Below are positions 1 through 64,000 of a stretch of 64,000 nt of DNA, one piece after another. The notes below the pieces were generated by a model. That model ran no database searches and was not told the origin of the DNA. It saw only the letters and a list, made by a program, of their open reading frames with translations. The stretch covers positions 28,607 to 92,606 of the forward strand of contig JAUVNS010000016.1 in the NCBI GenBank assembly GCA_030599585.1, given 5' to 3'. The number at the start of each line of letters is the position of its first letter. The stretch's first letter is position 1. A program made the position numbers and the translations under genes. The DNA comes from Promethearchaeota archaeon (lineage in GTDB: Archaea; Asgardarchaeota; Lokiarchaeia; Sigyniarchaeales; SOKP01).

Positions 1-1237
1 CGGGATTGCAATACGGTGGCGGGTTGCAAAAATACACGTTTGCCATTTTAATTCCGCCGGTAGTTTTTCCTTCCACTTGGTAAAAAATAGTTTCAGGAGT
101 TTTTCTCGATTTAAAGAATTCTATTTCTGCAAACGGATCGATAAGCCCAATATCTTTAAATTTAAACAAAGAACCCTTCATTACTTGAAATAACAATTCC
201 TGCCACCAAAAAAGTAAAATCGTAACGATTATACCAAGGCTTATTAAAAAACGGTATCCCATAGGTAAGGCAAAAAACAATAGAGACACGTCTAACGCTA
301 TCGTTATGCCAATTACATACGCCACCTTTAAGATGGAAGCCGTTAGTTTTGAATTTGTAGGTTTACACGTAATTTTTTTAGGATCGGACTCTAATGGAAC
401 GTCTCGCTTCAATACGGTGCTCCTAAACGACTCAATTAACGCTTGTTCGGTTAGAAGCGACACTTTAAAGTGGTGGAAATTGGACGAAATCCCCGTTTTT
501 AACGCAGTTACGCTTTTCCGGAGCTGACCTACCAACTCGGTCACCTTAGACTTCGTGATTTTTCCGGTCATTTTATAATAAGTAGAAAACAAAATAACCG
601 TCTCGAAGGTAGTATTTTTTCCGTTTCCTTTACTATCGATTATTTGAAGTGGTTTGTGAACGATCTGGAAAGTATAAGGGGTTCGATTGTTGTACATTCC
701 TTTGATAAATGTATGTAAGGACGGATTCACGTTTTCGGCCATGACTTCGACTTTTAAAGTACTTACGCCGGTAGTTACCAAATCTACTCTATTTGTATAG
801 TACAGCACGGATTTATAATACTCAGCCTTGTCGTAATCTTTCTTGTCGTATTCAGTCTGCCAGAAAATCAAGTTTTGAAAAGGGTTAAACGCTCCAAATT
901 CCAATAGGTGACGCAAACCAAAAAAACTTTTTCTAAACACCAGCACGAAACTTATCCCGACTACAACGGTTGCGCCAATCGAGAGCACAAAATCCATCGT
1001 GGTTAAAACTAACGAGGCAAAAAAAAGAAATTCGATTATTACAAACGAGATCGCTTTTTTGAGCGTGTCGGTTTTATCGATGTCTTTATAAGAAGGGAAA
1101 GCGTTCCAGACGCTATAGTAGGGGTCGTCGTCGCCTTCTCTGTCGTCACCTTTACTGTTTTCGTTACTTTCTTTTCCTTTTCCTTTTCCATTCCAATTAT
1201 TATCTTCGTCTAAAAATTCTCCATACGATTTTACCAT
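1..1237 (-). CDS. Partial membrane protein (runs off left edge) with two repeated TM-TM + alpha/beta modules
   Basis: Hand translation from ATG at 1237 (MVKSYGEFLDEDNN...) is open to the window edge. Two hydrophobic hairpins are each followed by a similar segment (NPFQNLIFW..YYTNRVDLVTTG / DPFAEIEFF..FYQVEGKTTGG). Missing from the ORF track because it has no stop in the window; starts 6 nt after the upstream gene's stop. Confidence 0.85.
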   Translation of the reverse strand, partial: MVKSYGEFLDEDNNWNGKGKGKESNENSKGDDREGDDDPYYSVWNAFPSYKDIDKTDTLKKAISFVIIEFLFFASLVLTTMDFVLSIGATVVVGISFVLVFRKSFFGLRHLLEFGAFNPFQNLIFWQTEYDKKDYDKAEYYKSVLYYTNRVDLVTTGVSTLKVEVMAENVNPSLHTFIKGMYNNRTPYTFQIVHKPLQIIDSKGNGKNTTFETVILFSTYYKMTGKITKSKVTELVGQLRKSVTALKTGISSNFHHFKVSLLTEQALIESFRSTVLKRDVPLESDPKKITCKPTNSKLTASILKVAYVIGITIALDVSLLFFALPMGYRFLISLGIIVTILLFWWQELLFQVMKGSLFKFKDIGLIDPFAEIEFFKSRKTPETIFYQVEGKTTGGIKMANVYFCNPPPYCNP

Positions 1238-1243
1238 TTTTTT

Positions 1244-2098
1244 TCACCTTTTTCCGTAATACAGTTTGTTAATAAATACTAAAATTACCATCACTCCTAC
1301 GCAAATAAGAGTCGAATTACTTACGGTCATGGATAACACGCCGTACATGAACGACTCCACCAAAAGAATTGCCCCAATCATGCCAAATAAAATAATTAAA
1401 CCAAAAACCACGAGTTGTCCGGCGTTTTCTTTTGTATTTCGATACGAAATGTTGTCTTTTAACGAGCCTGAAACTACGATCTTTCTCCTCGATTTCTGCT
1501 CTAACTTTGTTTTGATTGTTTTTAGTTGTAAAATCTTTTCAAACGCGTTTTTATCGAATTGTTGTTCGAGCTGAATCTGGAGGGCTTTCTCCTCGTCTTT
1601 AAACCGTTGCATTAATATCGGGCTAAAAGTGTTGTCGCTTCTTCCTTTTTTAGACCGACCACCAGAAAGAAACGAAAACATAGATATATTGCGGTTTGAA
1701 TGTAGAGCGTCTGCGTTAATCTTCTCGTGTAAATTGGGAATTTCTAATTTTCGGAGCTCGTAATACGTCTCAAGTACGCTTTTTACTTGCGTCAGGTTAA
1801 TATCTCCCTCCCGTCTTAAAAACAAAAGTTCGATCTGAGAAATTGTTTCTATCCATTCTTTCTTGAACACGACAATATCGAAGTTGAGCGAAAATATGTT
1901 GTTTACGAGTTTCATGTATTCAAAAATGTTCTCCCCCGCTTCTTTGCTCCTCGACCGAAACCCTAATTTAATTCCGATCTCGTCTACGGCGTTGCTTACG
2001 AACACGAAACTGACCACTGATAACCTTTTGTAGTTACCTGACTCCTTACAGAGCTGGGCCAACCGTCTTAACTTTAGATCTAACACTTGTTCGCTCAT
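1244..2098 (-). CDS. Hypothetical membrane protein (helical N-terminal domain, two C-terminal TM helices)
   Basis: 284 aa ORF, overlaps the upstream gene by 4 nt (ATGA coupling), hydrophobic C-terminus. Confidence 0.75.
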   Translation of the reverse strand: MSEQVLDLKLRRLAQLCKESGNYKRLSVVSFVFVSNAVDEIGIKLGFRSRSKEAGENIFEYMKLVNNIFSLNFDIVVFKKEWIETISQIELLFLRREGDINLTQVKSVLETYYELRKLEIPNLHEKINADALHSNRNISMFSFLSGGRSKKGRSDNTFSPILMQRFKDEEKALQIQLEQQFDKNAFEKILQLKTIKTKLEQKSRRKIVVSGSLKDNISYRNTKENAGQLVVFGLIILFGMIGAILLVESFMYGVLSMTVSNSTLICVGVMVILVFINKLYYGKR

Positions 2099-2844
2099 TT
2101 TTTGCCCCTCGCTTCCAAAAAATCTTCATATATAAATTCTGCTTCGTTTTTTACCCCTTTTTTGCGCTTGACTCGGGAAGATTCGAGTTCTAATTCTTCT
2201 TGGGCTATTAATCGGTCTAAATCGAACGGTTCTTTTGCGTTCGTAATATACGCGTTAACCATTTTTTCGGGAGTTGATTGTTCCTTTTCGAAAGTATTTA
2301 CTACCGAATGGTTAAACAAGGCGTACGGAAAAGTACACCCAAAAGAAATTACTTGAAGCCAATATCCAGGACCAAGGGAATAATACAAAGTAAGTTCTAA
2401 CTCGTAATCGTAATAGACCATGAAAGGATAATACAAGTCGTTTGGCAATAGAAAAAATAACGGGAACACCGACACAAAAAATCCTATAAGCGTTACTAAC
2501 GAGAGAGTAATAAAACCGAACCTTTTAACTTTCACCAAGTTATCTCCTTTTTCTACGTCGTGAAAAAGCGCGGAGTAGCCAGAAAGGAAAATAACGATTA
2601 CAAAAATAATCGCGATCACAACCGGCATAGTAGCGTTCTGGGGCTGGAAATGATCGTTAAATAAATTCCCACCCGCAAACGGAGTGCTCCACCCTAACAA
2701 AGCGTTATACGTCCACGAAGTGACGGTCGCTCCGCTATCGAGTACTCCTTGAAAGTAATACCAATCCAAAAAAACGGAGGCGAGACTAAAGATAAGGCCA
2801 ACTAAAAAAATTATTTTATATCCTGATTTTATATTTATCGACAT
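2095..2844 (-). CDS. Multi-pass membrane protein, first gene of a membrane-protein operon
   Basis: 249 aa, about 4 TM segments, charged C-terminal tail. Confidence 0.75.
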   Translation of the reverse strand: MSINIKSGYKIIFLVGLIFSLASVFLDWYYFQGVLDSGATVTSWTYNALLGWSTPFAGGNLFNDHFQPQNATMPVVIAIIFVIVIFLSGYSALFHDVEKGDNLVKVKRFGFITLSLVTLIGFFVSVFPLFFLLPNDLYYPFMVYYDYELELTLYYSLGPGYWLQVISFGCTFPYALFNHSVVNTFEKEQSTPEKMVNAYITNAKEPFDLDRLIAQEELELESSRVKRKKGVKNEAEFIYEDFLEARGKK

Positions 2845-2894
2845 ATTGCGTTACGCTCTATTTATTTTCACTTGGAGGGTATAATAGAGGGGAA

Positions 2895-2910
2895 TTTATA
2901 AAGAAAAAAA
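2895..2910 (-). promoter_or_regulatory. Non-canonical promoter TTTTC-TTTATAAA
   Basis: Reverse-strand TATA box preceded by TTTTTTC, about 50 nt upstream of ATG 2844; same motif recurs before many genes. Confidence 0.6.
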
Positions 2911-2922
2911 GAAGAAAAAAAA

Positions 2923-3011
2923 TTACTTTACACCACAAAGCTTACTTTACACCACCAGGTTGCGCGTAACTCGCTGAACTTACTTTACACCACCAGGTTG
3001 CGCGTAACTCG
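2923..3011. repeat. Direct repeat: 2 x 33 nt (CTTACTTTACACCACCAGGTTGCGCGTAACTCG) plus a 14-nt partial copy
   Basis: Copies at 2941-2973 and 2979-3011; partial TTACTTTACACCAC at 2923-2936. Confidence 0.9.
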
Positions 3012-3105
3012 TTTCTCTCCGTAGCACAACGATTTTGGATATGAATCCTTCGGTTTAATCTTTGTGCGACTGCGTTTCACTAAAGTGTCGCAACCAGATA
3101 TTAAC

Positions 3106-3324
3106 TTATTTTGATAAGTCGCATTCAATAGAATAACAATTCTCTCCAAATTTGTCTTCCTTAGTAAAATAAGCTAATTCGTTATTATTGCGCTCTTTAA
3201 TTACTCTTAGGTAGAACCTATCGTTTTCAATCCAAATTTTATCAGCGTAAATTCCATCAATATCAGGCTCTTCACCTCCTTCCGGATTGAACACGTTTAG
3301 CAAAAAAATATTATTATACACCAT
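3106..3324 (-). CDS. Small hypothetical protein
   Basis: 72 aa ORF with ATG and a purine-rich upstream region. Confidence 0.5.
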   Translation of the reverse strand: MVYNNIFLLNVFNPEGGEEPDIDGIYADKIWIENDRFYLRVIKERNNNELAYFTKEDKFGENCYSIECDLSK

Positions 3325-3462
3325 ATCTCTTTTTTCCTCTTGTTGTTTTATCTGAGGTTTAAAAATTTGTTAATTTTTTTAATAGTAGAACTCTTTTGAT
3401 CATTTAAATTTTTAAGAATTAATTAGAAACACATTGCGCTAAAAGAAAAAGAAAAAGTAATT

Positions 3463-5250
3463 TTACGGATCGTCTAAAAACGACGAGTATTTACCGTTAT
3501 ATTTTGTTGTTGATACGTTAACAGACTTAGCTTTGACTTGCTCGGGTTCAAACATGTTTTTAAATTCAGGTTCGCTTCGTTTCGTGTCAATGCTATTTTT
3601 TAAAGATTTGACTTCGACTTGTTCAATTACCCCAAACGAGGCTTCCTTTCCTAAACACTCGTATCCAAACTGAGCCATCAACTCGTCCGTCAGCTCTTCC
3701 TTAAAATCGAGTAAATCGGTTTCGTTAAATTCCAAAGTTTGTTGGTAGTATGGCGTTTTTACTTGAACCACGAACTCCTTTTTAGTTTTATAGGCTCTGA
3801 AGTATAAGAACGCGAGCAAGGAAAGGTAAATCCCTAGGACAGCGAACCCAACGGTGTTAAGTAACCTCAATAAAAAATACATTTCGGCAAAATAAATTAC
3901 TAAAAGCGCTACTGCGTACCCGAAGATAGGAATTGAAGCGTATCTTACGCGAGAGTTAAGCTCGACTTGTGATTTTTGATAATCTTTAATAGAACTCTTT
4001 TTTTTCGTTCTCTTCTCGATCATTTTGTATTTCTTCTCTAAAAATTTAACCAGAGGAGGAACATCGGTGCGAACAACTGCGTGAAGGTTCGAAGTTCTTT
4101 GGTACGGAAAGACCAGCGATTTTTCCATGCTTTTAGGAGGGGCGTTGCACACTAAGATAGGTTCGATAACGACTTTATATTGCGTGGTTCCAGAGAGAAA
4201 CACCAAATTTTTATTTCCGAAGCTTTTTTCCGATCGTAATTCTAGTTGTAAATATTTTTGGAAGAACTGAAGAATAGTAGTATCGTTTGCCACGTCTTCT
4301 TGGATATTATTTCGGACTTGGAATAAATTCTGGGTAATTTGTTTTACGTCGTTAAAAGCTCGCGAATCTTTGTTGTTCCGATAATCTTTCAATTCTATCT
4401 TGGTTTCGTCAACTAATACCGTTCCGCTTCCTTCAAACCGTTTCACAGGAAACAGAAACAAAATTTTAAGGTTATTCGAAACCCCCACTAGTTTACACCC
4501 GAGATAGTCGAGGTTCTTCGTAAACTCACTTAACGATTCTAACGAGTCAGGGATTTCGTAACACCCTAAATCTTTGAACGTTTCTCTAATTTCGAAAGCT
4601 CTACTTCTAGAAAGTCCTGCGTCTACGGTAATTGGTTTTGTGGCAGTAACTTCGATTTCTTCTTCTACTCCTTTTTGTTGTTCTGGCTGATCTTGTTCCG
4701 TTAACATCGCGCGACTAGTATGTTTTATTTCTTGCGAAGCTTCTTCTTCGTATTCAACTACTTCCTCCTCTTCTTCCTCGTATTCAATTACTTGCTCAAC
4801 CTCTAGTTGACCACCGTAATCAACGATTTCAGGGAATTGAATTGCTTTTGGTTTGCTTGCGCTAAAGTCTTCTTCCGCCTGAACTTCTTCGTAAGAATTT
4901 TGTGTCTCTTCTACGATTAGTTCTTCCACTTCGTATTTTTCAACTTGGGTTGGTAATAATTCGATTTCTACTGCTTCTTGAATTTGAGGCGTATTGTTTG
5001 CAATACTTTCTTCTTGAGAACTATCCAAATAATTTTTAGCCGCAGTAATGAATTTTGTGGCGGTGGTTAAACCAATTCCGGGAGTTTCAGAAAGTCGTTC
5101 AGGAGTCATCTCGGCAATTTGTCTTACCGTTACAATTTTTGCGTTATATAATTTCTCGGCGGTAGTCGTACCAATACCCTTGATCTTGGTTAGATCGTCT
5201 CTAGAAAGCTTAACAACTACGTTTTTTTGGGTTCCGTATACATCTGTCAT
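3463..5250 (-). CDS. Helix-hairpin-helix DNA-binding protein with acidic linker and two TM helices
   Basis: N-terminal DLTKIKGIGTTTAEKL...TPGIGLTTATKF (HhH2, Rad51-N-like); E-rich linker; hydrophobic hairpin YASIPIFGYAVALLVIYFA / VGFAVLGIYLSLLAFLYF. Confidence 0.8.
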   Translation of the reverse strand: MTDVYGTQKNVVVKLSRDDLTKIKGIGTTTAEKLYNAKIVTVRQIAEMTPERLSETPGIGLTTATKFITAAKNYLDSSQEESIANNTPQIQEAVEIELLPTQVEKYEVEELIVEETQNSYEEVQAEEDFSASKPKAIQFPEIVDYGGQLEVEQVIEYEEEEEEVVEYEEEASQEIKHTSRAMLTEQDQPEQQKGVEEEIEVTATKPITVDAGLSRSRAFEIRETFKDLGCYEIPDSLESLSEFTKNLDYLGCKLVGVSNNLKILFLFPVKRFEGSGTVLVDETKIELKDYRNNKDSRAFNDVKQITQNLFQVRNNIQEDVANDTTILQFFQKYLQLELRSEKSFGNKNLVFLSGTTQYKVVIEPILVCNAPPKSMEKSLVFPYQRTSNLHAVVRTDVPPLVKFLEKKYKMIEKRTKKKSSIKDYQKSQVELNSRVRYASIPIFGYAVALLVIYFAEMYFLLRLLNTVGFAVLGIYLSLLAFLYFRAYKTKKEFVVQVKTPYYQQTLEFNETDLLDFKEELTDELMAQFGYECLGKEASFGVIEQVEVKSLKNSIDTKRSEPEFKNMFEPEQVKAKSVNVSTTKYNGKYSSFLDDP

Positions 5251-5278
5251 AGGGATCGATACGGGTAGAATATAGCTT

Positions 5279-5292
5279 TATTTAAAGGAAAA
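5279..5292 (-). promoter_or_regulatory. Non-canonical promoter TTTTCC-TTTAAATA
   Basis: 28 nt upstream of ATG 5250, a leaderless-type spacing. Confidence 0.7.
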
Positions 5293-5612
5293 GTTATTTT
5301 AAATTTTTTAATATCTCTTTTTTATTTATATAGATACGAAAAATAGTTTTAATATGGTTTTTACCAACTCGCCACCAAGAAATTCTATTCAATTTTTCAT
5401 CTTCATTGGACCCCGGAAAATTTTTTTAAATTTTTTTTTTTGCCATAATTAATCACTTTCTTTTTCTTTGCATTGTTTGGTAGGTAAGCCGGTAAAAACC
5501 TCTTTCTTTTTCTTTATTACCTCTTCCAAACATTGGAGAAAGTAAATTACTTTTTAATTTTGATATTTATTACAAAGGAAATTTTAAAAAAAGAATAAGA
5601 TTTAGAATTTAA

Positions 5613-6161
5613 TTATTCCGTCATTACTTCCGTCATTATAGTAATATTCACTATATACGGGTTTGATAGTACACGATATTCAAGATACCAAATGTCGTGA
5701 TAAGGGATATTCCAAACCCTTCTAAGATACATATTATTGAAAGACAAAACATCATAAGTAAAATCAGAATCTTTAGCTTCTAACCAAAAATCATACATCG
5801 AATCTTGAATTAAATATAGCTCAATATCAACATTATCCGTTTTGTTAACTGTAAATATGACGATGTTATTACTGTATAATTCTAACGTATTATTAGCAAA
5901 AAAACCACTTGCTGTCGTTATATTATAATAATTCTCGATTTCCAATGGATATATTATTGTTTCAGTTTCATTATCTCCGCCAATAATAGTTGTAGAATTA
6001 TCTATATTGACTATCGTGGTGTTATTCGTGGTATAATAGTTATTAGTGTAATAGTTGTTTATTGTAGCGTCTTTATTGAACCCCATAATTCCAATTGGAA
6101 GCGAAACACTTGCGATTGCGATTGCTAATATCAAGCCTACGCTTTTTATATTTTCTCTCAT
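5613..6161 (-). CDS. Secreted/surface protein, N/T-rich
   Basis: N-terminal signal/TM segment, NNYYTNNYYT low-complexity tract, several N-x-T sequons. Confidence 0.7.
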   Translation of the reverse strand: MRENIKSVGLILAIAIASVSLPIGIMGFNKDATINNYYTNNYYTTNNTTIVNIDNSTTIIGGDNETETIIYPLEIENYYNITTASGFFANNTLELYSNNIVIFTVNKTDNVDIELYLIQDSMYDFWLEAKDSDFTYDVLSFNNMYLRRVWNIPYHDIWYLEYRVLSNPYIVNITIMTEVMTE

Positions 6162-6239
6162 TTGTTATCATCTTTTCTTTTAGATGTTTGTCTGCTCGAC
6201 CATATCGGGAAATCCGATTATTAATAAATAAAAATTGAT

Positions 6240-6845
6240 TTAATTCTTAATCTTTTCTGCATACACTATAATCACGCCAATACATATAAACCCTAAGAGA
6301 AAAGGTATGATGTTTATTCCTATTTTTATTACATCATCTGGCTGGTTTTCTACAATATCTCTTTCAATCCAAAATTTCCAAGTAAGATGATAAAGATAAC
6401 CCTTAGGGTTAAGAAAACCACGTCTTTTTACAAGAACAAATGTGTTGTTGCGATTATCAGGGGAAAAATTACCTACATCATGATATTTTCTCTGGTCGCA
6501 TACATCATTATCATCTGGATGTATATAAAAAGCATCTCCTCCCGATCCACCTTCGGGTATCGGTCTAAAATAAAATATGATAGTTAAGCTATCACAATTT
6601 CCCGAATATATACTATGCCAATATAGTCTATCCCTACCACTTTTAAGTAGAATTGGAATTGAAATGTTGAATAGTATTTCCCACTCTTCTATAGTACCAT
6701 TGAAATCTCGCCAATTATCTTTGTCATATGTTATATTACCTTCAAGTGAGTACACTTCTTCAGTTTCCGCATTTACATTCTTAGGTATTCCACAGAACAC
6801 CATCAATAGTAATATCCCTATTAATAAAATGTGTTTTTTTCTCAT
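6240..6845 (-). CDS. Secreted protein with C-terminal membrane anchor
   Basis: Signal peptide MRKKHILLIGILLLMVFC..VNA; C-terminal TM followed by KIKN. Confidence 0.7.
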   Translation of the reverse strand: MRKKHILLIGILLLMVFCGIPKNVNAETEEVYSLEGNITYDKDNWRDFNGTIEEWEILFNISIPILLKSGRDRLYWHSIYSGNCDSLTIIFYFRPIPEGGSGGDAFYIHPDDNDVCDQRKYHDVGNFSPDNRNNTFVLVKRRGFLNPKGYLYHLTWKFWIERDIVENQPDDVIKIGINIIPFLLGFICIGVIIVYAEKIKN

Positions 6846-6975
6846 TTGTTAATTGAATAATTGAGTTTTATGTTTATAAATACATGTTTGCTACGGTTTT
6901 TCCTTTATATTTGCTCAAACCTAATTGATGTAATGCAAAATAACAATTTAACAAGTAATAGATAAATCGCGAATC

Positions 6976-9516
6976 ATGTCTCTTACAAACTATACCGACT
7001 CAAAGAGTTCGTCAGACGAGGATGGAACGGAGGAAGAAATATTTGAATACGTTCAAGACGAGCGTATCCTTCGAGTATTATTCGAACAAAAGATATTTAA
7101 GCTCCGGCAGATTCAAAAAGAAGCCATCCAAAAAGGTCTTTTCTTTCGAAAGTCTTTCCTCGTAAGCGCACCTTCGGGAAGCGGTAAAACGCTGATAGGA
7201 GAAATTAGCGCCGTAAACAACGTGTTCCAAAAGTTCGGTAAATCGATTTATTTAGTTCCCTATAAAGCTCTCGCAACCGAAAAATACGTCCATTTTAAGA
7301 AAGCGTACGAACGATTCGGCGTTAAAACCGAGCTATCGATAGGCGATTACGATGTGGACGATTCTCGGTTGGCTAAAGCAGATATTATAGTAACTACCTA
7401 CGAAAAAATGGATTCGATTTTGCGAAACTTCAGCGAAAAAGAATGGATTATCGACATCTCGACTATTATAATCGACGAAATTCACATTTTGGGAGAATCG
7501 AGCGGTTCTCGTGGTCCACGGTTAGAGTCGTTAATCGTGAGACTGAACGAGTTCTTACACCAACCGCAGCTTATAGGACTTTCGGCAACCATAAAAAATC
7601 CCCAATTTTTTAACGAGTGGCTCTCTTCACTTGGTAATAGTTCTACACTTATAATGTCCGACGCCCGTCCCGTTCCTTTACATTATAGCGTAGATATAAC
7701 CCAGAACAAAGACTCCACGATAAAAAAAATAATCAAAACAACTTTAGCAGATAGGGGACAAATCCTAGTTTTTTTAAACAGGAGAAAATCTACTCAACAA
7801 ACCGCTCGAAACCTAAAAAATTTGGTGAAGACCCAATTATCCGAAACCGAGTTAAAAGCGTGTAAGAAGATAGAAGAAAAGCTCAATAGAATTAAAGGAA
7901 GACACGCAGAACTTAAAAAGGCGGTTAAGTGTGGGATAGCGTTCCATCACGCCGGATTGCTTCCAAAGGAACGAAAACTAGTAGAAGACGGGTATCGAAA
8001 ACACGTGATTAAAGTGATATGTTGTACAACTACTTTAAGTGCCGGTATTAACGTGCCTGCTCGAGTAGTGGTAGTCAAAGATTTCAAGCGATACGTGACC
8101 TCAGGGCACAACATTAAAAACTTTTCTGGATACTACGAACAGGGGGACGGCTTCTCCTACTTCATGCCCTTCTCGGCTAATTCCGTGTTTCAAATGCTCG
8201 GTAGAGCGGGAAGACCGGGGCTTGACTTAGAAGGGTTTGGTTATTTACTCGCAAAGAACGTAGACGAAAGGGATTGGATCGAGGATCATTACTTCCAAAA
8301 CGCCCATACTACGGATACCTACGTTCCTAAATACAACGATTTAATTTCGGGGCTCAATAAACTTAACACCTTGAAAGAACAAGTACTATTACGAATTTAC
8401 GAGGAGAAAAATATGACCTTGGACAAGTTAAAAGATTTTTTCCAGAAGACGTTTTTTTGGTTCAGCATAAAAGATAAGATGTCAAAAGAACAAATACCGA
8501 TAGATCAACTCTTAATGATTAAAGAAATAACTCCTGCAAACATACTCAAACTCCACTCACATCCAGAAAAAGTTAAGAAATTAGGTATTAGGCGTTACCA
8601 AATTAAAATTACCAAGCTCACGAAATCTAACGTGTCGGGATACATAAAAACCGATTTTGGAGTCTTTTTTACCGAGTTCGACGTTGATGTGGGAATACGA
8701 TGTTCGTGCGGGTTCGAAAACGGACTGTCAAACAATTACTCTAACGAGCAGTTTTCGTTCGAGTTCTGCGACCACATCACTGCATTTTTGCTCCACTTGA
8801 TCGAAATCCCAGATAAAAACTTTCAAAAATATGTAGAAGATATCGTTCCTAAGTCGGTTAAGAACCAATACGTGCTCAACTATCTTTTTGAAAAAGGGTT
8901 AATCGTAAAGAGGGATAACGGCACCATAAAATGCTCGCAATTCGGAAAACTCATTATAAGGCTTTACCTTTATCCCGTTTCAGGAGTTTTAATACGATAC
9001 AAGCTCGAAAACGCCGCGATTGAAACATACCAAGACGTAATTAAGGAAGCGTACGAAGTGCTTAAATCGGAAATGAGGGTTCGAGACTACAAGTTGCTCC
9101 AACCCATCTTGGAGTGGTGCGACGAAGAACCAATCGACGACATTTTAGAGAGACATAAGATAATGGCGGGCGACCTTTACACTATTAAGGACAACTTAGA
9201 GCGCATCATAACGTTTATTGGAATTATTGCGGTTCACCTAAGCGAGTCAGATCGAGACATCGCTGAGGCTATGGTTAAAGTAGCGGAGATGTCCGAGACG
9301 CTCAAAATTAGGGTGCATTACGGGATTAGCGAAGAGTTATTCGATTTGGTTTTACGACTGGACAACGTGGCAAGAGTAAGAGCGAGAATATTATATAACG
9401 CCGGTTATCACACCGCCACGAAGGTTAAAAGAGAAAATCCTTACGTATTGAATCGAAAAACGGGATTAGGGATTAATTTATGTAAGAAGATTGTAGGAAA
9501 AAAAACACTTTCTTGA
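6976..9516 (+). CDS. Ski2-like SF2 helicase (Hel308/Hjm family paralogue) with SWIM zinc-finger insertion
   Basis: APSGSGKT, DEIH, SAT, HHAGL, QMLGRAGRPG, C-terminal HhH; CSC...CDH SWIM signature. Confidence 0.9.
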   Translation: MSLTNYTDSKSSSDEDGTEEEIFEYVQDERILRVLFEQKIFKLRQIQKEAIQKGLFFRKSFLVSAPSGSGKTLIGEISAVNNVFQKFGKSIYLVPYKALATEKYVHFKKAYERFGVKTELSIGDYDVDDSRLAKADIIVTTYEKMDSILRNFSEKEWIIDISTIIIDEIHILGESSGSRGPRLESLIVRLNEFLHQPQLIGLSATIKNPQFFNEWLSSLGNSSTLIMSDARPVPLHYSVDITQNKDSTIKKIIKTTLADRGQILVFLNRRKSTQQTARNLKNLVKTQLSETELKACKKIEEKLNRIKGRHAELKKAVKCGIAFHHAGLLPKERKLVEDGYRKHVIKVICCTTTLSAGINVPARVVVVKDFKRYVTSGHNIKNFSGYYEQGDGFSYFMPFSANSVFQMLGRAGRPGLDLEGFGYLLAKNVDERDWIEDHYFQNAHTTDTYVPKYNDLISGLNKLNTLKEQVLLRIYEEKNMTLDKLKDFFQKTFFWFSIKDKMSKEQIPIDQLLMIKEITPANILKLHSHPEKVKKLGIRRYQIKITKLTKSNVSGYIKTDFGVFFTEFDVDVGIRCSCGFENGLSNNYSNEQFSFEFCDHITAFLLHLIEIPDKNFQKYVEDIVPKSVKNQYVLNYLFEKGLIVKRDNGTIKCSQFGKLIIRLYLYPVSGVLIRYKLENAAIETYQDVIKEAYEVLKSEMRVRDYKLLQPILEWCDEEPIDDILERHKIMAGDLYTIKDNLERIITFIGIIAVHLSESDRDIAEAMVKVAEMSETLKIRVHYGISEELFDLVLRLDNVARVRARILYNAGYHTATKVKRENPYVLNRKTGLGINLCKKIVGKKTLS

Positions 9517-9579
9517 TTTTTTGTTTAAATGTTTTCACACAATTCTTCTGGTAAAATCGTTTGAAAACTTATCGATACT

Positions 9580-9921
9580 ATGAAAATTAACAACCTAGAA
9601 ATTACCAGAAAAATAGTTCAGATAGTTACCGTTTTAACCGTGGTGAGCTGCGTTCCATTAGCAATATTTACTCCTTGGAGTAAGGAGCGCGTCGTAGAAG
9701 ACTACGGTCTTTACGGTTCTATTACTTGGGTTATTCATTTTAACATTTATATCGCTATAGCTTTTTTTCTTCCCGTAGTCGGGTCGCTATTTACCAACGG
9801 GAGCGTAAAGCGATATTTTAAACAACGCAGAGCCGAGATTAACCCTCAATTTTGCATCGTTTGTGGTAAACCTAACAATTCTACAGGAAAATTCTGCAAT
9901 TATTGCGGAACCAACTTGTAA
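9580..9921 (+). CDS. Two-TM protein with C-terminal zinc ribbon
   Basis: Two hydrophobic helices; FCIVCGK...FCNYCGTNL. Confidence 0.75.
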   Translation: MKINNLEITRKIVQIVTVLTVVSCVPLAIFTPWSKERVVEDYGLYGSITWVIHFNIYIAIAFFLPVVGSLFTNGSVKRYFKQRRAEINPQFCIVCGKPNNSTGKFCNYCGTNL

Positions 9922-10116
9922 CTCTTTTTTTCCTTTTGTTTTATTTTTGTCTTTTTTTTCTTTGACTTTCCAAGTTTTAGTATGAGGGCCAACTCGTAAA
10001 GATCAAAAAAATCAACTGTTCCTGGCATGATCACTACAAGACAATTTTAGTATTTAAACTATTGTTCTGGAGTAAACCTTTTGCTACGAAATGTATGAAA
10101 ATTAGATTTCACTGGT

Positions 10117-10536
10117 TTACACTTCGTGGAATCGTTCCGCAAGCAAGTCCAAAACCCTTTCTTTCTTAGTTTTTTCGACTTCTTGGCTAAAATCGCGAAA
10201 TCTTCTTAAATCAGAGTCCCACTCCTCGGGCAAATTTCGATACATTTCTACAAATTTGTCCCCGAGATATTCTAAGTTTCCTTGAGCTGCTTTTGAGTTA
10301 ACGTTTTTTTTGGAAAACCCAACGAATAAAAATTGATCCTTTTTGTAAAAAAAGATCGTGTGCGTTTTAAATTCGACAGATTTCAGTTCTTTTACGAATA
10401 ACGTTTCGTGGAAAGAGATACACGCAAAGAGAAACCCACCAATTAATTGCTCGTCGATAGTAAACGAATTACCCTCGTTAAACACTACTTTTCCGCTTTC
10501 AGAAAGTATTAAAAAATCTGTAAGAAATTGAGGCAT
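10117..10536 (-). CDS. Longin/roadblock-like domain protein (Asgard eukaryotic-signature type)
   Basis: ILSESGKVVF, QLIGGFL, FLFVG, W.SD..RFRDF pattern; canonical GGGAAG-TTTAAATA promoter at 10594-10607. Confidence 0.65.
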   Translation of the reverse strand: MPQFLTDFLILSESGKVVFNEGNSFTIDEQLIGGFLFACISFHETLFVKELKSVEFKTHTIFFYKKDQFLFVGFSKKNVNSKAAQGNLEYLGDKFVEMYRNLPEEWDSDLRRFRDFSQEVEKTKKERVLDLLAERFHEV

Positions 10537-10682
10537 ATTCGTGTCTCCCTAAGTTACCCTATTTTGGTATTATATCGATAATAAAAGGCTTGTTATTTAA
10601 ACTTCCCTAGCGGATATATCTGTTCGATCTATCGTTCCCAAAATTTTTCCTTTTTAACCGTTTACACGTTATTACCTTTATA

Positions 10683-10967
10683 ATGGGATCTAATACCGAA
10701 AACGATCCGTTTGCCATTCACGACAAAAAGAAGGTAAGAATCACGGAGTTTTTGGTTTATTTAGAATCAGAAGACGGACAAGACAATTACATCATAAAAC
10801 AGTTTGATAAAACCAAAGAGCAGAACTTAGAGGCGCTTACATTCATCCAAAACCTTATTAAAAGCTATCCCGATATCAATTCAGATCGTATGAAAGGATA
10901 TTTGAAACGACAACGTTTTTTTATGAAACTTTACCTAAAAGAAGTAAACAAAGATTCTTCTGAGTGA
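10683..10967 (+). CDS. Hypothetical protein
   Basis: 94 aa ORF; TTTTTCC-TTTTTAA motif at 10644-10658. Confidence 0.6.
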   Translation: MGSNTENDPFAIHDKKKVRITEFLVYLESEDGQDNYIIKQFDKTKEQNLEALTFIQNLIKSYPDINSDRMKGYLKRQRFFMKLYLKEVNKDSSE

Positions 10968-11035
10968 AGGCGGTTATTTTCTTTTATATACTTCTACCAA
11001 TTATTTGCTGCAAAAATCAATAAGAAGCGATAATA

Positions 11036-11287
11036 TTGGGTGTAGAAGTTAGTAAAAAGAAAGACCACGAACCAATTGTTATTGAAATAGTGAATTACGA
11101 CAACCTCGAAGCGTTGCTGTCGAAGATAGTAATTCCCTTTTCAGAAGTTTTAGGAAATACCAACGTCCCAGATTTATACGCAGGACACGAAAAAATACCG
11201 TTCGAAAAACGCTACCCGCTTTATCAGACTATTATGAGGCGCGAGTTTGCAGACGCAATCAAAAAATTAGAACCTAAAGAAAAATAG
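11036..11287 (+). CDS. Hypothetical protein
   Basis: 83 aa ORF; TTTTC-TTTTATATA motif at 10977-10990. Confidence 0.55.
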   Translation: MGVEVSKKKDHEPIVIEIVNYDNLEALLSKIVIPFSEVLGNTNVPDLYAGHEKIPFEKRYPLYQTIMRREFADAIKKLEPKEK

Positions 11288-11294
11288 CGTTTTT

Positions 11295-11819
11295 CTATTT
11301 CTTTTTACGCCTGTAATATGTATCGTCATTCTCAATCTTGATCAGCTCCCCGCTTTTCTTAGCGCTTCGAATTAAAGTTTTTAACTCTATTGCGGGAATT
11401 CCGTAGTCTTCGGCCTTGATTTCGAGCAAGTATTTTGGAAATTGGTTGTATAGGCTCGAGAGCTCTATTACCATTTCGTTAAATTTATCTGTATAGTCAA
11501 TTTCTTTATCTTCGTCCCCCAACTTGATTTTTTTGCTTTTAGGTCTAGCAGTATTACTAGCAGTAATAACAAAATCACCTCCAGAGCGGAACTCCGGAAT
11601 CGCTATCTCGTTCTGCTTTCTTTTTACGGCATTCACGGCTTCCGTCATGCCAATTACTTCTTCGCCATCACTCAAAATATCTCGTACTTGGTGAGTTCTC
11701 CCGCACCTTAGACATTTTTTAGTTTTCTGGATAGTTTTTACGTAGGAAAACTCCTGACATTTTTTACAAGCAAACACTAAATACGGTGTTTCGTCTTTTT
11801 TAAAACCAACATCTTCCAT
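11295..11819 (-). CDS. DUF1922-like zinc-ribbon protein with probable C-terminal winged helix
   Basis: YLVFACKKC...KTKKCLRCGRT; directly downstream of the Hef-like gene. Confidence 0.65.
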   Translation of the reverse strand: MEDVGFKKDETPYLVFACKKCQEFSYVKTIQKTKKCLRCGRTHQVRDILSDGEEVIGMTEAVNAVKRKQNEIAIPEFRSGGDFVITASNTARPKSKKIKLGDEDKEIDYTDKFNEMVIELSSLYNQFPKYLLEIKAEDYGIPAIELKTLIRSAKKSGELIKIENDDTYYRRKKK

Positions 11820-11822
11820 AAT

Positions 11823-14000
11823 TTACAATCCTCCTTCGTTTTTTACGTGTAAATAGATGTTTTTAACTACAAAATACAACTCTTCTGAAAGATCGATCGT
11901 TATGGCTTGAAAATCGTTGTTTTTGCCCCAATCGTTAATTTTTCTCTTCAGAAGCTTTTCTTCTGATTCGAACTGTTCTTCGAAGTCTACGAAGTCGAAC
12001 AGCGACGCTATGAGTTTATACTTTGTACTGAGCAGAGCGTATTTTTTTAGGGTTGCGATTCTGTCAAACGTTCGGGGGTCTATTATTTGGACTAACGCTT
12101 TATCAAATAAGGTTAAATCGAGTATAGACTTTACTGTTGTAAAAGGTATTCCGTCTTTCTGAAACTTTTTTCGCAGACCAAATTTTACGGGAAAGGAAAC
12201 GTTAATTTTTACTTCTGGTTGGCTGCTAACCGGTTTACTTGGCAATTCTTGGGAAAAGGAATGTAAACTCGATTGCACTTCCTTTTTGTTTGCGTTCTTA
12301 CTAAACTTGGGAGGTTGTGCTGGTTTATTGGTATCCGATGTGCTTACAGGCTGCGGCTCTTCAATAGTATCAATCGAAATATCGGAATAGGCGGTCTGAA
12401 GTTGTTTTTCTCCTTTTAAGTTCACGTTCATTTTTTTAAGCTTCGTTAAAGCTATGTGCATGTAAACTTCGTCGTGTGTGCCCTTACAATAAAGGATAAT
12501 TACTTTACCCTCTCGATGACGAGCGGTCCTTCCTTTTCTTTGGATAAACCGTATTTCCGAAGCTACTACGTCGTAAAACACTACAAGGTCGCACTCTGCA
12601 ATGTCTAACCCTTCCTCACCAACGTTAGTGCTAACCAAAATGTTATACTCGCCTTTCTTAAACATTTCTAATACTTCTAACTGCCTTTTCTGCGACATTC
12701 CTTTGTCGTTTTTAGATTTAGTCGCTTGCCCTACGAATCGAGTTGGTTTAAAAACTAGACTACCGCTCGTTTCTAGCTTGATCGTTATATTTTTTACCGA
12801 ATCTCGCAACTTCACGAACACTAGCACCCTCGAACTCGGGTTATTTTCAAATTCTTGGGCTAGTAAAGATTCGAGCGCGTAATATTTGGGATGGACCAGA
12901 TTCTCAGAAGAATATTCTTCGTTTTTTTTCAACTCGATAAATATCTGATTGAGCCTGTGATCGCTCACCAAAATTTTTAAGGCTTTGGAGCTGTTTTTCT
13001 TTCTAGCCTTGGCTTTCATCTTAGTTAAATAAATTAAAAGCACATCTAAGCCTTGTTGTTCTATTAATTCTAACATGTGATACAAAATCAAACCTTGTGC
13101 GTTTACCGATAGGGCGCTATAAGCCCCGGTTTTGTCTCCATCTCCTTTGATTATCCTCGTCAACTCGCTATTTAGCGTTAACAAATCTTTTCTAATAATT
13201 TTAGCGTATAGCTTATCTGACTTCGTATTTATGAAACTAAGCTGAGAAAGGTATTGCAACCGCTCCTCCAAAAGAGATTGAACGGCGTAGTAAGTTTGGC
13301 CCATCAATTCGGTTAAATTAACCCCGATTTTGTAAATATCCATTGGTTTTAAATACGATTTCACGTCCAAGTCTTTTCGGGTGCGGGTGTGAATGTTTTC
13401 TTTAGGAACGTAGAGGTTTTCGCAAAGTATCCGTATTTTTTCTTTCGAAGCGCCGGGACTTGCGGTTAACCCTAAGATCGCACCATCGGGATTTTGGTAT
13501 TGGAATTCGTCGGCAATAAATGTGTAAGCGTAATCTCCTGTGGCGTGGTGAGCTTCGTCAAAAATAATTAAGCACGTATCCTTCAAAGAATATCTAAGAT
13601 TTACTAAGTCGTTTCTTAGCGTTTGGGGGGTGTAAAAAATAATCTGGTTTTTTTCAAATAATACTGCTCTTTTCTCGGAGTTTATTTTTCCGGTTAAAAC
13701 CACGAATAACTCCTCAGAAATCGTCATTAAATTTCTAAACGAGTCGTAATGTTGGTTAATTAAAGGTCTTGTTGGTGCTAAAACGAGTATTTTGCTCTTA
13801 GGAGGAAAGTTTTCTAGGGTGAGCGCTGCCACAAAAACCCCAATAATCGTTTTTCCAAGACCTGTAGGGAGGACTACTAGCGAGTTTTTGGACGCGCACT
13901 TTTTTGCTATATCGAGTTGATATTTTCTGCTTTCGATGTTATCTTGGCGTAAGTAAGAAGTAGTAATACCTTCTAGCTTGCTTTTCTCGGGTTCAATCAC
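11823..14000 (-). CDS. hef: Hef/FANCM(Mph1)-like DEAH helicase with degenerate C-terminal nuclease-like domain
   Basis: LPTGLGKT, DEAHHA, TASPG, EEGLDIAECD, QRKGRTAR; no ERK-x-x-x-D motif in the C-terminal domain. Confidence 0.85.
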   Translation of the reverse strand: MIEPEKSKLEGITTSYLRQDNIESRKYQLDIAKKCASKNSLVVLPTGLGKTIIGVFVAALTLENFPPKSKILVLAPTRPLINQHYDSFRNLMTISEELFVVLTGKINSEKRAVLFEKNQIIFYTPQTLRNDLVNLRYSLKDTCLIIFDEAHHATGDYAYTFIADEFQYQNPDGAILGLTASPGASKEKIRILCENLYVPKENIHTRTRKDLDVKSYLKPMDIYKIGVNLTELMGQTYYAVQSLLEERLQYLSQLSFINTKSDKLYAKIIRKDLLTLNSELTRIIKGDGDKTGAYSALSVNAQGLILYHMLELIEQQGLDVLLIYLTKMKAKARKKNSSKALKILVSDHRLNQIFIELKKNEEYSSENLVHPKYYALESLLAQEFENNPSSRVLVFVKLRDSVKNITIKLETSGSLVFKPTRFVGQATKSKNDKGMSQKRQLEVLEMFKKGEYNILVSTNVGEEGLDIAECDLVVFYDVVASEIRFIQRKGRTARHREGKVIILYCKGTHDEVYMHIALTKLKKMNVNLKGEKQLQTAYSDISIDTIEEPQPVSTSDTNKPAQPPKFSKNANKKEVQSSLHSFSQELPSKPVSSQPEVKINVSFPVKFGLRKKFQKDGIPFTTVKSILDLTLFDKALVQIIDPRTFDRIATLKKYALLSTKYKLIASLFDFVDFEEQFESEEKLLKRKINDWGKNNDFQAITIDLSEELYFVVKNIYLHVKNEGGL

Positions 14001-14015
14001 GCTTATCTCCTCCTA

Positions 14016-14591
14016 TCAAACGATTTGTATTGAGTAATCCCCTATTTCTAATTTCGATAAAGTTTTTTTGCTTCGTTTGTATGACTGGATGAGTTTACCC
14101 GCCTCGACCGCTAATTTCGAAGGGTAAATCAGTCCGTTCCCTCTATGTTCAAATAAACAAGGGAGCGCTCGGTTAAGGAGTTTAACTTTCTTTGAAAGTT
14201 CCGTTCCATTTCTTTTTACGTCAAATCCCTTACCAATCTTTATGTGGTGAAAATAATACACTATATCGTTTAATAGATCGGCTTGTTCTTTATTAATTTC
14301 GATTTCTTTTAGCTCCAAAGCGTCAAAATTTCTAATTTCTGTTTTTGGCTTTAAAGTGAGATACGAGCTTCCGTTTTTCCACTTCTTTACGAGAACATAT
14401 CCTTCAAACATCGAGCTAAATAGTTTTTGAAACCGAAACACCAACTCTAACACCTCTTCCAAGTCTCGTTCGGATACGTTGAGGTAGGTAGCTAGCTTTT
14501 CGAGGCTAAAAAGACTATTCTTTCTAGTTTGAAATTGTTCTAACGCCAAAATAATTTTGTGTAATTGATTAATTTTATCGCTTTGAGCCAT
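14016..14591 (-). CDS. Hypothetical protein, probable winged-helix (likely start MAQSDK at 14591)
   Basis: FSLEKLATYLNVSERDLEEVL HTH-like segment; promoter motif TTTTTCC-TTTTTAT at 14614-14628 favours ATG 14591 over 14603. Confidence 0.65.
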   Translation of the reverse strand: MAQSDKINQLHKIILALEQFQTRKNSLFSLEKLATYLNVSERDLEEVLELVFRFQKLFSSMFEGYVLVKKWKNGSSYLTLKPKTEIRNFDALELKEIEINKEQADLLNDIVYYFHHIKIGKGFDVKRNGTELSKKVKLLNRALPCLFEHRGNGLIYPSKLAVEAGKLIQSYKRSKKTLSKLEIGDYSIQIV

Positions 14592-14671
14592 TACAAGGTA
14601 CATTTGTCGTAAGAATAAAAAGGAAAAATTGTGAAATGGATAAAAAAATAAAAAAAAAAAGAAAATATGAT

Positions 14672-17644
14672 TTAATTTTTAGAATTTCGCTTATTTTTAA
14701 ATATCTTAGTCCGAATTGTTTTAGAAGAACCAAGCATTGAGGTAGTAGCGACGCCCAACAGTCCAAACGCTAAGGGAGGCGTAAAGACCGCGTCTCCTTG
14801 GTATAATTCAGTTGAATCGGGGTCTGGATCTGGATCGGGGTCTGGATCTGGATTTGGGTTGGAATTAGGATCGACGTAATCGAAAGTTGCGTTGCAGACG
14901 AATTGGGAGTCCCCCAAGTAAGGATCGTTGAGAATAAATTCAAAATAATAGTTTCCGTAATAGGTGGGCGAGTAATCGAAAGTAAACGTCGAACTTTCTA
15001 AGGAATGAGAGGAAAGCAAGTCAATTACGTCGACATAATCTCCATCGCGGTATACTTTTGCGTACATCAAGCCATCAAAGATCGGTTCGTCTCCTGAGAT
15101 AAAAGCGTGGCGTCCATAGATATTTGCTTGGATGCGAGATTCGGTCTTTACTATCGAATACGAAAAGAAAGAATCAAATTCAGTAATAAAAGAGAACGGG
15201 AGACTCGCTTTTTTTATCGCTCCGTCGTACACGCATAAATCTCCTTCAACAACAGGATAATTACCGGTATCAATAGACACGTATACCATTTTCTGGTAAG
15301 TATAGTTGCCTAATTGGTCCAGTAGTATAGTTCCTAACTGTGTCGACTCGATTTTAACCGTAGTATATTGTCCAAAATCCGAAAGTACGAGGTTTACCAA
15401 TTCGACGGAAAACAAGTTGTTGCTTCCTAAGCCAACCGCGTCGTAATAGGAAGCGCTCAATCGAACGGTGTCAGTTTTTGCTATTTCGCATAACCACATA
15501 AACACATCGTGGTCCAAATCCTTTCTTTCAACGGTAACGTAAAATTCGTTGTAAGTATCAGAAAAGATGTTTTGAACGAGTAGGTGCGTTTGTTCTACGT
15601 CGAATTGAATATCTAGGGATAACAATTCCGAAATTTTGTAGCTGTAATAGAGATTTTTTGCGTTCGAATAGTTAAGGTGGTTTACAACGAAATTACTAAT
15701 TTTATTAGAGTCCAGATTATATTGTTCAGTCGAATCTAAAATAAATATAGTGTAGTACAAATTCTCTAAGATTAATTCTACGTTGTCAGAATATTTAGCA
15801 TCAAAAAATATCTCGGTTGGAGTTTCCACCAGATTTCTCGTAATATATGTCCCGAGCGCGGTTTTATCGAACCCTAAATCGGCGAAATATTGACCTGTTA
15901 TATTCCCTAGTCCAAAAAATTGACTGATAATTTCCATTGTTTGTATGGCGTAATAAGAATTCATTAGGTACACTAGGTCGTTTTTCCATTCGGAAGAAGA
16001 GTTAATATAAATGTTGATTAAAAACCCTCCAAAGTTATCTGCGTAGTTCGGATCGAGGAATTGAGAGTCGATAACGTCTTGTAAAACAGGATGTAAATCG
16101 TAAAGTGAGGCAAAGTCGTTTAATTTAAAAATTTTTTTCAACGAGTCAAGCATTTTGAAAATATTTTGGTGGGCGCTTATAGAATTGATTTCTTCTACGA
16201 ATTCGTGGTGTCCAGCGGTGTCGTAATCGAAGGGATTCGAACGAAAACTTACCTTGTTTAGATTCATGCTGGTGCATGCGAAAAAATCGTAATTACCACC
16301 ACGATCTACCACAGTGCCTACGAGTAAGTCGTATATCGATTGAATGTTAAGTTCTCCAATTTTCCCGAAGTATTCGTAAGACTTCACTAGGTTATAGAGC
16401 AAATCTACAGAAGCGTAATCCTCTGAAAGTAAAGAATATCCGCGTTCTTGAGCAAATAAGGTTATAAACAAAGAAATCTCGTCCTTATCACCTAATGACA
16501 ATTCAAATAGATCTCCCGTATTAGAAAGCGACCTTACAATTTGGAACGTATCGATAAGCTCGTGATATTTCACCGAAGTCGAAGCTTCCCAACCACCGCG
16601 ATAGTTTCGATTGTTAAGGATAAACGACACTACATCGCTTCTCGCAAAAGAAGTAAACCCCGTAATATCCGATAGTTCTAAATTAATCGCAGTAGCAACT
16701 ATATTGGAATAATTGACCACCCACACAAAGTCGGAAAGATCAAAGTAAGCTCCTTCGGAATGATATAACGCTGTAAGGTGCGCGTGAAACTTGGTTTTAT
16801 CTATGATATCTATATAACTACTTCCGAAAATTTCTAGGGTTTTTAAGCAATAGTAGGAAGCAAATTGGTTCGGTTCTGGCTCCAATAACGAGTCAAACAT
16901 GACCTCGTTATCGTTATAAAAGCCTGAAGAAGAACTCAACGATTGCAAACTATCAATGTAGGAGGCTATATCGCTCCTTTCTTGGGAGTGTGCGTTCCAG
17001 TCAACGCCTAAAACGTCTAACGTAAGAACAGCGTAATAGGTGTTATCTGCAGTAGGGACTTTAAATCCTTCTTCTAACGAGGGATCGTAAGGTTGACCTA
17101 TAAATCCATATAAATTTGGGTGATAACTATCCCAAATAAAATCAATCATATCGGCTATATCTATCGAATTAACAGTATTTAAAAGTTCCAACGAAAGAAC
17201 TGCGTAGCAATTGACTTGTAAAAGCGTGGACAGAGGGTAATACCTACCCGGTATTTTTGAAGCGAAGTATCTATCAGAATTTTTATCCGAAAAAATATGA
17301 GTGCCGGAGTCGTAAAACGATAAAATATAATCGGTTACAGCTTGTTGGTCAATATCCCCTAACTTTCCGATAGCGTCTAGGACATAAAGAGCGTAATAAG
17401 TCGCTTGAAGAGAATCCGAGTAAATCTGGAGGTAATAGCCGTAAGTTGCGTAATCGGCGTTTTTTGCGTCAAAAACTGATTGCAATATTTCGAGGTTCGA
17501 GACGTCAGATGTTGCCAACAAGTCAAAATTTTCGTTTTGTTTTTCACCAGGATTCGCGACAGATTTTATGCTTATTGTAGAAACATAAGCTAAAACCACA
17601 ATTAACACAACGCTAACTAAAACTAGATGTTTTTTCCATTTCAT
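14672..17644 (-). CDS. Large secreted membrane-anchored protein with prenyltransferase/squalene-oxidase-like alpha-toroid repeats
   Basis: Signal peptide; repeated TYYAL/TYYAV/SYYCL/SYYAI..L motifs with GGF/GGW; (DP)n linker; C-terminal TM plus basic tail. Confidence 0.75.
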   Translation of the reverse strand: MKWKKHLVLVSVVLIVVLAYVSTISIKSVANPGEKQNENFDLLATSDVSNLEILQSVFDAKNADYATYGYYLQIYSDSLQATYYALYVLDAIGKLGDIDQQAVTDYILSFYDSGTHIFSDKNSDRYFASKIPGRYYPLSTLLQVNCYAVLSLELLNTVNSIDIADMIDFIWDSYHPNLYGFIGQPYDPSLEEGFKVPTADNTYYAVLTLDVLGVDWNAHSQERSDIASYIDSLQSLSSSSGFYNDNEVMFDSLLEPEPNQFASYYCLKTLEIFGSSYIDIIDKTKFHAHLTALYHSEGAYFDLSDFVWVVNYSNIVATAINLELSDITGFTSFARSDVVSFILNNRNYRGGWEASTSVKYHELIDTFQIVRSLSNTGDLFELSLGDKDEISLFITLFAQERGYSLLSEDYASVDLLYNLVKSYEYFGKIGELNIQSIYDLLVGTVVDRGGNYDFFACTSMNLNKVSFRSNPFDYDTAGHHEFVEEINSISAHQNIFKMLDSLKKIFKLNDFASLYDLHPVLQDVIDSQFLDPNYADNFGGFLINIYINSSSEWKNDLVYLMNSYYAIQTMEIISQFFGLGNITGQYFADLGFDKTALGTYITRNLVETPTEIFFDAKYSDNVELILENLYYTIFILDSTEQYNLDSNKISNFVVNHLNYSNAKNLYYSYKISELLSLDIQFDVEQTHLLVQNIFSDTYNEFYVTVERKDLDHDVFMWLCEIAKTDTVRLSASYYDAVGLGSNNLFSVELVNLVLSDFGQYTTVKIESTQLGTILLDQLGNYTYQKMVYVSIDTGNYPVVEGDLCVYDGAIKKASLPFSFITEFDSFFSYSIVKTESRIQANIYGRHAFISGDEPIFDGLMYAKVYRDGDYVDVIDLLSSHSLESSTFTFDYSPTYYGNYYFEFILNDPYLGDSQFVCNATFDYVDPNSNPNPDPDPDPDPDPDSTELYQGDAVFTPPLAFGLLGVATTSMLGSSKTIRTKIFKNKRNSKN
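14817..14873 (-). repeat. Coding (NP/DP)n linker repeat
   Basis: DPNSNPNPDPDPDPDPDPD encoded by GGATCT/GGGTCT hexamer repeats. Confidence 0.8.
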
Positions 17645-17832
17645 TATACTTCACGTAAAGTTTGTTACAAAAGCTTTGAAATACCCTTATACCGAGCGTT
17701 TATAAATAAAAAAGTGTAAAAAAATTTCGAAATCATAAAAGTAAAAATAGAAGGAGCACCATCAATTATATTATATTGAAACACCCTCACAATAAATTCT
17801 TTAGTAGCAAAAACCTGAAAATTGTATAAATT

Positions 17833-19110
17833 ATGACGGCACCAGTATTGACTACGGAAGCTGTAATGGAAGCTTTATCGAACAATTGGCAGCCAATAAC
17901 AGCGTTAATATTTAAAATGCAAATAAAAGAAATGATGGACGCTCGTTTTTTACAAATTAAATTAAAGGATTTAGAGCGCAAAGAGTTAATTTTAGTTGAA
18001 ACAAAATTGGGTAAAAAGCATTTCAGATTAAACGAATCAGTCGATATGGTTGTTGACGTTGAAGAAGATTTCGATATTGACACTATAAATTCGGACGAAC
18101 CAGACGTTTCCTACTCTCAAGGCGATTATCCCCGCTCTCAAGATAACATTGATTTTATTAATTCAGAAGTGAAAAATTTGCTTGAAAAAATTGGTAACAT
18201 GGAAACCTTAGACGAAGATACATTGATAGATGTAGCTTTTAACATAATGGGTCTTAGCGATTTAGGAGACAAGTATCACAAACACGGTGATAACCAGTTA
18301 GCGATGGGTTTTTACGAGAGTGCTCTTAAATTAGACGCCGCTTCTGGAGAAGATAAGAATTTCAGAAAATTTCTTTTTAAAGATATTGGTAATTTATTTT
18401 TCGAGGAAGGCAATCACCAAGAAGCTATAAAATATTACGAAAACGCTATTGGGTTGTCAATATTGGAAGAAGTTTCTCCTTTTAATCGAGAAATTTTGTT
18501 CAATCTTGGAACATCGTATAGTAATATTAACCAGCCAGAGAAAGCTATTCTTTACTTTGAAAAATTAGCTGAACACGATCCTGAACTTGATATACTTTGG
18601 AGCGCGTTAGGTCTAGCATATAGCGCTAATAAAGAATACGATAAAGCTGCCGATTGTTTTAAAATTGCACTTAAATTTAATCCTTCAGATGAGGATATTA
18701 TAGATAAACTAAATTTCGTTGTAGAACAAAAGAAAAAAAGCGAACAATTTGCTTTAGAAGATTTAGAAAATTCTCCTCAAGAACTTCAAGACGAAACTAT
18801 ACTCTCGTTATTGAAAAAACTAAACGATAAGTTTGGCGAATTAATTAAAATTAATGAATTTTCGACTACAATTCACATTAAATCGTACATAAACGACCTA
18901 ATTAAACCCTTTTTTGAAAAACCAAGCGACAGAAAGATTAAAAAACTTAAAAAATCTATTGAACAACACATAGAAGGTTGGCCCGAAGATAAGCGAGAAG
19001 AATTTTTCAACGAATATTTCAGGACCATAAAGCGATACGAAGAACTCCAACCGTCAAAATGGAAAAAGTATGGGTCAGCGCTCCTTAAATTAATTCCCAT
19101 TCTAAGTTAG
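17833..19110 (+). CDS. TPR-repeat protein with N-terminal winged-helix-like domain
   Basis: Several TPR units (IGNLFFEEGNHQEAIKYYENAI; LWSALGLAYSANKEYDKAADCFKIALKFNP). Confidence 0.8.
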   Translation: MTAPVLTTEAVMEALSNNWQPITALIFKMQIKEMMDARFLQIKLKDLERKELILVETKLGKKHFRLNESVDMVVDVEEDFDIDTINSDEPDVSYSQGDYPRSQDNIDFINSEVKNLLEKIGNMETLDEDTLIDVAFNIMGLSDLGDKYHKHGDNQLAMGFYESALKLDAASGEDKNFRKFLFKDIGNLFFEEGNHQEAIKYYENAIGLSILEEVSPFNREILFNLGTSYSNINQPEKAILYFEKLAEHDPELDILWSALGLAYSANKEYDKAADCFKIALKFNPSDEDIIDKLNFVVEQKKKSEQFALEDLENSPQELQDETILSLLKKLNDKFGELIKINEFSTTIHIKSYINDLIKPFFEKPSDRKIKKLKKSIEQHIEGWPEDKREEFFNEYFRTIKRYEELQPSKWKKYGSALLKLIPILS

Positions 19111-19136
19111 TTAATGAAAAACATAAGTCTTAGAAA

Positions 19137-19172
19137 GCGAAAAAAAAAGAAAAGAAAAGAAAAAAAAAAAAG
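19137..19172 (-). terminator. Oligo-T terminator downstream of the TFB gene
   Basis: Long A-runs on the + strand between convergent genes. Confidence 0.5.
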
Positions 19173-19203
19173 GAATTTAACTCGTTATATTTTCAGCCCA
19201 CCG

Positions 19204-20478
19204 TCAACAAACCGATGGTGGACCGGTTGGGTTGTGATATCTCCATAGTTCGACTTTCACGCCCTCCTCATCCATATTACCTTTTTTGTTAGATAAAGAA
19301 ACGTCTTGAAAGTTCGTTGAATTATCGTTATTTTGATTTTTGGCAACTGAGGCTACTAAATATCCACTTACGTCTTTTACAACGAGGTAATATTCTTCGC
19401 TCTCGTTTAAGTTGTTAAACACTTGACTTGCGTCCCCTAAGATTATTTGAACTATGTCGTCGCACTGTTCCTCGCCTTCCGAAATCTCGCCAAGGTCTGT
19501 AAACGCAGGATCGAGCACGCCTAATTTGTTCATAACTCTTTTTAATAAATCAGCCGATTTTACGAGACTTACAAAACCCGGAACGTTAAGCCTTTGGATA
19601 ACCCTTTTCTCGACTTGCCTGTGAATCGTTGACATTTTAACGCCTAAACGCTCGCAGATTGCGCTAACGCTCACTTCTTTTTTCTGAGAGCAGAGAAGCG
19701 TAATTGAAGTCACTAAACCCACTACCACGTCGTCCTTAGTATTTTTTATAACATCGTAAAACCTGTCAAGTATTCGTTTCGATTGGTAGTAGAACGACAT
19801 CCCCAAATTGAAGTGCTCGCTGACCTCTAAAATTCTTTCTTTTATGTATTGCTTGCGATCCCGCTCTTGATATTCGGGCCAAATGCGTATAATCGAAAAT
19901 TTAAACGAGTTAAAATCGTTCTTGGAAACCTTGGACACCCCCAAAAGTTCTTTCTCGCTGATCGGTTTACCGTTCTCTTTGTAGTACGCGTAAATAACGC
20001 AAGGCACAAGCATTTCAGCGCTTCTATATTTCGTTCCTTTTTCTAAACTCGCTCGAAATTGCTTGACCTTGCGAACAATTACCTCTACATCGCCTGAGGA
20101 GAAACCTAACGCGGTTAAAATTCGTTTTGCTTCTACTTTTACCGCAATATTAAAAGTTTCTTCGGTAGGTCGGGAAGCGTCTATCTTGCTTAACCCTTCT
20201 AATTTAGCGGAACGTTGCATTCTTCTTCTTTCAGACCTAAATCCGATTTGGGTTTTTCCTAATACGGCGTACTGAACGATGTCTGCGTCGTACGGTCGGT
20301 GATATTCTAATTTTTGTATTTCTAATACTATTCCACACGCTCGACAAGTGTAACCTTCCCGGGTTTCTATCACGTCGGTAGAATTACACACGTCGCATTG
20401 ATATTGCGACTCGAGACCTGAGACAATTTTTAACGATTTTATTTTATCAGCACTATGAGGCGTTGCCATTTTTTTCAA
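19204..20478 (-). CDS. tfb: Divergent transcription initiation factor B (TFB/TFIIB) paralogue with C-terminal extension
   Basis: Zn ribbon CDVC..CRACG, two cyclin-like repeats, HTH VSVSAICERLGVKMSTIHRQV. Confidence 0.8.
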   Translation of the reverse strand: MKKMATPHSADKIKSLKIVSGLESQYQCDVCNSTDVIETREGYTCRACGIVLEIQKLEYHRPYDADIVQYAVLGKTQIGFRSERRRMQRSAKLEGLSKIDASRPTEETFNIAVKVEAKRILTALGFSSGDVEVIVRKVKQFRASLEKGTKYRSAEMLVPCVIYAYYKENGKPISEKELLGVSKVSKNDFNSFKFSIIRIWPEYQERDRKQYIKERILEVSEHFNLGMSFYYQSKRILDRFYDVIKNTKDDVVVGLVTSITLLCSQKKEVSVSAICERLGVKMSTIHRQVEKRVIQRLNVPGFVSLVKSADLLKRVMNKLGVLDPAFTDLGEISEGEEQCDDIVQIILGDASQVFNNLNESEEYYLVVKDVSGYLVASVAKNQNNDNSTNFQDVSLSNKKGNMDEEGVKVELWRYHNPTGPPSVC

Positions 20479-20559
20479 CTCAGTTTTTTTATTGTAATCT
20501 ATTTTTCTTTGATCGATATTTTCTTCCTTTTACTAAGAAAACTAAAATGGGGTGAGGCC

Positions 20560-20575
20560 TTTTTAAACCTTTCGG
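20560..20575 (-). promoter_or_regulatory. Canonical BRE-TATA promoter of the TFB paralogue (CCGAAAGG-TTTAAAAA)
   Basis: Purine-rich BRE directly 5' of a TATA box on the reverse strand. Confidence 0.65.
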
Positions 20576-20979
20576 TTGCTAAAAAAATTTCACAAAAGGT
20601 GGAGTTTATAAACATAAAATGAAATTTTTACAAAACTATAAGATACTAAACATTGTTCACTACAGATTTGTAAAAAAAAATTGTGACGTGATCGCCTCCA
20701 CGATCTGAATCCGAGAGAAGCTCGGTTGGACTGAGTCAGTCAAAATAAGGGTAAGTTTCTCAACCGAATTTTTCTTAAAATCAATATTTTTCTTGTTTGG
20801 TTATGCGATAAAAAGATACACTTTTTGATCAAAGTTCGTTTGTGAAACTTTTTTACTTTTTATTGCACTTTGATCTCTTTTTTTGAAATGATCTTTTTAA
20901 ATCCCACGGATTTTTCCAAAAAATTTTTTACAATTTTTTTTCCTCCTGAAATTTTTTTTTAGATTAATTTTTTCTTTAT

Positions 20980-21774
20980 ATGCTTCCTTTGCGTGACCTA
21001 ATTATAATCATGATAATGTTATATATTTGGTTTTTCGCCTTGTTAGCTGCCTCCAGCGCAATTCGAGCCCTCTACGGGTTAGCACATACGCCCGGATACA
21101 AGTTGTTTTTTAACTTGATAGCCTTTGTTGGAGTGTTCGTTCACGAAGTAGCGCACTATATTGTGTCGCTCATTGTAGGTGGGAATCCCGGTAAAATTCG
21201 GGTGAAATATCGAAGTGAGGATAAAACGAGAATATCCCCTCACGGATCGGTCGGCAATCCGGAATTCAAAAGGCAATCGGTCCTACAAGCGTTCAGTATA
21301 AGTTTTGCCCCTCTTTTGGTGTCCACTTTACTGTTTATGTTTTGCTTAGACGTCGTCTTTCACATCCAAACCGATCTATGGGTAAAAGTAGTTGCTGTAG
21401 TTTTTGGCGTATCGTTAGTGTTTGGCTTAAAACCTTCGGGACAAGACGCGAAAATAGTCGGCTACGCGTATCAAAACGACCCTCGTTATTCGATGTATCA
21501 GATATTTCTCCTAGTATTATCGGGAGTGATTATTTGGTTATTTGTAGATTTATATTTTATCATGCTACCGTTTGAGGTAATGTATTACGCCGAATATATA
21601 TTAATTCTAGTCGTATTTTACTTCGGACTAAAAGGTTTGTTTTGGTTAGCAGGTAGAATTATAGGTAGCGTAGCTAAAAAATTGGGAAAAGCTCAAGTAT
21701 CGAGCCCTAAATTCCTTACCCGAAGAAGAAGGTTTAAATACGTAAAAGACCCTAACGAAAGAGAGGTGCAATAA
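20980..21774 (+). CDS. M50-family (site-2-protease-like) membrane metallopeptidase; likely start 21010
   Basis: HEVAH in a TM segment, SFAPL, PSGQD; promoter motif at 20968-20982. Confidence 0.7.
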   Translation: MLPLRDLIIIMIMLYIWFFALLAASSAIRALYGLAHTPGYKLFFNLIAFVGVFVHEVAHYIVSLIVGGNPGKIRVKYRSEDKTRISPHGSVGNPEFKRQSVLQAFSISFAPLLVSTLLFMFCLDVVFHIQTDLWVKVVAVVFGVSLVFGLKPSGQDAKIVGYAYQNDPRYSMYQIFLLVLSGVIIWLFVDLYFIMLPFEVMYYAEYILILVVFYFGLKGLFWLAGRIIGSVAKKLGKAQVSSPKFLTRRRRFKYVKDPNEREVQ

Positions 21775-21780
21775 TAAAAT

Positions 21781-22125
21781 ATGAAAGGATTTTGTTTAAT
21801 CGCGATAATAGTCACAATGCTGATGTTTTACCAGAGAGAACCTATCTACACGGTAATTATAATCGGTATCGGTTTAGTATTGTATATCGTTTACAAAGCA
21901 AGGAAAGGGGGTAACGGAATGATCGGAGCTTTTTTCAGTGGGAATCAATCGCGTCAAGACAACAGGTTGGACGATTTAATTGCTCTGATGATGCTCCAAC
22001 AACTCTCTTCGACCAACTCTCAGAGCATGGGGGCGTCTGAGCAAATTTCCGAACAAGCTCGAAAACGACGGGAAGCAATCGAAAAGACGCAAAAAGAAAC
22101 CTTAGATTTACTGGGCGGTGACTGA
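21781..22125 (+). CDS. Small two-TM membrane protein with coiled-coil tail
   Basis: Lies in an operon between the M50 and RadB-like genes (6-nt and 2-nt gaps). Confidence 0.7.
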   Translation: MKGFCLIAIIVTMLMFYQREPIYTVIIIGIGLVLYIVYKARKGGNGMIGAFFSGNQSRQDNRLDDLIALMMLQQLSSTNSQSMGASEQISEQARKRREAIEKTQKETLDLLGGD

Positions 22126-22127
22126 AA

Positions 22128-22832
22128 TTGGATACCTTTGACATAGCTTCCTTACTAAATTTGCTAAAAGAATGTAGAATCGTTTCGATCTCGGGAGAAT
22201 CAGGCACCGGAAAAACTACCTTAGCTTTACAGTTGGTCGCTTCTGCGTTAACTCAAAAGGGCGGGAGCGAGAACCAAGCTTTATGGGTCCAAGCCAGCGA
22301 ACAATTTCCTAAAAAACGTCTTCAAGTACTTTTTAAAAATTCTCACGATAGCTATAAAGCCCTCCTAAAAAGAATTTTTGTACATCCAGGAACGAATCCT
22401 TTTTTGGATTATCAAACCCAATCTATCTTTTTTGCGAACTTAATATCTGTAATTTTACCGTTTAACACTAAATACATCGTAATTGATAACATATCCCACT
22501 ACCTAAGGTTTGCTGCTTCGTGTTGCTCCGATGTAAAGCAAAAGATGGCGCTCTTAGACGCTTTTTTTAGCTCACAACTATTTCCTCTTATAATGCGGTG
22601 TCTAAGGGAAGAGATCGTTCTTGTGTTAATACACGAAGTCTCTTTCGACCCTGCGCTAGGAAAAAACCAACCATTTTTTAACAAGTTATACTCGAGGATC
22701 AACAGCGTAAACGTGAGCTTGTCAAAACCGTTCGGCTCTAAAGTCAAATTGATGGAACTTGCCTCGCGGGACGAGTTAATTTCGAAAGGCGTAAGATACA
22801 TGATCAAAAACAAAGGAATTTCTATAATTTAA
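22128..22832 (+). CDS. RadB/Rad51-paralogue RecA-fold ATPase
   Basis: SISGESGTGKTT, SEQFPKKRL, YIVIDNIS; lacks the N-terminal HhH domain. Confidence 0.8.
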   Translation: MDTFDIASLLNLLKECRIVSISGESGTGKTTLALQLVASALTQKGGSENQALWVQASEQFPKKRLQVLFKNSHDSYKALLKRIFVHPGTNPFLDYQTQSIFFANLISVILPFNTKYIVIDNISHYLRFAASCCSDVKQKMALLDAFFSSQLFPLIMRCLREEIVLVLIHEVSFDPALGKNQPFFNKLYSRINSVNVSLSKPFGSKVKLMELASRDELISKGVRYMIKNKGISII

Positions 22833-22878
22833 GAGTAAATCGCTATATAAAGCAAAAATTTCGCCTTCTTATTTTTTC

Positions 22879-22892
22879 TTTTCCTTTAAATA
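22879..22892 (+). promoter_or_regulatory. Non-canonical promoter TTTTCC-TTTAAATA
   Basis: 21-22 nt upstream of ATG 22914. Confidence 0.7.
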
Positions 22893-22913
22893 GTTCTACG
22901 TAGTATCTAGTGC

Positions 22914-23288
22914 ATGATCAACTCGACTAATTCTAAAATTTCTCGGGGGATTAAATGTTCCATCTGTCGATCCGGGATTAAAGACCTCAGAACAATGTAT
23001 CAATCAAGGCTAAAATTAGGAGTAATCTGTAAAACTTGTCGGAAACATTTCTCTGAAGACGATATCGAGATGATCGTGAACTTATTTTTTGCGTTTGGAG
23101 GATATTTCGGACAGTTCGATAAATCCGACTTTTCTATGGACGAAGCAATCTTCGAATTTGCAGAAAAGCTATCCGCGGGAGATTCTACTTTTCACGCCCA
23201 GAACGTGAAGATGTGGCACAAAATACTAACTTACGGCATCACACCTAAAGAGTTTTTGGAAGAGTTGTCTGTTTTTGCTAACCAGTAA
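22914..23288 (+). CDS. Zinc-finger protein (CxxC..CxxC, FGGYFG); paralogue of 40360..40740
   Basis: CSIC..CKTC..FFAFGGYFGQ..HK..TYGITP. Confidence 0.75.
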   Translation: MINSTNSKISRGIKCSICRSGIKDLRTMYQSRLKLGVICKTCRKHFSEDDIEMIVNLFFAFGGYFGQFDKSDFSMDEAIFEFAEKLSAGDSTFHAQNVKMWHKILTYGITPKEFLEELSVFANQ

Positions 23289-23413
23289 TTTTGAATTAAT
23301 CGTTCCTGCTTATTATGCAAAAGTTTTTCACAATATTTGATCTGATTTAAATATTTAGGTACATAATAAGTCTTAAAATTCAAAAGACGAATAAATTACA
23401 CAAAAATTAGTAT

Positions 23414-23689
23414 ATGGAAGTAAGCATTATGGATTGGGAGAAATATATTAAAGATTTTGTAACTTATACGGAACATACTAAAAGTGTATCGGTCCTTGAA
23501 ATTGATGAAGGAGGAGAAATAAATAAAGTAGATGTTTTGGATGAAAAGGTTGAAGATATAGGAAAAAAATATTTTACTTGTTTATTATGCAATAAAAGGA
23601 TTAAAGATTCCACAGAAAGTAGTTTATTCCAAATATTTACTGCAAAGAAGATTAAACTTCATTTTGAAAAAAATCATCTTCAAACTTAA
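23414..23689 (+). CDS. Small C2H2-like zinc-binding protein
   Basis: CLLC...HFEKNH. Confidence 0.55.
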   Translation: MEVSIMDWEKYIKDFVTYTEHTKSVSVLEIDEGGEINKVDVLDEKVEDIGKKYFTCLLCNKRIKDSTESSLFQIFTAKKIKLHFEKNHLQT

Positions 23690-23709
23690 CAATTAAAAAC
23701 TCTCTTTTT

Positions 23710-23722
23710 TTTTCTTTAAATA
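23710..23722 (+). promoter_or_regulatory. Non-canonical promoter of radA, TTTTC-TTTAAATA
   Basis: 35 nt upstream of ATG 23758. Confidence 0.65.
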
Positions 23723-23757
23723 AAATCGTTTGTATACAAGTTTAATTCAAATTACAC

Positions 23758-25051
23758 ATGAGAGATGATAACAAAAAAATTATGTCAGACTTAGACCAAG
23801 TAAAATCGATCAACGCCCGACAGATCAAACTCCTTCAAGAAAGCGGGATTAGCACGGCTGAAGCGCTTGCAATGTCCCCACACAACATCATATCAGAGAT
23901 CGACGGATTAGGCGGTAAAACGGCGAAAAAATTAATTTGGAACGCGAGAAACGCCCTTGGAATGACAGAATTCACGACTGCTTACGATATCGACGAGAAT
24001 ACGGAGTATATTACCACCGGTTCTTCTGAACTAAACAGGATTTTAGGCGGTGGGTTCCAAACGGGTAAACTTACCGAAGTATACGGTCCTTTCAAAAGCG
24101 GGAAGACGAATTTGGCCCATACCATTGCGGTAACCATCCAACTTCCAAAGAAAAAAGGAGGTTTGAACTCGGCTGTTGCTTACATTGACACGGAAAACAC
24201 GTTTGCTAAGGAAAAAATCAAAAGAATCGCCAAGAGATTTGGACTCGATCCAAAAAAAGTACTGTCCCAAATATTTCACGCCAGAATATATTCTTCAGAC
24301 CACCAGATGCAAATGATTCAGAAGGCAGAAACCCTATGCAAGACGAGGAACGTGCGACTTATCGTGGTAGATAGCTTAATGGCTTTAATGAGAGTTGAAT
24401 ACATAGGAATTGGAATGCTCGCTCGTCGTCAAGGAGTTCTCAACAACATGATACACGGGCTTTCTCGAATTGCAGAGACTTACAATTGCGCTATTTTACT
24501 TACCAATCAAGTATCGACCAAAATGATGGGTATGTTTTCAGGAAACGACGCCATAGGGGGAAATAGTGACGAGATATTTCGTCAGTCACTTCTAAATAGT
24601 AGCCCATGGTTGCCACTTCCGTGTCATGTTTAAAACAAAAGGATTTTCAGCAAATAACTCTTTGAAGCGAAGAGCAGTGATAGTAGACGCGCCCGACTTA
24701 CCACCAGACGAAGCTGAGTTCTATATTACAGCCGTAGGTATTGCTGACACAGAAAAAGGAGAAGTTCCGGAAGCGAAAGGGTTGGACTTCGAAGTAGAAG
24801 CGTTGTACGAGGAAGAGCAAGTTGTAGAAGAAGTGTCTATTGAAGAAAGTACCGATTCAGGAGAGTATTCATTAATAGACGTAAAAGGGATAGGAGCCGG
24901 AATGGCAAAAAACCTCATTAAAAACGGAGTTACTTCGGTTGACGCCTTGATTGAATCCGATCCCGAACAACTTGCCTCCAAAATTAGCGGTATCTCCTCT
25001 AAAATGATAAATGATTGGCAAACAAACGCGATTGCTCTTATAAACGCCTAA
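23758..25051 (+). CDS. radA: RadA recombinase, join(23758..24564,24596..25051), 420 aa after removal of the 31-nt intron; carries an extra C-terminal HhH domain
   Basis: N-terminal HhH, GPFKSGKT, IDTENTF, LIVVDS, TNQV. Removing 24565-24595 gives AIGGN|IVAHGCHFRVMFK..RRAVIVDAPDLPPDEAEFYIT..GI, the continuous RadA/Rad51 C-terminus. Confidence 0.9.
24565..24595 (+). other. Candidate bulge-helix-bulge (BHB/BHL) mRNA intron, 31 nt
   Basis: GGAA(24559-62):UUCU(24590-93) 4-bp helix; bulge AU^A(24563-65); bulge/loop AA^A(24594-96); intron stem GUGAC:GUCAC; the cuts restore the frame and the IGGNIVAH motif. Confidence 0.8.
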
Positions 25052-25090
25052 ATTTCTTTTTTTTTATTTTATTTTTTGCTTTTTTTTTAC
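25052..25090 (+). terminator. Oligo-T terminator after radA
   Basis: Multiple T-runs immediately after the stop codon. Confidence 0.55.
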
Positions 25091-25188
25091 CTTGTGATTC
25101 AAGCTAAAAAAATAATTTTGAATTTGATGGGCTTAGAATAATTTTTGATTTTATTGAGTGGTTTAAAGAAAGAGTGTTAGAATTTGGT

Positions 25189-25413
25189 CTACCCTAATTT
25201 ATCCTCTGTCATGTTGTGCGTTTTCCAGAGCTTCACGTAGTTTTTAAAAAGATCGTGCGAGAGACCAATGGAGTTAATAACACTCGTATCTTTTTTCAAA
25301 GGTAATATTTTTTTGGCCTTCTTTTTTTTAAAGGTCTGTTCCCAGTCAAAATACGATCCTGGTTTTTCCATACAAAACGAATATAAATTTGAACTATTAA
25401 GCGGAAAGACCAT
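25189..25413 (-). CDS. Small hypothetical protein
   Basis: 74 aa ORF 24 nt downstream of the second M50 gene. Confidence 0.45.
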   Translation of the reverse strand: MVFPLNSSNLYSFCMEKPGSYFDWEQTFKKKKAKKILPLKKDTSVINSIGLSHDLFKNYVKLWKTHNMTEDKLG

Positions 25414-25437
25414 TTTAGTTTAGAAATTTTTCCCGAT

Positions 25438-26319
25438 TTACCTTAATTGCATCAGAGGAAATATTGTCGAGGTTACGTCGGACAGGTCGGGAATATATCT
25501 CTTAACGAAATTCTTGACACGAAAAACGATCTTTATGGTTAAAAAGAACCACAGACAAAAATACACGGCGTAATAAAACAACACGCAAAAATTTGTTAAC
25601 CAGAGGCCGTCGACTTGCGGAAGATACCGTAAAAAAATCCACGGATCGCCAAATTCTTGAAAAACGCCGTTATGCCAGTAAATTGCCTCACCAAGTATGT
25701 ATCGACCGATTTGGGCGTAAATAGGAACGAACACCTCGAGTTTCATCTTTTTTTTTCTATAGATTACAATCGCTAAGATCAACCCGAAGATCGTAGATCC
25801 CAATGCTCCAGCTAGGGAAACAAAAGACCTTCTATAATCGGGGGGTAAAGAATAATATTCTACTAGTCCGCCTCCAAAGGGGTAGATAGTAATACTGTGA
25901 ACTTGACCGCCGTACGCAGCAGCGGTTATTGCGTGGCTTATCTCGTGAACAAAGGTAAAAATATATGGTAAGGAAAAATATAGAACGATTCCTAACCAAA
26001 ACCCAAGCAAACCTTTCGCGTAAAAGACGTTTTCGTAAGACCAAATTTTCTTAGATTTTATAACTTGCTTATTTTCTCCAACAAAAGTTATTGTTAATTG
26101 CTGGTTCGTCGCGTAAAAAGTTCTAATTTTGGCGTGAAGACTAATTTTGGTAGAAAGTAGTTTGAAAAAACAATAGAAGCCGAGATTTAGCCCCACGACG
26201 CTTAAAAAGAGCGTAATCTGCGCGATTCCTAATTGGTCGTAGAATCGCGTAAGAACGCTGAGAATTAAGTTAGCAAAGGCGAAATACAAAATAATTTTCT
26301 TTTTCTTTTTCGATACCAT
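25438..26319 (-). CDS. M50B-like membrane metallopeptidase
   Basis: FVHEISHA, GGG, VSLAG, GDP; multiple TMs. Confidence 0.8.
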   Translation of the reverse strand: MVSKKKKKIILYFAFANLILSVLTRFYDQLGIAQITLFLSVVGLNLGFYCFFKLLSTKISLHAKIRTFYATNQQLTITFVGENKQVIKSKKIWSYENVFYAKGLLGFWLGIVLYFSLPYIFTFVHEISHAITAAAYGGQVHSITIYPFGGGLVEYYSLPPDYRRSFVSLAGALGSTIFGLILAIVIYRKKKMKLEVFVPIYAQIGRYILGEAIYWHNGVFQEFGDPWIFLRYLPQVDGLWLTNFCVLFYYAVYFCLWFFLTIKIVFRVKNFVKRYIPDLSDVTSTIFPLMQLR

Positions 26320-26396
26320 TACAAATAACGTAACTCGGATAAATTATTTAAACAAAAAAATGTAGAGCTTAAAAAAAAAAGAAGTTAAAGGTAGAA

Positions 26397-26684
26397 TTAC
26401 TGAACGATTACTTGGTTCCCAGTTTGTTTCTGAGCGTTCGCTTCGTATTTTCGAATAAACCACGCTGGTTGGAAGCGGTATATGTAAAGGTTAATAGAGC
26501 CCACTATGCTCCCCGCGATCACCAAGAATAACGAAAGCAACCCAAGGTTCAAAAAATTAAACGTGAACGCGAAAAAAGCTCCAATGGCAGCGACAAAGCT
26601 AACTATTCCCCAAACTAAGTTAAGTTTTACCACGCTTTCTTTTGAAATAACTATTTTTTCTACTTGGTCTAAAATTATCACCAA
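26397..26684 (-). CDS. Small two-TM membrane protein
   Basis: Hydrophobic hairpin; promoter motif at 26703-26718. Confidence 0.6.
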   Translation of the reverse strand: MVIILDQVEKIVISKESVVKLNLVWGIVSFVAAIGAFFAFTFNFLNLGLLSLFLVIAGSIVGSINLYIYRFQPAWFIRKYEANAQKQTGNQVIVQ

Positions 26685-26888
26685 ACATTAGACTTCAGCC
26701 ATGTTTAAAAAGAAAAAAGATTAAAAAAAAACTTGGAGAAGAGGTATAACTAATGCTAAGAAGTTTTTAACCGCATTTTTCTTTATTTTTCCTCCTATTT
26801 TTATTTTATAATCAGGTGAGAATTTATCTGTAGTATTCACCTTACACGATTATAACTTTATAAAGAACAAATAAAAAAAAATAAAAAT

Positions 26889-27923
26889 TTAAGGGGGTGG
26901 CAAACTGACCGAGTCTTTTCTACGCCTGAGCACTCCAAAGACTATTAAAACACATATTAACGCCCCAGAAGCGATTCCAAATCCTAGTGTCCACTCCATC
27001 GGCATGTAGAAATATCCGCTTACCGTTTCGTTTTTTGGTGGCTCGGGCTCTGGCTCAGTTCCGTTGTTTACGGTACTAATCTGATAATCTTCTGCTATGG
27101 CGTATGCAACGTTTACCACCTCAACTTGACAACGAATTCGAATTTTTACCGTGTATATTCCTTCTATAGCGGTTCCGAAATCGAAACGCAACACCGTTCC
27201 CACGCTTCCCATGGTTTCGTTTTGGTAGATCGTAAATTCAATCTCGCCGGGATCAGTCACGTCGTAATCTACCCTCACTTCGTTGTCAACGGTTAGCCCA
27301 CCAATAGCAGAAACTCGTCCGATGTAGAACTTGTAGGACGTATCGGTTTTAAACGCTGTGTTATGCTCGACCACCATCTCGTTGGTGAACTTGTTTACTT
27401 GGTAGAGTTTCAATCGTTCCAAAAATTTGGGGGCTATTATGTCGTATAAACACTTATCTTCTGTATCGAACGATATTTTTACGTGTAAGTTCAAGTTAAG
27501 CTCACATTCAACTGAAATAATAAAGCTGTAATTGCCCTCAATCGCAGTTCCGAACGGAATTTCGAACCAATCGTCGCCTTGAGAAATGTTCACTTCCGTC
27601 TTAAACACTTCGTATACATCTAAAACCGGATCGATAATAGTGACGTTGATTTCGCTATTGTGAGGGGTTACGATCTCAAGTAAGATGTAATAATTAATTT
27701 TTTCAAACAAGTAAAAGTCGTCGAATCGCAAAGTATCGAAAGGCGCCAAAAAGGTAAACACTTTATCTACTAGATTTTCTTCGGAACTCGTCTTTAAGTT
27801 GTTAGTTTGTTGATCTATATTTCCTAAGCCGGTGCGAGGATAAGTAGACAACGTTCCAAAAACGATTAAGCAGATAACGAGCGCAATAATTATTAATGGT
27901 TTTCTACGAGAGTTAATAACCAT
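26889..27923 (-). CDS. Secreted membrane-anchored beta-rich protein
   Basis: Signal/TM, duplicated FGTAIEG motif, EPEPEP linker, C-terminal TM plus RRRK. Confidence 0.75.
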   Translation of the reverse strand: MVINSRRKPLIIIALVICLIVFGTLSTYPRTGLGNIDQQTNNLKTSSEENLVDKVFTFLAPFDTLRFDDFYLFEKINYYILLEIVTPHNSEINVTIIDPVLDVYEVFKTEVNISQGDDWFEIPFGTAIEGNYSFIISVECELNLNLHVKISFDTEDKCLYDIIAPKFLERLKLYQVNKFTNEMVVEHNTAFKTDTSYKFYIGRVSAIGGLTVDNEVRVDYDVTDPGEIEFTIYQNETMGSVGTVLRFDFGTAIEGIYTVKIRIRCQVEVVNVAYAIAEDYQISTVNNGTEPEPEPPKNETVSGYFYMPMEWTLGFGIASGALICVLIVFGVLRRRKDSVSLPPP

Positions 27924-28230
27924 ACACCTGCAATTCTTTGAATTCAGAAACGAGAATCTTAACGTTTGAACACCTATCGAAATCGATACAAGTAAAGCAC
28001 GGTTGGTCCGACCAAAAATACGCCGGCTGATTTGTCCTCTCCACGATTAAAAGCGGAAACTTACCTTTTGGGCATTCTAACGCAGAATTGCTAATCGTCC
28101 CCCTCTTTGGAAGCGGATAGGAAGTCCCACACGCATCGCACTTTACGAACCGTTTGTAATTTTTTGTTTTGTACATCATCAAAGAGCATTGACAGGACGG
28201 ACAAGTACCTATTTCTTGAATCTGTCTCAT
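27913..28230 (-). CDS. Topoisomerase-type C4 zinc-ribbon protein (stand-alone)
   Basis: IGTCPSC..LM...RFVKCDAC..SYPLPKRG. Confidence 0.75.
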   Translation of the reverse strand: MRQIQEIGTCPSCQCSLMMYKTKNYKRFVKCDACGTSYPLPKRGTISNSALECPKGKFPLLIVERTNQPAYFWSDQPCFTCIDFDRCSNVKILVSEFKELQVYGY

Positions 28231-28670
28231 AAAATTTCATACACCTAAAATATACTTTTACCTAGTTGCACGCGTATTTACTTATAAAGAAAAAAATAAA
28301 CGGTCGACAAAAATCAGAAATTAGGGAATTTTTTTTGAAGGGTTGGGATTTACTTCCTGACCTTTCTTTTTTTTTTTTTATTTATATTGAGAATTGAAAT
28401 GAAAAAAATTCTGACTATTTCTAAACCTCTTTTAACTTAAAAATTACTAAAACCTTTAAATTACTGTCGGAGGTACCACTAATATTAAAAACCTTATAAT
28501 TGGGGTTTTCTTCCTTAAATTCCTTTATTTTTCTGTTTACTTTTTTTATAGTAACTTTTATTATTTTATATTCTTCTTTATCCATACTATTTTCTTCTTA
28601 TTTTTTTTATTTAAAAGTAACGAAAATGGTAGGATTGTATTATGAGCTTAGAGAATGACGAGATGTAAAG

Positions 28671-29051
28671 ATGGCAGGAAACGATCATAAAGTTGATACA
28701 AAAGAATATATCGCCAATTATATCGAACAGAAGGTAAGAGATTTGCTTGAATACGACATGAACGAATACCAAACCCCCGCGTGGGTACAAGCTGCCGAAT
28801 TATTTAACGAAATTGTGGTTCCTTGTGAAAGTTATTATTCAGAAGGGTTTTATACTTTAGGAATCGATATCGTGAAGAAAGCAGAAAACCACGGGTTTCA
28901 AGTAGCGTATCAAAGAATCCCTGGAACCTACAACGCGAAATTAATCTCAAAAGAAGATGATTCAGACGCTAAAATTGATAACTTCGACTACTCAAAAACT
29001 ATTAATTCGATTAAAGCGTGGCTAACAAAAAATAAGGAACGGTTTTCGTAG
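28671..29051 (+). CDS. Hypothetical protein
   Basis: 126 aa ORF with ATG. Confidence 0.65.
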   Translation: MAGNDHKVDTKEYIANYIEQKVRDLLEYDMNEYQTPAWVQAAELFNEIVVPCESYYSEGFYTLGIDIVKKAENHGFQVAYQRIPGTYNAKLISKEDDSDAKIDNFDYSKTINSIKAWLTKNKERFS

Positions 29052-29112
29052 TTTTTCCTTTAAATATATAAACTTCCCTATCTTCAATTAGTATTGTAGG
29101 TGAACTAAAAAA

Positions 29113-29211
29113 ATGCGACGAAAGATTATAGAGAGGATTAGACGCCTTTTTAAGCGAAAAGAACCTATGAGAAGAGGTGGGCACCCTCATCCCCACATTT
29201 ACTTACCGTAA
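29113..29211 (+). CDS. Unannotated 32-aa basic peptide MRRKIIERIRRLFKRKEPMRRGGHPHPHIYLP
   Basis: Preceded by the regulon motif TTTTTCC-TTTAAATA (29052-29066) and a GGTGA SD-like sequence. Confidence 0.5.
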   Translation: MRRKIIERIRRLFKRKEPMRRGGHPHPHIYLP

Positions 29212-29355
29212 CTATTGCTTTTAGCACGTATTAGGTCGATTAAGGTCACCGTGAGTAATATATATTTTTTCCTTGGAATATAAAATCTAAAATTTTATTT
29301 TTACATCTAATTGTATTTACTTTTCATATTTTTCTTTTAAATACTCGCAACTTCT

Positions 29356-29592
29356 ATGGCGTATATAATGGTAATGTTCGATTATTTTGAAGAATTACTA
29401 GGTGGCGTCGAGTTTTTAATAGCCTTCGGCTCGCTTATAGGCATATTAGGAATCTTAATTGGTTTAATTTTTGCCATCTGGGGCGGAAGCAGGCTTCGCT
29501 ACAAAATGGTTGGAGTCATAGTTTTCTCTTTTATTTTAGTAGCAGTATGCGGGTTCGACACTGGCTTCAAATACTTCAGGATTTTTAGGTAG
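29356..29592 (+). CDS. Small two-TM protein resembling VirB2/TrbC-type pilins (likely start 29368)
   Basis: GSLIGILGILIGLIFAIWGG-SRLRYK-MVGVIVFSFILVAVCG; motif at 29329-29343. Confidence 0.6.
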   Translation: MAYIMVMFDYFEELLGGVEFLIAFGSLIGILGILIGLIFAIWGGSRLRYKMVGVIVFSFILVAVCGFDTGFKYFRIFR

Positions 29593-29747
29593 GTCCAAGA
29601 GTCAGTCTATTCTCGTATTTTTTTACAAGGCGACAATTTATAAAATTGTGTTTCGTATCTTTTAGTAGGATATAACTTTTTTGTGTTAAACCTTATTGAT
29701 TGTACTTATCATGTTCAGGAGAAAAAAAGAAAAAAAAAAGAAAAAAA

Positions 29748-30119
29748 TTAATAAAAGTGGTATCCTTGAGGCGGGGGGTTGCCTCCTATCATAAATCCTA
29801 ATATGTCGAAGGAAACTCCGGTAAGAAACGCGCCGATCCACAGCAACAAAACGCCATACAATATAGTTTTTACGCTAAACCTTTTAAAAAAGATTTTAAG
29901 AAACCCGATTACTAACACCGCCCCTCCGATAGTAAGGCATATCTCTCCTACGCTCACGAAAACAGTTTTAAAAAGCGATCCTACCATATAACGTAAGTTT
30001 GACCCGAAGAAAGGGACGACTATAGCTATGAACCCCAATATTCCTGCAAAAACTAGAAAGATACGGTTTGGCTTGCGCTGTTTGCGAAGGATGAAAATGT
30101 CGTTTTTATTTCTAGCCAT
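29748..30119 (-). CDS. Small membrane protein, pilin-like hairpin
   Basis: 3 TM segments, IGGAVLVIGFLKIFFKR..KTILYGVLLLWIGAF; motif at 30166-30179. Confidence 0.6.
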   Translation of the reverse strand: MARNKNDIFILRKQRKPNRIFLVFAGILGFIAIVVPFFGSNLRYMVGSLFKTVFVSVGEICLTIGGAVLVIGFLKIFFKRFSVKTILYGVLLLWIGAFLTGVSFDILGFMIGGNPPPQGYHFY

Positions 30120-30302
30120 CGATTGTTTGCTCGGTATGATTTTTACCTTACTTACAGGTCGAATCTTTTTAAAGAAAAAGTTTACAGTATTAGGAATAGC
30201 TAGTTTTGTGGCGATAGTGCTGACCGTAAGCGGAATAGTTTTTAGACCGTTTTTCTAATTATAAACTTCTTTTTTTTCAATTTTTTTCGAAGTTCAATTA
30301 CC

Positions 30303-31508
30303 TTAAATTAGATTAGAAGGTAAAACTGGATTTTCGAGTAAGGAGCGAAAATTTTTGGCAGAAGGATGTTCTCCTAACGCTTCGATTATTAACCTTTTCC
30401 CGAGCGTAGCAGCAAAGCCCACCATTTTATAAGTTGGATCATCTGTTCGAACCATCATATCGTTAATTGACTTATCGGTATATACTTCAAAATCTTTGAT
30501 GTATTGTATTACTTCTTTATCTTCCCAACCTTCGACAAGCTTATAATAGACAGCGTTAAACTCTATAAAATACAAGTCCTTCCTTACCATATTTTGCTGT
30601 AGCAACTCCTCGATGGACGGTTTATCTCGCTCAACACAGAATTCTTTTAACGCGATCTCTTCTTGCTCTCGATAAGAAAAAAGCGTATTTATTCCAATAC
30701 CGGCGATCCCTTCACACATTATCATATTAGGTGTGTTGTAAAGTAGAATAGCGTGTTCGAACCGATTCTCTTTTCGGTATAGTTTATCTTCTGCGACCAC
30801 AAACTCGGTATGGTGCCCTGGATATCCCTCGTGAGAACTCGCCCGCAAAAAACTAGTCCAATACAACTTTTTCGGATTAATTTTCACTAACGAATAATAA
30901 TTCCCGTCATACCATTCGTAGGCAGCCCAAGGTATGCTTGAATCTACAACCACTTTGATGTTTGATTCTTCGGGAAGCATTTCAGGGTACAGTTCTCGAG
31001 TTTTTTGTTCTGTTAATTTTAACCCTTTCTCGAACGCTTCTTTAACCTCTTCTTCGGGAATAGCTCGATTCTTTCTCATTTTTTCCATACGCTCTGTTAG
31101 AGTTCCTGATCCCCCGTATGCTTCGTCTGTCCGCGCCTTTAAATCGTCCAGTTTCGATTCTTTAAAAGGACGGAGTTCCATATCGGCTTGTATGCTAAAA
31201 TCTTCCTCTATTGATCTTCCTTTTCTTTTTCCTAAGACATCTCTTTCGATGGTAACTTCTATCGCGTTAAGCATTTTTTCGAGGTATTCCTCGCGCTTTC
31301 CGTCGAACCCTTGATCGGTAACGCTTTTTTGCAAGGAAGCACAATCCTTAAGGAGCTGTATGGGAGAGATTTCAGATTCTTTGTTAACTTTCCCTTTAAT
31401 TTCCTTCGGACCGTAGTAATAATCCTTGTATCCCTTTTGATGTTTATCAATTCGCAACCCTAATTGCAAATAATCGCGTCCAAACGGTCCGATTGTGCCT
31501 GCTGCCAT
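30303..31508 (-). CDS. DUF885-like zinc metallopeptidase-fold protein
   Basis: HEGYPGHH and EGIA motifs. Confidence 0.7.
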   Translation of the reverse strand: MAAGTIGPFGRDYLQLGLRIDKHQKGYKDYYYGPKEIKGKVNKESEISPIQLLKDCASLQKSVTDQGFDGKREEYLEKMLNAIEVTIERDVLGKRKGRSIEEDFSIQADMELRPFKESKLDDLKARTDEAYGGSGTLTERMEKMRKNRAIPEEEVKEAFEKGLKLTEQKTRELYPEMLPEESNIKVVVDSSIPWAAYEWYDGNYYSLVKINPKKLYWTSFLRASSHEGYPGHHTEFVVAEDKLYRKENRFEHAILLYNTPNMIMCEGIAGIGINTLFSYREQEEIALKEFCVERDKPSIEELLQQNMVRKDLYFIEFNAVYYKLVEGWEDKEVIQYIKDFEVYTDKSINDMMVRTDDPTYKMVGFAATLGKRLIIEALGEHPSAKNFRSLLENPVLPSNLI

Positions 31509-31651
31509 TCTTTAAAACGCCAAAAAAAGTTTACTAAGTCTTTATCTAGTAATATGAGTTTTAATTATTAACTTTTAGGTCAAAAACGTTTCCTTTATTA
31601 AATATAAGTAACTACTTTTTCCTTTTTATAGAACCGAATTACCTAAACTAC

Positions 31652-32749
31652 ATGGGAGTTAAACTTCAAGACTTAGTAACCCGAAACGCGATCGAATTTT
31701 CCAAGCTCGCAGGCAAGATTATAGCGATAGACGCCCCGAACATTATTATGAGCTTGTTTAATTTCGCTCGTAAAAACTCAGACGGTTCAAGAGCGGGACT
31801 CATTCTCGACCGCACCCAAAGACCTATATCTCACTTATATGGTTTACTCTACAGGACGAATTTTTTCCTTTCTAAAAAGATTTTTCCAATTTTCTGTTTC
31901 GACGGGCTCGATTCCGACCTCAAAAAACTTAAGACGAAGGACAGACTCAACGATTTCTTGTTTACGGAAAAATTATTCCGATCTTTACTACAATCGGGAA
32001 ACAAGCAAAACGCGAGACAAATTGCAATGTCGAAAGAATACATGTGGCCTAACATCGTTAAAGAATCAAAGCAACTTTTAGGAGCGTTGGGCGTCCCGTG
32101 TATTAATTCACCAGCATCAGCGGAATCGCAATGCGCTCAACTCGTCAAAGATAAAGTAGCTCATTATTCTAACTCGCAAGATTTCGATTCGCTGTTGTTC
32201 GGCTGTCCAAGAACGATACAAAACTTCTCAAAGTCGCGTAAGAGAAAAGTTCACGGTCGATGGACCTATCAAAAAATCGCTCCGGTTCAAATAAATCTCA
32301 AGGAGAGCCTAAAAAAATTAAATGTAAACCAATTTCAGTTGGTAGACATGGCAATTCTCATCGGGAACGACTATTTTAAGGGTATAAAAAATATTGGACC
32401 GAAACACGCGCACAAATTCCTTCTCAAACATAAAAGTTTAGAAATGGTTATTCAGCAGGAAAAAAACGCGTACGATTTTTCCTTACTCACCTCAAGTATT
32501 ATCTCAAAAGTGAGAAAAATTTTTTTGTTGCCTGAAGTAATAAATCGCTACCAAGACATTAGGTGGAACTATCCGAACGAACAAAAAACACTTTTTTTAC
32601 TGTGCGAAGATCACCACCTCAACTTGGAAAGAGTGCAAAAAAATCTGGACAAGTTTTCTACAAATTTTGAAAAGTGTCAAAAATATTTCGACGCTCACAA
32701 AAACAACCGTAGAACGGTTCAAAACACTTTACAAAAAGTAATTTCCTAA
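31652..32749 (+). CDS. fen: Flap endonuclease 1 (FEN1/XPG family) paralogue
   Basis: MGVKL, IAIDA, SHLYG, FDG, AESQCA, SQDFDSLLFG, GNDY..GIKNIGPK; promoter motif at 31616-31630. Confidence 0.9.
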   Translation: MGVKLQDLVTRNAIEFSKLAGKIIAIDAPNIIMSLFNFARKNSDGSRAGLILDRTQRPISHLYGLLYRTNFFLSKKIFPIFCFDGLDSDLKKLKTKDRLNDFLFTEKLFRSLLQSGNKQNARQIAMSKEYMWPNIVKESKQLLGALGVPCINSPASAESQCAQLVKDKVAHYSNSQDFDSLLFGCPRTIQNFSKSRKRKVHGRWTYQKIAPVQINLKESLKKLNVNQFQLVDMAILIGNDYFKGIKNIGPKHAHKFLLKHKSLEMVIQQEKNAYDFSLLTSSIISKVRKIFLLPEVINRYQDIRWNYPNEQKTLFLLCEDHHLNLERVQKNLDKFSTNFEKCQKYFDAHKNNRRTVQNTLQKVIS

Positions 32750-32796
32750 CCTTATATCAAGACGCAAAAAAATACTCAAAAAAGAAAAAACAATTA

Positions 32797-33393
32797 TTAT
32801 TTTAGATTAAATTTTACTTGTTCTCTATATTTTTCCTTACCAATGTATATTGCATAATGAGGAACTTTGAGTATTTTGAATTTATGGTTCAAGTTTCTTT
32901 TTAGAATATTATATGAATCGTTACCAAACGCGATTAGAGTTGGATTATTAGCACCTATATCAGCCAATTCTTGTAAAAAGTTTTCAACGTTTTCTTCCTC
33001 AAATTGTGTGTTGTTCTTTAAATATGAAATAACCTTACCAGATATTTTTTGTTCGAAGTCTTTTATAATATCTGTCATATAACCGCCCCAATAAGGCGTC
33101 CCTCTAAATGCAAATCTAATTTTGAAATCATTTGACCCTGGTCGTTTATCGTGAAAGTTTGCTAAGGGAACTTTAATACTCCTTGAAATGTTTAAACCAA
33201 CTAGAACAACGTTAGGTTTAAGTTGTGAAAGTAAATTTTTATTAATATCGGGGTCTAAAATAGTTAGGTCGCCAGTATTGCTTTTCGGTTTATTACCTTC
33301 TTCCGCCCATATTGCCCAACTTCCAACATTACCATATTTTTCCTTTATGAAATCATATTTTTTTCTGGTAAATGTTCCATCTAATTCTTCCAC
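32797..33393 (-). CDS. Hypothetical protein, possibly uracil-DNA-glycosylase-like fold, probably horizontally acquired
   Basis: SWAIW, VLVGLNIS, NFHD, YMTDIIK, LIAFG, PHYA pattern; few CG dinucleotides relative to neighbours. Confidence 0.55.
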   Translation of the reverse strand: MEELDGTFTRKKYDFIKEKYGNVGSWAIWAEEGNKPKSNTGDLTILDPDINKNLLSQLKPNVVLVGLNISRSIKVPLANFHDKRPGSNDFKIRFAFRGTPYWGGYMTDIIKDFEQKISGKVISYLKNNTQFEEENVENFLQELADIGANNPTLIAFGNDSYNILKRNLNHKFKILKVPHYAIYIGKEKYREQVKFNLK

Positions 33394-33615
33394 TTTCTCT
33401 CGTCTCCTTTATAAAAATCAAACTGGTTAATTAATTATAGTACGCAAAAGATAAATTAGAAATTAAATTTACCCTAATTTTTTTTGATCCTCTGCTAACC
33501 TTGCTTCCTACCAATTTCTCTTTTTTATTTATAAATAACGGTAGTCTAAACTATGCATTTAGTAAATATTTTAATTTAAACATAAATTTTTTAAAAAAAA
33601 ACTGTTGAGCAAGGC

Positions 33616-34233
33616 ATGCCAGGATCAGCGGACGATTCGATCGTCCTCCAAAACCACTTAGGAGCGTATAGAAGCGCTTCTGGAAGCAACGTAAACAAAG
33701 CACAAGTGCTTAATTTTTTTTTTAGGTTCGAAAGCTTTGCAAACGACAACAACGAATACAGAGATTTAAGCCCTTTGTTCGTTGGAACCATAGTAAAGGA
33801 TACGGATTTACCCGATTCAGTCGTATTGCGCACTGCTTTAGGGTTCATTTCAGAAGCGTCTAAATTTAGCCAATTGTTAAGCTTAGGACTCGTATCGTGG
33901 GGTTCGGGCGAAAAAAGTAAATTGAGACAAGCAAGGTTCTACTTGCGGAGGGCGTATAATATAGCCCCGGTGTTCAATTATGCTCGAGCGATCGTTAACT
34001 TAGGAATACTGCACAAAATCTTGAAAAAACATTTTTATTGGCCTCGCATCACCACTCAGCTTGCTTTAACAATTTTTGTCACTGACAGGAACGACCCAAC
34101 TATAGAGAAAAATGAGTATATTTTGCAAAAAAACTTAAGAGCTTTTTGCGCGTGCTCCGCTTACGCGTTTCACATGGCTCGAAAAAAGTTAAACATCAAC
34201 AAAATGGGACGCGTGACTCCTAACCCGTTTTAA
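33616..34233 (+). CDS. Hypothetical helical protein; C-terminus resembles a TFB/cyclin repeat
   Basis: TTQLALTIFVTD...ILQKNLRAFCACSAYAFHMARKKL. Confidence 0.6.
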   Translation: MPGSADDSIVLQNHLGAYRSASGSNVNKAQVLNFFFRFESFANDNNEYRDLSPLFVGTIVKDTDLPDSVVLRTALGFISEASKFSQLLSLGLVSWGSGEKSKLRQARFYLRRAYNIAPVFNYARAIVNLGILHKILKKHFYWPRITTQLALTIFVTDRNDPTIEKNEYILQKNLRAFCACSAYAFHMARKKLNINKMGRVTPNPF

Positions 34234-34314
34234 TATTTTTTTCAATAGGATTTTTCCTTTAAATATTCGCCCCTTATTTTTTACTTATTAGTAAATTATT
34301 ATTAGGTTTTAATC

Positions 34315-35238
34315 GTGAGCGATTCAGTAGACGAGTTATATCGACAGTTATTAAATCTTGGTATGTCAGAAGCAGAACTAGAAAAAAAAGTTAAAAACAA
34401 AGTAGAAGAATACGGCGGTTTTATGACAGAACAGGGAGTGTTGTTTATAATTGCCAGAGAAAACGGGCTTGATTTACGGTCTCCCGATATTGACGATTAT
34501 CTTTACGACGAGTTAGAAGAAGAAATTGATTACGACGAGTTTACCATAGATAATTCGGACCTCAAGGAAGGTATGACCAACATAGTGCTATTAGGTAAGA
34601 TTTTAACCGTCCAAAAAGTTCGCGAGTTCGTCAGGAAGGATCAGTCCGTGGGAAAGGTGTGCTCTTTTTTGTTCGGCGACTCAACCGGAACCGTAAAAAT
34701 CGTTTTGTGGGACGATCGGGCAGATATCGTTAATCAAGAATATTTCAAACAGAAAGAGCTCGTAAGAATTGTTGGTGGATACGCAAAATTAGGACAGAAC
34801 GAGGCAATAGAAGTTCACTTAGGAAAAAAAGGTACGCTACTTCTCTCTCCCGAAGTGTCCGGTAAGAAGCGGGAACAATTAGAAGCGATAACGGTTGCAA
34901 GTTCAGACGATTATTCTCGTAAGAGCGCTTTAAAACCGTTAAGTCAAGCCCTCGAGCAAAATAAATACGTCAGCGTAGTAAAAGGAACCGTCCTAATTGA
35001 AGAATTTAAGGAGTTAGAATTGAAATCGGGCGATAAATCGTTTTTGCTCACCATCCTCTTAGAGTCGGAAGGTACTACGATTCGAGTGAAAGCGTGGGGT
35101 ATGAAAGCGATAGAATGTTTAAAAATAATAAACGACGGAGATTGCGTTTCAATAACTAATCTAGCGGTAAAAGAGAACAAATACTCGTTAGAAAAAGAGC
35201 TTTCTTTTACGAAGAATTCGAACGTGTTATTAATTTAA
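34315..35238 (+). CDS. rpa: Replication protein A / OB-fold ssDNA-binding protein
   Basis: YGGFMTEQGVLFIIARENG N-terminal domain; REFVRKD..GKV..GDSTGTVKIVLWD; second OB fold; motif at 34251-34265. Confidence 0.85.
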   Translation: MSDSVDELYRQLLNLGMSEAELEKKVKNKVEEYGGFMTEQGVLFIIARENGLDLRSPDIDDYLYDELEEEIDYDEFTIDNSDLKEGMTNIVLLGKILTVQKVREFVRKDQSVGKVCSFLFGDSTGTVKIVLWDDRADIVNQEYFKQKELVRIVGGYAKLGQNEAIEVHLGKKGTLLLSPEVSGKKREQLEAITVASSDDYSRKSALKPLSQALEQNKYVSVVKGTVLIEEFKELELKSGDKSFLLTILLESEGTTIRVKAWGMKAIECLKIINDGDCVSITNLAVKENKYSLEKELSFTKNSNVLLI

Positions 35239-35333
35239 AATTTAGATTTATTTAGATTTCAGGTCTTAGAAAAGTATAATTGATCGCAAAAATAATTATT
35301 TCTAGTTGAATAATAATACAAGGAGGGATACTA

Positions 35334-35822
35334 TTGTCAAATATTGAAGATAAACAAAAAGCTATCCTAAAAGAGCTAGCAAAATACAACAAGTTTGCTC
35401 GAAAATTCTTAAAAAAACGATCGTTCAACTATAAAGTCGCCTACGCACGGCTAACTAAAACTGAGGACTGGAGAAAAGGGAAGGCTTTAGTGATCGAATA
35501 TTTTTCTCTTGCTAACAACAAGTTTATATGTCCTGTGTGCGAAACCGAAGTAAACCCCTACTCCTCTACCATGCATCACAACGTTTACGACAACCGAAGA
35601 TTGTTCGAGCCCAAATATGTTTCTTTTTTACACTACAAATGCCACGACGCTCATCACCAACAAATGCTCGACCTCGCGTGGACCAGAAAGGGACACTTTA
35701 GAGTAGCGTTTTTTACTCGCGGGTTTAAAATTTATTTTCCTAAAAAGAGCAAGATTTTCGTAAGATACGAGTATTGCACTCTTCTTGTTGTACTAATTTT
35801 TTTGTTGATATTTGCCGCGTAA
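35334..35822 (+). CDS. HNH-like nuclease with C-terminal TM anchor
   Basis: CPVC..MHHNVY..LHYKCHDAHH; C-terminal LLVVLIFLLIFAA. Confidence 0.6.
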   Translation: MSNIEDKQKAILKELAKYNKFARKFLKKRSFNYKVAYARLTKTEDWRKGKALVIEYFSLANNKFICPVCETEVNPYSSTMHHNVYDNRRLFEPKYVSFLHYKCHDAHHQQMLDLAWTRKGHFRVAFFTRGFKIYFPKKSKIFVRYEYCTLLVVLIFLLIFAA

Positions 35823-35898
35823 AAATACCATACCCATTTTTTGTTTAAATATTCTACTTATTTCTAATCGTAAAATATTTTATAATTTTTTAAAAACC

Positions 35899-36561
35899 AT
35901 GATAACTAAGCAAAAGGTAAAAATATTCGAAGTCATCAGAGAAAAACCTTCTAATCTCCCTTTAAAGAAGTTAGAAAAGGTTCTTTTTTACTGTTGCGTT
36001 GGTTACATCGCGTTGTTGGTCTTAAATGTAGTTTTTTCTTCGTTCTTTGGATTTTCGCTCGTTACCAATTACATTAGCGACCTGGGAAGCAGAAACTTCA
36101 TTCCTTTTCCCTATATTCACGATTTAATTTGCGTATTCGGGGGAATTGTGAGCCTTCCGGTTAATTTTTTTGTAAGACAAAAATTGAAGGTAGTGTATAA
36201 AAATTCAAAACATTCAATTTTATTCGTAGAGTGCGGAGTCGCTCTGGGAATAGTTGGAAACGTAGGATATATTTTTCTTGGAGTGTTTAGTTTAGATAGA
36301 GCAGGTCCCGGACAAATCTTTCACGGATTGACGGCGTTATTTTCTTTTAGCGGGTATGTAGTCTCAATATTCTTTTATAGCCTGAACATCTTTTTGTCCC
36401 ACAAGTGCAAGTTAAAAAACTTGGGATTGTTTGGATTAATCGTCCCTGGAAGTTTGATGGTGTTGTATTTTATTTTTTCAATTCCTCTTATCGAATGGTT
36501 TTTACTTAGTTCTATTTTGGCGTTTTTACTTTTGTTGAGCTATTACGTGTTCAAAGTGTAA
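35899..36561 (+). CDS. DUF998-like multi-pass membrane protein (start 35899 preferred over 35812)
   Basis: NYISDLG motif, 5-6 TMs; TTTTTTG-TTTAAATA at 35837-35851. Confidence 0.7.
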   Translation: MITKQKVKIFEVIREKPSNLPLKKLEKVLFYCCVGYIALLVLNVVFSSFFGFSLVTNYISDLGSRNFIPFPYIHDLICVFGGIVSLPVNFFVRQKLKVVYKNSKHSILFVECGVALGIVGNVGYIFLGVFSLDRAGPGQIFHGLTALFSFSGYVVSIFFYSLNIFLSHKCKLKNLGLFGLIVPGSLMVLYFIFSIPLIEWFLLSSILAFLLLLSYYVFKV

Positions 36562-36641
36562 TTTGTGGAAAATTTTTTCTTTAAATACTTAAAAATTCTT
36601 ATTCGTAAAAAAATACATATTATTGGAGAAATGATGAAAAA

Positions 36642-37175
36642 ATGACAATATACGTTCCTAAAGCGCTTTACGAGAACGAGATCGCCCAAGTGTTAGACGA
36701 AGTGCGTTATAATTACGGGATGTTAACCAGAAAAGGATACATCTATGGATTGATTGCTATAGACCAAGACGCAAAAATAATCGCAATCGATTCTCGGTTC
36801 GACAGGAAGCTAAATTATTGGGACTTAAGTTCTATTGGAGCGGCGTTGTATGGGGTTGCCCGGCAAGCACAAGATTTCTTCGAAGCCGATTCTTTGGTTC
36901 GAGCAACTTTAATATTTAAAGACTTACAGCTCTACGTCAAATCGATCGGAGACGTGATCCTCGTCAAAAAAGGAAAGCGAGAGATTCTGGTAATTCTTTT
37001 GGTAGATAATCAAGTCAACATTGGCGTGCTCATACTCCAAATGCGCAAGTTTTCGGAAAGGATAAAAGAAGCCATTACTCAAAGCCAAACCATCATGCAA
37101 AAACTTCAGATGTCGGAACAAGATCTCAAACAATACCTCAGAGAGTTAAAGAAAAAAGTTTTTCAGTCAGCGTAA
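36642..37175 (+). CDS. Roadblock/LC7 (MglB-like) protein
   Basis: GLIAIDQDAKIIA, SSIGAALYGVA, VNIGVLILQMRK; adjacent to an MglA-like GTPase. Confidence 0.75.
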   Translation: MTIYVPKALYENEIAQVLDEVRYNYGMLTRKGYIYGLIAIDQDAKIIAIDSRFDRKLNYWDLSSIGAALYGVARQAQDFFEADSLVRATLIFKDLQLYVKSIGDVILVKKGKREILVILLVDNQVNIGVLILQMRKFSERIKEAITQSQTIMQKLQMSEQDLKQYLRELKKKVFQSA

Positions 37176-37199
37176 TTTTAGACGAGGCGATCAGAAAAA

Positions 37200-37865
37200 A
37201 TGACTGTAGATTCCAACGATAAAGGTAAGGAATTGGAAAAAAAAGAACTCGGTATAAGCGATAAATCCGGGACAAATTCTCTCAAGGAAGTGTTGCAATT
37301 TAAAGTAGTTTATTGGGGTCCTGGCGAATCTGGGAAAACTACTAACTATTTTAGGTTAAGAGAAAAGTTCGACGGAGTGAAACTCAACCGAGGATATTCT
37401 ATAGAAACCACGGACGGAAGAACCTTGTGGCAAGATTCTGTGCGCTTGTCGTTCTATCTTAACCTCGCAGAGATAAAATTTAACGTTATAACCCAGATCG
37501 TGACCGCAACGGGACAAGAACGGTTTTTGTCCACTCGCGAATACGTGTTAGACGGTGCAGACGGTGTGGTATTTGTCGCCGACTCCGATCCAGAAAAAAT
37601 GGAGCAAAATAAACGCAGTTTCCGGGAATTGGTAAGTTTTACCAGCGAACAGGACGTTCCTTTCGTTATTCAGCTCAATAAAAGAGATTTAGAGGGGGCC
37701 ATTTCAGTCGAAGAGTTCAAAAAAGAACTTGGGCTGCCGAAGTTTGAAAAATACGAAGACGGAACGCAAGTTGTATATCCCACCGTTGCGATCGAAGGAG
37801 AAAGCGTGAGAAAATGTTTTGAAGATTTGATGGTGCTCGTATTGTTCAACTTTTTTCGCGAATAA
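37200..37865 (+). CDS. MglA-like small GTPase
   Basis: KVVYWGPGESGKTTN, DGRTL, TATGQ, GADGVVFVADS, NKRD. Confidence 0.85.
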   Translation: MTVDSNDKGKELEKKELGISDKSGTNSLKEVLQFKVVYWGPGESGKTTNYFRLREKFDGVKLNRGYSIETTDGRTLWQDSVRLSFYLNLAEIKFNVITQIVTATGQERFLSTREYVLDGADGVVFVADSDPEKMEQNKRSFRELVSFTSEQDVPFVIQLNKRDLEGAISVEEFKKELGLPKFEKYEDGTQVVYPTVAIEGESVRKCFEDLMVLVLFNFFRE

Positions 37866-37899
37866 CAATAATAATAATTTAAAATAATTTTAGCGTCAG

Positions 37900-39093
37900 G
37901 TGAAAAAAAACATGGATACCGAATACGATTTTATCACGCCAGAATTTTTACACTTACTTTTTTTCAAACAGAGAAACATAGTTGTATTTCCCTACGTAGA
38001 CTTAAAGCACCTTAGATCTCTGGACTTGTTTGCGGTAGGTTTCGAGACCGTGGACATTGATTCCACCGTGATTCACAATTTAAACGAGATTATTGAGTAC
38101 GAAAACAACAATTCTTACTCAGCGCTCCAAACTCTTTATTTCGTTCTTAACCCTTCTTTTGAAGAGTTGGAGAAGTTAATAGACTCTAGCGGATTGAGAT
38201 GCGTAATTAACTCAAAGGAGAACGTGGAAAGTTTAGCAAACGGAGACCATTTTGTCTTTTACAACAAGAAAAGCAACACCTTCTTAAACTACTCCTTTGA
38301 TAGCCAAGATTTATCCTTTGAAAAAGAACTATTTCGGATTTCTTCTAGCAAGGAATTGCTATTAGACGAGCTTCTTAAGGTAAAAAGCGCGTCCTCCAAA
38401 ATTTTCGCCGAGCTAAACCAAAGCGGAACTCCCGATAATTTTCCAGAAATTCTTGACGGATACGACCAGAAATATTGGGGCAAAATTCTTGAGTTTACCA
38501 AGTTATATTATCAAATAGAAATTCCGGATTTTAATCCTCTCCCTCAATTGCCTAAAAACGGTAGTGCAGAAAAAAAAGAAATCGACTACTCATCAGAGTA
38601 CGAAATAGTTATTAAGACCAACCGTAAAATTGGAAGGTCGTTCATTCAATTAATTCACGAATATCGCTATAATAAGGTTAATTCGGCTAACTTAGAAGTA
38701 AACCAACTGTTCTACCCCAAGAAGCTTTATAATTACCTCAGAAACCACCATTGGAAAGACGGGATACCCAAAGAATTCGTTATTGACTGGCTTAAAAGCG
38801 CAAATAAAGATTTTTCGGACAATGAAGAAGCTTTAATGGAATTCCAAGTAATTCTTAACATGTTAAATCTAGATTATTCTATGAACGAAGTCAAATTAAA
38901 GGAAAAACAAGAACTTGAGAGTAAAATAAATACCCTTAGAAAAAAACCAATCAAACATAGCGAATCTATACCCTCAGCACCTGCTAACCGACCAAAAATA
39001 GTGTCAACTATACCTTCCATCCACAATTTTTCTGAATTTAGGCAATGGTTGTTAGATAAGATAGCCAAGTTAGAGAAGTTGGAATTAAGTTAG
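37900..39093 (+). CDS. Hypothetical protein
   Basis: 397 aa ORF co-oriented after the GTPase. Confidence 0.7.
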   Translation: MKKNMDTEYDFITPEFLHLLFFKQRNIVVFPYVDLKHLRSLDLFAVGFETVDIDSTVIHNLNEIIEYENNNSYSALQTLYFVLNPSFEELEKLIDSSGLRCVINSKENVESLANGDHFVFYNKKSNTFLNYSFDSQDLSFEKELFRISSSKELLLDELLKVKSASSKIFAELNQSGTPDNFPEILDGYDQKYWGKILEFTKLYYQIEIPDFNPLPQLPKNGSAEKKEIDYSSEYEIVIKTNRKIGRSFIQLIHEYRYNKVNSANLEVNQLFYPKKLYNYLRNHHWKDGIPKEFVIDWLKSANKDFSDNEEALMEFQVILNMLNLDYSMNEVKLKEKQELESKINTLRKKPIKHSESIPSAPANRPKIVSTIPSIHNFSEFRQWLLDKIAKLEKLELS

Positions 39094-39141
39094 ACGGGAG
39101 TGCATTTTTTTCTTTAAATACTCCTCGTTAATTGTCGCTTT

Positions 39142-40227
39142 ATGATAGCACCTGAACTCGTAAAAATCCAAAAATCGAGAATAAGCCTTTCCATGGCGAG
39201 ATATTTCGACTTCGTAGGACAATACGAAAAATCGTTAGAAGCGGTCGAAGAATTTTTAGAACAAAAACCTCTTCATAAAAGAGCGTTAAAATTGAAATGT
39301 AGTATGACCAAGATCTTAGATCGATTACCGGAATCGATTCAAGCTTGCAAACAACTCCTTTCGCTTTGTAAGCCCGTGCGGGATTTTTGGAAAAGAACTT
39401 CTTTACTCAATTCAATTGGAAGCGCTTATTGGAGGTTAAAAGAGCCCGAATTAGCAATCAGGTACATGGAAAGCGTCGTCAGGTTGTACGAGATGTACTA
39501 TCGTTGGGGCAAAGAAGCGTTCGACGAACCAATTTTGTGGGCTCTTTGGACTTTAGCAGAATACCAGACAAAATCTGGTAGATTGTCAGACGCCATCGCA
39601 ACGTACGAAAAATCTCTCGAATTTTTGTCTAAAACAGGACCGCTATGCAGCTTCGCCGATCCTCTACACGAACTCGGAATATTATATTATAAACATCAAG
39701 AACTGGACAAAGCATTGCTCAAATTCGTAAGCGCTGCGAAAATTCACGAATCGTTCAAAATGCTTCTTTATTCTGGATACGATCACTACTTTATCGCTTG
39801 TATTTTACTTGAAAAGGAAATTTTCTCACAATCGCTCGTTCACATCAGAAAAAGCGTTGCATTTCTAAGGAAATCCTACTCTTCAGCTTACTGCGTAGAC
39901 TCGGACGACGATCCGTATTATCGAAGGGCTTATAGATTGAGAAACGCTCTGCAAAAACACGTATCTAAGGCTTTAATACGCAAAGCCCAAATCGCTGCAA
40001 GTAAAAACGACAAGATATCGACTTTAGAAGCGCTAAAAGAAGCTATTAGAGTTGAAGTAACGCTCAATTTCTCTCAAAATTATGATTTTTCTCATGTATT
40101 CAATATCCACGTTGAAAGTATGAAAAAAAAGATAAATAATTGTCCTGAATTCAAAAGATATAGAGATACAGAAGAATTCAAATCAATGTTTCTCCTGAAT
40201 TATAAAGATTTTAGATATGAAAAATAA
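39142..40227 (+). CDS. TPR-repeat protein with MIAPELVK leader
   Basis: TPR-like helices; motif at 39105-39120. Confidence 0.75.
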   Translation: MIAPELVKIQKSRISLSMARYFDFVGQYEKSLEAVEEFLEQKPLHKRALKLKCSMTKILDRLPESIQACKQLLSLCKPVRDFWKRTSLLNSIGSAYWRLKEPELAIRYMESVVRLYEMYYRWGKEAFDEPILWALWTLAEYQTKSGRLSDAIATYEKSLEFLSKTGPLCSFADPLHELGILYYKHQELDKALLKFVSAAKIHESFKMLLYSGYDHYFIACILLEKEIFSQSLVHIRKSVAFLRKSYSSAYCVDSDDDPYYRRAYRLRNALQKHVSKALIRKAQIAASKNDKISTLEALKEAIRVEVTLNFSQNYDFSHVFNIHVESMKKKINNCPEFKRYRDTEEFKSMFLLNYKDFRYEK

Positions 40228-40359
40228 GTAATATATTTATTTTTTCGTGGCTTCGGCCTCCAATAATCTAAAACCTCAAATCTTTTTCTTTTTTTTTTTA
40301 TAATTTTAATTTTTTTATCAAGACTTTTTCTTTAAATACTACTCATAAGTTGTTAAACC

Positions 40360-40740
40360 ATGATAACACCTGAGCTCGTAAAAACGCGAGAATCAAAAAA
40401 AGCCATGGCACAATGCGCTATTTGTGCCGGATTAGGTATAAAAATCCTAAAATTAGGCTCCAACTTCGCGGTAGTATGTAAAAACTGCTTAGTTACGTTC
40501 TCTTTAAGCGACCTCGAACTTATGCACAACATGTTCCTTGCCTACGGAGGGTATTTCGGGAAATACGCCAGCAGTAAAGAAGAGTCTTATCAAGAACTAG
40601 AAGCAATCTCAGAAGAATACGCTCAGTCAAGTAAAGACTTCGAAAAAATAGAAAGCGACGTGAGAAACCTCCATCGGGCGTTTACGCACGGAATCACCCC
40701 AATTCAATTAGTTCAAGGGCTTCGGGTGTTATCAGACTAA
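40360..40740 (+). CDS. Zinc-finger protein (GGYFG family), paralogue of 22914..23288
   Basis: CAIC..CKNC..FLAYGGYFGK..HR..THGITP; motif at 40325-40338. Confidence 0.75.
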   Translation: MITPELVKTRESKKAMAQCAICAGLGIKILKLGSNFAVVCKNCLVTFSLSDLELMHNMFLAYGGYFGKYASSKEESYQELEAISEEYAQSSKDFEKIESDVRNLHRAFTHGITPIQLVQGLRVLSD

Positions 40741-40759
40741 TTCAATCAGAAAACGGAAA

Positions 40760-40954
40760 GTGAATAATATGGAAAAAGTTGAAAGTAGCATCAAAAATCG
40801 ATTTATGGCTCTAGCATCTTTAGAGTTAGGTTTTGACGACATAGCGAGAGAAAGAGCGAGTAAACAACTCGAACGTTGTTCTCCCGCAAACTCTTTAAGT
40901 GTAGAAAAAAACGAGCTTCTGATGTTTCTTCTCTCTCAGAGCATAATGAGTTGA
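40760..40954 (+). CDS. Small hypothetical protein
   Basis: 64 aa ORF directly downstream of 40740. Confidence 0.4.
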   Translation: MNNMEKVESSIKNRFMALASLELGFDDIARERASKQLERCSPANSLSVEKNELLMFLLSQSIMS

Positions 40955-41011
40955 TTTAATTTAAGTTTTAGATATAAAAATTAGTTTTTTAAGAATATCA
41001 GGTAAATAGAT

Positions 41012-43921
41012 ATGTCAAACGAAACCTATCCTAAGGAAGTCCCGTATAAGTACAAGTATTTTGAAGGGTTAGAAATTGGCGCAGTCTCAGTGAAGTGGCT
41101 TCGAATAGCGCAAGACGGTGCGATATTAAAAGAAATTGTGCGCCACGAAGGTTATCCAAGGGAAAAAATTAAGCAAATTTTTGAGCGATACAACAGCAAC
41201 GGAGATTCAAGCGTTGTAGTTACGGGTAGCGTAGCCAAAAAATTTTACGATTTTTCTTATTACTCTGAAGCCGAATGCTTTGAAAAGGCGTTAACCTATT
41301 ACGGCATAAAACCAGACTTACTTCTATCCTTGGGAGGCGAGACCTTTAGCGTATATCCCATGAGAAACGGTATCGTTAAAAATATAATATCCAGTTCAAA
41401 ATGTGCTGCGGGGACGGGAGAGTTTATTGTACAACAACTCGGAAGAATGGGTTTATCTTTGAAGCAAGGTATTAGAGAAAGCTCAAAGGGTCAAATCGTA
41501 CAGTTAGCTACTCGATGTTCGGTCCATTGTAAATCTGATGCGACTCATAAGCTCAACAAAGGGGAATGTAAGCCCGAAGACATCGCAAAAACGTTAATAC
41601 ACGATTTAGCCAGAAAAGTGAGCGAGATGATTGAAAGCGCTCAATGGCCAACAAAGTTGATAGTAATTGCTGGAGGTGTTGCGTTAAATAAGTATTTTAT
41701 TGAAAGCATGAAAACATTCCTTCCTGGTTCTGAACTAAAAGTCTTGCCCGAAAGTCCTCTTCTCGAAGTATTTGGAGCAGCTCTATACGCGTCTGAAATT
41801 GGAGGCGAAACCCAACATCACGAGAGTTGGGACGCTCGATCCGGTAATAAGTTTGAAACCTTAGAACCTCTTAACAATGCCGAAGGATTATTAGATTATC
41901 GCGTTGAATCGACTTATAGAACACACATAATAAATAACGGTTCTTATATTTTTGCTGTAGACGCGGGATCCACTACCACAAAGGCAGTTCTCTTTAACCT
42001 CGATAACGGTTCGATTGGGGCTAGCGCATATTTAAGAACGCTAGGGAATCCAATTCTATCGGTAAAAAAGTGTATAAAAAGTCTTATTGAACAAGTAGGA
42101 GACGCATCAATAAAAATCGTTCAGTGCGCAGTTACGGGGTCGGCAAGAGAAATGGTGTCTGTATATTTGGACAATTGCCGGAGTTTTAACGAAATATTAG
42201 CTCACGCCAGAGGTGCTACTGAAGAATTACCAAACGTTGACACCGTATTTGAAATAGGCGGACAAGATTCAAAGTTTATAAATTTTCTAAATGGCGTTCC
42301 AATCGATTGCACCTTGAACGAAGTGTGTTCTGCGGGAACAGGAAGTTTTTTAGAAGAATCCGCTTCGGTAGATATGCGTATTCCAGTAGGAGACATTAGC
42401 GACATGGCTTTAAAAAGCACTCATCCGATTGCGTTTGGAGTGCGGTGCGCTGCTTTTATCAACACCGATTTAAGAAACGCACTCCAACAAGGTGCTAAGC
42501 GAGAAGCCGTCGTTGCTGGTTTAGCGTATTCGATCGCTGAAAATTATAAGTCGAGGATAATTGGTTCCCGTCAAATAGGAGAAAACGTGCTATTTCTGGG
42601 CGGGGTTGCGCTAAATAAGTCGGTAGCGTTGGCTATTGCGAATTGCACTCAGCGTAAAATTATCGTACCTTCTCACCCTGAGCTCATGGGAAGTATAGGT
42701 TCTGCCCTTATGGCGCGCGATCTTTTGGATCGGAAAGATATTGTTAGAAGAAAGTTTGCGTTAAAAGATTTGTTATCAGGAGACATGAACGTTAAAAATA
42801 AGTTTAGGTGTAACGCGTGTAAAAATAATTGCGAAATTCAAAATATATCCATTCGGGGTAAATCGTATCCGTTCGGAGGTTTATGTTCCAAATACACGCT
42901 GTTGCGACAAAAAGACGTCAAGAAGAGGGGTATAAACCTAGTTGAGATGAGAAACAACTTACTTTACAACGAATTCGGTCCAATTACTCTTAAAAACCCG
43001 CTTGGTTCTATAGGGTTGCCGATGGCGTTAACTACTCATTCGCTTTTCCCTTTATACGCTAAGTTTATTAACGAATTAGGGTATAACGTAGTTTTATCGA
43101 AGTCAATAGAAACAGGAGACACAAAAACTTTGTCCCCTATCTGTTACCCTTGCGAATTGGTACACGGGGCAGTAAAAAATCTCATCAAGCAAAAGGTCGA
43201 TTATATCTTCCTACCCCGGGTTCTTGAGATGGAAGCGTCCGACGGTTACTTGCACGGATACACGTGTACTTCGACCTCTATCATATCCGACGTCGTAATC
43301 GCAGCTTTTGAGAACGAACGAGATAAAATTTTGTCTCCTCACGTGAGCACCTCAACAGATTATGTTACTACAACCTTACAAGAATTTGGAAAAGTGGCTG
43401 AAAAACTCGGATTAGAAAAAACAAAAGGAGAGGAAGCCGGAAAAAAAGCTTTTACCCATTACGCAAAGTTTCTTGCCAAATATCGCAACTTAGGAGAAAA
43501 AATGCTCCCGAAATTAACAAAAGATCCTTGCGTAATAGTTGCCGGAAGACCTTACGTAGTTTACCCAAGCGGGATTAACATTGCACTCCCTCAGAAGATT
43601 GCGAGTAGAGGGTACCACGTAATTCCAGCTGATATTTTGCCTCAAATGAACGCCGATCACGAAAGAAACGCGTGGCACTACACTCAACAGATGAACAAAG
43701 CGGTTGATTTCGCAAGGAAGCACCCAAGAGTGTACATCTGCTTGGTCTCGTGTTTTTCTTGTGGCCCTGACGGTACGATGTATCACAGTTTTCGGCAAAA
43801 ACTAGCGGGAACCACGTTCTGCTACCTCGAGATTGATTCCCACACGGCACACGCAGGCTTCGAAACGCGAGTGGGAGCTTTTCTGGACATAATTGAAACG
43901 CAAGTAGTTAAATTAAGTTAA
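41012..43921 (+). CDS. Acyl-CoA dehydratase activase (double BadF/BadG/BcrA/BcrD ATPase + DUF2229)
   Basis: CAAGTG, RCSVH, DAGSTTTK, EIGGQDSK, CSAGTGSFLEE, CFSCGPD, LEIDSH. Confidence 0.9.
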   Translation: MSNETYPKEVPYKYKYFEGLEIGAVSVKWLRIAQDGAILKEIVRHEGYPREKIKQIFERYNSNGDSSVVVTGSVAKKFYDFSYYSEAECFEKALTYYGIKPDLLLSLGGETFSVYPMRNGIVKNIISSSKCAAGTGEFIVQQLGRMGLSLKQGIRESSKGQIVQLATRCSVHCKSDATHKLNKGECKPEDIAKTLIHDLARKVSEMIESAQWPTKLIVIAGGVALNKYFIESMKTFLPGSELKVLPESPLLEVFGAALYASEIGGETQHHESWDARSGNKFETLEPLNNAEGLLDYRVESTYRTHIINNGSYIFAVDAGSTTTKAVLFNLDNGSIGASAYLRTLGNPILSVKKCIKSLIEQVGDASIKIVQCAVTGSAREMVSVYLDNCRSFNEILAHARGATEELPNVDTVFEIGGQDSKFINFLNGVPIDCTLNEVCSAGTGSFLEESASVDMRIPVGDISDMALKSTHPIAFGVRCAAFINTDLRNALQQGAKREAVVAGLAYSIAENYKSRIIGSRQIGENVLFLGGVALNKSVALAIANCTQRKIIVPSHPELMGSIGSALMARDLLDRKDIVRRKFALKDLLSGDMNVKNKFRCNACKNNCEIQNISIRGKSYPFGGLCSKYTLLRQKDVKKRGINLVEMRNNLLYNEFGPITLKNPLGSIGLPMALTTHSLFPLYAKFINELGYNVVLSKSIETGDTKTLSPICYPCELVHGAVKNLIKQKVDYIFLPRVLEMEASDGYLHGYTCTSTSIISDVVIAAFENERDKILSPHVSTSTDYVTTTLQEFGKVAEKLGLEKTKGEEAGKKAFTHYAKFLAKYRNLGEKMLPKLTKDPCVIVAGRPYVVYPSGINIALPQKIASRGYHVIPADILPQMNADHERNAWHYTQQMNKAVDFARKHPRVYICLVSCFSCGPDGTMYHSFRQKLAGTTFCYLEIDSHTAHAGFETRVGAFLDIIETQVVKLS

Positions 43922-43971
43922 TTATTTTTTGGTTTTATTAAAAACAATTAAAGAAAGGTGTAAAAAGAAGT

Positions 43972-45360
43972 ATGTTGGATGTAAGTAATTGTGCGGTGGA
44001 AGAAATTCCCAAAGCGGTCCAAGCTAAGTTTTCTGGGGGCTATATTGTAGATAGTGACGGTCAGAAAGTTGATCTTAGCGATCCTAGAGTGGTCTACGTT
44101 TTACCCGAACCAAGGAATTCCTACGGAAGACGCCTTGTGGAAGATTTGTACGCTTCCCACAACAAGAGCGTTCGAATAAGTGGGGAAACTAACGCTTCCA
44201 CGCTAAATTACGGTAAAAAAATCTGTTCTGGAAGGGAATGTCTTCCGAGTCTTGCAATAGCTGGCGCTGTGTTAAGAGACATTCAAGAGCATCGGGAGGA
44301 AAACGAGGTTACTATTTACACTACCCCAATTGACCAACATGGACCGTGCCAAAATGGTGCTTGGCCAGTACTGTGGGAAACATTTGCCAAGAGGTTAAAC
44401 GTTAAAAATTGTCTTTTTTACCAGACGCCTGGTTACCACAACAACTATTTAGGGTTAGACAAAGATTTCATAGCGCAAGAAAAGCTTAACTTCGTTATAG
44501 GTCAGTACATTATCGAAGCACGGAACGCCTTACGCTGTACCGCAGAAGATCAGTATTCCGCATTAAACGATTTCGAAGAAATTACGGACAAGTTTATTGA
44601 AAGCGTAAGGCTAAAAGAAAAAACGATTAAAACTGGTTTACTCAGATGGGCAAAAGAAGTCGCTAAAATACCGTTAAAGGCTAAAGTAGAAGAAACTGCT
44701 AAAATATTAATCTTTGGCGGGTTGAACTTAATGTTCGATCACTACCCCATCGAAGAATTTTACTTAGAAAAAGGGATAATAACAAAAGTTTCTGACTTGG
44801 CAGAAGCAATGACTCTTTTGTTGTCTGAAAAAATAATAAAATTTGGTCTTAAAAAAGGACTCCTTACCCCGAAAGAACAGTTCGACGAGTCCTTGATAAA
44901 TTTTTCGGAACTAAGCCAGCAAGAACAGAAGGAGGCCACGAAAGCTAAGCGAAGCAAGAGCGTGATTAATTTTTTGGACACGCAATGTAAGACATATCGA
45001 AGGATCATGGGAAAGTCGGGGTTATTGTTCGATTCCTACGTTGAGATCGATAAACTTTTAGAAGAAGGGCATCAACACGCCTCCGCAAATAGTATGACTG
45101 AAACGCCGCAAATAGTTGGGAGGTTTCTCTATTCTCTTAAAGAACAAATATTTGACGGGCTGATAAACCTTGGGACGTTCAATTGCCAACCAGCCATGAA
45201 CTCTCAAGCAATTATTCGACCGTTAGCGAACAAGAGCGAAGTACCATACGCCGCAATTGATTGCGAAGGACCGTGGATATCTTCTAACCAAAAAAGACTC
45301 CTCGAAACGATCGCAGTTCAAGCTAAAAGGTTACGCAAAAAGAAAAATGGTTTTCTTTAA
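43972..45360 (+). CDS. Activase-associated 2-hydroxyacyl-CoA dehydratase-related protein
   Basis: CSGRECLP, GPCQNG, GTFNCQP; adjacent to the activase. Confidence 0.75.
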   Translation: MLDVSNCAVEEIPKAVQAKFSGGYIVDSDGQKVDLSDPRVVYVLPEPRNSYGRRLVEDLYASHNKSVRISGETNASTLNYGKKICSGRECLPSLAIAGAVLRDIQEHREENEVTIYTTPIDQHGPCQNGAWPVLWETFAKRLNVKNCLFYQTPGYHNNYLGLDKDFIAQEKLNFVIGQYIIEARNALRCTAEDQYSALNDFEEITDKFIESVRLKEKTIKTGLLRWAKEVAKIPLKAKVEETAKILIFGGLNLMFDHYPIEEFYLEKGIITKVSDLAEAMTLLLSEKIIKFGLKKGLLTPKEQFDESLINFSELSQQEQKEATKAKRSKSVINFLDTQCKTYRRIMGKSGLLFDSYVEIDKLLEEGHQHASANSMTETPQIVGRFLYSLKEQIFDGLINLGTFNCQPAMNSQAIIRPLANKSEVPYAAIDCEGPWISSNQKRLLETIAVQAKRLRKKKNGFL

Positions 45361-45593
45361 TCGTTCCTATGTCTGAGTGTAAGAGATGTAGACAATCTTG
45401 GCGCCCTCCTAAAGATATAATCTACAAAGAAGGGTTTTGTATTCCTTGTTATTTTATCGTACACGATTTTTTAGAAGAGAAAAAACCTTCTTTAGAAAGG
45501 TGTCTCGTTCAGCAATCTTTATAACCGGGTTTATTAAAAATTTTCTTCGTTGAGACTTTTTCTTTAAATATTCCTCACATGAGTAATAAAACT

Positions 45594-46341
45594 ATGATAA
45601 CACCTGAACACAAGACGGTGAAAAATTATTCTTGATAAAAAATGTTTTATAATTAACAACAACTTAACGCTACAGTTGAACGGAGAAACTACTAATATTT
45701 ACGTGAACGGTAAATTGTTTCGTCACTGCAAATTTCTTTTACTGCAAATTCCTAACGAAAACATTAAAGATTATAAGAGCATCGATTCAATAGACGAAGC
45801 AGAAGAAGTTTATAGTCGTTCGTTAGAGCGTCCCAGAACATCTGTTTGTAAGATTTCTCCGGAAGAAGAATTCTTTGGTCATTGTTCGAATTTGCAAGCG
45901 TGGGCAGAGAACGAATACGATAGTAGAATACTTCACAGAAACTTGGCGTTCCCTTTGTTAAAAATGCTCTTCGATACAGGCGATTCCTTCGCAAAAATTA
46001 GGCTAAGAGAAGAGGTTGCCCTACGCCTTGAGAGTGGACACCCTTCGGTTGTAAGATATCTTATTTCTGAAGGTTATTTGTCGTATTTAGACGAAAATGA
46101 GATAGGGAATATTCTTCTTAGTTTAATTAGAAAACACGGCAAAAACATTAATCCTAAAACATACGACGCTATCATCCATTATTTTTTCAACAAATATCAG
46201 GCTGAATTTGGTTTTTCTTTACTTGAGCTCATTGAGAGAATGGGGAAAGAAAAAAACTACAGAAACACTAAAGGAAGCTGTAAGTGTGGGTTAACATTCA
46301 ATTTTTCTCAATATTTTGATTTATCTCGCACATATCTTTGA
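45594..46341 (+). pseudogene. Loki-type 'NIYVNG..CKFLLL' domain protein with a +1 frameshift in an A5 run near its start
   Basis: MITPEHKTVK (45594) joins KIILDKKCFIINNNLTLQLNGETTNIYVNG if one A is removed at 45621-45625; downstream ORF 45676..46341 carries EEEFFGHCSNLQAW..LHRNLAFPLL. Confidence 0.55.
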
Positions 46342-46413
46342 AAATTTTTCAATTTTTCTTTTATATATATATACATTTAGTAGATTTATTAAAGATCAAT
46401 TTGTTATTATCCT

Positions 46414-46824
46414 ATGGCAGAATCACAAGATAGTATAGAACAATTTTTAAGCCCATATGCAACCGATCGCTTAAATCAGAAATCAGGGAAGCCAGTCAAA
46501 AATATTCTTAAGCAAACTGTACATAAAGAGTTTCTTGATTATTATGCTTGGATGATTAAAGCTTTTGCGAGATGCGTTTTCAATTTAGAAGGGGAAATAT
46601 ATCTTAGAGACATTATTACTATAATAATAGCTGAGGCTAACCTTGCAACGGATGCTCCTCCATTTAGAGTAATGTTAGCAAATAATTTCTTTAGTACTTT
46701 TAACGCTTTGGATTTTAAGGCATTTTTGGAGAGCGAAGTCCACCGATGGTTAGTATATCTACAAGAAAATAGTAAATTGCCTGGAAAATATAACAGATTC
46801 ACTGGAAAATACGAAAAAAATTAA
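46414..46824 (+). CDS. Hypothetical protein
   Basis: 136 aa ORF; motif at 46353-46367. Confidence 0.65.
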   Translation: MAESQDSIEQFLSPYATDRLNQKSGKPVKNILKQTVHKEFLDYYAWMIKAFARCVFNLEGEIYLRDIITIIIAEANLATDAPPFRVMLANNFFSTFNALDFKAFLESEVHRWLVYLQENSKLPGKYNRFTGKYEKN

Positions 46825-46860
46825 ATTATTAAAATTATTTTAATAGGAGTGAAGAGATAA

Positions 46861-47145
46861 ATGACTTTTGACCCATTTCAAGATTTTTTTGGCGCTTTTA
46901 CTTTTATGACCATAATTTTTATAGTAATAGCAATAATAGCTATCGTCTTTTTCGTCGTTATAATCTATTTCATAATTAGATCATTAAAGGGTGATACTAA
47001 ACGAAGCGAAAGAACGAGTCCAGCTAAACCATACCCGGAAAAGGTCTTCAAAAAAGAAGAAACATCGAAATTTTGCAAATATTGCGGTGCTAAAATCACT
47101 GAAGAACTTATTATTTGTCCTGATTGTGGAGAACAACTGAAATAA
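46861..47145 (+). CDS. Single-TM zinc-ribbon protein
   Basis: TM followed by FCKYCG..ICPDCG; GGAGTG SD. Confidence 0.75.
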   Translation: MTFDPFQDFFGAFTFMTIIFIVIAIIAIVFFVVIIYFIIRSLKGDTKRSERTSPAKPYPEKVFKKEETSKFCKYCGAKITEELIICPDCGEQLK

Positions 47146-47289
47146 CTTAATATATCGAGCGCAAACATAGAACTACCTCCTCACTCCATGAATAACTCTA
47201 ATGTTCTTATATCAAATCCTTACAGTATTACGATGAAAGATTTGTTCTATGACAATTACGTTAATCACATTTGAATTTACCGATTTTGC

Positions 47290-48042
47290 TCAAACAAAGA
47301 CTTCGTTCTTTTTTAACACCCAAGTATCGATTGTGAACTGTTGCGTGTTGCTCGATTCTAAGTCGTAATTCGAGTGGATGGTAGACTTCGGAATCCAAAT
47401 TTGTTTTCCGCTTTCGAAAAGGATCAGAAGCGCTTTTTCGGTCTTTCTCTCGCATATCCCTCTAACCTTAACGGATTCGTTGTCGAGATTTATTTTTTCT
47501 AATTGCGAGGGGGGAACTTGACTAGTAGTTTGGTTTTTTGGTTCTGATACGCCTACCGTTTCTTCTGTCACTAATAGCTCTGATTTTTGCTCGTTTGTTT
47601 CAATGACAGCAGGTTTCTTAAAGCCACCGTTTTTGGATTTAACGGTCGAATTTGCTATTTTCTCTTCGAATACATGCTCCAATAGCGCTTTAAACACCAC
47701 AACCTCGGAGTAGTTTAACATTTTGTAGTAATCGCCACCGTTGACGTGGAATCTTTCTTTATTTTCTTTATCCCATTTGAAAAAAATAGAAGTTTTATTT
47801 TCTTCGAAGATGTGAATCGTTTTCCAACTTGGCGCTTCTTTGCGTAGTACTCTTAGGATGAGCACCATTTCTTCTAGAGAGAATTTAATGGACTTTCCTT
47901 CTCCTTTTGAGGGCTTTTCCCACGTTCCATTATCTTTCTTTTTGATAAACCTTAAAAAAAAAAATTGGTTACTCCAGGAACTACTGTCAAAAAACATCCC
48001 CCCACTCGAACCAAAAAACGCTTTGTTGTGATATTCTACCAT
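47290..48042 (-). CDS. Putative PC4/Whirly-like ssDNA-binding protein with small C-terminal beta domain
   Basis: FIKKKDNGTWEKPSKGEGKSIKFSLEE; C-terminal TEKALLI..WIPKS; motif at 48087-48100. Confidence 0.55.
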   Translation of the reverse strand: MVEYHNKAFFGSSGGMFFDSSSWSNQFFFLRFIKKKDNGTWEKPSKGEGKSIKFSLEEMVLILRVLRKEAPSWKTIHIFEENKTSIFFKWDKENKERFHVNGGDYYKMLNYSEVVVFKALLEHVFEEKIANSTVKSKNGGFKKPAVIETNEQKSELLVTEETVGVSEPKNQTTSQVPPSQLEKINLDNESVKVRGICERKTEKALLILFESGKQIWIPKSTIHSNYDLESSNTQQFTIDTWVLKKNEVFV

Positions 48043-48120
48043 AAGTCGATCAACTTGTACTAATTACTAAGTAATCAGATTTTACTTATTTAAAGAAAAA
48101 TTTATTATTCAAATTTACAA

Positions 48121-48325
48121 TTAAATCGAAGTCTTTACTGCTTGAGCTAACCGATACGACATTAAAGGAAGCACTGCATTACCAATTTGCTTAATCAGGT
48201 ATGTCTTCGAACGATATATCTAAAATGTCAATCGCGTACACGATTTCGAATCCGGCTTTGACAAACCCTATATCGAGCCCTCCACAACCGCTAAACAAAC
48301 TGCAAACTTTTATTTTTGTTCCCAT
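48121..48325 (-). pseudogene. Remnant of a C5 cytosine DNA methyltransferase (internal deletion)
   Basis: Motif I SLFSGCGGLDIGF..AGFEIVYAID, then a stop; motif X KQIGNAV.P in another frame about 100 nt later. Confidence 0.85.
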
Positions 48326-48389
48326 AACTACTTGAGATAGGAAACAAGTGAGTGCTTTTAAAAAAAAAAATACTAGAATAGTTTTAGGT

Positions 48390-48665
48390 TTAAGGACAAA
48401 TTCCCGTATCTCTATTTGTGTTGATTTGATAATCTATAACCTGTGGTTTTAGCAAATTATTTGACGAAGTTTGCAATTTTTCTATCGATACGAGAGATTC
48501 TCTGTCTATCCAGACGATATTTCCATCGTTTTCTATCCATATAAAATTCTCTTCTCTTTCAAGGAAATTATCTAACTTAGATTCGTTAATTTCGCCGTAG
48601 CAAACTTTTTTTTCCCCGTCTCGTTCGTATCTTATCCTAACCACGGTGTTATCATTTTCGTTCAT
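48390..48665 (-). CDS. Small hypothetical beta-rich protein
   Basis: 91 aa ORF; TTGTTC-TTTATATA about 22 nt upstream. Confidence 0.6.
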   Translation of the reverse strand: MNENDNTVVRIRYERDGEKKVCYGEINESKLDNFLEREENFIWIENDGNIVWIDRESLVSIEKLQTSSNNLLKPQVIDYQINTNRDTGICP

Positions 48666-48816
48666 GTCTACTCGTAAAAATATAAGTATATAAAGAACAA
48701 GAAATTTTTCTTGCTCGATCGAAAAACCTCGATGTTAATATTAACATTTTTGAAGTTTAATTATATAAATATCACAGCTTATATTACTATATTAAAGGCA
48801 AAATTAACGATTACAA

Positions 48817-49950
48817 ATGAACGACGATAACAATCCCTCTGTGTTGAAAGATTGTATAAAATTTATTCAACAGCACAAAAGAGAAGCCCCATTTGAAGAT
48901 ACTCCTTTTATTGAAGGAGAGGATGAAATAAGTTATGATATCGCTAAAGAAAGAATTTTTCCAATTCCGATCTGTAACATTTCGCAAAAATTAGGCTTCG
49001 TGGACGGAGGGACTGCCTCAATTTTGAGCGCAGCAGATTTTAGTATTAGTTTGAATAGAGTTGCAGGAGCATTATTCGAAGGAAATAAAATTACTTCTTT
49101 CAAGAAAACTCCCGAAGTTATAGAATTTTATACTGCCACGATCCTAGAGCCTATGACAGATGGAAAAATGGCTTACAACATCCAACTATTTCCGAGAGAA
49201 CCAGAATTTAAAGAATTTTTGCCAGACGAAGAAATTATTATACCCTTGAGTGAAGTAAGACAATTAATTGGATTTCGATTTATGCCGAGAATTGAGATTT
49301 TTGGCGGAGTTGCAATGAGGTTTGCCGAATGGACATACGCTACCAAACTTATCGAATATGAACTGGATAAGGGAGATATATTTATTCGAGATGGATCGCT
49401 TCAAACTGGATATAAAGACGAAATCTTGTTGGTGAGAGAATTACACGCTACGGCCAAAGAGAAAAATGTGTATATTACTGGACTCTCAAAGACGTGTAGG
49501 TTGATTACAAAAAGCGGGGATTCCTTAATCTCTTTAGTTGATATGATGGCAACTAAAAAATATCCAGAAGAGAAGTGGTATTATCATCCAATTTATAGAA
49601 TAACTAAGGCAGATAATTTAGCAGACGTTTATTTCGTGAAACTCCACAAATATGCTCGCTCGCCTTTTAGGTTTGATATTTATTTAGACCAGTCAAAAAA
49701 GTTAGATCAACAAGAAAAAGAAGTAATCATCTCAAATTTAGCAGAAAATTCAACCGATTTATCGTTTCCCGGTTATCCCTACGGTTTAATCAAAGTAGAT
49801 CAATTATCGAGAGTTGCTGCAAGGGAAATTGGGCCTCAAAAAATTCAGTTAATGGCTGAATTCGATTCGGAGCTTTACGAAAAGTTTATTTTGCCACGCA
49901 TTCGCTCCATCGACGCACACGATCTCTTAAACGCAATAAGAAAAAACTAA
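48817..49950 (+). CDS. nurA: NurA 5'-3' nuclease
   Basis: FVDGG, RDGSL, GLSK, GYPYGL; first gene of the nurA-herA-mre11-rad50 operon. Confidence 0.9.
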   Translation: MNDDNNPSVLKDCIKFIQQHKREAPFEDTPFIEGEDEISYDIAKERIFPIPICNISQKLGFVDGGTASILSAADFSISLNRVAGALFEGNKITSFKKTPEVIEFYTATILEPMTDGKMAYNIQLFPREPEFKEFLPDEEIIIPLSEVRQLIGFRFMPRIEIFGGVAMRFAEWTYATKLIEYELDKGDIFIRDGSLQTGYKDEILLVRELHATAKEKNVYITGLSKTCRLITKSGDSLISLVDMMATKKYPEEKWYYHPIYRITKADNLADVYFVKLHKYARSPFRFDIYLDQSKKLDQQEKEVIISNLAENSTDLSFPGYPYGLIKVDQLSRVAAREIGPQKIQLMAEFDSELYEKFILPRIRSIDAHDLLNAIRKN

Positions 49951-49993
49951 AAATTAAATTAAAATTATAACTCAAGTATGAAGGTAATAAAAA

Positions 49994-51583
49994 ATGACAG
50001 AATTAGGAAATAAAATAGGAAGTTTCGTATCAGGGTCTTTTGCAAAATTAATGCTAAGACAAAAATCCGAAAAGGAATTTGAGATTGGAGAATTAATTGT
50101 CGCTGGAAATAGTGCGAACGAATATTCAATCTTCCAGATTAAAGATTTATTTTACGGAAGCCAAATTCCCGATAGTTCTTTGGAGTTAATGGCGGGGTAT
50201 AAATTAGAAAGAGAACGCTCAAATCTCAAAATTTACGAGCCTGAACTAAGGAATTACGTACTTGCCCACGCAAGGGAATTAATATCCGTTAAAAAAAACG
50301 AGGTTTCAGGAGATTTTAATCTTACAATTCCCAAAAAATTACCCAAATTCTTTTCAGATATTTACGAATTAGAAGAATCTCACCTTCAATTTTTCCAAGA
50401 AGAAGAGATTGAGACGCCGTTAAACCTTGGAAAAGTGCGTTCTGGTTCGAAAGTCTTAAATATAAACGTTAAGGTTAACGCTCCAGAGGTATTAAAACAT
50501 CATATATTAATACCGGCGGCAACGGGAAGAGGTAAATCTAATTTGGTAAAAACAATTCTTTACGATCTTCTGGACAACGATAAGTGTGGTAAATTAATAT
50601 TTGACCCCCATAACGAATATTACGGAAGCACAAATCAAAAAGGTTTGAGAGATCACCCAAAAAGTCCTGAATTCTTAGAATATTATACAACAAGAAAAAA
50701 TCCGGGAGCGAACGATTTGAAATTTAACATGAACCTCATTAATCCGGCACACGTTATTGGAAGTATTAGCCTTACCGACGCCCAGAAACAAGCAATGGTA
50801 GTGTTTTATCGGGCTGATAGAAAAAAGTGGATTCAAAATATATTTGAGGATCAGTCAATAGCAGAATTAAAAACCAAAGGAATTCAACTTACAACTATCG
50901 AAGTTCTAAGGAGGAAGATTGGGCTACTATTAAACCTTTACCTTGAAGAAGACGGAACTCTAACCGAAAGAGGAATTTATAAAGCTAACGGCTACGAGCA
51001 AACTACGCACGCTATAATAAGTTCTTTATCTGAGGGCAAAACAGTTATTATTGATAGTTCCTTATTAGAAGGCGCAGAAGAGATATTTATCGCCTCAATT
51101 ATCGTAGAAGGAGTGTTTAAAGCTTACAAAAAGCTTAAGTTTGACGATAAATTGCGCGATAGACCTGTTATCTCAATCGTAATCGAAGAAGCTCCGCGAG
51201 TTATTGGAAAAAAAGTGTTAGATTCAATTGACAACGTCTTTGGAAAGATCGCAAGGGAAGGAAGGAAATTCCAAATCGGTCTTATCGCAATTACGCAGCT
51301 TCCGAGCATAATCGATCGCGAGATTCTTGCCAATATGAACACAAAAATTATTCTTGGAAACGAAATGGGTCCAGAACGAAGGGCTTTAATTGATAGTGCT
51401 GCCCAAGACTTATCGGACGATTATCAAACGATCGGAAGCCTTGATAAAGGAGAAGCTATTGTCACATCTACATTTACTAAATTTGCAGTTCCAATTAGCA
51501 TACCTTTATTTGAAGATTTTATTAAAGAAGGGAAACAAAAACAAAATTCAAAAACTAAAACAACATCACCTGGATTTTCGTAA
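49994..51583 (+). CDS. herA: HerA helicase/ATPase
   Basis: HAS-barrel-like N-terminus, [31 protein letters not shown]. Confidence 0.9.
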
Positions 51584-51624
51584 ATCTTAAGTGATTAAAA
51601 ATAAATAAGTAAAAGGTCAAAAGA

Positions 51625-52926
51625 TTGATTGTAAAATTTGCACATTTATCTGATTGTCATTTGGGAGCTTGGAGAAACGAAGTACTAAATCAAATGGGAT
51701 ACGAAGCGTTCGAGCAGACAATTGATACAATTCTTAAAGAGGAAGTAGATTTTGTTATTATTAGTGGCGATCTATTCGACATCAGTAATCCAAAAGTGGA
51801 CGTCGTGGATTTAGCAGTAAGAGAGTTAAAGAAATTACAAGACAAAAACATCCCGGTCTATGGAATAATGGGCTCGCACGATTTTTCACCGTCTGATAAT
51901 TCAATGATCCGTCCTTTAATTTCGGCAGGATTATTTATAGACCTATCTAAAGGTGAAATAACGGACGATAAGAAATTAAAATTAAAATTTTTCCAAGATG
52001 AAAAAACGGGTATAAAACTAACCGGATTACGAGCGCGGAAGCGAAGTTTAGAAATCGAAGATTATAAACGACTACTGCGGGAAAATTTAGAGAGTGAGAC
52101 AGGAATCAAAATATTTGTATTACATACTATGATGAGCGAATTAAAACCTATAGAATTCAAAGAAATGGAATCTTCTCCTAAATCGCTCTTACCTCAGAAT
52201 TTTGCGTATTACGCTGGTGGTCACCTACATAAAACTGTTCCCGAAGAATTACGAGAAGGCGATGGAACATTTGTTGTTGATCAAAAAAATAACATTATTT
52301 ACCCTGGATCGCTTTATCCGACCAATTTTCGCGAGCTTGAAAAAAATCGATATGGAGGCTTCTGTATCGTTTCTGGAGATATTAACGCCGAATCTCAAAG
52401 TGCGAAGCTTACGATTAAATATATCCCGATAAAACCGCGAGATATTGTTACACTTACGATTGATTGCGCTAACAAGACCGCTTTAGAATCTATAGAACTT
52501 ATAGCCCAAAAAATTTCTGGCTTAGATGCCGAAGGAAAAATCGTAACGGTCAGAATTATCGGCTCGCTTACTTCTGGGAGAGCCTACGAAATTAAATCGA
52601 GCGAAATTGCAGAACAACTAAAGAATAAAGGAGCGCTCGACGCCTTAATTAATAAGAATGCTCTTACATCGAGAGATTACGCTCCAGTAAGCGTGGCGGT
52701 AGGTAAAACAAACGAGGAGATCGAAGAGGCGCTCATTCACGAACACGCTGAAAAAACTACCATGAAAAAGACATCCAAAAAAGACATGGAAAACAAAATT
52801 CACGGAATCCTAGACGTGTTGGGCACCGATAGAGAGGAAGGAACTCAAGTTAGAGAATACAACGAACAAATATTGCGTCAATTTCTTGAGATTTTTGACC
52901 TAACTAAAAAGGAGAAGAGCTTATGA
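51625..52926 (+). CDS. mre11: Mre11 nuclease
   Basis: SDCHLG, GDLFD, GSHD, GGHLH, YPGS. Confidence 0.9.
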   Translation: MIVKFAHLSDCHLGAWRNEVLNQMGYEAFEQTIDTILKEEVDFVIISGDLFDISNPKVDVVDLAVRELKKLQDKNIPVYGIMGSHDFSPSDNSMIRPLISAGLFIDLSKGEITDDKKLKLKFFQDEKTGIKLTGLRARKRSLEIEDYKRLLRENLESETGIKIFVLHTMMSELKPIEFKEMESSPKSLLPQNFAYYAGGHLHKTVPEELREGDGTFVVDQKNNIIYPGSLYPTNFRELEKNRYGGFCIVSGDINAESQSAKLTIKYIPIKPRDIVTLTIDCANKTALESIELIAQKISGLDAEGKIVTVRIIGSLTSGRAYEIKSSEIAEQLKNKGALDALINKNALTSRDYAPVSVAVGKTNEEIEEALIHEHAEKTTMKKTSKKDMENKIHGILDVLGTDREEGTQVREYNEQILRQFLEIFDLTKKEKSL

Positions 52927-55004
52927 TTTTAGAATCAATTACAATAGGAAACATAAGAAGCATAAAAAAAATGGATCTTACTTTTCCTCAGACAACTATG
53001 CTTTTTTACGGCGATATTGGGAGTGGAAAAAGTTCAGTTCTAAAGGCGATCGAATTCGCTCTATTTGGAACGCTAAAAAGTGGGGATTTAAGCGGAGATT
53101 CTATCTTACGTCGAGGTGAAAACAAAGCTTCTGTGGAGCTAGCTTTTTTACTTGATGGTAATAGATACGTTATAAAGAGGGGGCTTTCAAAAAGTAAGGC
53201 TGGGACGGTCTCACAGACGAAAGGATCGTTTACAATAAACGGTAGTGTAACGTCTTACGCCCCCACTGATTTGCGTAGAAAGATTTTAGAAACGCTCAAC
53301 TATTCAGTTACAAGGTACGAACGAGCACAAAAAATTGATTTGTTTCGATACACGGTATATACGCCCCAAGAATCAGTAAAAGAGATTTTAGAAGCTGCTC
53401 CAGAAAAACGATTTGAAATTTTAAAGGACGTATTTGGCATTGAGAAATACGAAGTTGCGTTAAGAAATATCAAAATTATAATCGATTTTTTAAGAGACGA
53501 TAGTAAAGAGATCGAATTTCGAATTGGTCAACTCGAAGGGATCGAAGATATTATTCCTGAAAAAGAAAAAGAATTACAAGAGCAAGAGAGCAAAATTAGT
53601 AGCATGGAAAAAGATGGTGAAGTTAAACAAAACGAGATAAACCTCGTTAAGAAAGATTTTGACGCAATAAAATCTAAAAAAGAAGACTTATCAAAGAAAA
53701 TAATAGAACTCGAGGGAAAAGAAAAGACCTTTAAAGATTATATTGACCTAAAAGAAAAATACGCGAAAGATCTTGAAACTGCCAAAAATAACATTACTAC
53801 AAACGAACAAGAAGCTAAAAAAATAGTATTAGCTGAACTGTCAAGAGATTTAACTGAAGATCAGATACGAGCTCAAATCTCCGAAGCCCGAGAACAAATA
53901 TCGGAAAAAGGAAAAAAAAAAGCAGTTATCGAGCAGAAAATTAAAGATGTCGATAAATTATTAAAAGAAGGGAAATGTTCGATGTGTGGACAAGAAATCC
54001 ACGAAGAGAAGCGATTTAAAACAGAGTTAAAAGACGCGTTAGGCAAAGTTGATTCGTTTTCAAATGTAATAGCAACGTTATCTAAAAATATTGACGCATC
54101 AGAACTAAATCTGAAAAATTTACAAGACTACACGGCCAATAAGAGTAAAATAGAGCTATACGAGAAGCTAGTCGAAGCAAGTAAAATACAAGAAACGGAT
54201 AATCAGAAAAAACTAGACGAGATAGTAGTAAAAATAACCCAACTACAAAAAGAAATAGATGGAGCGCTAAAAGCTTTCAAAATCGCTGATATATCCGAAT
54301 TAAAACAATTAGAGGTAGGCATTAAAGAAAAGCTAGCTACGTTTGAGAAGAAGATAGAAGAACTGAATTCCCTAAAGAACGCCATTGACATCGAGTTAAG
54401 CGCTGAAAGCAAAACTCTAGAGTATATGAAAAAAGAAGTTAGCGATTTAAAAACTTGGTTAGAAGAAAAGAAAAAATTAAAAGAGAAGCTGGAACATTCT
54501 ACTGAGATTAGGAATTGGATAAAAGACCAATTTCCCGTGTTATTAAGAGATATTGAAAGGCAGATTTTAATTTCGAGCGCTCGCGAGTTTAACACCTTTT
54601 TTAAAGAATGGTTTAACGTATTAGTTGAGAGCGGAAATATAGAAGTTGAGATTCGCCCTGACGATTTTCAGCCAATAATTAACGTGAACGGATATGATTC
54701 TCCCTTTAAAGATCTTTCAGGAGGAGAAAAAAGTGCGATATCATTGGCTTACAGGTTAGGGTTAACTAAGATCATTAACGAACGGTATCAGGACGTAAAA
54801 ACCAAAGATTTACTGATTTTAGACGAGCCTACTGACGGTTTTAGCCAGCAACAAGTTAATCGCATGCAAGAGATTTTTAACTCGCTGAACACTTCCCAGA
54901 TGATTATCATTTCTCACGAAAGGGCCTTAGACTCGTTTGTAACTGATATATATACGTTTAAAAAGAACAACCACATTACAAAAGTTGTAAGGGAGTCAAT
55001 GTAG
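52923..55004 (+). CDS. rad50: Rad50 ATPase
   Basis: GDIGSGKSS, coiled coil with CSMC zinc hook, LSGGE, LDEPT, ISH. Confidence 0.92.
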   Translation: MILESITIGNIRSIKKMDLTFPQTTMLFYGDIGSGKSSVLKAIEFALFGTLKSGDLSGDSILRRGENKASVELAFLLDGNRYVIKRGLSKSKAGTVSQTKGSFTINGSVTSYAPTDLRRKILETLNYSVTRYERAQKIDLFRYTVYTPQESVKEILEAAPEKRFEILKDVFGIEKYEVALRNIKIIIDFLRDDSKEIEFRIGQLEGIEDIIPEKEKELQEQESKISSMEKDGEVKQNEINLVKKDFDAIKSKKEDLSKKIIELEGKEKTFKDYIDLKEKYAKDLETAKNNITTNEQEAKKIVLAELSRDLTEDQIRAQISEAREQISEKGKKKAVIEQKIKDVDKLLKEGKCSMCGQEIHEEKRFKTELKDALGKVDSFSNVIATLSKNIDASELNLKNLQDYTANKSKIELYEKLVEASKIQETDNQKKLDEIVVKITQLQKEIDGALKAFKIADISELKQLEVGIKEKLATFEKKIEELNSLKNAIDIELSAESKTLEYMKKEVSDLKTWLEEKKKLKEKLEHSTEIRNWIKDQFPVLLRDIERQILISSAREFNTFFKEWFNVLVESGNIEVEIRPDDFQPIINVNGYDSPFKDLSGGEKSAISLAYRLGLTKIINERYQDVKTKDLLILDEPTDGFSQQQVNRMQEIFNSLNTSQMIIISHERALDSFVTDIYTFKKNNHITKVVRESM

Positions 55005-55110
55005 GATTTAGATTAAATTCTTAAACTTAATGAATTAATGGATAAATCAATATTTTTTATTATTATTTTAATATGATAATTATATAATTGATCTTAGTTT
55101 CTTTGTAAAG

Positions 55111-58100
55111 ATGACATTCGATAAGGGACATCTCGTTTCTAAAATAAAAGAGAAAACTAAAATTCAGTATCATGAGAAAATTCTCAAAGAAGGAAGAGAA
55201 ATTAAACCTGAATGGATGATTAATCCGCAAAAACCTGAAAATCTTGTTGGAGATATTTTTGATGAGCTCTTGACTCTGCTTAAAATCCCTAATGAATCTA
55301 TAATTACTCAAACTAGGGTTGAAAGGTATGATCTTTTTAAAGAGAAACGATACAGATATCCCGATTATCAGTTAATTAAACATCGAAGATCCGAGAAAAA
55401 CTTGTATATTGAATTAGAACCATACAATACAGATATCGAAATAGGAGTAAAACAAGCAAAAGAATGGATAAGCGATATTACTATAGGAACAGTTGCCAAT
55501 GCGATGGCAATTAATTTAAATAAATTTATTTTGATCTATTTTGATGGTAAAAAAGTTCGAAAAAAAGAACTTTCAGTGGAAGAAGCTTGTTCTTATTTAT
55601 CTGAAATTGTGTCTGGAAAAGAATTATCAATTAAATTAGATGAAATCAATAAAATCACAGATCAGTTTTACAATCAATTTTCTGCAATAATTCATAGTGG
55701 AACGTATACAAGTATTATAAACGAGAAAATAACAATTCTTCCCGAAAATAGCATTGTTGAAAACCTTTTATACGCTAAAAAATTTAGCGAGATGGAAAAA
55801 ATAGAATTCATTTATACAATATTTAACAGGTTAATCTTTATCAAAATATTAGTAGATTGGAATCTTTTTCCAGAAATATTTTCTTATCTTCGAAAAGTCC
55901 CCCATCATTTAATACATACAGAATTAAATAATCTTTTTTTTAGAACTTTATCAGTCAGAAAAGGAGATAGAATTAATTTACCTAAAGCTTATGATGATAT
56001 ACCATTTCTAAATGGAGGTTTATTTAGGATTACTACGATTGAAAAAGATAATCCTAACATAACGATAGATCCGGATTATTTACTAATAATACTTGATTTT
56101 TTAGAGGAATATACATTTATAGAAAATGGGTCAAGTAAATCTTCAATAAATAGTGAAGTTCTGGGTTATATTTTTGAAAAAACGATTGAATTTCGCAAGG
56201 GTACAGGATCATACTATACTCACGCAATAATTTGTGATTTTATGTGTGAAAGTGTTCTCTATCCACATTTAATCGCAAGAATGAACGATTATTTAAAGGC
56301 GATTGGATATAAAGAAGGTGAATTATTGGAAAACTTCGAGGAAATATTCATGTTAAAGGAAACATCTTTAAATAATTTGTATGAGAAGGTAATAAGAAAT
56401 CTGAAAGTATGTGATATATGTGTTGGCTCTGGAGCTTTTCTCTTAGCTATGGGTAATCTTTTACTTGAAATACACGAAAGAATTCTAACGATCCTTCATA
56501 AAAAAGTAGATAAGATAGAATTAAAGCAGAATATTGTGGAGTCTAATCTATTTGGCGTAGATCTTATGCTTTCAGCAATTCAAATCTGCCAATTGAGATT
56601 ATGGCTATGGATTTCAGAAGGTTCTAAAGAGCTAAAACCATTACCCAATATAGAATATAATCTAAGAGTAGGAAACACTCTTTTAGGTTCTACTACAACG
56701 ATAAATATTCAATCAATTAATTATAAGTTTATTAAAAAAATAAAAAAAGCAACTTTCTTAGGCGAGAGTATTCCAGAATATAAAGAAATTATAAAAGAGT
56801 TTGAAAAAATGACTGTGAGTTTTCAATCTTTAAAAAAGTTGAAAACATTGCTCTTAGATCTTTACGTGTATAGTCACGATACAAATACGATTTTATTAAA
56901 AGAATTAATTGAAGATTTAAACGAACTAATTGTAGAAAGCGCTGATATTCTTTATTTGGAAGTATTTAAGAAAGATGTTAAAAAAATAAAACTTAAAAAC
57001 GAAGTTTCCCATGATTTCTTAAGGAATTTAAAAGCCTTTCATTGGTATGTCGAATTTCCACAAGTATTTCCTAAAGGGTTTGATATAATCGTAGGTAACC
57101 CTCCTTATATTTCTACAAAATTCTTAACAAAAATTCCTTTAGAACAAGATATTCAGGCTCTTACTAAAGAACGAGATAAAAAGAAAAAGAAAGTAAAGAA
57201 ATTAAAATCTAAGGATTATATTGAGAAATATCAGAACGAAGTAAGAAGTCTAGAAGAGCAAATCATTACTAAAACTGAATTGCTTCAAACAGAACCCTAT
57301 CAAAAGGAAATTCTCTATAATAAGATTTATAAAAATTTTTTAAAAAATCATTATAAATGGGCTTATAAGATTTATGACATCTTAATACCTTTTTTTGAGA
57401 AAGGATTCGAACTATTAAAAAATAACAAAAAAACTTATTTAAGCTTTATAACGTCGAATAAATTCTTGGCAACAGATTATGGTGAGTTGATAAGGAAAGC
57501 CTTTTTAAACGAATTTCAAATAGAAATCATCATCGATATATCAATGATAAAGGTGTTTAAGGATGCTGCTGTTTACCCAATTATTATTTCAATAAAAAAA
57601 TGTGAACCGATTGAACATTGGAATGTTGCGATAGGAAGATATAAAGACATAAATCAATTGGGAAATTCATTATATTCTGTTGAACAGGAGAGATATAACA
57701 AAATTGATACCAAATTTTTAATTTATATCCCGCTGTATATGGAATCCTATACTTTATTCGATAAATTATACTCTCATTCAAAATGTACTACTGTCGGGGA
57801 AGAATTTCTTAATTCCTATCGTGCATTTCATTTTACAGAATGGGGAGATTACGAGATCTTTGTTAAAGATCAACCTGGAGAAAAACTTGGTGACGACTAT
57901 TTTTTATATGTCACTAATAATGATATATCTCCTTTCAGAATTGAAACGGAAAGACTCTTATATTTTCATAAGTCAGTTTCTAAAAAGACGAATCCTAAGA
58001 ACATCATTATAGAAGATGAGAAATGGAATATTTTTAACAGTGAACTTTTATTAATCAAAGAAGTCGCATTAGATCTAATTTGTGCATTAGGAAAAAACTA

Positions 58101-58605
58101 TGCAAATATAGGTAAAATTTATGCACTTAGACTAAAGGAGGATTCAGAATTTGGAAATATTTCAAATCTTTATTTTTTAGCTCTTTTTAATTCAATACTA
58201 TTAGACTTTTATTTTCGGGTCATTTTTTGGAACACACATCTAAGTGGCGGATATTTAAATTATCATTTTAGTTACCTATCGATATTACCGCTCTTAAAGA
58301 TTAAGCCAACCTCAATCGAATTAAAAAGAATAGTGTTTCTATCTCAGTATTTAACGATTCATTCGAACGAAATAATTAATTTACTACTTAATTTTCTAGT
58401 AATAAACGCTTATTTTCCAGATGAATTTCTAATCCCTACATCAATAATTGACATTATAGATGAGAATAGAAGTAAACATAGAAATGAAAATAAAATCAAT
58501 AAGGTTTTTGAAAAACTAGAAGATATAAAGAGAGAGATTTCTGCATTAGAAAGTCACAAAATATATCAGATTATAAAGAAAGAAAGAAAATTTAAAGAAA
58601 CTTAA
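55111..58605 (+). CDS. Type IIG (Eco57I-like) restriction-modification enzyme, N6-adenine MTase fused to a PD-(D/E)xK-like N-terminus and TRD
   Basis: YPDY..YIELE, PFLNGGLF, GSYYT, DICVGSGAF, GVD, GNPPY. Confidence 0.85.
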   Translation: MTFDKGHLVSKIKEKTKIQYHEKILKEGREIKPEWMINPQKPENLVGDIFDELLTLLKIPNESIITQTRVERYDLFKEKRYRYPDYQLIKHRRSEKNLYIELEPYNTDIEIGVKQAKEWISDITIGTVANAMAINLNKFILIYFDGKKVRKKELSVEEACSYLSEIVSGKELSIKLDEINKITDQFYNQFSAIIHSGTYTSIINEKITILPENSIVENLLYAKKFSEMEKIEFIYTIFNRLIFIKILVDWNLFPEIFSYLRKVPHHLIHTELNNLFFRTLSVRKGDRINLPKAYDDIPFLNGGLFRITTIEKDNPNITIDPDYLLIILDFLEEYTFIENGSSKSSINSEVLGYIFEKTIEFRKGTGSYYTHAIICDFMCESVLYPHLIARMNDYLKAIGYKEGELLENFEEIFMLKETSLNNLYEKVIRNLKVCDICVGSGAFLLAMGNLLLEIHERILTILHKKVDKIELKQNIVESNLFGVDLMLSAIQICQLRLWLWISEGSKELKPLPNIEYNLRVGNTLLGSTTTINIQSINYKFIKKIKKATFLGESIPEYKEIIKEFEKMTVSFQSLKKLKTLLLDLYVYSHDTNTILLKELIEDLNELIVESADILYLEVFKKDVKKIKLKNEVSHDFLRNLKAFHWYVEFPQVFPKGFDIIVGNPPYISTKFLTKIPLEQDIQALTKERDKKKKKVKKLKSKDYIEKYQNEVRSLEEQIITKTELLQTEPYQKEILYNKIYKNFLKNHYKWAYKIYDILIPFFEKGFELLKNNKKTYLSFITSNKFLATDYGELIRKAFLNEFQIEIIIDISMIKVFKDAAVYPIIISIKKCEPIEHWNVAIGRYKDINQLGNSLYSVEQERYNKIDTKFLIYIPLYMESYTLFDKLYSHSKCTTVGEEFLNSYRAFHFTEWGDYEIFVKDQPGEKLGDDYFLYVTNNDISPFRIETERLLYFHKSVSKKTNPKNIIIEDEKWNIFNSELLLIKEVALDLICALGKNYANIGKIYALRLKEDSEFGNISNLYFLALFNSILLDFYFRVIFWNTHLSGGYLNYHFSYLSILPLLKIKPTSIELKRIVFLSQYLTIHSNEIINLLLNFLVINAYFPDEFLIPTSIIDIIDENRSKHRNENKINKVFEKLEDIKREISALESHKIYQIIKKERKFKET

Positions 58606-58680
58606 TAAATTTTTGGATGATTTACCAAAGAACCAATAAGATTTTAACTCCAAATTAATTGGGACTCATGCTTTATATTT

Positions 58681-59622
58681 TTGAAAACAAATAAAATCTT
58701 TAATAAACCTCAAGCTTACAATGTGAAAGAAATTGTGATTAGAGACGGAGATTTATCCTTAGCAGGGAACCATCCACTATTTAACTCGTTTACATTTGTA
58801 AAAGGGATTGGCGGTAAAGCAGAAACGATGCTCAGAGAATTAGGCATACGTTGTTGGAATGACGTGATAAAAAAACAGCGTCCTGAACTGTTTCCAAAAC
58901 AGAAGTGGGTTACCTTATGGAATGGCGTCAATTCAGCAATAGAAGCTCTAAAAGTCCTCGATATATCCCAACTAACAAGGCTTATACCCAATATACAACA
59001 TTGGAAAATGATCCCAAACTTTATTGACCGTATTGCTTACCTCGATATTGAGACGACCGGTTTAAGCCCTCACTATAGCCATATAACAACTATTGCCGTT
59101 TACGATGGAACGAGAGTTCACGATTTTGTTAGAGGTGATAATTTACACGATTTTCCGGATTTTATTTCGAAATTTTCTGCAATAACTACTTTTTACGGTA
59201 AAGCTTTCGATATTCCGTTTATCAGGCACGAAATGGGAATCGGTTTTAATCAAATCCATTTTGACGTGTGCTTCTTACTCAGGAGATTACAGATAAAGGG
59301 TGGCTTAAAAAAAATTGAAAAAAGGTTTGGAATCTCGCGTGGTGCTCTTGAAGACTTGGACGGCTATTCTGCGGTGCTCTTGTGGAAAAAATATAAACAA
59401 ACTAAAGAAAAAGAATATCTCGAAACGTTATTGGCCTATAATAACGAAGACGTTATCAACCTCGAGTTCCTCTTACATCAAGCCTACAATTTACTGATCG
59501 AAAAAGAACACTCCTTTACGCCTCCTTTAGAATTTCCAAAAAAGAAGGTTACAAATCCTTTTGTGGCGAACAAACGAGTTGTGAAAGAAATATTAGGAAG
59601 AAGGACAAATTTATACCGTTAA
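58681..59622 (+). CDS. YprB/RNase H-like (DEDD) exonuclease with N-terminal HhH
   Basis: VKGIGGKAE, YLDIETTG, FYGKAFDIPF, LLAYNNED. Confidence 0.85.
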   Translation: MKTNKIFNKPQAYNVKEIVIRDGDLSLAGNHPLFNSFTFVKGIGGKAETMLRELGIRCWNDVIKKQRPELFPKQKWVTLWNGVNSAIEALKVLDISQLTRLIPNIQHWKMIPNFIDRIAYLDIETTGLSPHYSHITTIAVYDGTRVHDFVRGDNLHDFPDFISKFSAITTFYGKAFDIPFIRHEMGIGFNQIHFDVCFLLRRLQIKGGLKKIEKRFGISRGALEDLDGYSAVLLWKKYKQTKEKEYLETLLAYNNEDVINLEFLLHQAYNLLIEKEHSFTPPLEFPKKKVTNPFVANKRVVKEILGRRTNLYR

Positions 59623-59673
59623 TTGACGAGTTAAGAAAAGAATGAACCGAAGTTTTTCACAAATTAATATTAA

Positions 59674-60546
59674 ATGTTATATTATAGTAATCATATGGCA
59701 CTTATAATCACACATCCCGGTTCTGCACATTTAGACGATTTTTTGTCTTGCTGCTTGGTCGTGAATAAGAGCGGAAACATAAAGAAGATCAAGAGGAAAG
59801 AACCAGATAAGGCAGAAATTAAAGATCCTGCGATATGGAAACTCGATGTTGGGGAAAGGCTCGATCCCGAAATAAAGTGTTTTGATCACCATCAAGACGG
59901 CATGAATGAAGAATGTACTCTTTCCTTATTGTTAAAGAACTGGGGATTGTGGTCAATTGCTAACGAAGTTCATAAGTGGCTCAATATCGTGGTGGTAAAC
60001 GATACTAAAGGACCGAAAGAGGTAACAAAGCAGTTAAAAATTTCTTTTAAAGCCATGGGGGCTTTAGATTCGTTTGTTGAAAGGACGATACTAGATTTGT
60101 TTAAGAAACAGAAGGAAATTAAAAAAGAGAGCCTACTTTTCTCGCTTATGGAAATTATTGGTCAGAATTTTTTTGCGTTAATTGACGAATACGCTACTGT
60201 TATGGAGAAAGTGAACGAAAAATTAGAATATAAAACTATTAATGGAGTACAATCGATCTTTTGCTACGAGGGGCTTACCCATTCTAGCACTCTGTTACGG
60301 ATTATAAGAGATAAAATGATTGAAAAATGGCCAAACTTAAAGGGGGGGATTGCTGTCTACCCTAATAAAAGAGTTAAGGGCACAATTGCTTTACGGCGAT
60401 ATGATGACGATGAGAGGGTAAATTTTTCGAGGATATCCAATTACGACAAAGTGGTATACTCACATCCTGCAGGATTTTTTATATCTGTGGAGCAAATGAC
60501 TAAAGATCAGTTGGAGCAATACATTAAGGACGCCATAAAAAAGTAA
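59674..60546 (+). CDS. MYG1-like DHH-family exonuclease
   Basis: ITHPGSAHLDD, DVG, FDHHQ, HPAGF. Confidence 0.8.
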   Translation: MLYYSNHMALIITHPGSAHLDDFLSCCLVVNKSGNIKKIKRKEPDKAEIKDPAIWKLDVGERLDPEIKCFDHHQDGMNEECTLSLLLKNWGLWSIANEVHKWLNIVVVNDTKGPKEVTKQLKISFKAMGALDSFVERTILDLFKKQKEIKKESLLFSLMEIIGQNFFALIDEYATVMEKVNEKLEYKTINGVQSIFCYEGLTHSSTLLRIIRDKMIEKWPNLKGGIAVYPNKRVKGTIALRRYDDDERVNFSRISNYDKVVYSHPAGFFISVEQMTKDQLEQYIKDAIKK

Positions 60547-60567
60547 TTTTTTAGAAAACACATTAAA

Positions 60568-62730
60568 TTAATTCTTTCCAAGTTTATCTGCCGTTGTAAA
60601 TGACGATTTATTATCTTTTGATGTTTCTTTTTTCGATAATACAGGTTTGTAACGGACTGACGATCTTTTGTAGACTTTAGGGTTTAATTCCCCGACAAAC
60701 TGAGATACGCGCACCGTCTGAGGACCTCGATAAGTATTTCTTACCGCCGGTGAAATAAGATACAACTCGTCCTTAGTTCTTGTTGTTGCTACGTAAAACA
60801 CTCTTCTTTCCTCTTCGTAGGCGTCAGCGTCTCCAATCACCCTACTGGAAGGAAACGAATCCTCGCACAGCATAGGGATGAACACCACTCGCCACTCCAA
60901 ACCCTTGGCTCGATGAACTGTAGATAAAACCACCGGTTTTTCATCCTCGGTTTGAGAGCCCATTTTGGTCGTTCTAGATTCTAAAGCCGAAGCGTTCAAA
61001 CTTAAATTTTCCAAAAATTTTTGAGTGGTCGGATAGCTTTGAGCGTACACGCCTAATTGATTCAAATCTTCCAATCTGTCTTGCCAATTATCGTACTTAG
61101 CCTTAATATGGTCTTCAAGTGCCCCTATTAACTTTTGAACCACCTCAGTTGGGGGGTCGTCAACCGTAAACCCTTTTAAATTTTTAGCGTGAGAAAGTAA
61201 GTTTTTAACGCCGTCTTTTGAGATTCTTGAACCTCTAAGCTGCTTATCGATAAAGGTCTTACTCGAAACGTTGGTAATCGGATCGTCTGTTTTTGAAATT
61301 ACTCCAAAAATTTTTGCTGCTGAAACATTACCTATCCCTGGAACAATGCTAAATATTCGAGACCACGAGATTTCGTCGTAAGGGTTTTCAATTACCCGCA
61401 AATGAGCAATCATGTCTTTTATATGGGCTTTTTCGAAGAACGCTACTCCTGCTCGGACTTCGTAAGGGATGTTTTTTGCCTTTAGTTCCAACTCAATTCT
61501 AATCGTATGAAACCCCGCCCTTACGAGAATTGCCATTTCGTTCAGTTTGTAGCCATCTTGGCGCAATTTTAAAATTTGGTTTGCGATAAACCTTGCTTGG
61601 TCTTTATCGTCTCCTAAGTTAATTTGATAAGGTTTGACTCCCTTTGGGCGAGTTGCTCTCATTAATTTTTTGAACTGATTTTCGTTGTGTTCTATGCAAT
61701 CATTTGCTAAGTCTAATATTTGAGGGACGCTCCGATAATTGTAGGTAATGGTGTATCTTTTACATTTTTTATAATTTTTTCCGAAATTCAAAATGTTCTG
61801 AAAATTCGCACCCCGAAAAGCGTATATGCTCTGGGCATCATCGCCGACCGCCATAATGTTTCGTTCTGGATTTTGCAACACGATTTTATGAATAATTTCG
61901 TCTTGGATATAGTTAGTATCTTGATATTCGTCAACCAATACGTATTTAATCTTACTTGCTATTAGTTTAGCAATAGATCTTTCGTCGAGCAATTTACTCC
62001 AGAACACAAGCAAGTCGTCGAAATCTAATAAACCATCGTCTGCTTTTTTAGTTTTGTAAATTTTAATAACTTCGTTCAATTTAGCGTAAATAGGATCGCT
62101 ATCAAACTGGCCATACTTCCATTGGACGACTTCTTTAATAGATTTGTTACAATTAATAGAAAAAGATAAAATTGATTTGACCATTGCCGAAGTAGGAAAC
62201 CGCTCTTCGAGATCTTTTACGCCTGCTTTATCGATTGACAACTTCATTAACCCTTTGGCGTCGGTCTCGTCCATGATTGTGAAATTAGGCTTTAATCCTA
62301 GCGTTTTTGCGTACATCCTCAAGAACCGGTTGGCAATCGAGTGGAAAGTTCCTCCCCAAATACCTTTTGGTTTTTTTCCAAGTAAGATTTCTACGCGTTT
62401 AATCATTTCGTGAGCAGCTTTATTGGTGAAAGTCACCAACATTATCTGACTAGGTTTAACTCCGGACACTAAAAGTTTAGCAACAGAATAGACGATGGTC
62501 CTTGTCTTTCCAGAACCAGCTCCGGCAATAACTAACATTGGCCCTTGAATATTGTTCACAATTTCGAGCTGTTCTTCGTTTAAGCCCGTCTCGAAATCTA
62601 TCTCGTTATATTCCTCTATTGTTACTGGTTTTTCGATGTCTTCTAGTGATTTCGCGTAATCTTCGTCATAAAACTCAAAGACGAATTCCTCCTCTCCACT
62701 CTCTTTTTTTTGTGTCATGAGCAAATTCAA
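60568..62730 (-). CDS. UvrD/PcrA/Rep SF1 helicase
   Basis: AGAGSGKT, TFTNKAA, DEYQD, GDDAQSIYAFRGA, NYRS, STVHRAKGLEW, EERRVFYVATTR. Confidence 0.93.
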   Translation of the reverse strand: MNLLMTQKKESGEEEFVFEFYDEDYAKSLEDIEKPVTIEEYNEIDFETGLNEEQLEIVNNIQGPMLVIAGAGSGKTRTIVYSVAKLLVSGVKPSQIMLVTFTNKAAHEMIKRVEILLGKKPKGIWGGTFHSIANRFLRMYAKTLGLKPNFTIMDETDAKGLMKLSIDKAGVKDLEERFPTSAMVKSILSFSINCNKSIKEVVQWKYGQFDSDPIYAKLNEVIKIYKTKKADDGLLDFDDLLVFWSKLLDERSIAKLIASKIKYVLVDEYQDTNYIQDEIIHKIVLQNPERNIMAVGDDAQSIYAFRGANFQNILNFGKNYKKCKRYTITYNYRSVPQILDLANDCIEHNENQFKKLMRATRPKGVKPYQINLGDDKDQARFIANQILKLRQDGYKLNEMAILVRAGFHTIRIELELKAKNIPYEVRAGVAFFEKAHIKDMIAHLRVIENPYDEISWSRIFSIVPGIGNVSAAKIFGVISKTDDPITNVSSKTFIDKQLRGSRISKDGVKNLLSHAKNLKGFTVDDPPTEVVQKLIGALEDHIKAKYDNWQDRLEDLNQLGVYAQSYPTTQKFLENLSLNASALESRTTKMGSQTEDEKPVVLSTVHRAKGLEWRVVFIPMLCEDSFPSSRVIGDADAYEEERRVFYVATTRTKDELYLISPAVRNTYRGPQTVRVSQFVGELNPKVYKRSSVRYKPVLSKKETSKDNKSSFTTADKLGKN

Positions 62731-62762
62731 TATGATAATATCTTTTTTACTATAAATTAAAT

Positions 62763-63587
62763 TTATTTCCGTTTATCAGTGCCTACCATTAAAATCAACA
62801 CTAAACAACATCCGATGATCAAAAACGTCAAAAAATCAGTAGTAGCTATGTAAATTAGGACTCCTATTCCAACCAAACCTAATATTGTTACAATTAGTAA
62901 GATGAGCAAAATATTTCGTTTGTGTTTTTTCTTGGTAAAAGCTAAACAATCAAGACAATAATATTTTTCCTTATAGATTTTAGTAGAATGTTTTCTCGTG
63001 TCTAATTTTTTATCGCACTCGGAACAAATAACCCAATATTCGCAGCGCTCACAAAGTCTAGGATTTTTGGGGATTAAATTATCTTGGAGGTTATTAATTG
63101 CTTTTTTCAACTTGACCGATTCTGTTGTTCTTCTTACTTGATGTTTCCAATCAAATTCAGTATAGTTTCCTTTTATAGTTTTATTACACTGAACACAATA
63201 AGCGCGAACAGGCTTTGAGTTTTTTATTTGTCGTAATAATTCGTTACCGTCCCAAAATTCTATTTCTATAGCTCTATCTTTTTGTTCTATTGCAACAGTT
63301 CTTGTAAAAAATCCGGTTGTAACAAAAATACCGTGATTAGCACGCATCCTCCGACAAGCATCAGCAAAAATTCTCACATCGCGAGAACCAACCTTATTAT
63401 CGGCAGAATATTTTTTGCATTCAAATAACACTTTTTCCGCTTGTTTAATCGCAGAAATATCGTAACCAGAATCTGCGGCTTGACTCGTAAGTTTAACGGC
63501 GGAATAACCCAACTTGGGGAGTAATTTTGCGATATATTCCTCAAACCCCCTTGGTGTATCGTTCCTTAAAGATTCTAACGAGATCAT
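62763..63587 (-). CDS. Mrr-like restriction endonuclease with Zn-finger segment and C-terminal TM hairpin
   Basis: FEEYIA.L...GY, DSGYD, ECKKY, FVTTG.FT, DGNEL; four CxxC motifs; two TMs. Confidence 0.8.
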   Translation of the reverse strand: MISLESLRNDTPRGFEEYIAKLLPKLGYSAVKLTSQAADSGYDISAIKQAEKVLFECKKYSADNKVGSRDVRIFADACRRMRANHGIFVTTGFFTRTVAIEQKDRAIEIEFWDGNELLRQIKNSKPVRAYCVQCNKTIKGNYTEFDWKHQVRRTTESVKLKKAINNLQDNLIPKNPRLCERCEYWVICSECDKKLDTRKHSTKIYKEKYYCLDCLAFTKKKHKRNILLILLIVTILGLVGIGVLIYIATTDFLTFLIIGCCLVLILMVGTDKRK

Positions 63588-63770
63588 TTTGCGATTTTGT
63601 TTTGTCTTTTAACAACTAAAACATTTCTTAATAAAATGTACCTTATTAAAGGTTAATAAATCTCACTTTTCCTCCCAGTTGAACCTCGAGATCAAAAAAA
63701 TTTTATAAAGAAATGAAATACTAATAAGATACTGTAGTTTGTTAAAAAAATAAAGACAAAAATGTGATAA

Positions 63771-64000
63771 ATGCTCGTGTTCGTAAGAAGTTATAGCAAA
63801 AAGGCTCTAATTATTTTTATAATAATGTTAACTTTACCAATGACAGTTGTACATGGAGAAGAACGAACCGACTATCTATCTCCTTTTGCGTGGACAAACT
63901 TTAGTTTGACTTTACCCGAAAATTTTAATCTCAACTGGGAATTTGAGACGTATAACAGCTCTTTTCAAGCTTTAGTGAGAATAGATGATCCTGATGGTCA
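63771..64000 (+). CDS. Partial secreted protein (runs off right edge)
   Basis: Hand translation MLVFVRSYSKKALIIFIIMLTLPMTVVHGEERTD... is open to the edge, with a signal-peptide-like start. Confidence 0.55.
   Translation, partial: MLVFVRSYSKKALIIFIIMLTLPMTVVHGEERTDYLSPFAWTNFSLTLPENFNLNWEFETYNSSFQALVRIDDPDG

What the first reader, a model, noticed from the sequence alone, without database searches (positions are those of the whole stretch)
24550..24610. radA is split by a 31-nt bulge-helix-bulge-type mRNA intron whose predicted splicing exactly rebuilds the recombinase
Seen: the ORF track shows RadA broken into 291 aa + 141 aa ORFs in different frames. The junction RNA is GGG GGAA AU^A GUGAC gagauauuucguca GUCAC UUCU AA^A UAGUAGCCCAUGGU. 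It folds into a 4-bp central helix (GGAA:UUCU, one G-U pair), a 3-nt bulge AUA, an intron stem GUGAC:GUCAC, and AAA opening the opposite bulge/loop. Exons pair further out (GCCAU-A-GGG 24550-58 with CCCAUGGU 24603-10), so the exon side is relaxed (BHL-like). Established: the archaeal splicing endonuclease EndA cuts after the 2nd nucleotide of each bulge and RtcB ligates. Applying that rule removes 24565-24595 and gives GGA AAU AUA GUA GCC CAU = G-N-I-V-A-H, i.e. IGGNIVAH, matching Rad51 IGGNIIAH at the end of the L2 ssDNA-binding loop, in a single 420-aa frame. The cut sites predicted from structure coincide with those demanded by protein conservation. The well-known archaeal mRNA intron of this type is in crenarchaeal cbf5; I know of none in a recombinase or in Asgard archaea, but cannot search the literature here. 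Inference: because 31 is not a multiple of 3, functional RadA would depend on splicing, conceptually like HAC1/XBP1 non-spliceosomal splicing.
Basis: partly seen in the sequence, partly recalled or inferred. Interest (0 to 1): 0.95.

Follow-up and report, generated by a model that had tools for sequence, protein, structure and literature searches.

The report
Spliced mini-intron in Asgard radA-like gene
A recombinase-family gene of a Loki-type Asgard archaeon is broken by a 31-base insert shaped like the introns archaea cut out of tRNAs; comparison with about 130 related gene copies indicates the messenger RNA has to be cut and rejoined, which is documented inside an archaeal coding sequence for only one other gene (cbf5).

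Summary
A 31-nt insert (24565-24595) splits a RadA-family gene. Removing it gives AIGGN|IVAHG, identical to intronless orthologues.

The same 31-nt insert sits at the same codon boundary in 11 of 85 orthologues from four genera of one Promethearchaeota (Loki-type) family, and in 48 metagenome contigs. Across 45 distinct variants:
- The 4-bp central helix is paired in 100% of cells, and the two intron stems in 96-98%, with many compensatory changes.
- The cuts predicted from this geometry are exactly the ones the protein needs (chance about 5e-4).
- The insert evolves like non-coding RNA (pN/pS 0.71).
- Both exons are as constrained as in intronless genes (0.08-0.14).

Two EndA paralogues (Aeropyrum-like catalytic subunit) and RtcB are present.

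- The gene is a RadA paralogue with an extra C-terminal HhH domain; the canonical RadA lies elsewhere and is intact.
- The outer exon helix is not conserved, so the motif is the relaxed HBh' form.
- No conserved "switch" hairpin exists.

No RNA data were available, so splicing is inferred, not seen. Earlier notes of this scan had already flagged this intron on other DNA: the C49 copy of this bin and other genomes. It is a new member of the cbf5-type kind.

The parts
23758..24564 (+). Exon 1 of the RadA-like gene: N-terminal HhH domain plus Rad51/RecA ATPase core up to ..AIGGN. The ORF opens at ATG 23758. Orthologues align from about the second ATG at 23782 (MSDLDQ), so that may be the true start.
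   Evidence: (PF08423 Rad51 profile positions 7-190 of 244, E 1e-60; HHH_5).
24565..24595 (+). 31-nt intron, phase 0, lying between Asn AAT and Ile ATA. 24566-24596 is an equivalent register.
   Evidence: its removal gives the sequence of the intronless orthologues. The intronless L014, nested among intron-bearing genes, reads GGAAAT|ATAGTAGCC.
24559..24562 (+). 5' strand (GGAA, exon 1) of the 4-bp central helix H.
   Evidence: Columns 15-18 pair with 46-49 in 180 of 180 cells. Pair 17-47 is A-U 36, G-C 8, G-U 1. The Gly codon here is GGA or GGG in 11 of 11 intron-bearing genes, against 45 of 74 intronless genes.
24563..24565 (+). 3-nt bulge AUA holding the 5' splice site, with the cut between 24564 and 24565.
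   Evidence: Sequence. It is conserved as A-Y-W in all variants. The rule 'cut after the 2nd bulge nucleotide' is from established knowledge of BHB introns.
24566..24589 (+). Intron hairpin. It has the inner helix h' (GUGAC 24566-70 with GUCAC 24585-89), a small internal loop, an apical 3-bp stem (GAU 24573-75 with GUC 24581-83) and a 5-nt loop.
   Evidence: h' is 96.4% paired, with 3 of 5 pairs showing double changes. The apical stem is 98.5% paired; pair 29-39 is G-C 22, U-A 14, C-G 8. RNAalifold finds the same helices unaided.
24590..24593 (+). 3' strand (UUCU, intron) of the central helix H.
   Evidence: The variants UCUC and UUCC keep the pairing with GGGA and GGAA.
24594..24596 (+). AAA holding the 3' splice site, with the cut between 24595 and 24596, two nucleotides after H. 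It is not closed by a conserved exon helix, so this side is an open loop (relaxed form).
   Evidence: Columns 12 and 55 are both invariant G, so a canonical outer helix cannot form.
24596..25051 (+). Exon 2: IVAHGCHFRVMFKTKGF.. (the end of the RecA core), an acidic linker and a second, C-terminal HhH domain. The stop codon is 25049-25051.
   Evidence: Rad51 profile 198-243 of 244; HHH_5 E 3e-10; pN/pS 0.08 over the first 55 codons in the spliced frame.

Best explanation
The 31 nucleotides 24565-24595 are an archaeal tRNA-type (bulge-helix-bulge family, relaxed HBh' form) intron inside the coding sequence of a RadA-paralogue mRNA. In the transcript, exon bases GGAA pair with intron bases UUCU to form the 4-bp central helix. 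The intron's own hairpin supplies the inner helix. The 5' splice site lies in the 3-nt bulge AU|A, and the 3' splice site lies two bases after the central helix (AA|A). The heteromeric splicing endonuclease EndA cuts both sites. RtcB joins the exons, and probably circularises the 31-mer. This yields one open frame of about 416-424 aa that reads ..AIGGN-IVAHG.. Without removal, translation ends after 291 aa and lacks the last core strands. What is shown here: the insert, its geometry, its conservation with covariation, selection on the spliced frame, and the presence of the enzymes. What is inferred: the cleavage and ligation themselves.
For: (1) The cuts predicted from structure equal the junction required by orthologues. 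The chance for fixed ends is 2.4e-4 per register.
(2) The same 31-nt insert sits at the same site in 11 of 85 orthologues from genera g1, g16, g19 and g22. All 11 are full length after removal. It also occurs in 48 metagenome contigs and 9 GTDB contigs, all from Promethearchaeota MAGs.
(3) In 45 distinct variants, H is 100% paired, h' 96.4% and the apical stem 98.5%. There are 57 cells with changes on both sides, against 18 in shuffles, and slid controls are 27-49% paired. RNAalifold recovers the helices.
(4) The exon wobble base in H is constrained only where the intron is present (Fisher p = 0.013; kin are not independent).
(5) The insert read in frame 0 has pN/pS 0.71, with 29 peptides among 45 sequences. 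In the 11 genes found through exon 1 alone, exon 1 has 0.14 and the exon 2 core 0.08, the same as intronless genes at 0.14 and 0.09. For L009 against L027, exon 2 has pS 0.42 and pN 0.023.
(6) In at least 7 species genomes the intron-bearing gene is the only copy of this paralogue found.
(7) Presence and absence alternate among close relatives, needing at least 5 changes on the tree, and an intronless allele lies inside an intron-bearing clade. This is what exact loss or gain of an intron would give.
(8) Two EndA paralogues are present. One keeps Tyr/His/Lys and is closest to the Aeropyrum pernix and Sulfolobus tokodaii enzymes. RtcB is also present, both here and in 5 of 5 intron-bearing genomes checked. 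Asgard EndA is reported as the (alpha-beta)2 type with the loop that gives broad specificity (PMC5829648). cbf5 introns of 16-44 bp with relaxed motifs are spliced by such enzymes (PMC2738675).
(9) The insert is real DNA. An independent (Logan) assembly of the probable source run carries it with 0 differences. A run from another study holds a piece that starts inside the insert at 24568 and has 6 differences over 201 nt.
Against: No transcript, circular intron or peptide was seen; no RNA run was listed. The 3' site has no closing exon helix, so cleavage there relies on the broad specificity inferred for Asgard EndA, which was not tested. On the single sequence the fold energy is unremarkable, and the minimum-energy fold uses another inner hairpin. 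Most variable stem positions are third positions of frame-0 codons, so part of the 'covariation' could in principle be synonymous drift. The radical changes in the loop codons and the double non-synonymous change at pair 22-45 argue against that. The metagenome set was collected with a pattern that fixed some columns (24, 25, 42, 43, 46, 50-53 and the first exon-2 codons). Only the free columns count as tests.
Confidence: 0.85

Rival explanations
1. The ribosome handles the insert. Either it hops from a take-off codon to a matching landing codon (as in T4 gene 60 or mitochondrial byps), or a +1 frameshift occurs after ten extra codons are translated.
For: The insert is short, forms a hairpin right after the last good codon, and AAU occurs both at the junction (24562-64) and 33 nt later (24595-97).
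Against: AAU to AAU is 33 nt, so a hop resumes in frame 0 (SSPW..), not in the conserved frame. The triplet before the required resume codon is UAA or CAA, which does not match AAU or AAC. No slippery +1 site is conserved (CUA-A, UCA-A, CCA-A). Ten extra residues would fall between GGN and IVAH, and these codons evolve at pN/pS 0.71. The H helix and the exact BHB spacing have no role in this model.
Confidence: 0.04
2. The gene is a pseudogene: a dead copy broken by a frameshifting insertion.
For: The frame is broken. The bin holds an intact, intronless homologue (C20) and a canonical RadA (C24).
Against: All 11 insert-bearing copies keep both exons open and full length. Their pN/pS (0.14 and 0.08) equals that of intact orthologues. 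In at least 7 genomes it is the only copy. The insert length is invariant at 31 nt in 45 variants, with compensatory changes. C12, C49 and C20 are syntenic over tens of kb at 75-88% identity, so they look like co-binned relatives rather than spare copies.
Confidence: 0.03
3. The gene is split, with two polypeptides made separately: 291 aa, and 141 aa starting from ATG 24626.
For: An ATG (the conserved Met of FRVMFKTKGF) opens the second ORF.
Against: The 30 nt between the insert and that ATG encode IVAHGCHFRV, a core strand. Across the 11 insert-bearing genes found through exon 1 alone, whose exon 2 was not used to find them, this stretch reads IVAHGCHFRV in every copy despite nucleotide differences, and exon-2 codons 6-55 have pN/pS 0.08 in the spliced frame. 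In the larger 45-variant set the same nucleotides read in frame 0 give pN/pS 1.48 and 15 different peptides; the first five spliced-frame codons of that set were fixed by the search pattern and are not a test. Neither product of a split gene would be selected that way.
Confidence: 0.02
4. The insert is an assembly or sequencing artefact, or a small mobile DNA element.
For: It comes from a metagenome bin with 8.9% contamination. A partial direct repeat, AAATAGT, lies at both ends.
Against: Independent assemblies hold it, as do 57 other public contigs from several studies. No other copy of the 31-mer exists in the 4.85-Mb bin apart from the C49 homologue. The repeat is imperfect in other variants, and removing one repeat unit (33 nt) gives the wrong frame.
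Confidence: 0.01

Closest known systems
cbf5 pre-mRNA intron of Desulfurococcales and Sulfolobales (Watanabe 2002; Yokobori 2009, PMC2738675)
   Same: A short intron (16-44 bp) lies inside a coding sequence and often has a relaxed BHB motif. It is cut by a heterotetrameric EndA. It has a patchy presence among relatives, with gain and loss. It interrupts a functionally critical site, so it must be removed.
   Different: The phylum differs (Promethearchaeota/Asgard rather than Crenarchaeota) and so does the gene (a RadA paralogue). Here the length is fixed at 31 nt, always frameshifting, and the covariation sample is large. Splicing of cbf5 was shown experimentally; here it is not.
Non-canonical tRNA introns of the HBh' type in TACK and Asgard archaea (Marck & Grosjean 2003; PMC5829648; bioRxiv 10.64898/2026.10.13.758758)
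   Same: The geometry is the same: a 4-bp helix, a 3-nt bulge, an intron hairpin, and the 3' cut two nucleotides after the helix. The size class is the same; tRNA genes of this bin carry roughly 17-30-nt inserts of that shape. The enzymes are presumed to be the same.
   Different: The host RNA is an mRNA, so no tRNA body helps recognition. The exon half of the helix is built from codons (Gly-Asn).
BHB intron in the 5' UTR of HVO_1309, Haloferax volcanii (PMC7714728)
   Same: It is an mRNA substrate of archaeal EndA, confirmed there by circRNA-seq and in vitro cleavage.
   Different: It lies in the untranslated leader, not in the coding sequence. It is 46 nt long, is cut by an alpha'2 enzyme, and no frame depends on it.
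HAC1/XBP1 unconventional splicing (IRE1 cut, tRNA ligase/RtcB joining)
   Same: A small, frameshifting, non-spliceosomal intron (26 nt in XBP1) has cut sites in RNA loops, and the exons are joined by RtcB in animals. The protein changes with splicing.
   Different: The nuclease is IRE1, not EndA. That system is regulated by stress, and no evidence of regulation exists here. It is an analogy of logic only.

Membership tests
Archaeal EndA-dependent (bulge-helix-bulge) intron | Strict hBHBh' form: a 4-bp central helix with a 3-nt bulge on each strand, each closed by an outer helix. | tested here: not met
   The central helix and the 5' bulge are canonical. The 3' site is followed by an open loop. 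Columns 12 and 55 are both invariant G, and the more distant exon pairing is 81% paired without compensation.
Archaeal EndA-dependent (bulge-helix-bulge) intron | Relaxed HBh' form: a 4-bp helix H, a 3-nt bulge and an inner intron helix h', with the second cut two nucleotides 3' of H. | tested here: met
   GGAA pairs with UUCU, the bulge is AUA, and GUGAC pairs with GUCAC. H is 100% paired and h' 96.4% in 45 variants, with compensatory changes. The chance of this geometry is 2.4e-4.
Archaeal EndA-dependent (bulge-helix-bulge) intron | The cut positions given by the motif produce the functional mature RNA. | tested here: met
   The predicted cuts at 24564|65 and 24595|96 give AIGGN|IVAHG, identical to 74 intronless orthologues and aligned without a gap to Rad51 and RadA structures.
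Archaeal EndA-dependent (bulge-helix-bulge) intron | The host encodes a splicing endonuclease able to cut relaxed motifs, and an RtcB ligase. | tested here: met
   There are two PF01974 ORFs of 200 and 201 aa. One keeps the catalytic Tyr/His/Lys and has A. pernix 3p1z_B as its best PDB match; the other lacks the His. RtcB is present. The same holds in 5 of 5 intron-bearing genomes. Broad specificity is taken from PMC5829648 and was not assayed.
Archaeal EndA-dependent (bulge-helix-bulge) intron | Observed cleavage and ligation: a spliced junction in RNA, a circular intron, or in vitro cutting. | not testable with these tools
   No RNA run was listed for this sequence. Only DNA contigs could be laid.
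RadA/Rad51 recombinase (canonical archaeal RadA) | Scores above the curated cut-offs of the RadA equivalog models, and has the architecture HhH + RecA core only. | tested here: inconclusive
   The intronless orthologue scores NF003301 325.6 bits (cut-off 259, passes) and TIGR02236 284.8 bits (cut-off 361, fails). It has about 100 extra C-terminal residues with a second HhH domain. The bin's canonical RadA scores 448 and 428 bits. I file it as a RadA paralogue.
Programmed translational bypass (T4 gene 60, mitochondrial byps) | Matching take-off and landing triplets placed so that decoding resumes in the correct frame. | tested here: not met
   The AAU..AAU pair is 33 nt apart and resumes in the wrong frame. 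The triplet before the needed resume codon is UAA or CAA.

The most novel reading that the evidence does not exclude
This is one visible member of a whole population of EndA/RtcB-spliced mini-introns (about 30 nt) in protein-coding genes of this Promethearchaeia family. Some sit in essential single-copy genes, and they are gained and lost often. On this reading, routine mRNA splicing by the tRNA-splicing machinery exists in close prokaryotic relatives of eukaryotes. That insert is absent from 21 orthologues and present, with a different sequence, in one other genome. I also confirmed that uppS carries a 30-nt stop-containing insert inside DGN|NRRW. Earlier notes of this scan list further cases (elf1, a hydrolase, an RHH regulator), which I did not test.
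Probability: 0.55. Interest if true: 0.92.

Novelty: new member of a known kind. Interest (0 to 1): 0.78.

Why it matters
In the papers I could search, endonuclease-dependent introns inside archaeal coding sequences are documented for a single gene, cbf5 of Crenarchaeota, plus one 5'-UTR case in Haloferax.

A second, well-supported case would matter for three reasons:
- It lies in Asgard archaea and in a recombinase-family gene, with 45 natural variants that already map the RNA determinants. That would show the tRNA-splicing enzymes act on mRNAs in the lineage closest to eukaryotes.
- It gives a natural substrate set for defining what an Asgard (alpha-beta)2 EndA recognises outside a tRNA body.
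- It has a practical consequence for annotation. Such genes are called as two ORFs or as pseudogenes, so gene content and 'missing' functions in Asgard MAGs are misjudged.

It also bears on how short, frameshifting, RtcB-joined introns such as XBP1's could have arisen.

Tried and rejected
- **RNA evidence.** No RNA holder was listed for the gene, and only DNA contigs could be laid. Expression and splicing are therefore untested.
- **Genome-wide scan.** I scanned the bin for the HBh' geometry joined to long ORFs on both sides. It gave 108 hits against 138 for a decoy geometry, so it was uninformative. Four of the five best-looking hits proved to be ordinary gene boundaries by Pfam: Ras|nitroreductase, HAD|GNAT, FAD-oxidase|ETF, and unknown|Ribo_biogen_C. 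Only the two radA-like copies and a 33-nt candidate in an alpha/beta-hydrolase gene (C32:105846-105878) remained plausible.
- **Alternative inner hairpin.** The window's minimum-energy fold (UGACGAG/UUCGUCA), proposed elsewhere in the scan as a splicing switch, is only 65% paired across variants. I rejected it as a conserved feature.
- **Outer exon helix.** It is not conserved.
- **uppS and rps3.** I tried to fit the uppS insert to the same geometry and failed. The rps3 insert fits in this bin only with one mismatch in the central helix, and less well in G014.
- **Repeats and annotated RNAs.** A search for other copies of the 31-mer in the bin found none. Rfam and ARAGORN found nothing in the window.
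- **Literature.** Searches for an Asgard or radA BHB mRNA intron found nothing.
Full report
**What is there**

The window holds a RadA-family gene on the + strand. It is read by the ORF finder as two ORFs in different frames: 23758..24633 (291 aa) and 24626..25051 (141 aa). By Pfam, exon 1 covers Rad51 profile positions 7-190 of 244 plus an N-terminal HhH domain. The part after the break continues at positions 198-243 and adds a second HhH domain.

Deleting 24565-24595 (31 nt) joins GGA AAT to ATA GTA GCC and gives ..AIGGN|IVAHGCHFRVMFKTKGF... The register 24566-24596 is equivalent. This is the sequence of the intronless orthologues, letter for letter. It aligns without a gap to pIGGhILAH of Pyrococcus RadA and pIGGNIMAH of yeast Rad51.

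**Is the fold more than chance?**

On the single sequence the energy is ordinary (z = -1.0). The minimum-energy fold keeps GGAA:UUCU but prefers another inner hairpin. The case rests on geometry and comparison.

The geometry of archaeal tRNA-type introns places each bulge 3' of its strand of a 4-bp helix. Exon 1 must therefore end with [4 helix nt + 2], and the intron with [4 helix nt + 2]. Here GGAA+AU and UUCU+AA do exactly that, with a 5-bp intron stem starting right after the 3-nt bulge. Only 2.4e-4 of all 31-nt segments of this genome satisfy that geometry at fixed ends.

**Relatives**

A search of 135 genomes of the family with exon 1 alone found the gene in 81. I fetched 89 of these loci and could read the junction in 85 gene copies.
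- 11 carry an insert of exactly 31 nt at exactly this codon boundary: 7 copies in genus g1 (two in this bin, on C12 and C49), 1 in g19, 2 in g22 and 1 in g16.
- All 11 are open and full length (374-424 aa) once the 31 nt are removed.
- A pattern scan that left the variable stem positions free found 48 more contigs in metagenomes and 9 in GTDB genomes, all labelled Promethearchaeota or Promethearchaeia, e.g. Loki_b31 and Loki_b32. Together these give 45 distinct 71-nt variants.

**Covariation**

On these 45 variants:
- The central helix is paired in 180 of 180 cells. Pair 17-47 is A-U 36, G-C 8, G-U 1 and never A-C; column 17 is the wobble base of an exon Gly codon.
- The inner helix is 96.4% paired, with double changes at three of five pairs.
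- A further apical 3-bp stem is 98.5% paired. Pair 29-39 is G-C 22, U-A 14, C-G 8.
- There are 57 cells with changes on both sides, against 18 ± 3 in shuffles.
- Sliding the partners by 1-3 columns drops pairing to 27-49%.

RNAalifold finds the same three helices by itself.

In intron-bearing genes the Gly codon in the helix is always GGA or GGG (11 of 11). In intronless orthologues 29 of 74 use GGT or GGC.

Two things are not conserved. The alternative inner hairpin of this copy is 65% paired. The motif is thus the relaxed HBh' form, with the 3' site in an open loop.

**Selection**

Read in frame 0, the ten insert codons give 29 different peptides in 45 sequences, with pN/pS 0.71.

In the 11 genes found through exon 1 only, so that exon 2 was not used to find them:
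- Exon 1 has pN/pS 0.14 and the first 55 codons of exon 2 have 0.08, read in the frame reached only by removing 3n+1 nt.
- Intronless genes of the genus give 0.14 and 0.09.
- The window copy and its C49 sister differ at pS 0.42 but pN 0.023 in exon 2.

This excludes a decaying pseudogene, read-through in frame 0, and a two-polypeptide split gene. The 30 nt between the insert and the internal ATG encode IVAHGCHFRV and change only synonymously in that frame.

A ribosomal hop is excluded by frame. The AAU..AAU pair is 33 nt apart and resumes in the wrong frame.

**Distribution**

On the protein tree the gene follows the genera. The intron is scattered, with at least 5 changes forced by well-supported branches and 8 by parsimony. 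An intronless allele (L014) sits inside an intron-bearing clade and reads exactly GGAAAT|ATAGTAGCC. In at least 7 species genomes the intron-bearing gene is the only copy found.

**The bin**

C12 (the window), C49 and C20 carry three copies, the first two with the intron and the third without. The three loci are syntenic over tens of kilobases, at 88% (C12 against C49) and 72-80% identity (against C20). Other small contigs also mirror C12. With 8.9% contamination, these are most simply co-binned related populations. The 'intact spare copy' in this bin should therefore not be assumed to share a cell with the window's gene.

**Is the insert real DNA?**

Logan's independent assembly of the probable source run covers 24461-24950 with no difference. 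The same run holds the C49-type allele without gaps. A run from another study holds a piece that starts at 24568, inside the insert, and runs to 24768 with 6 differences. Intronless relatives also occur in these communities.

**Enzymes**

The bin encodes two EndA paralogues. The first is a 200-aa ORF that keeps the catalytic Tyr, His and Lys; its best PDB matches are the Aeropyrum pernix and Sulfolobus tokodaii enzymes. The second is a 201-aa paralogue without the His. The bin also encodes one RtcB. The same set is present in 5 of 5 intron-bearing genomes checked.

Published work assigns Asgard archaea the (alpha-beta)2 EndA with the loop that confers broad specificity, and notes that only such enzymes cut non-canonical motifs (PMC5829648).

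tRNA genes of this bin carry inserts of about 17-30 nt with the same geometry. This fits a recent preprint on heavily interrupted Asgard tRNA genes, which does not treat mRNAs.

**What the gene is**

It is not the canonical RadA. The intronless orthologue passes one RadA model (NF003301, 325 bits against a cut-off of 259) but fails TIGR02236, and it has about 100 extra C-terminal residues. A canonical RadA (448 and 428 bits) lies uninterrupted at C24:157941-158963. The dependence on splicing therefore concerns this paralogue, whose role is unknown.

**Comparison with what is known**

The closest system is the cbf5 pre-mRNA intron of Crenarchaeota. It is 16-44 bp long, often has a relaxed motif, is cut by a heterotetrameric EndA, is patchy in distribution, and must be removed (PMC2738675). 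A 2020 study states that cbf5 was then the only further BHB intron known in an archaeal mRNA, and adds a 5'-UTR intron in Haloferax (PMC7714728).

Six literature searches found no report of such an intron in radA or in Asgard mRNAs. I therefore class this as a new member of a known kind.

Earlier notes of this scan had already flagged the same intron in the C49 copy and in other genomes, and similar inserts in other genes of this bin.
- **uS3 (rps3).** I checked this myself. The bin's only uS3 gene has a 30-nt stop-containing hairpin insert (C11:38119-38148). It is absent from 21 orthologues and present in a different version in G014. In this bin an HBh'-like reading, with one mismatch in the central helix, predicts the orthologue-defined junction.
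- **uppS.** The gene has a 30-nt stop-containing insert in DGN|NRRW, which I could not fit to the geometry.

**Limits**

No RNA was seen. Cleavage at the open 3' site is inferred from enzymes of other archaea. The metagenome variants were collected with a pattern that fixed some columns. Related sequences are not independent, so the shuffle statistics overstate significance.

Noticed in passing
window 23758-25051; G000:C49:49400-50693; G000:C20:270839-272082: The three copies of the gene in this bin lie in syntenic neighbourhoods. C12 against C49 is about 88% identical, and both against C20 are 72-80% identical, over more than 15 kb. Other small contigs (C38, C51, C6, C23) also mirror C12. The bin (8.9% contamination) probably mixes two or three related populations, so copy numbers in it are unreliable.
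   Followed up: partly
window 24750-25048: This RadA paralogue has an acidic linker and a second, C-terminal helix-hairpin-helix domain (HHH_5, E 3e-10) after the RecA core. The architecture is kept in 81 of 135 genomes of the family. Its function is unknown.
   Followed up: partly
G000:C11:38119-38148 (- strand), locus L171: The only uS3 (rps3) gene of the bin is interrupted, between LE and MPQIEVEEV, by a 30-nt insert that has two in-frame stops and a 10-bp hairpin. 21 orthologues lack it, and G014 (L176) has a different 30-nt insert at the same place.
   Followed up: partly
G000:C41:14085-14114 (- strand), locus L169: The only uppS gene has a 30-nt stop-containing hairpin insert inside the catalytic DGNRRW motif (..LILDGN*KYFLLLNGNRRW..). 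Seven registers of removal give the same protein. I could not fit a canonical helix-bulge geometry.
   Followed up: partly
whole bin G000; e.g. C1:16187-16289, C3:8762-8863, C4:25233-25335: ARAGORN finds only 21 tRNA genes in a 4.85-Mb, '100% complete' bin. Several calls become clean tRNAs (Ala-GGC, Glu-CTC, Ser-GCT) only after removal of inserts of about 17-30 nt in the D-arm region that have the same helix-bulge-hairpin shape. The tRNA genes are heavily interrupted.
   Followed up: partly
window 24561-24567 and 24594-24600: A 7-nt direct repeat, AAATAGT, brackets the intron at a spacing of 33 nt. It is imperfect in other variants (AAATCGT, AAATAAT, GAATTGT). It may say something about how the intron arose, or it may be a by-product of the exon and motif constraints.
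   Followed up: no
G000:C20:270841-270860 (locus L003 about 1498): The intronless C20 copy lacks the ATG used by the window copy (ATT ATG TCA has become ATT TCA). Its frame opens with KISDLDQ and has no ATG, GTG or TTG at that point, so its start codon is unclear.
   Followed up: no
window 22914-23288 and 23414-23689: Two small ORFs lie just upstream of the gene and carry paired Cys motifs (CxxC..CxxC, and a C2H2-like CxxC..HxxxxH). They may be zinc-ribbon or zinc-finger proteins. They were not examined.
   Followed up: no
G000:C32:105846-105878 (- strand), locus L164: My motif scan recovered a 33-nt insert with clean geometry (UCCU CAA UUUCU..AGAAA GGGA AA) just upstream of an alpha/beta-hydrolase domain, whose Pfam match starts at profile position 12. 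It is probably the hydrolase intron noted earlier by the scan.
   Followed up: partly
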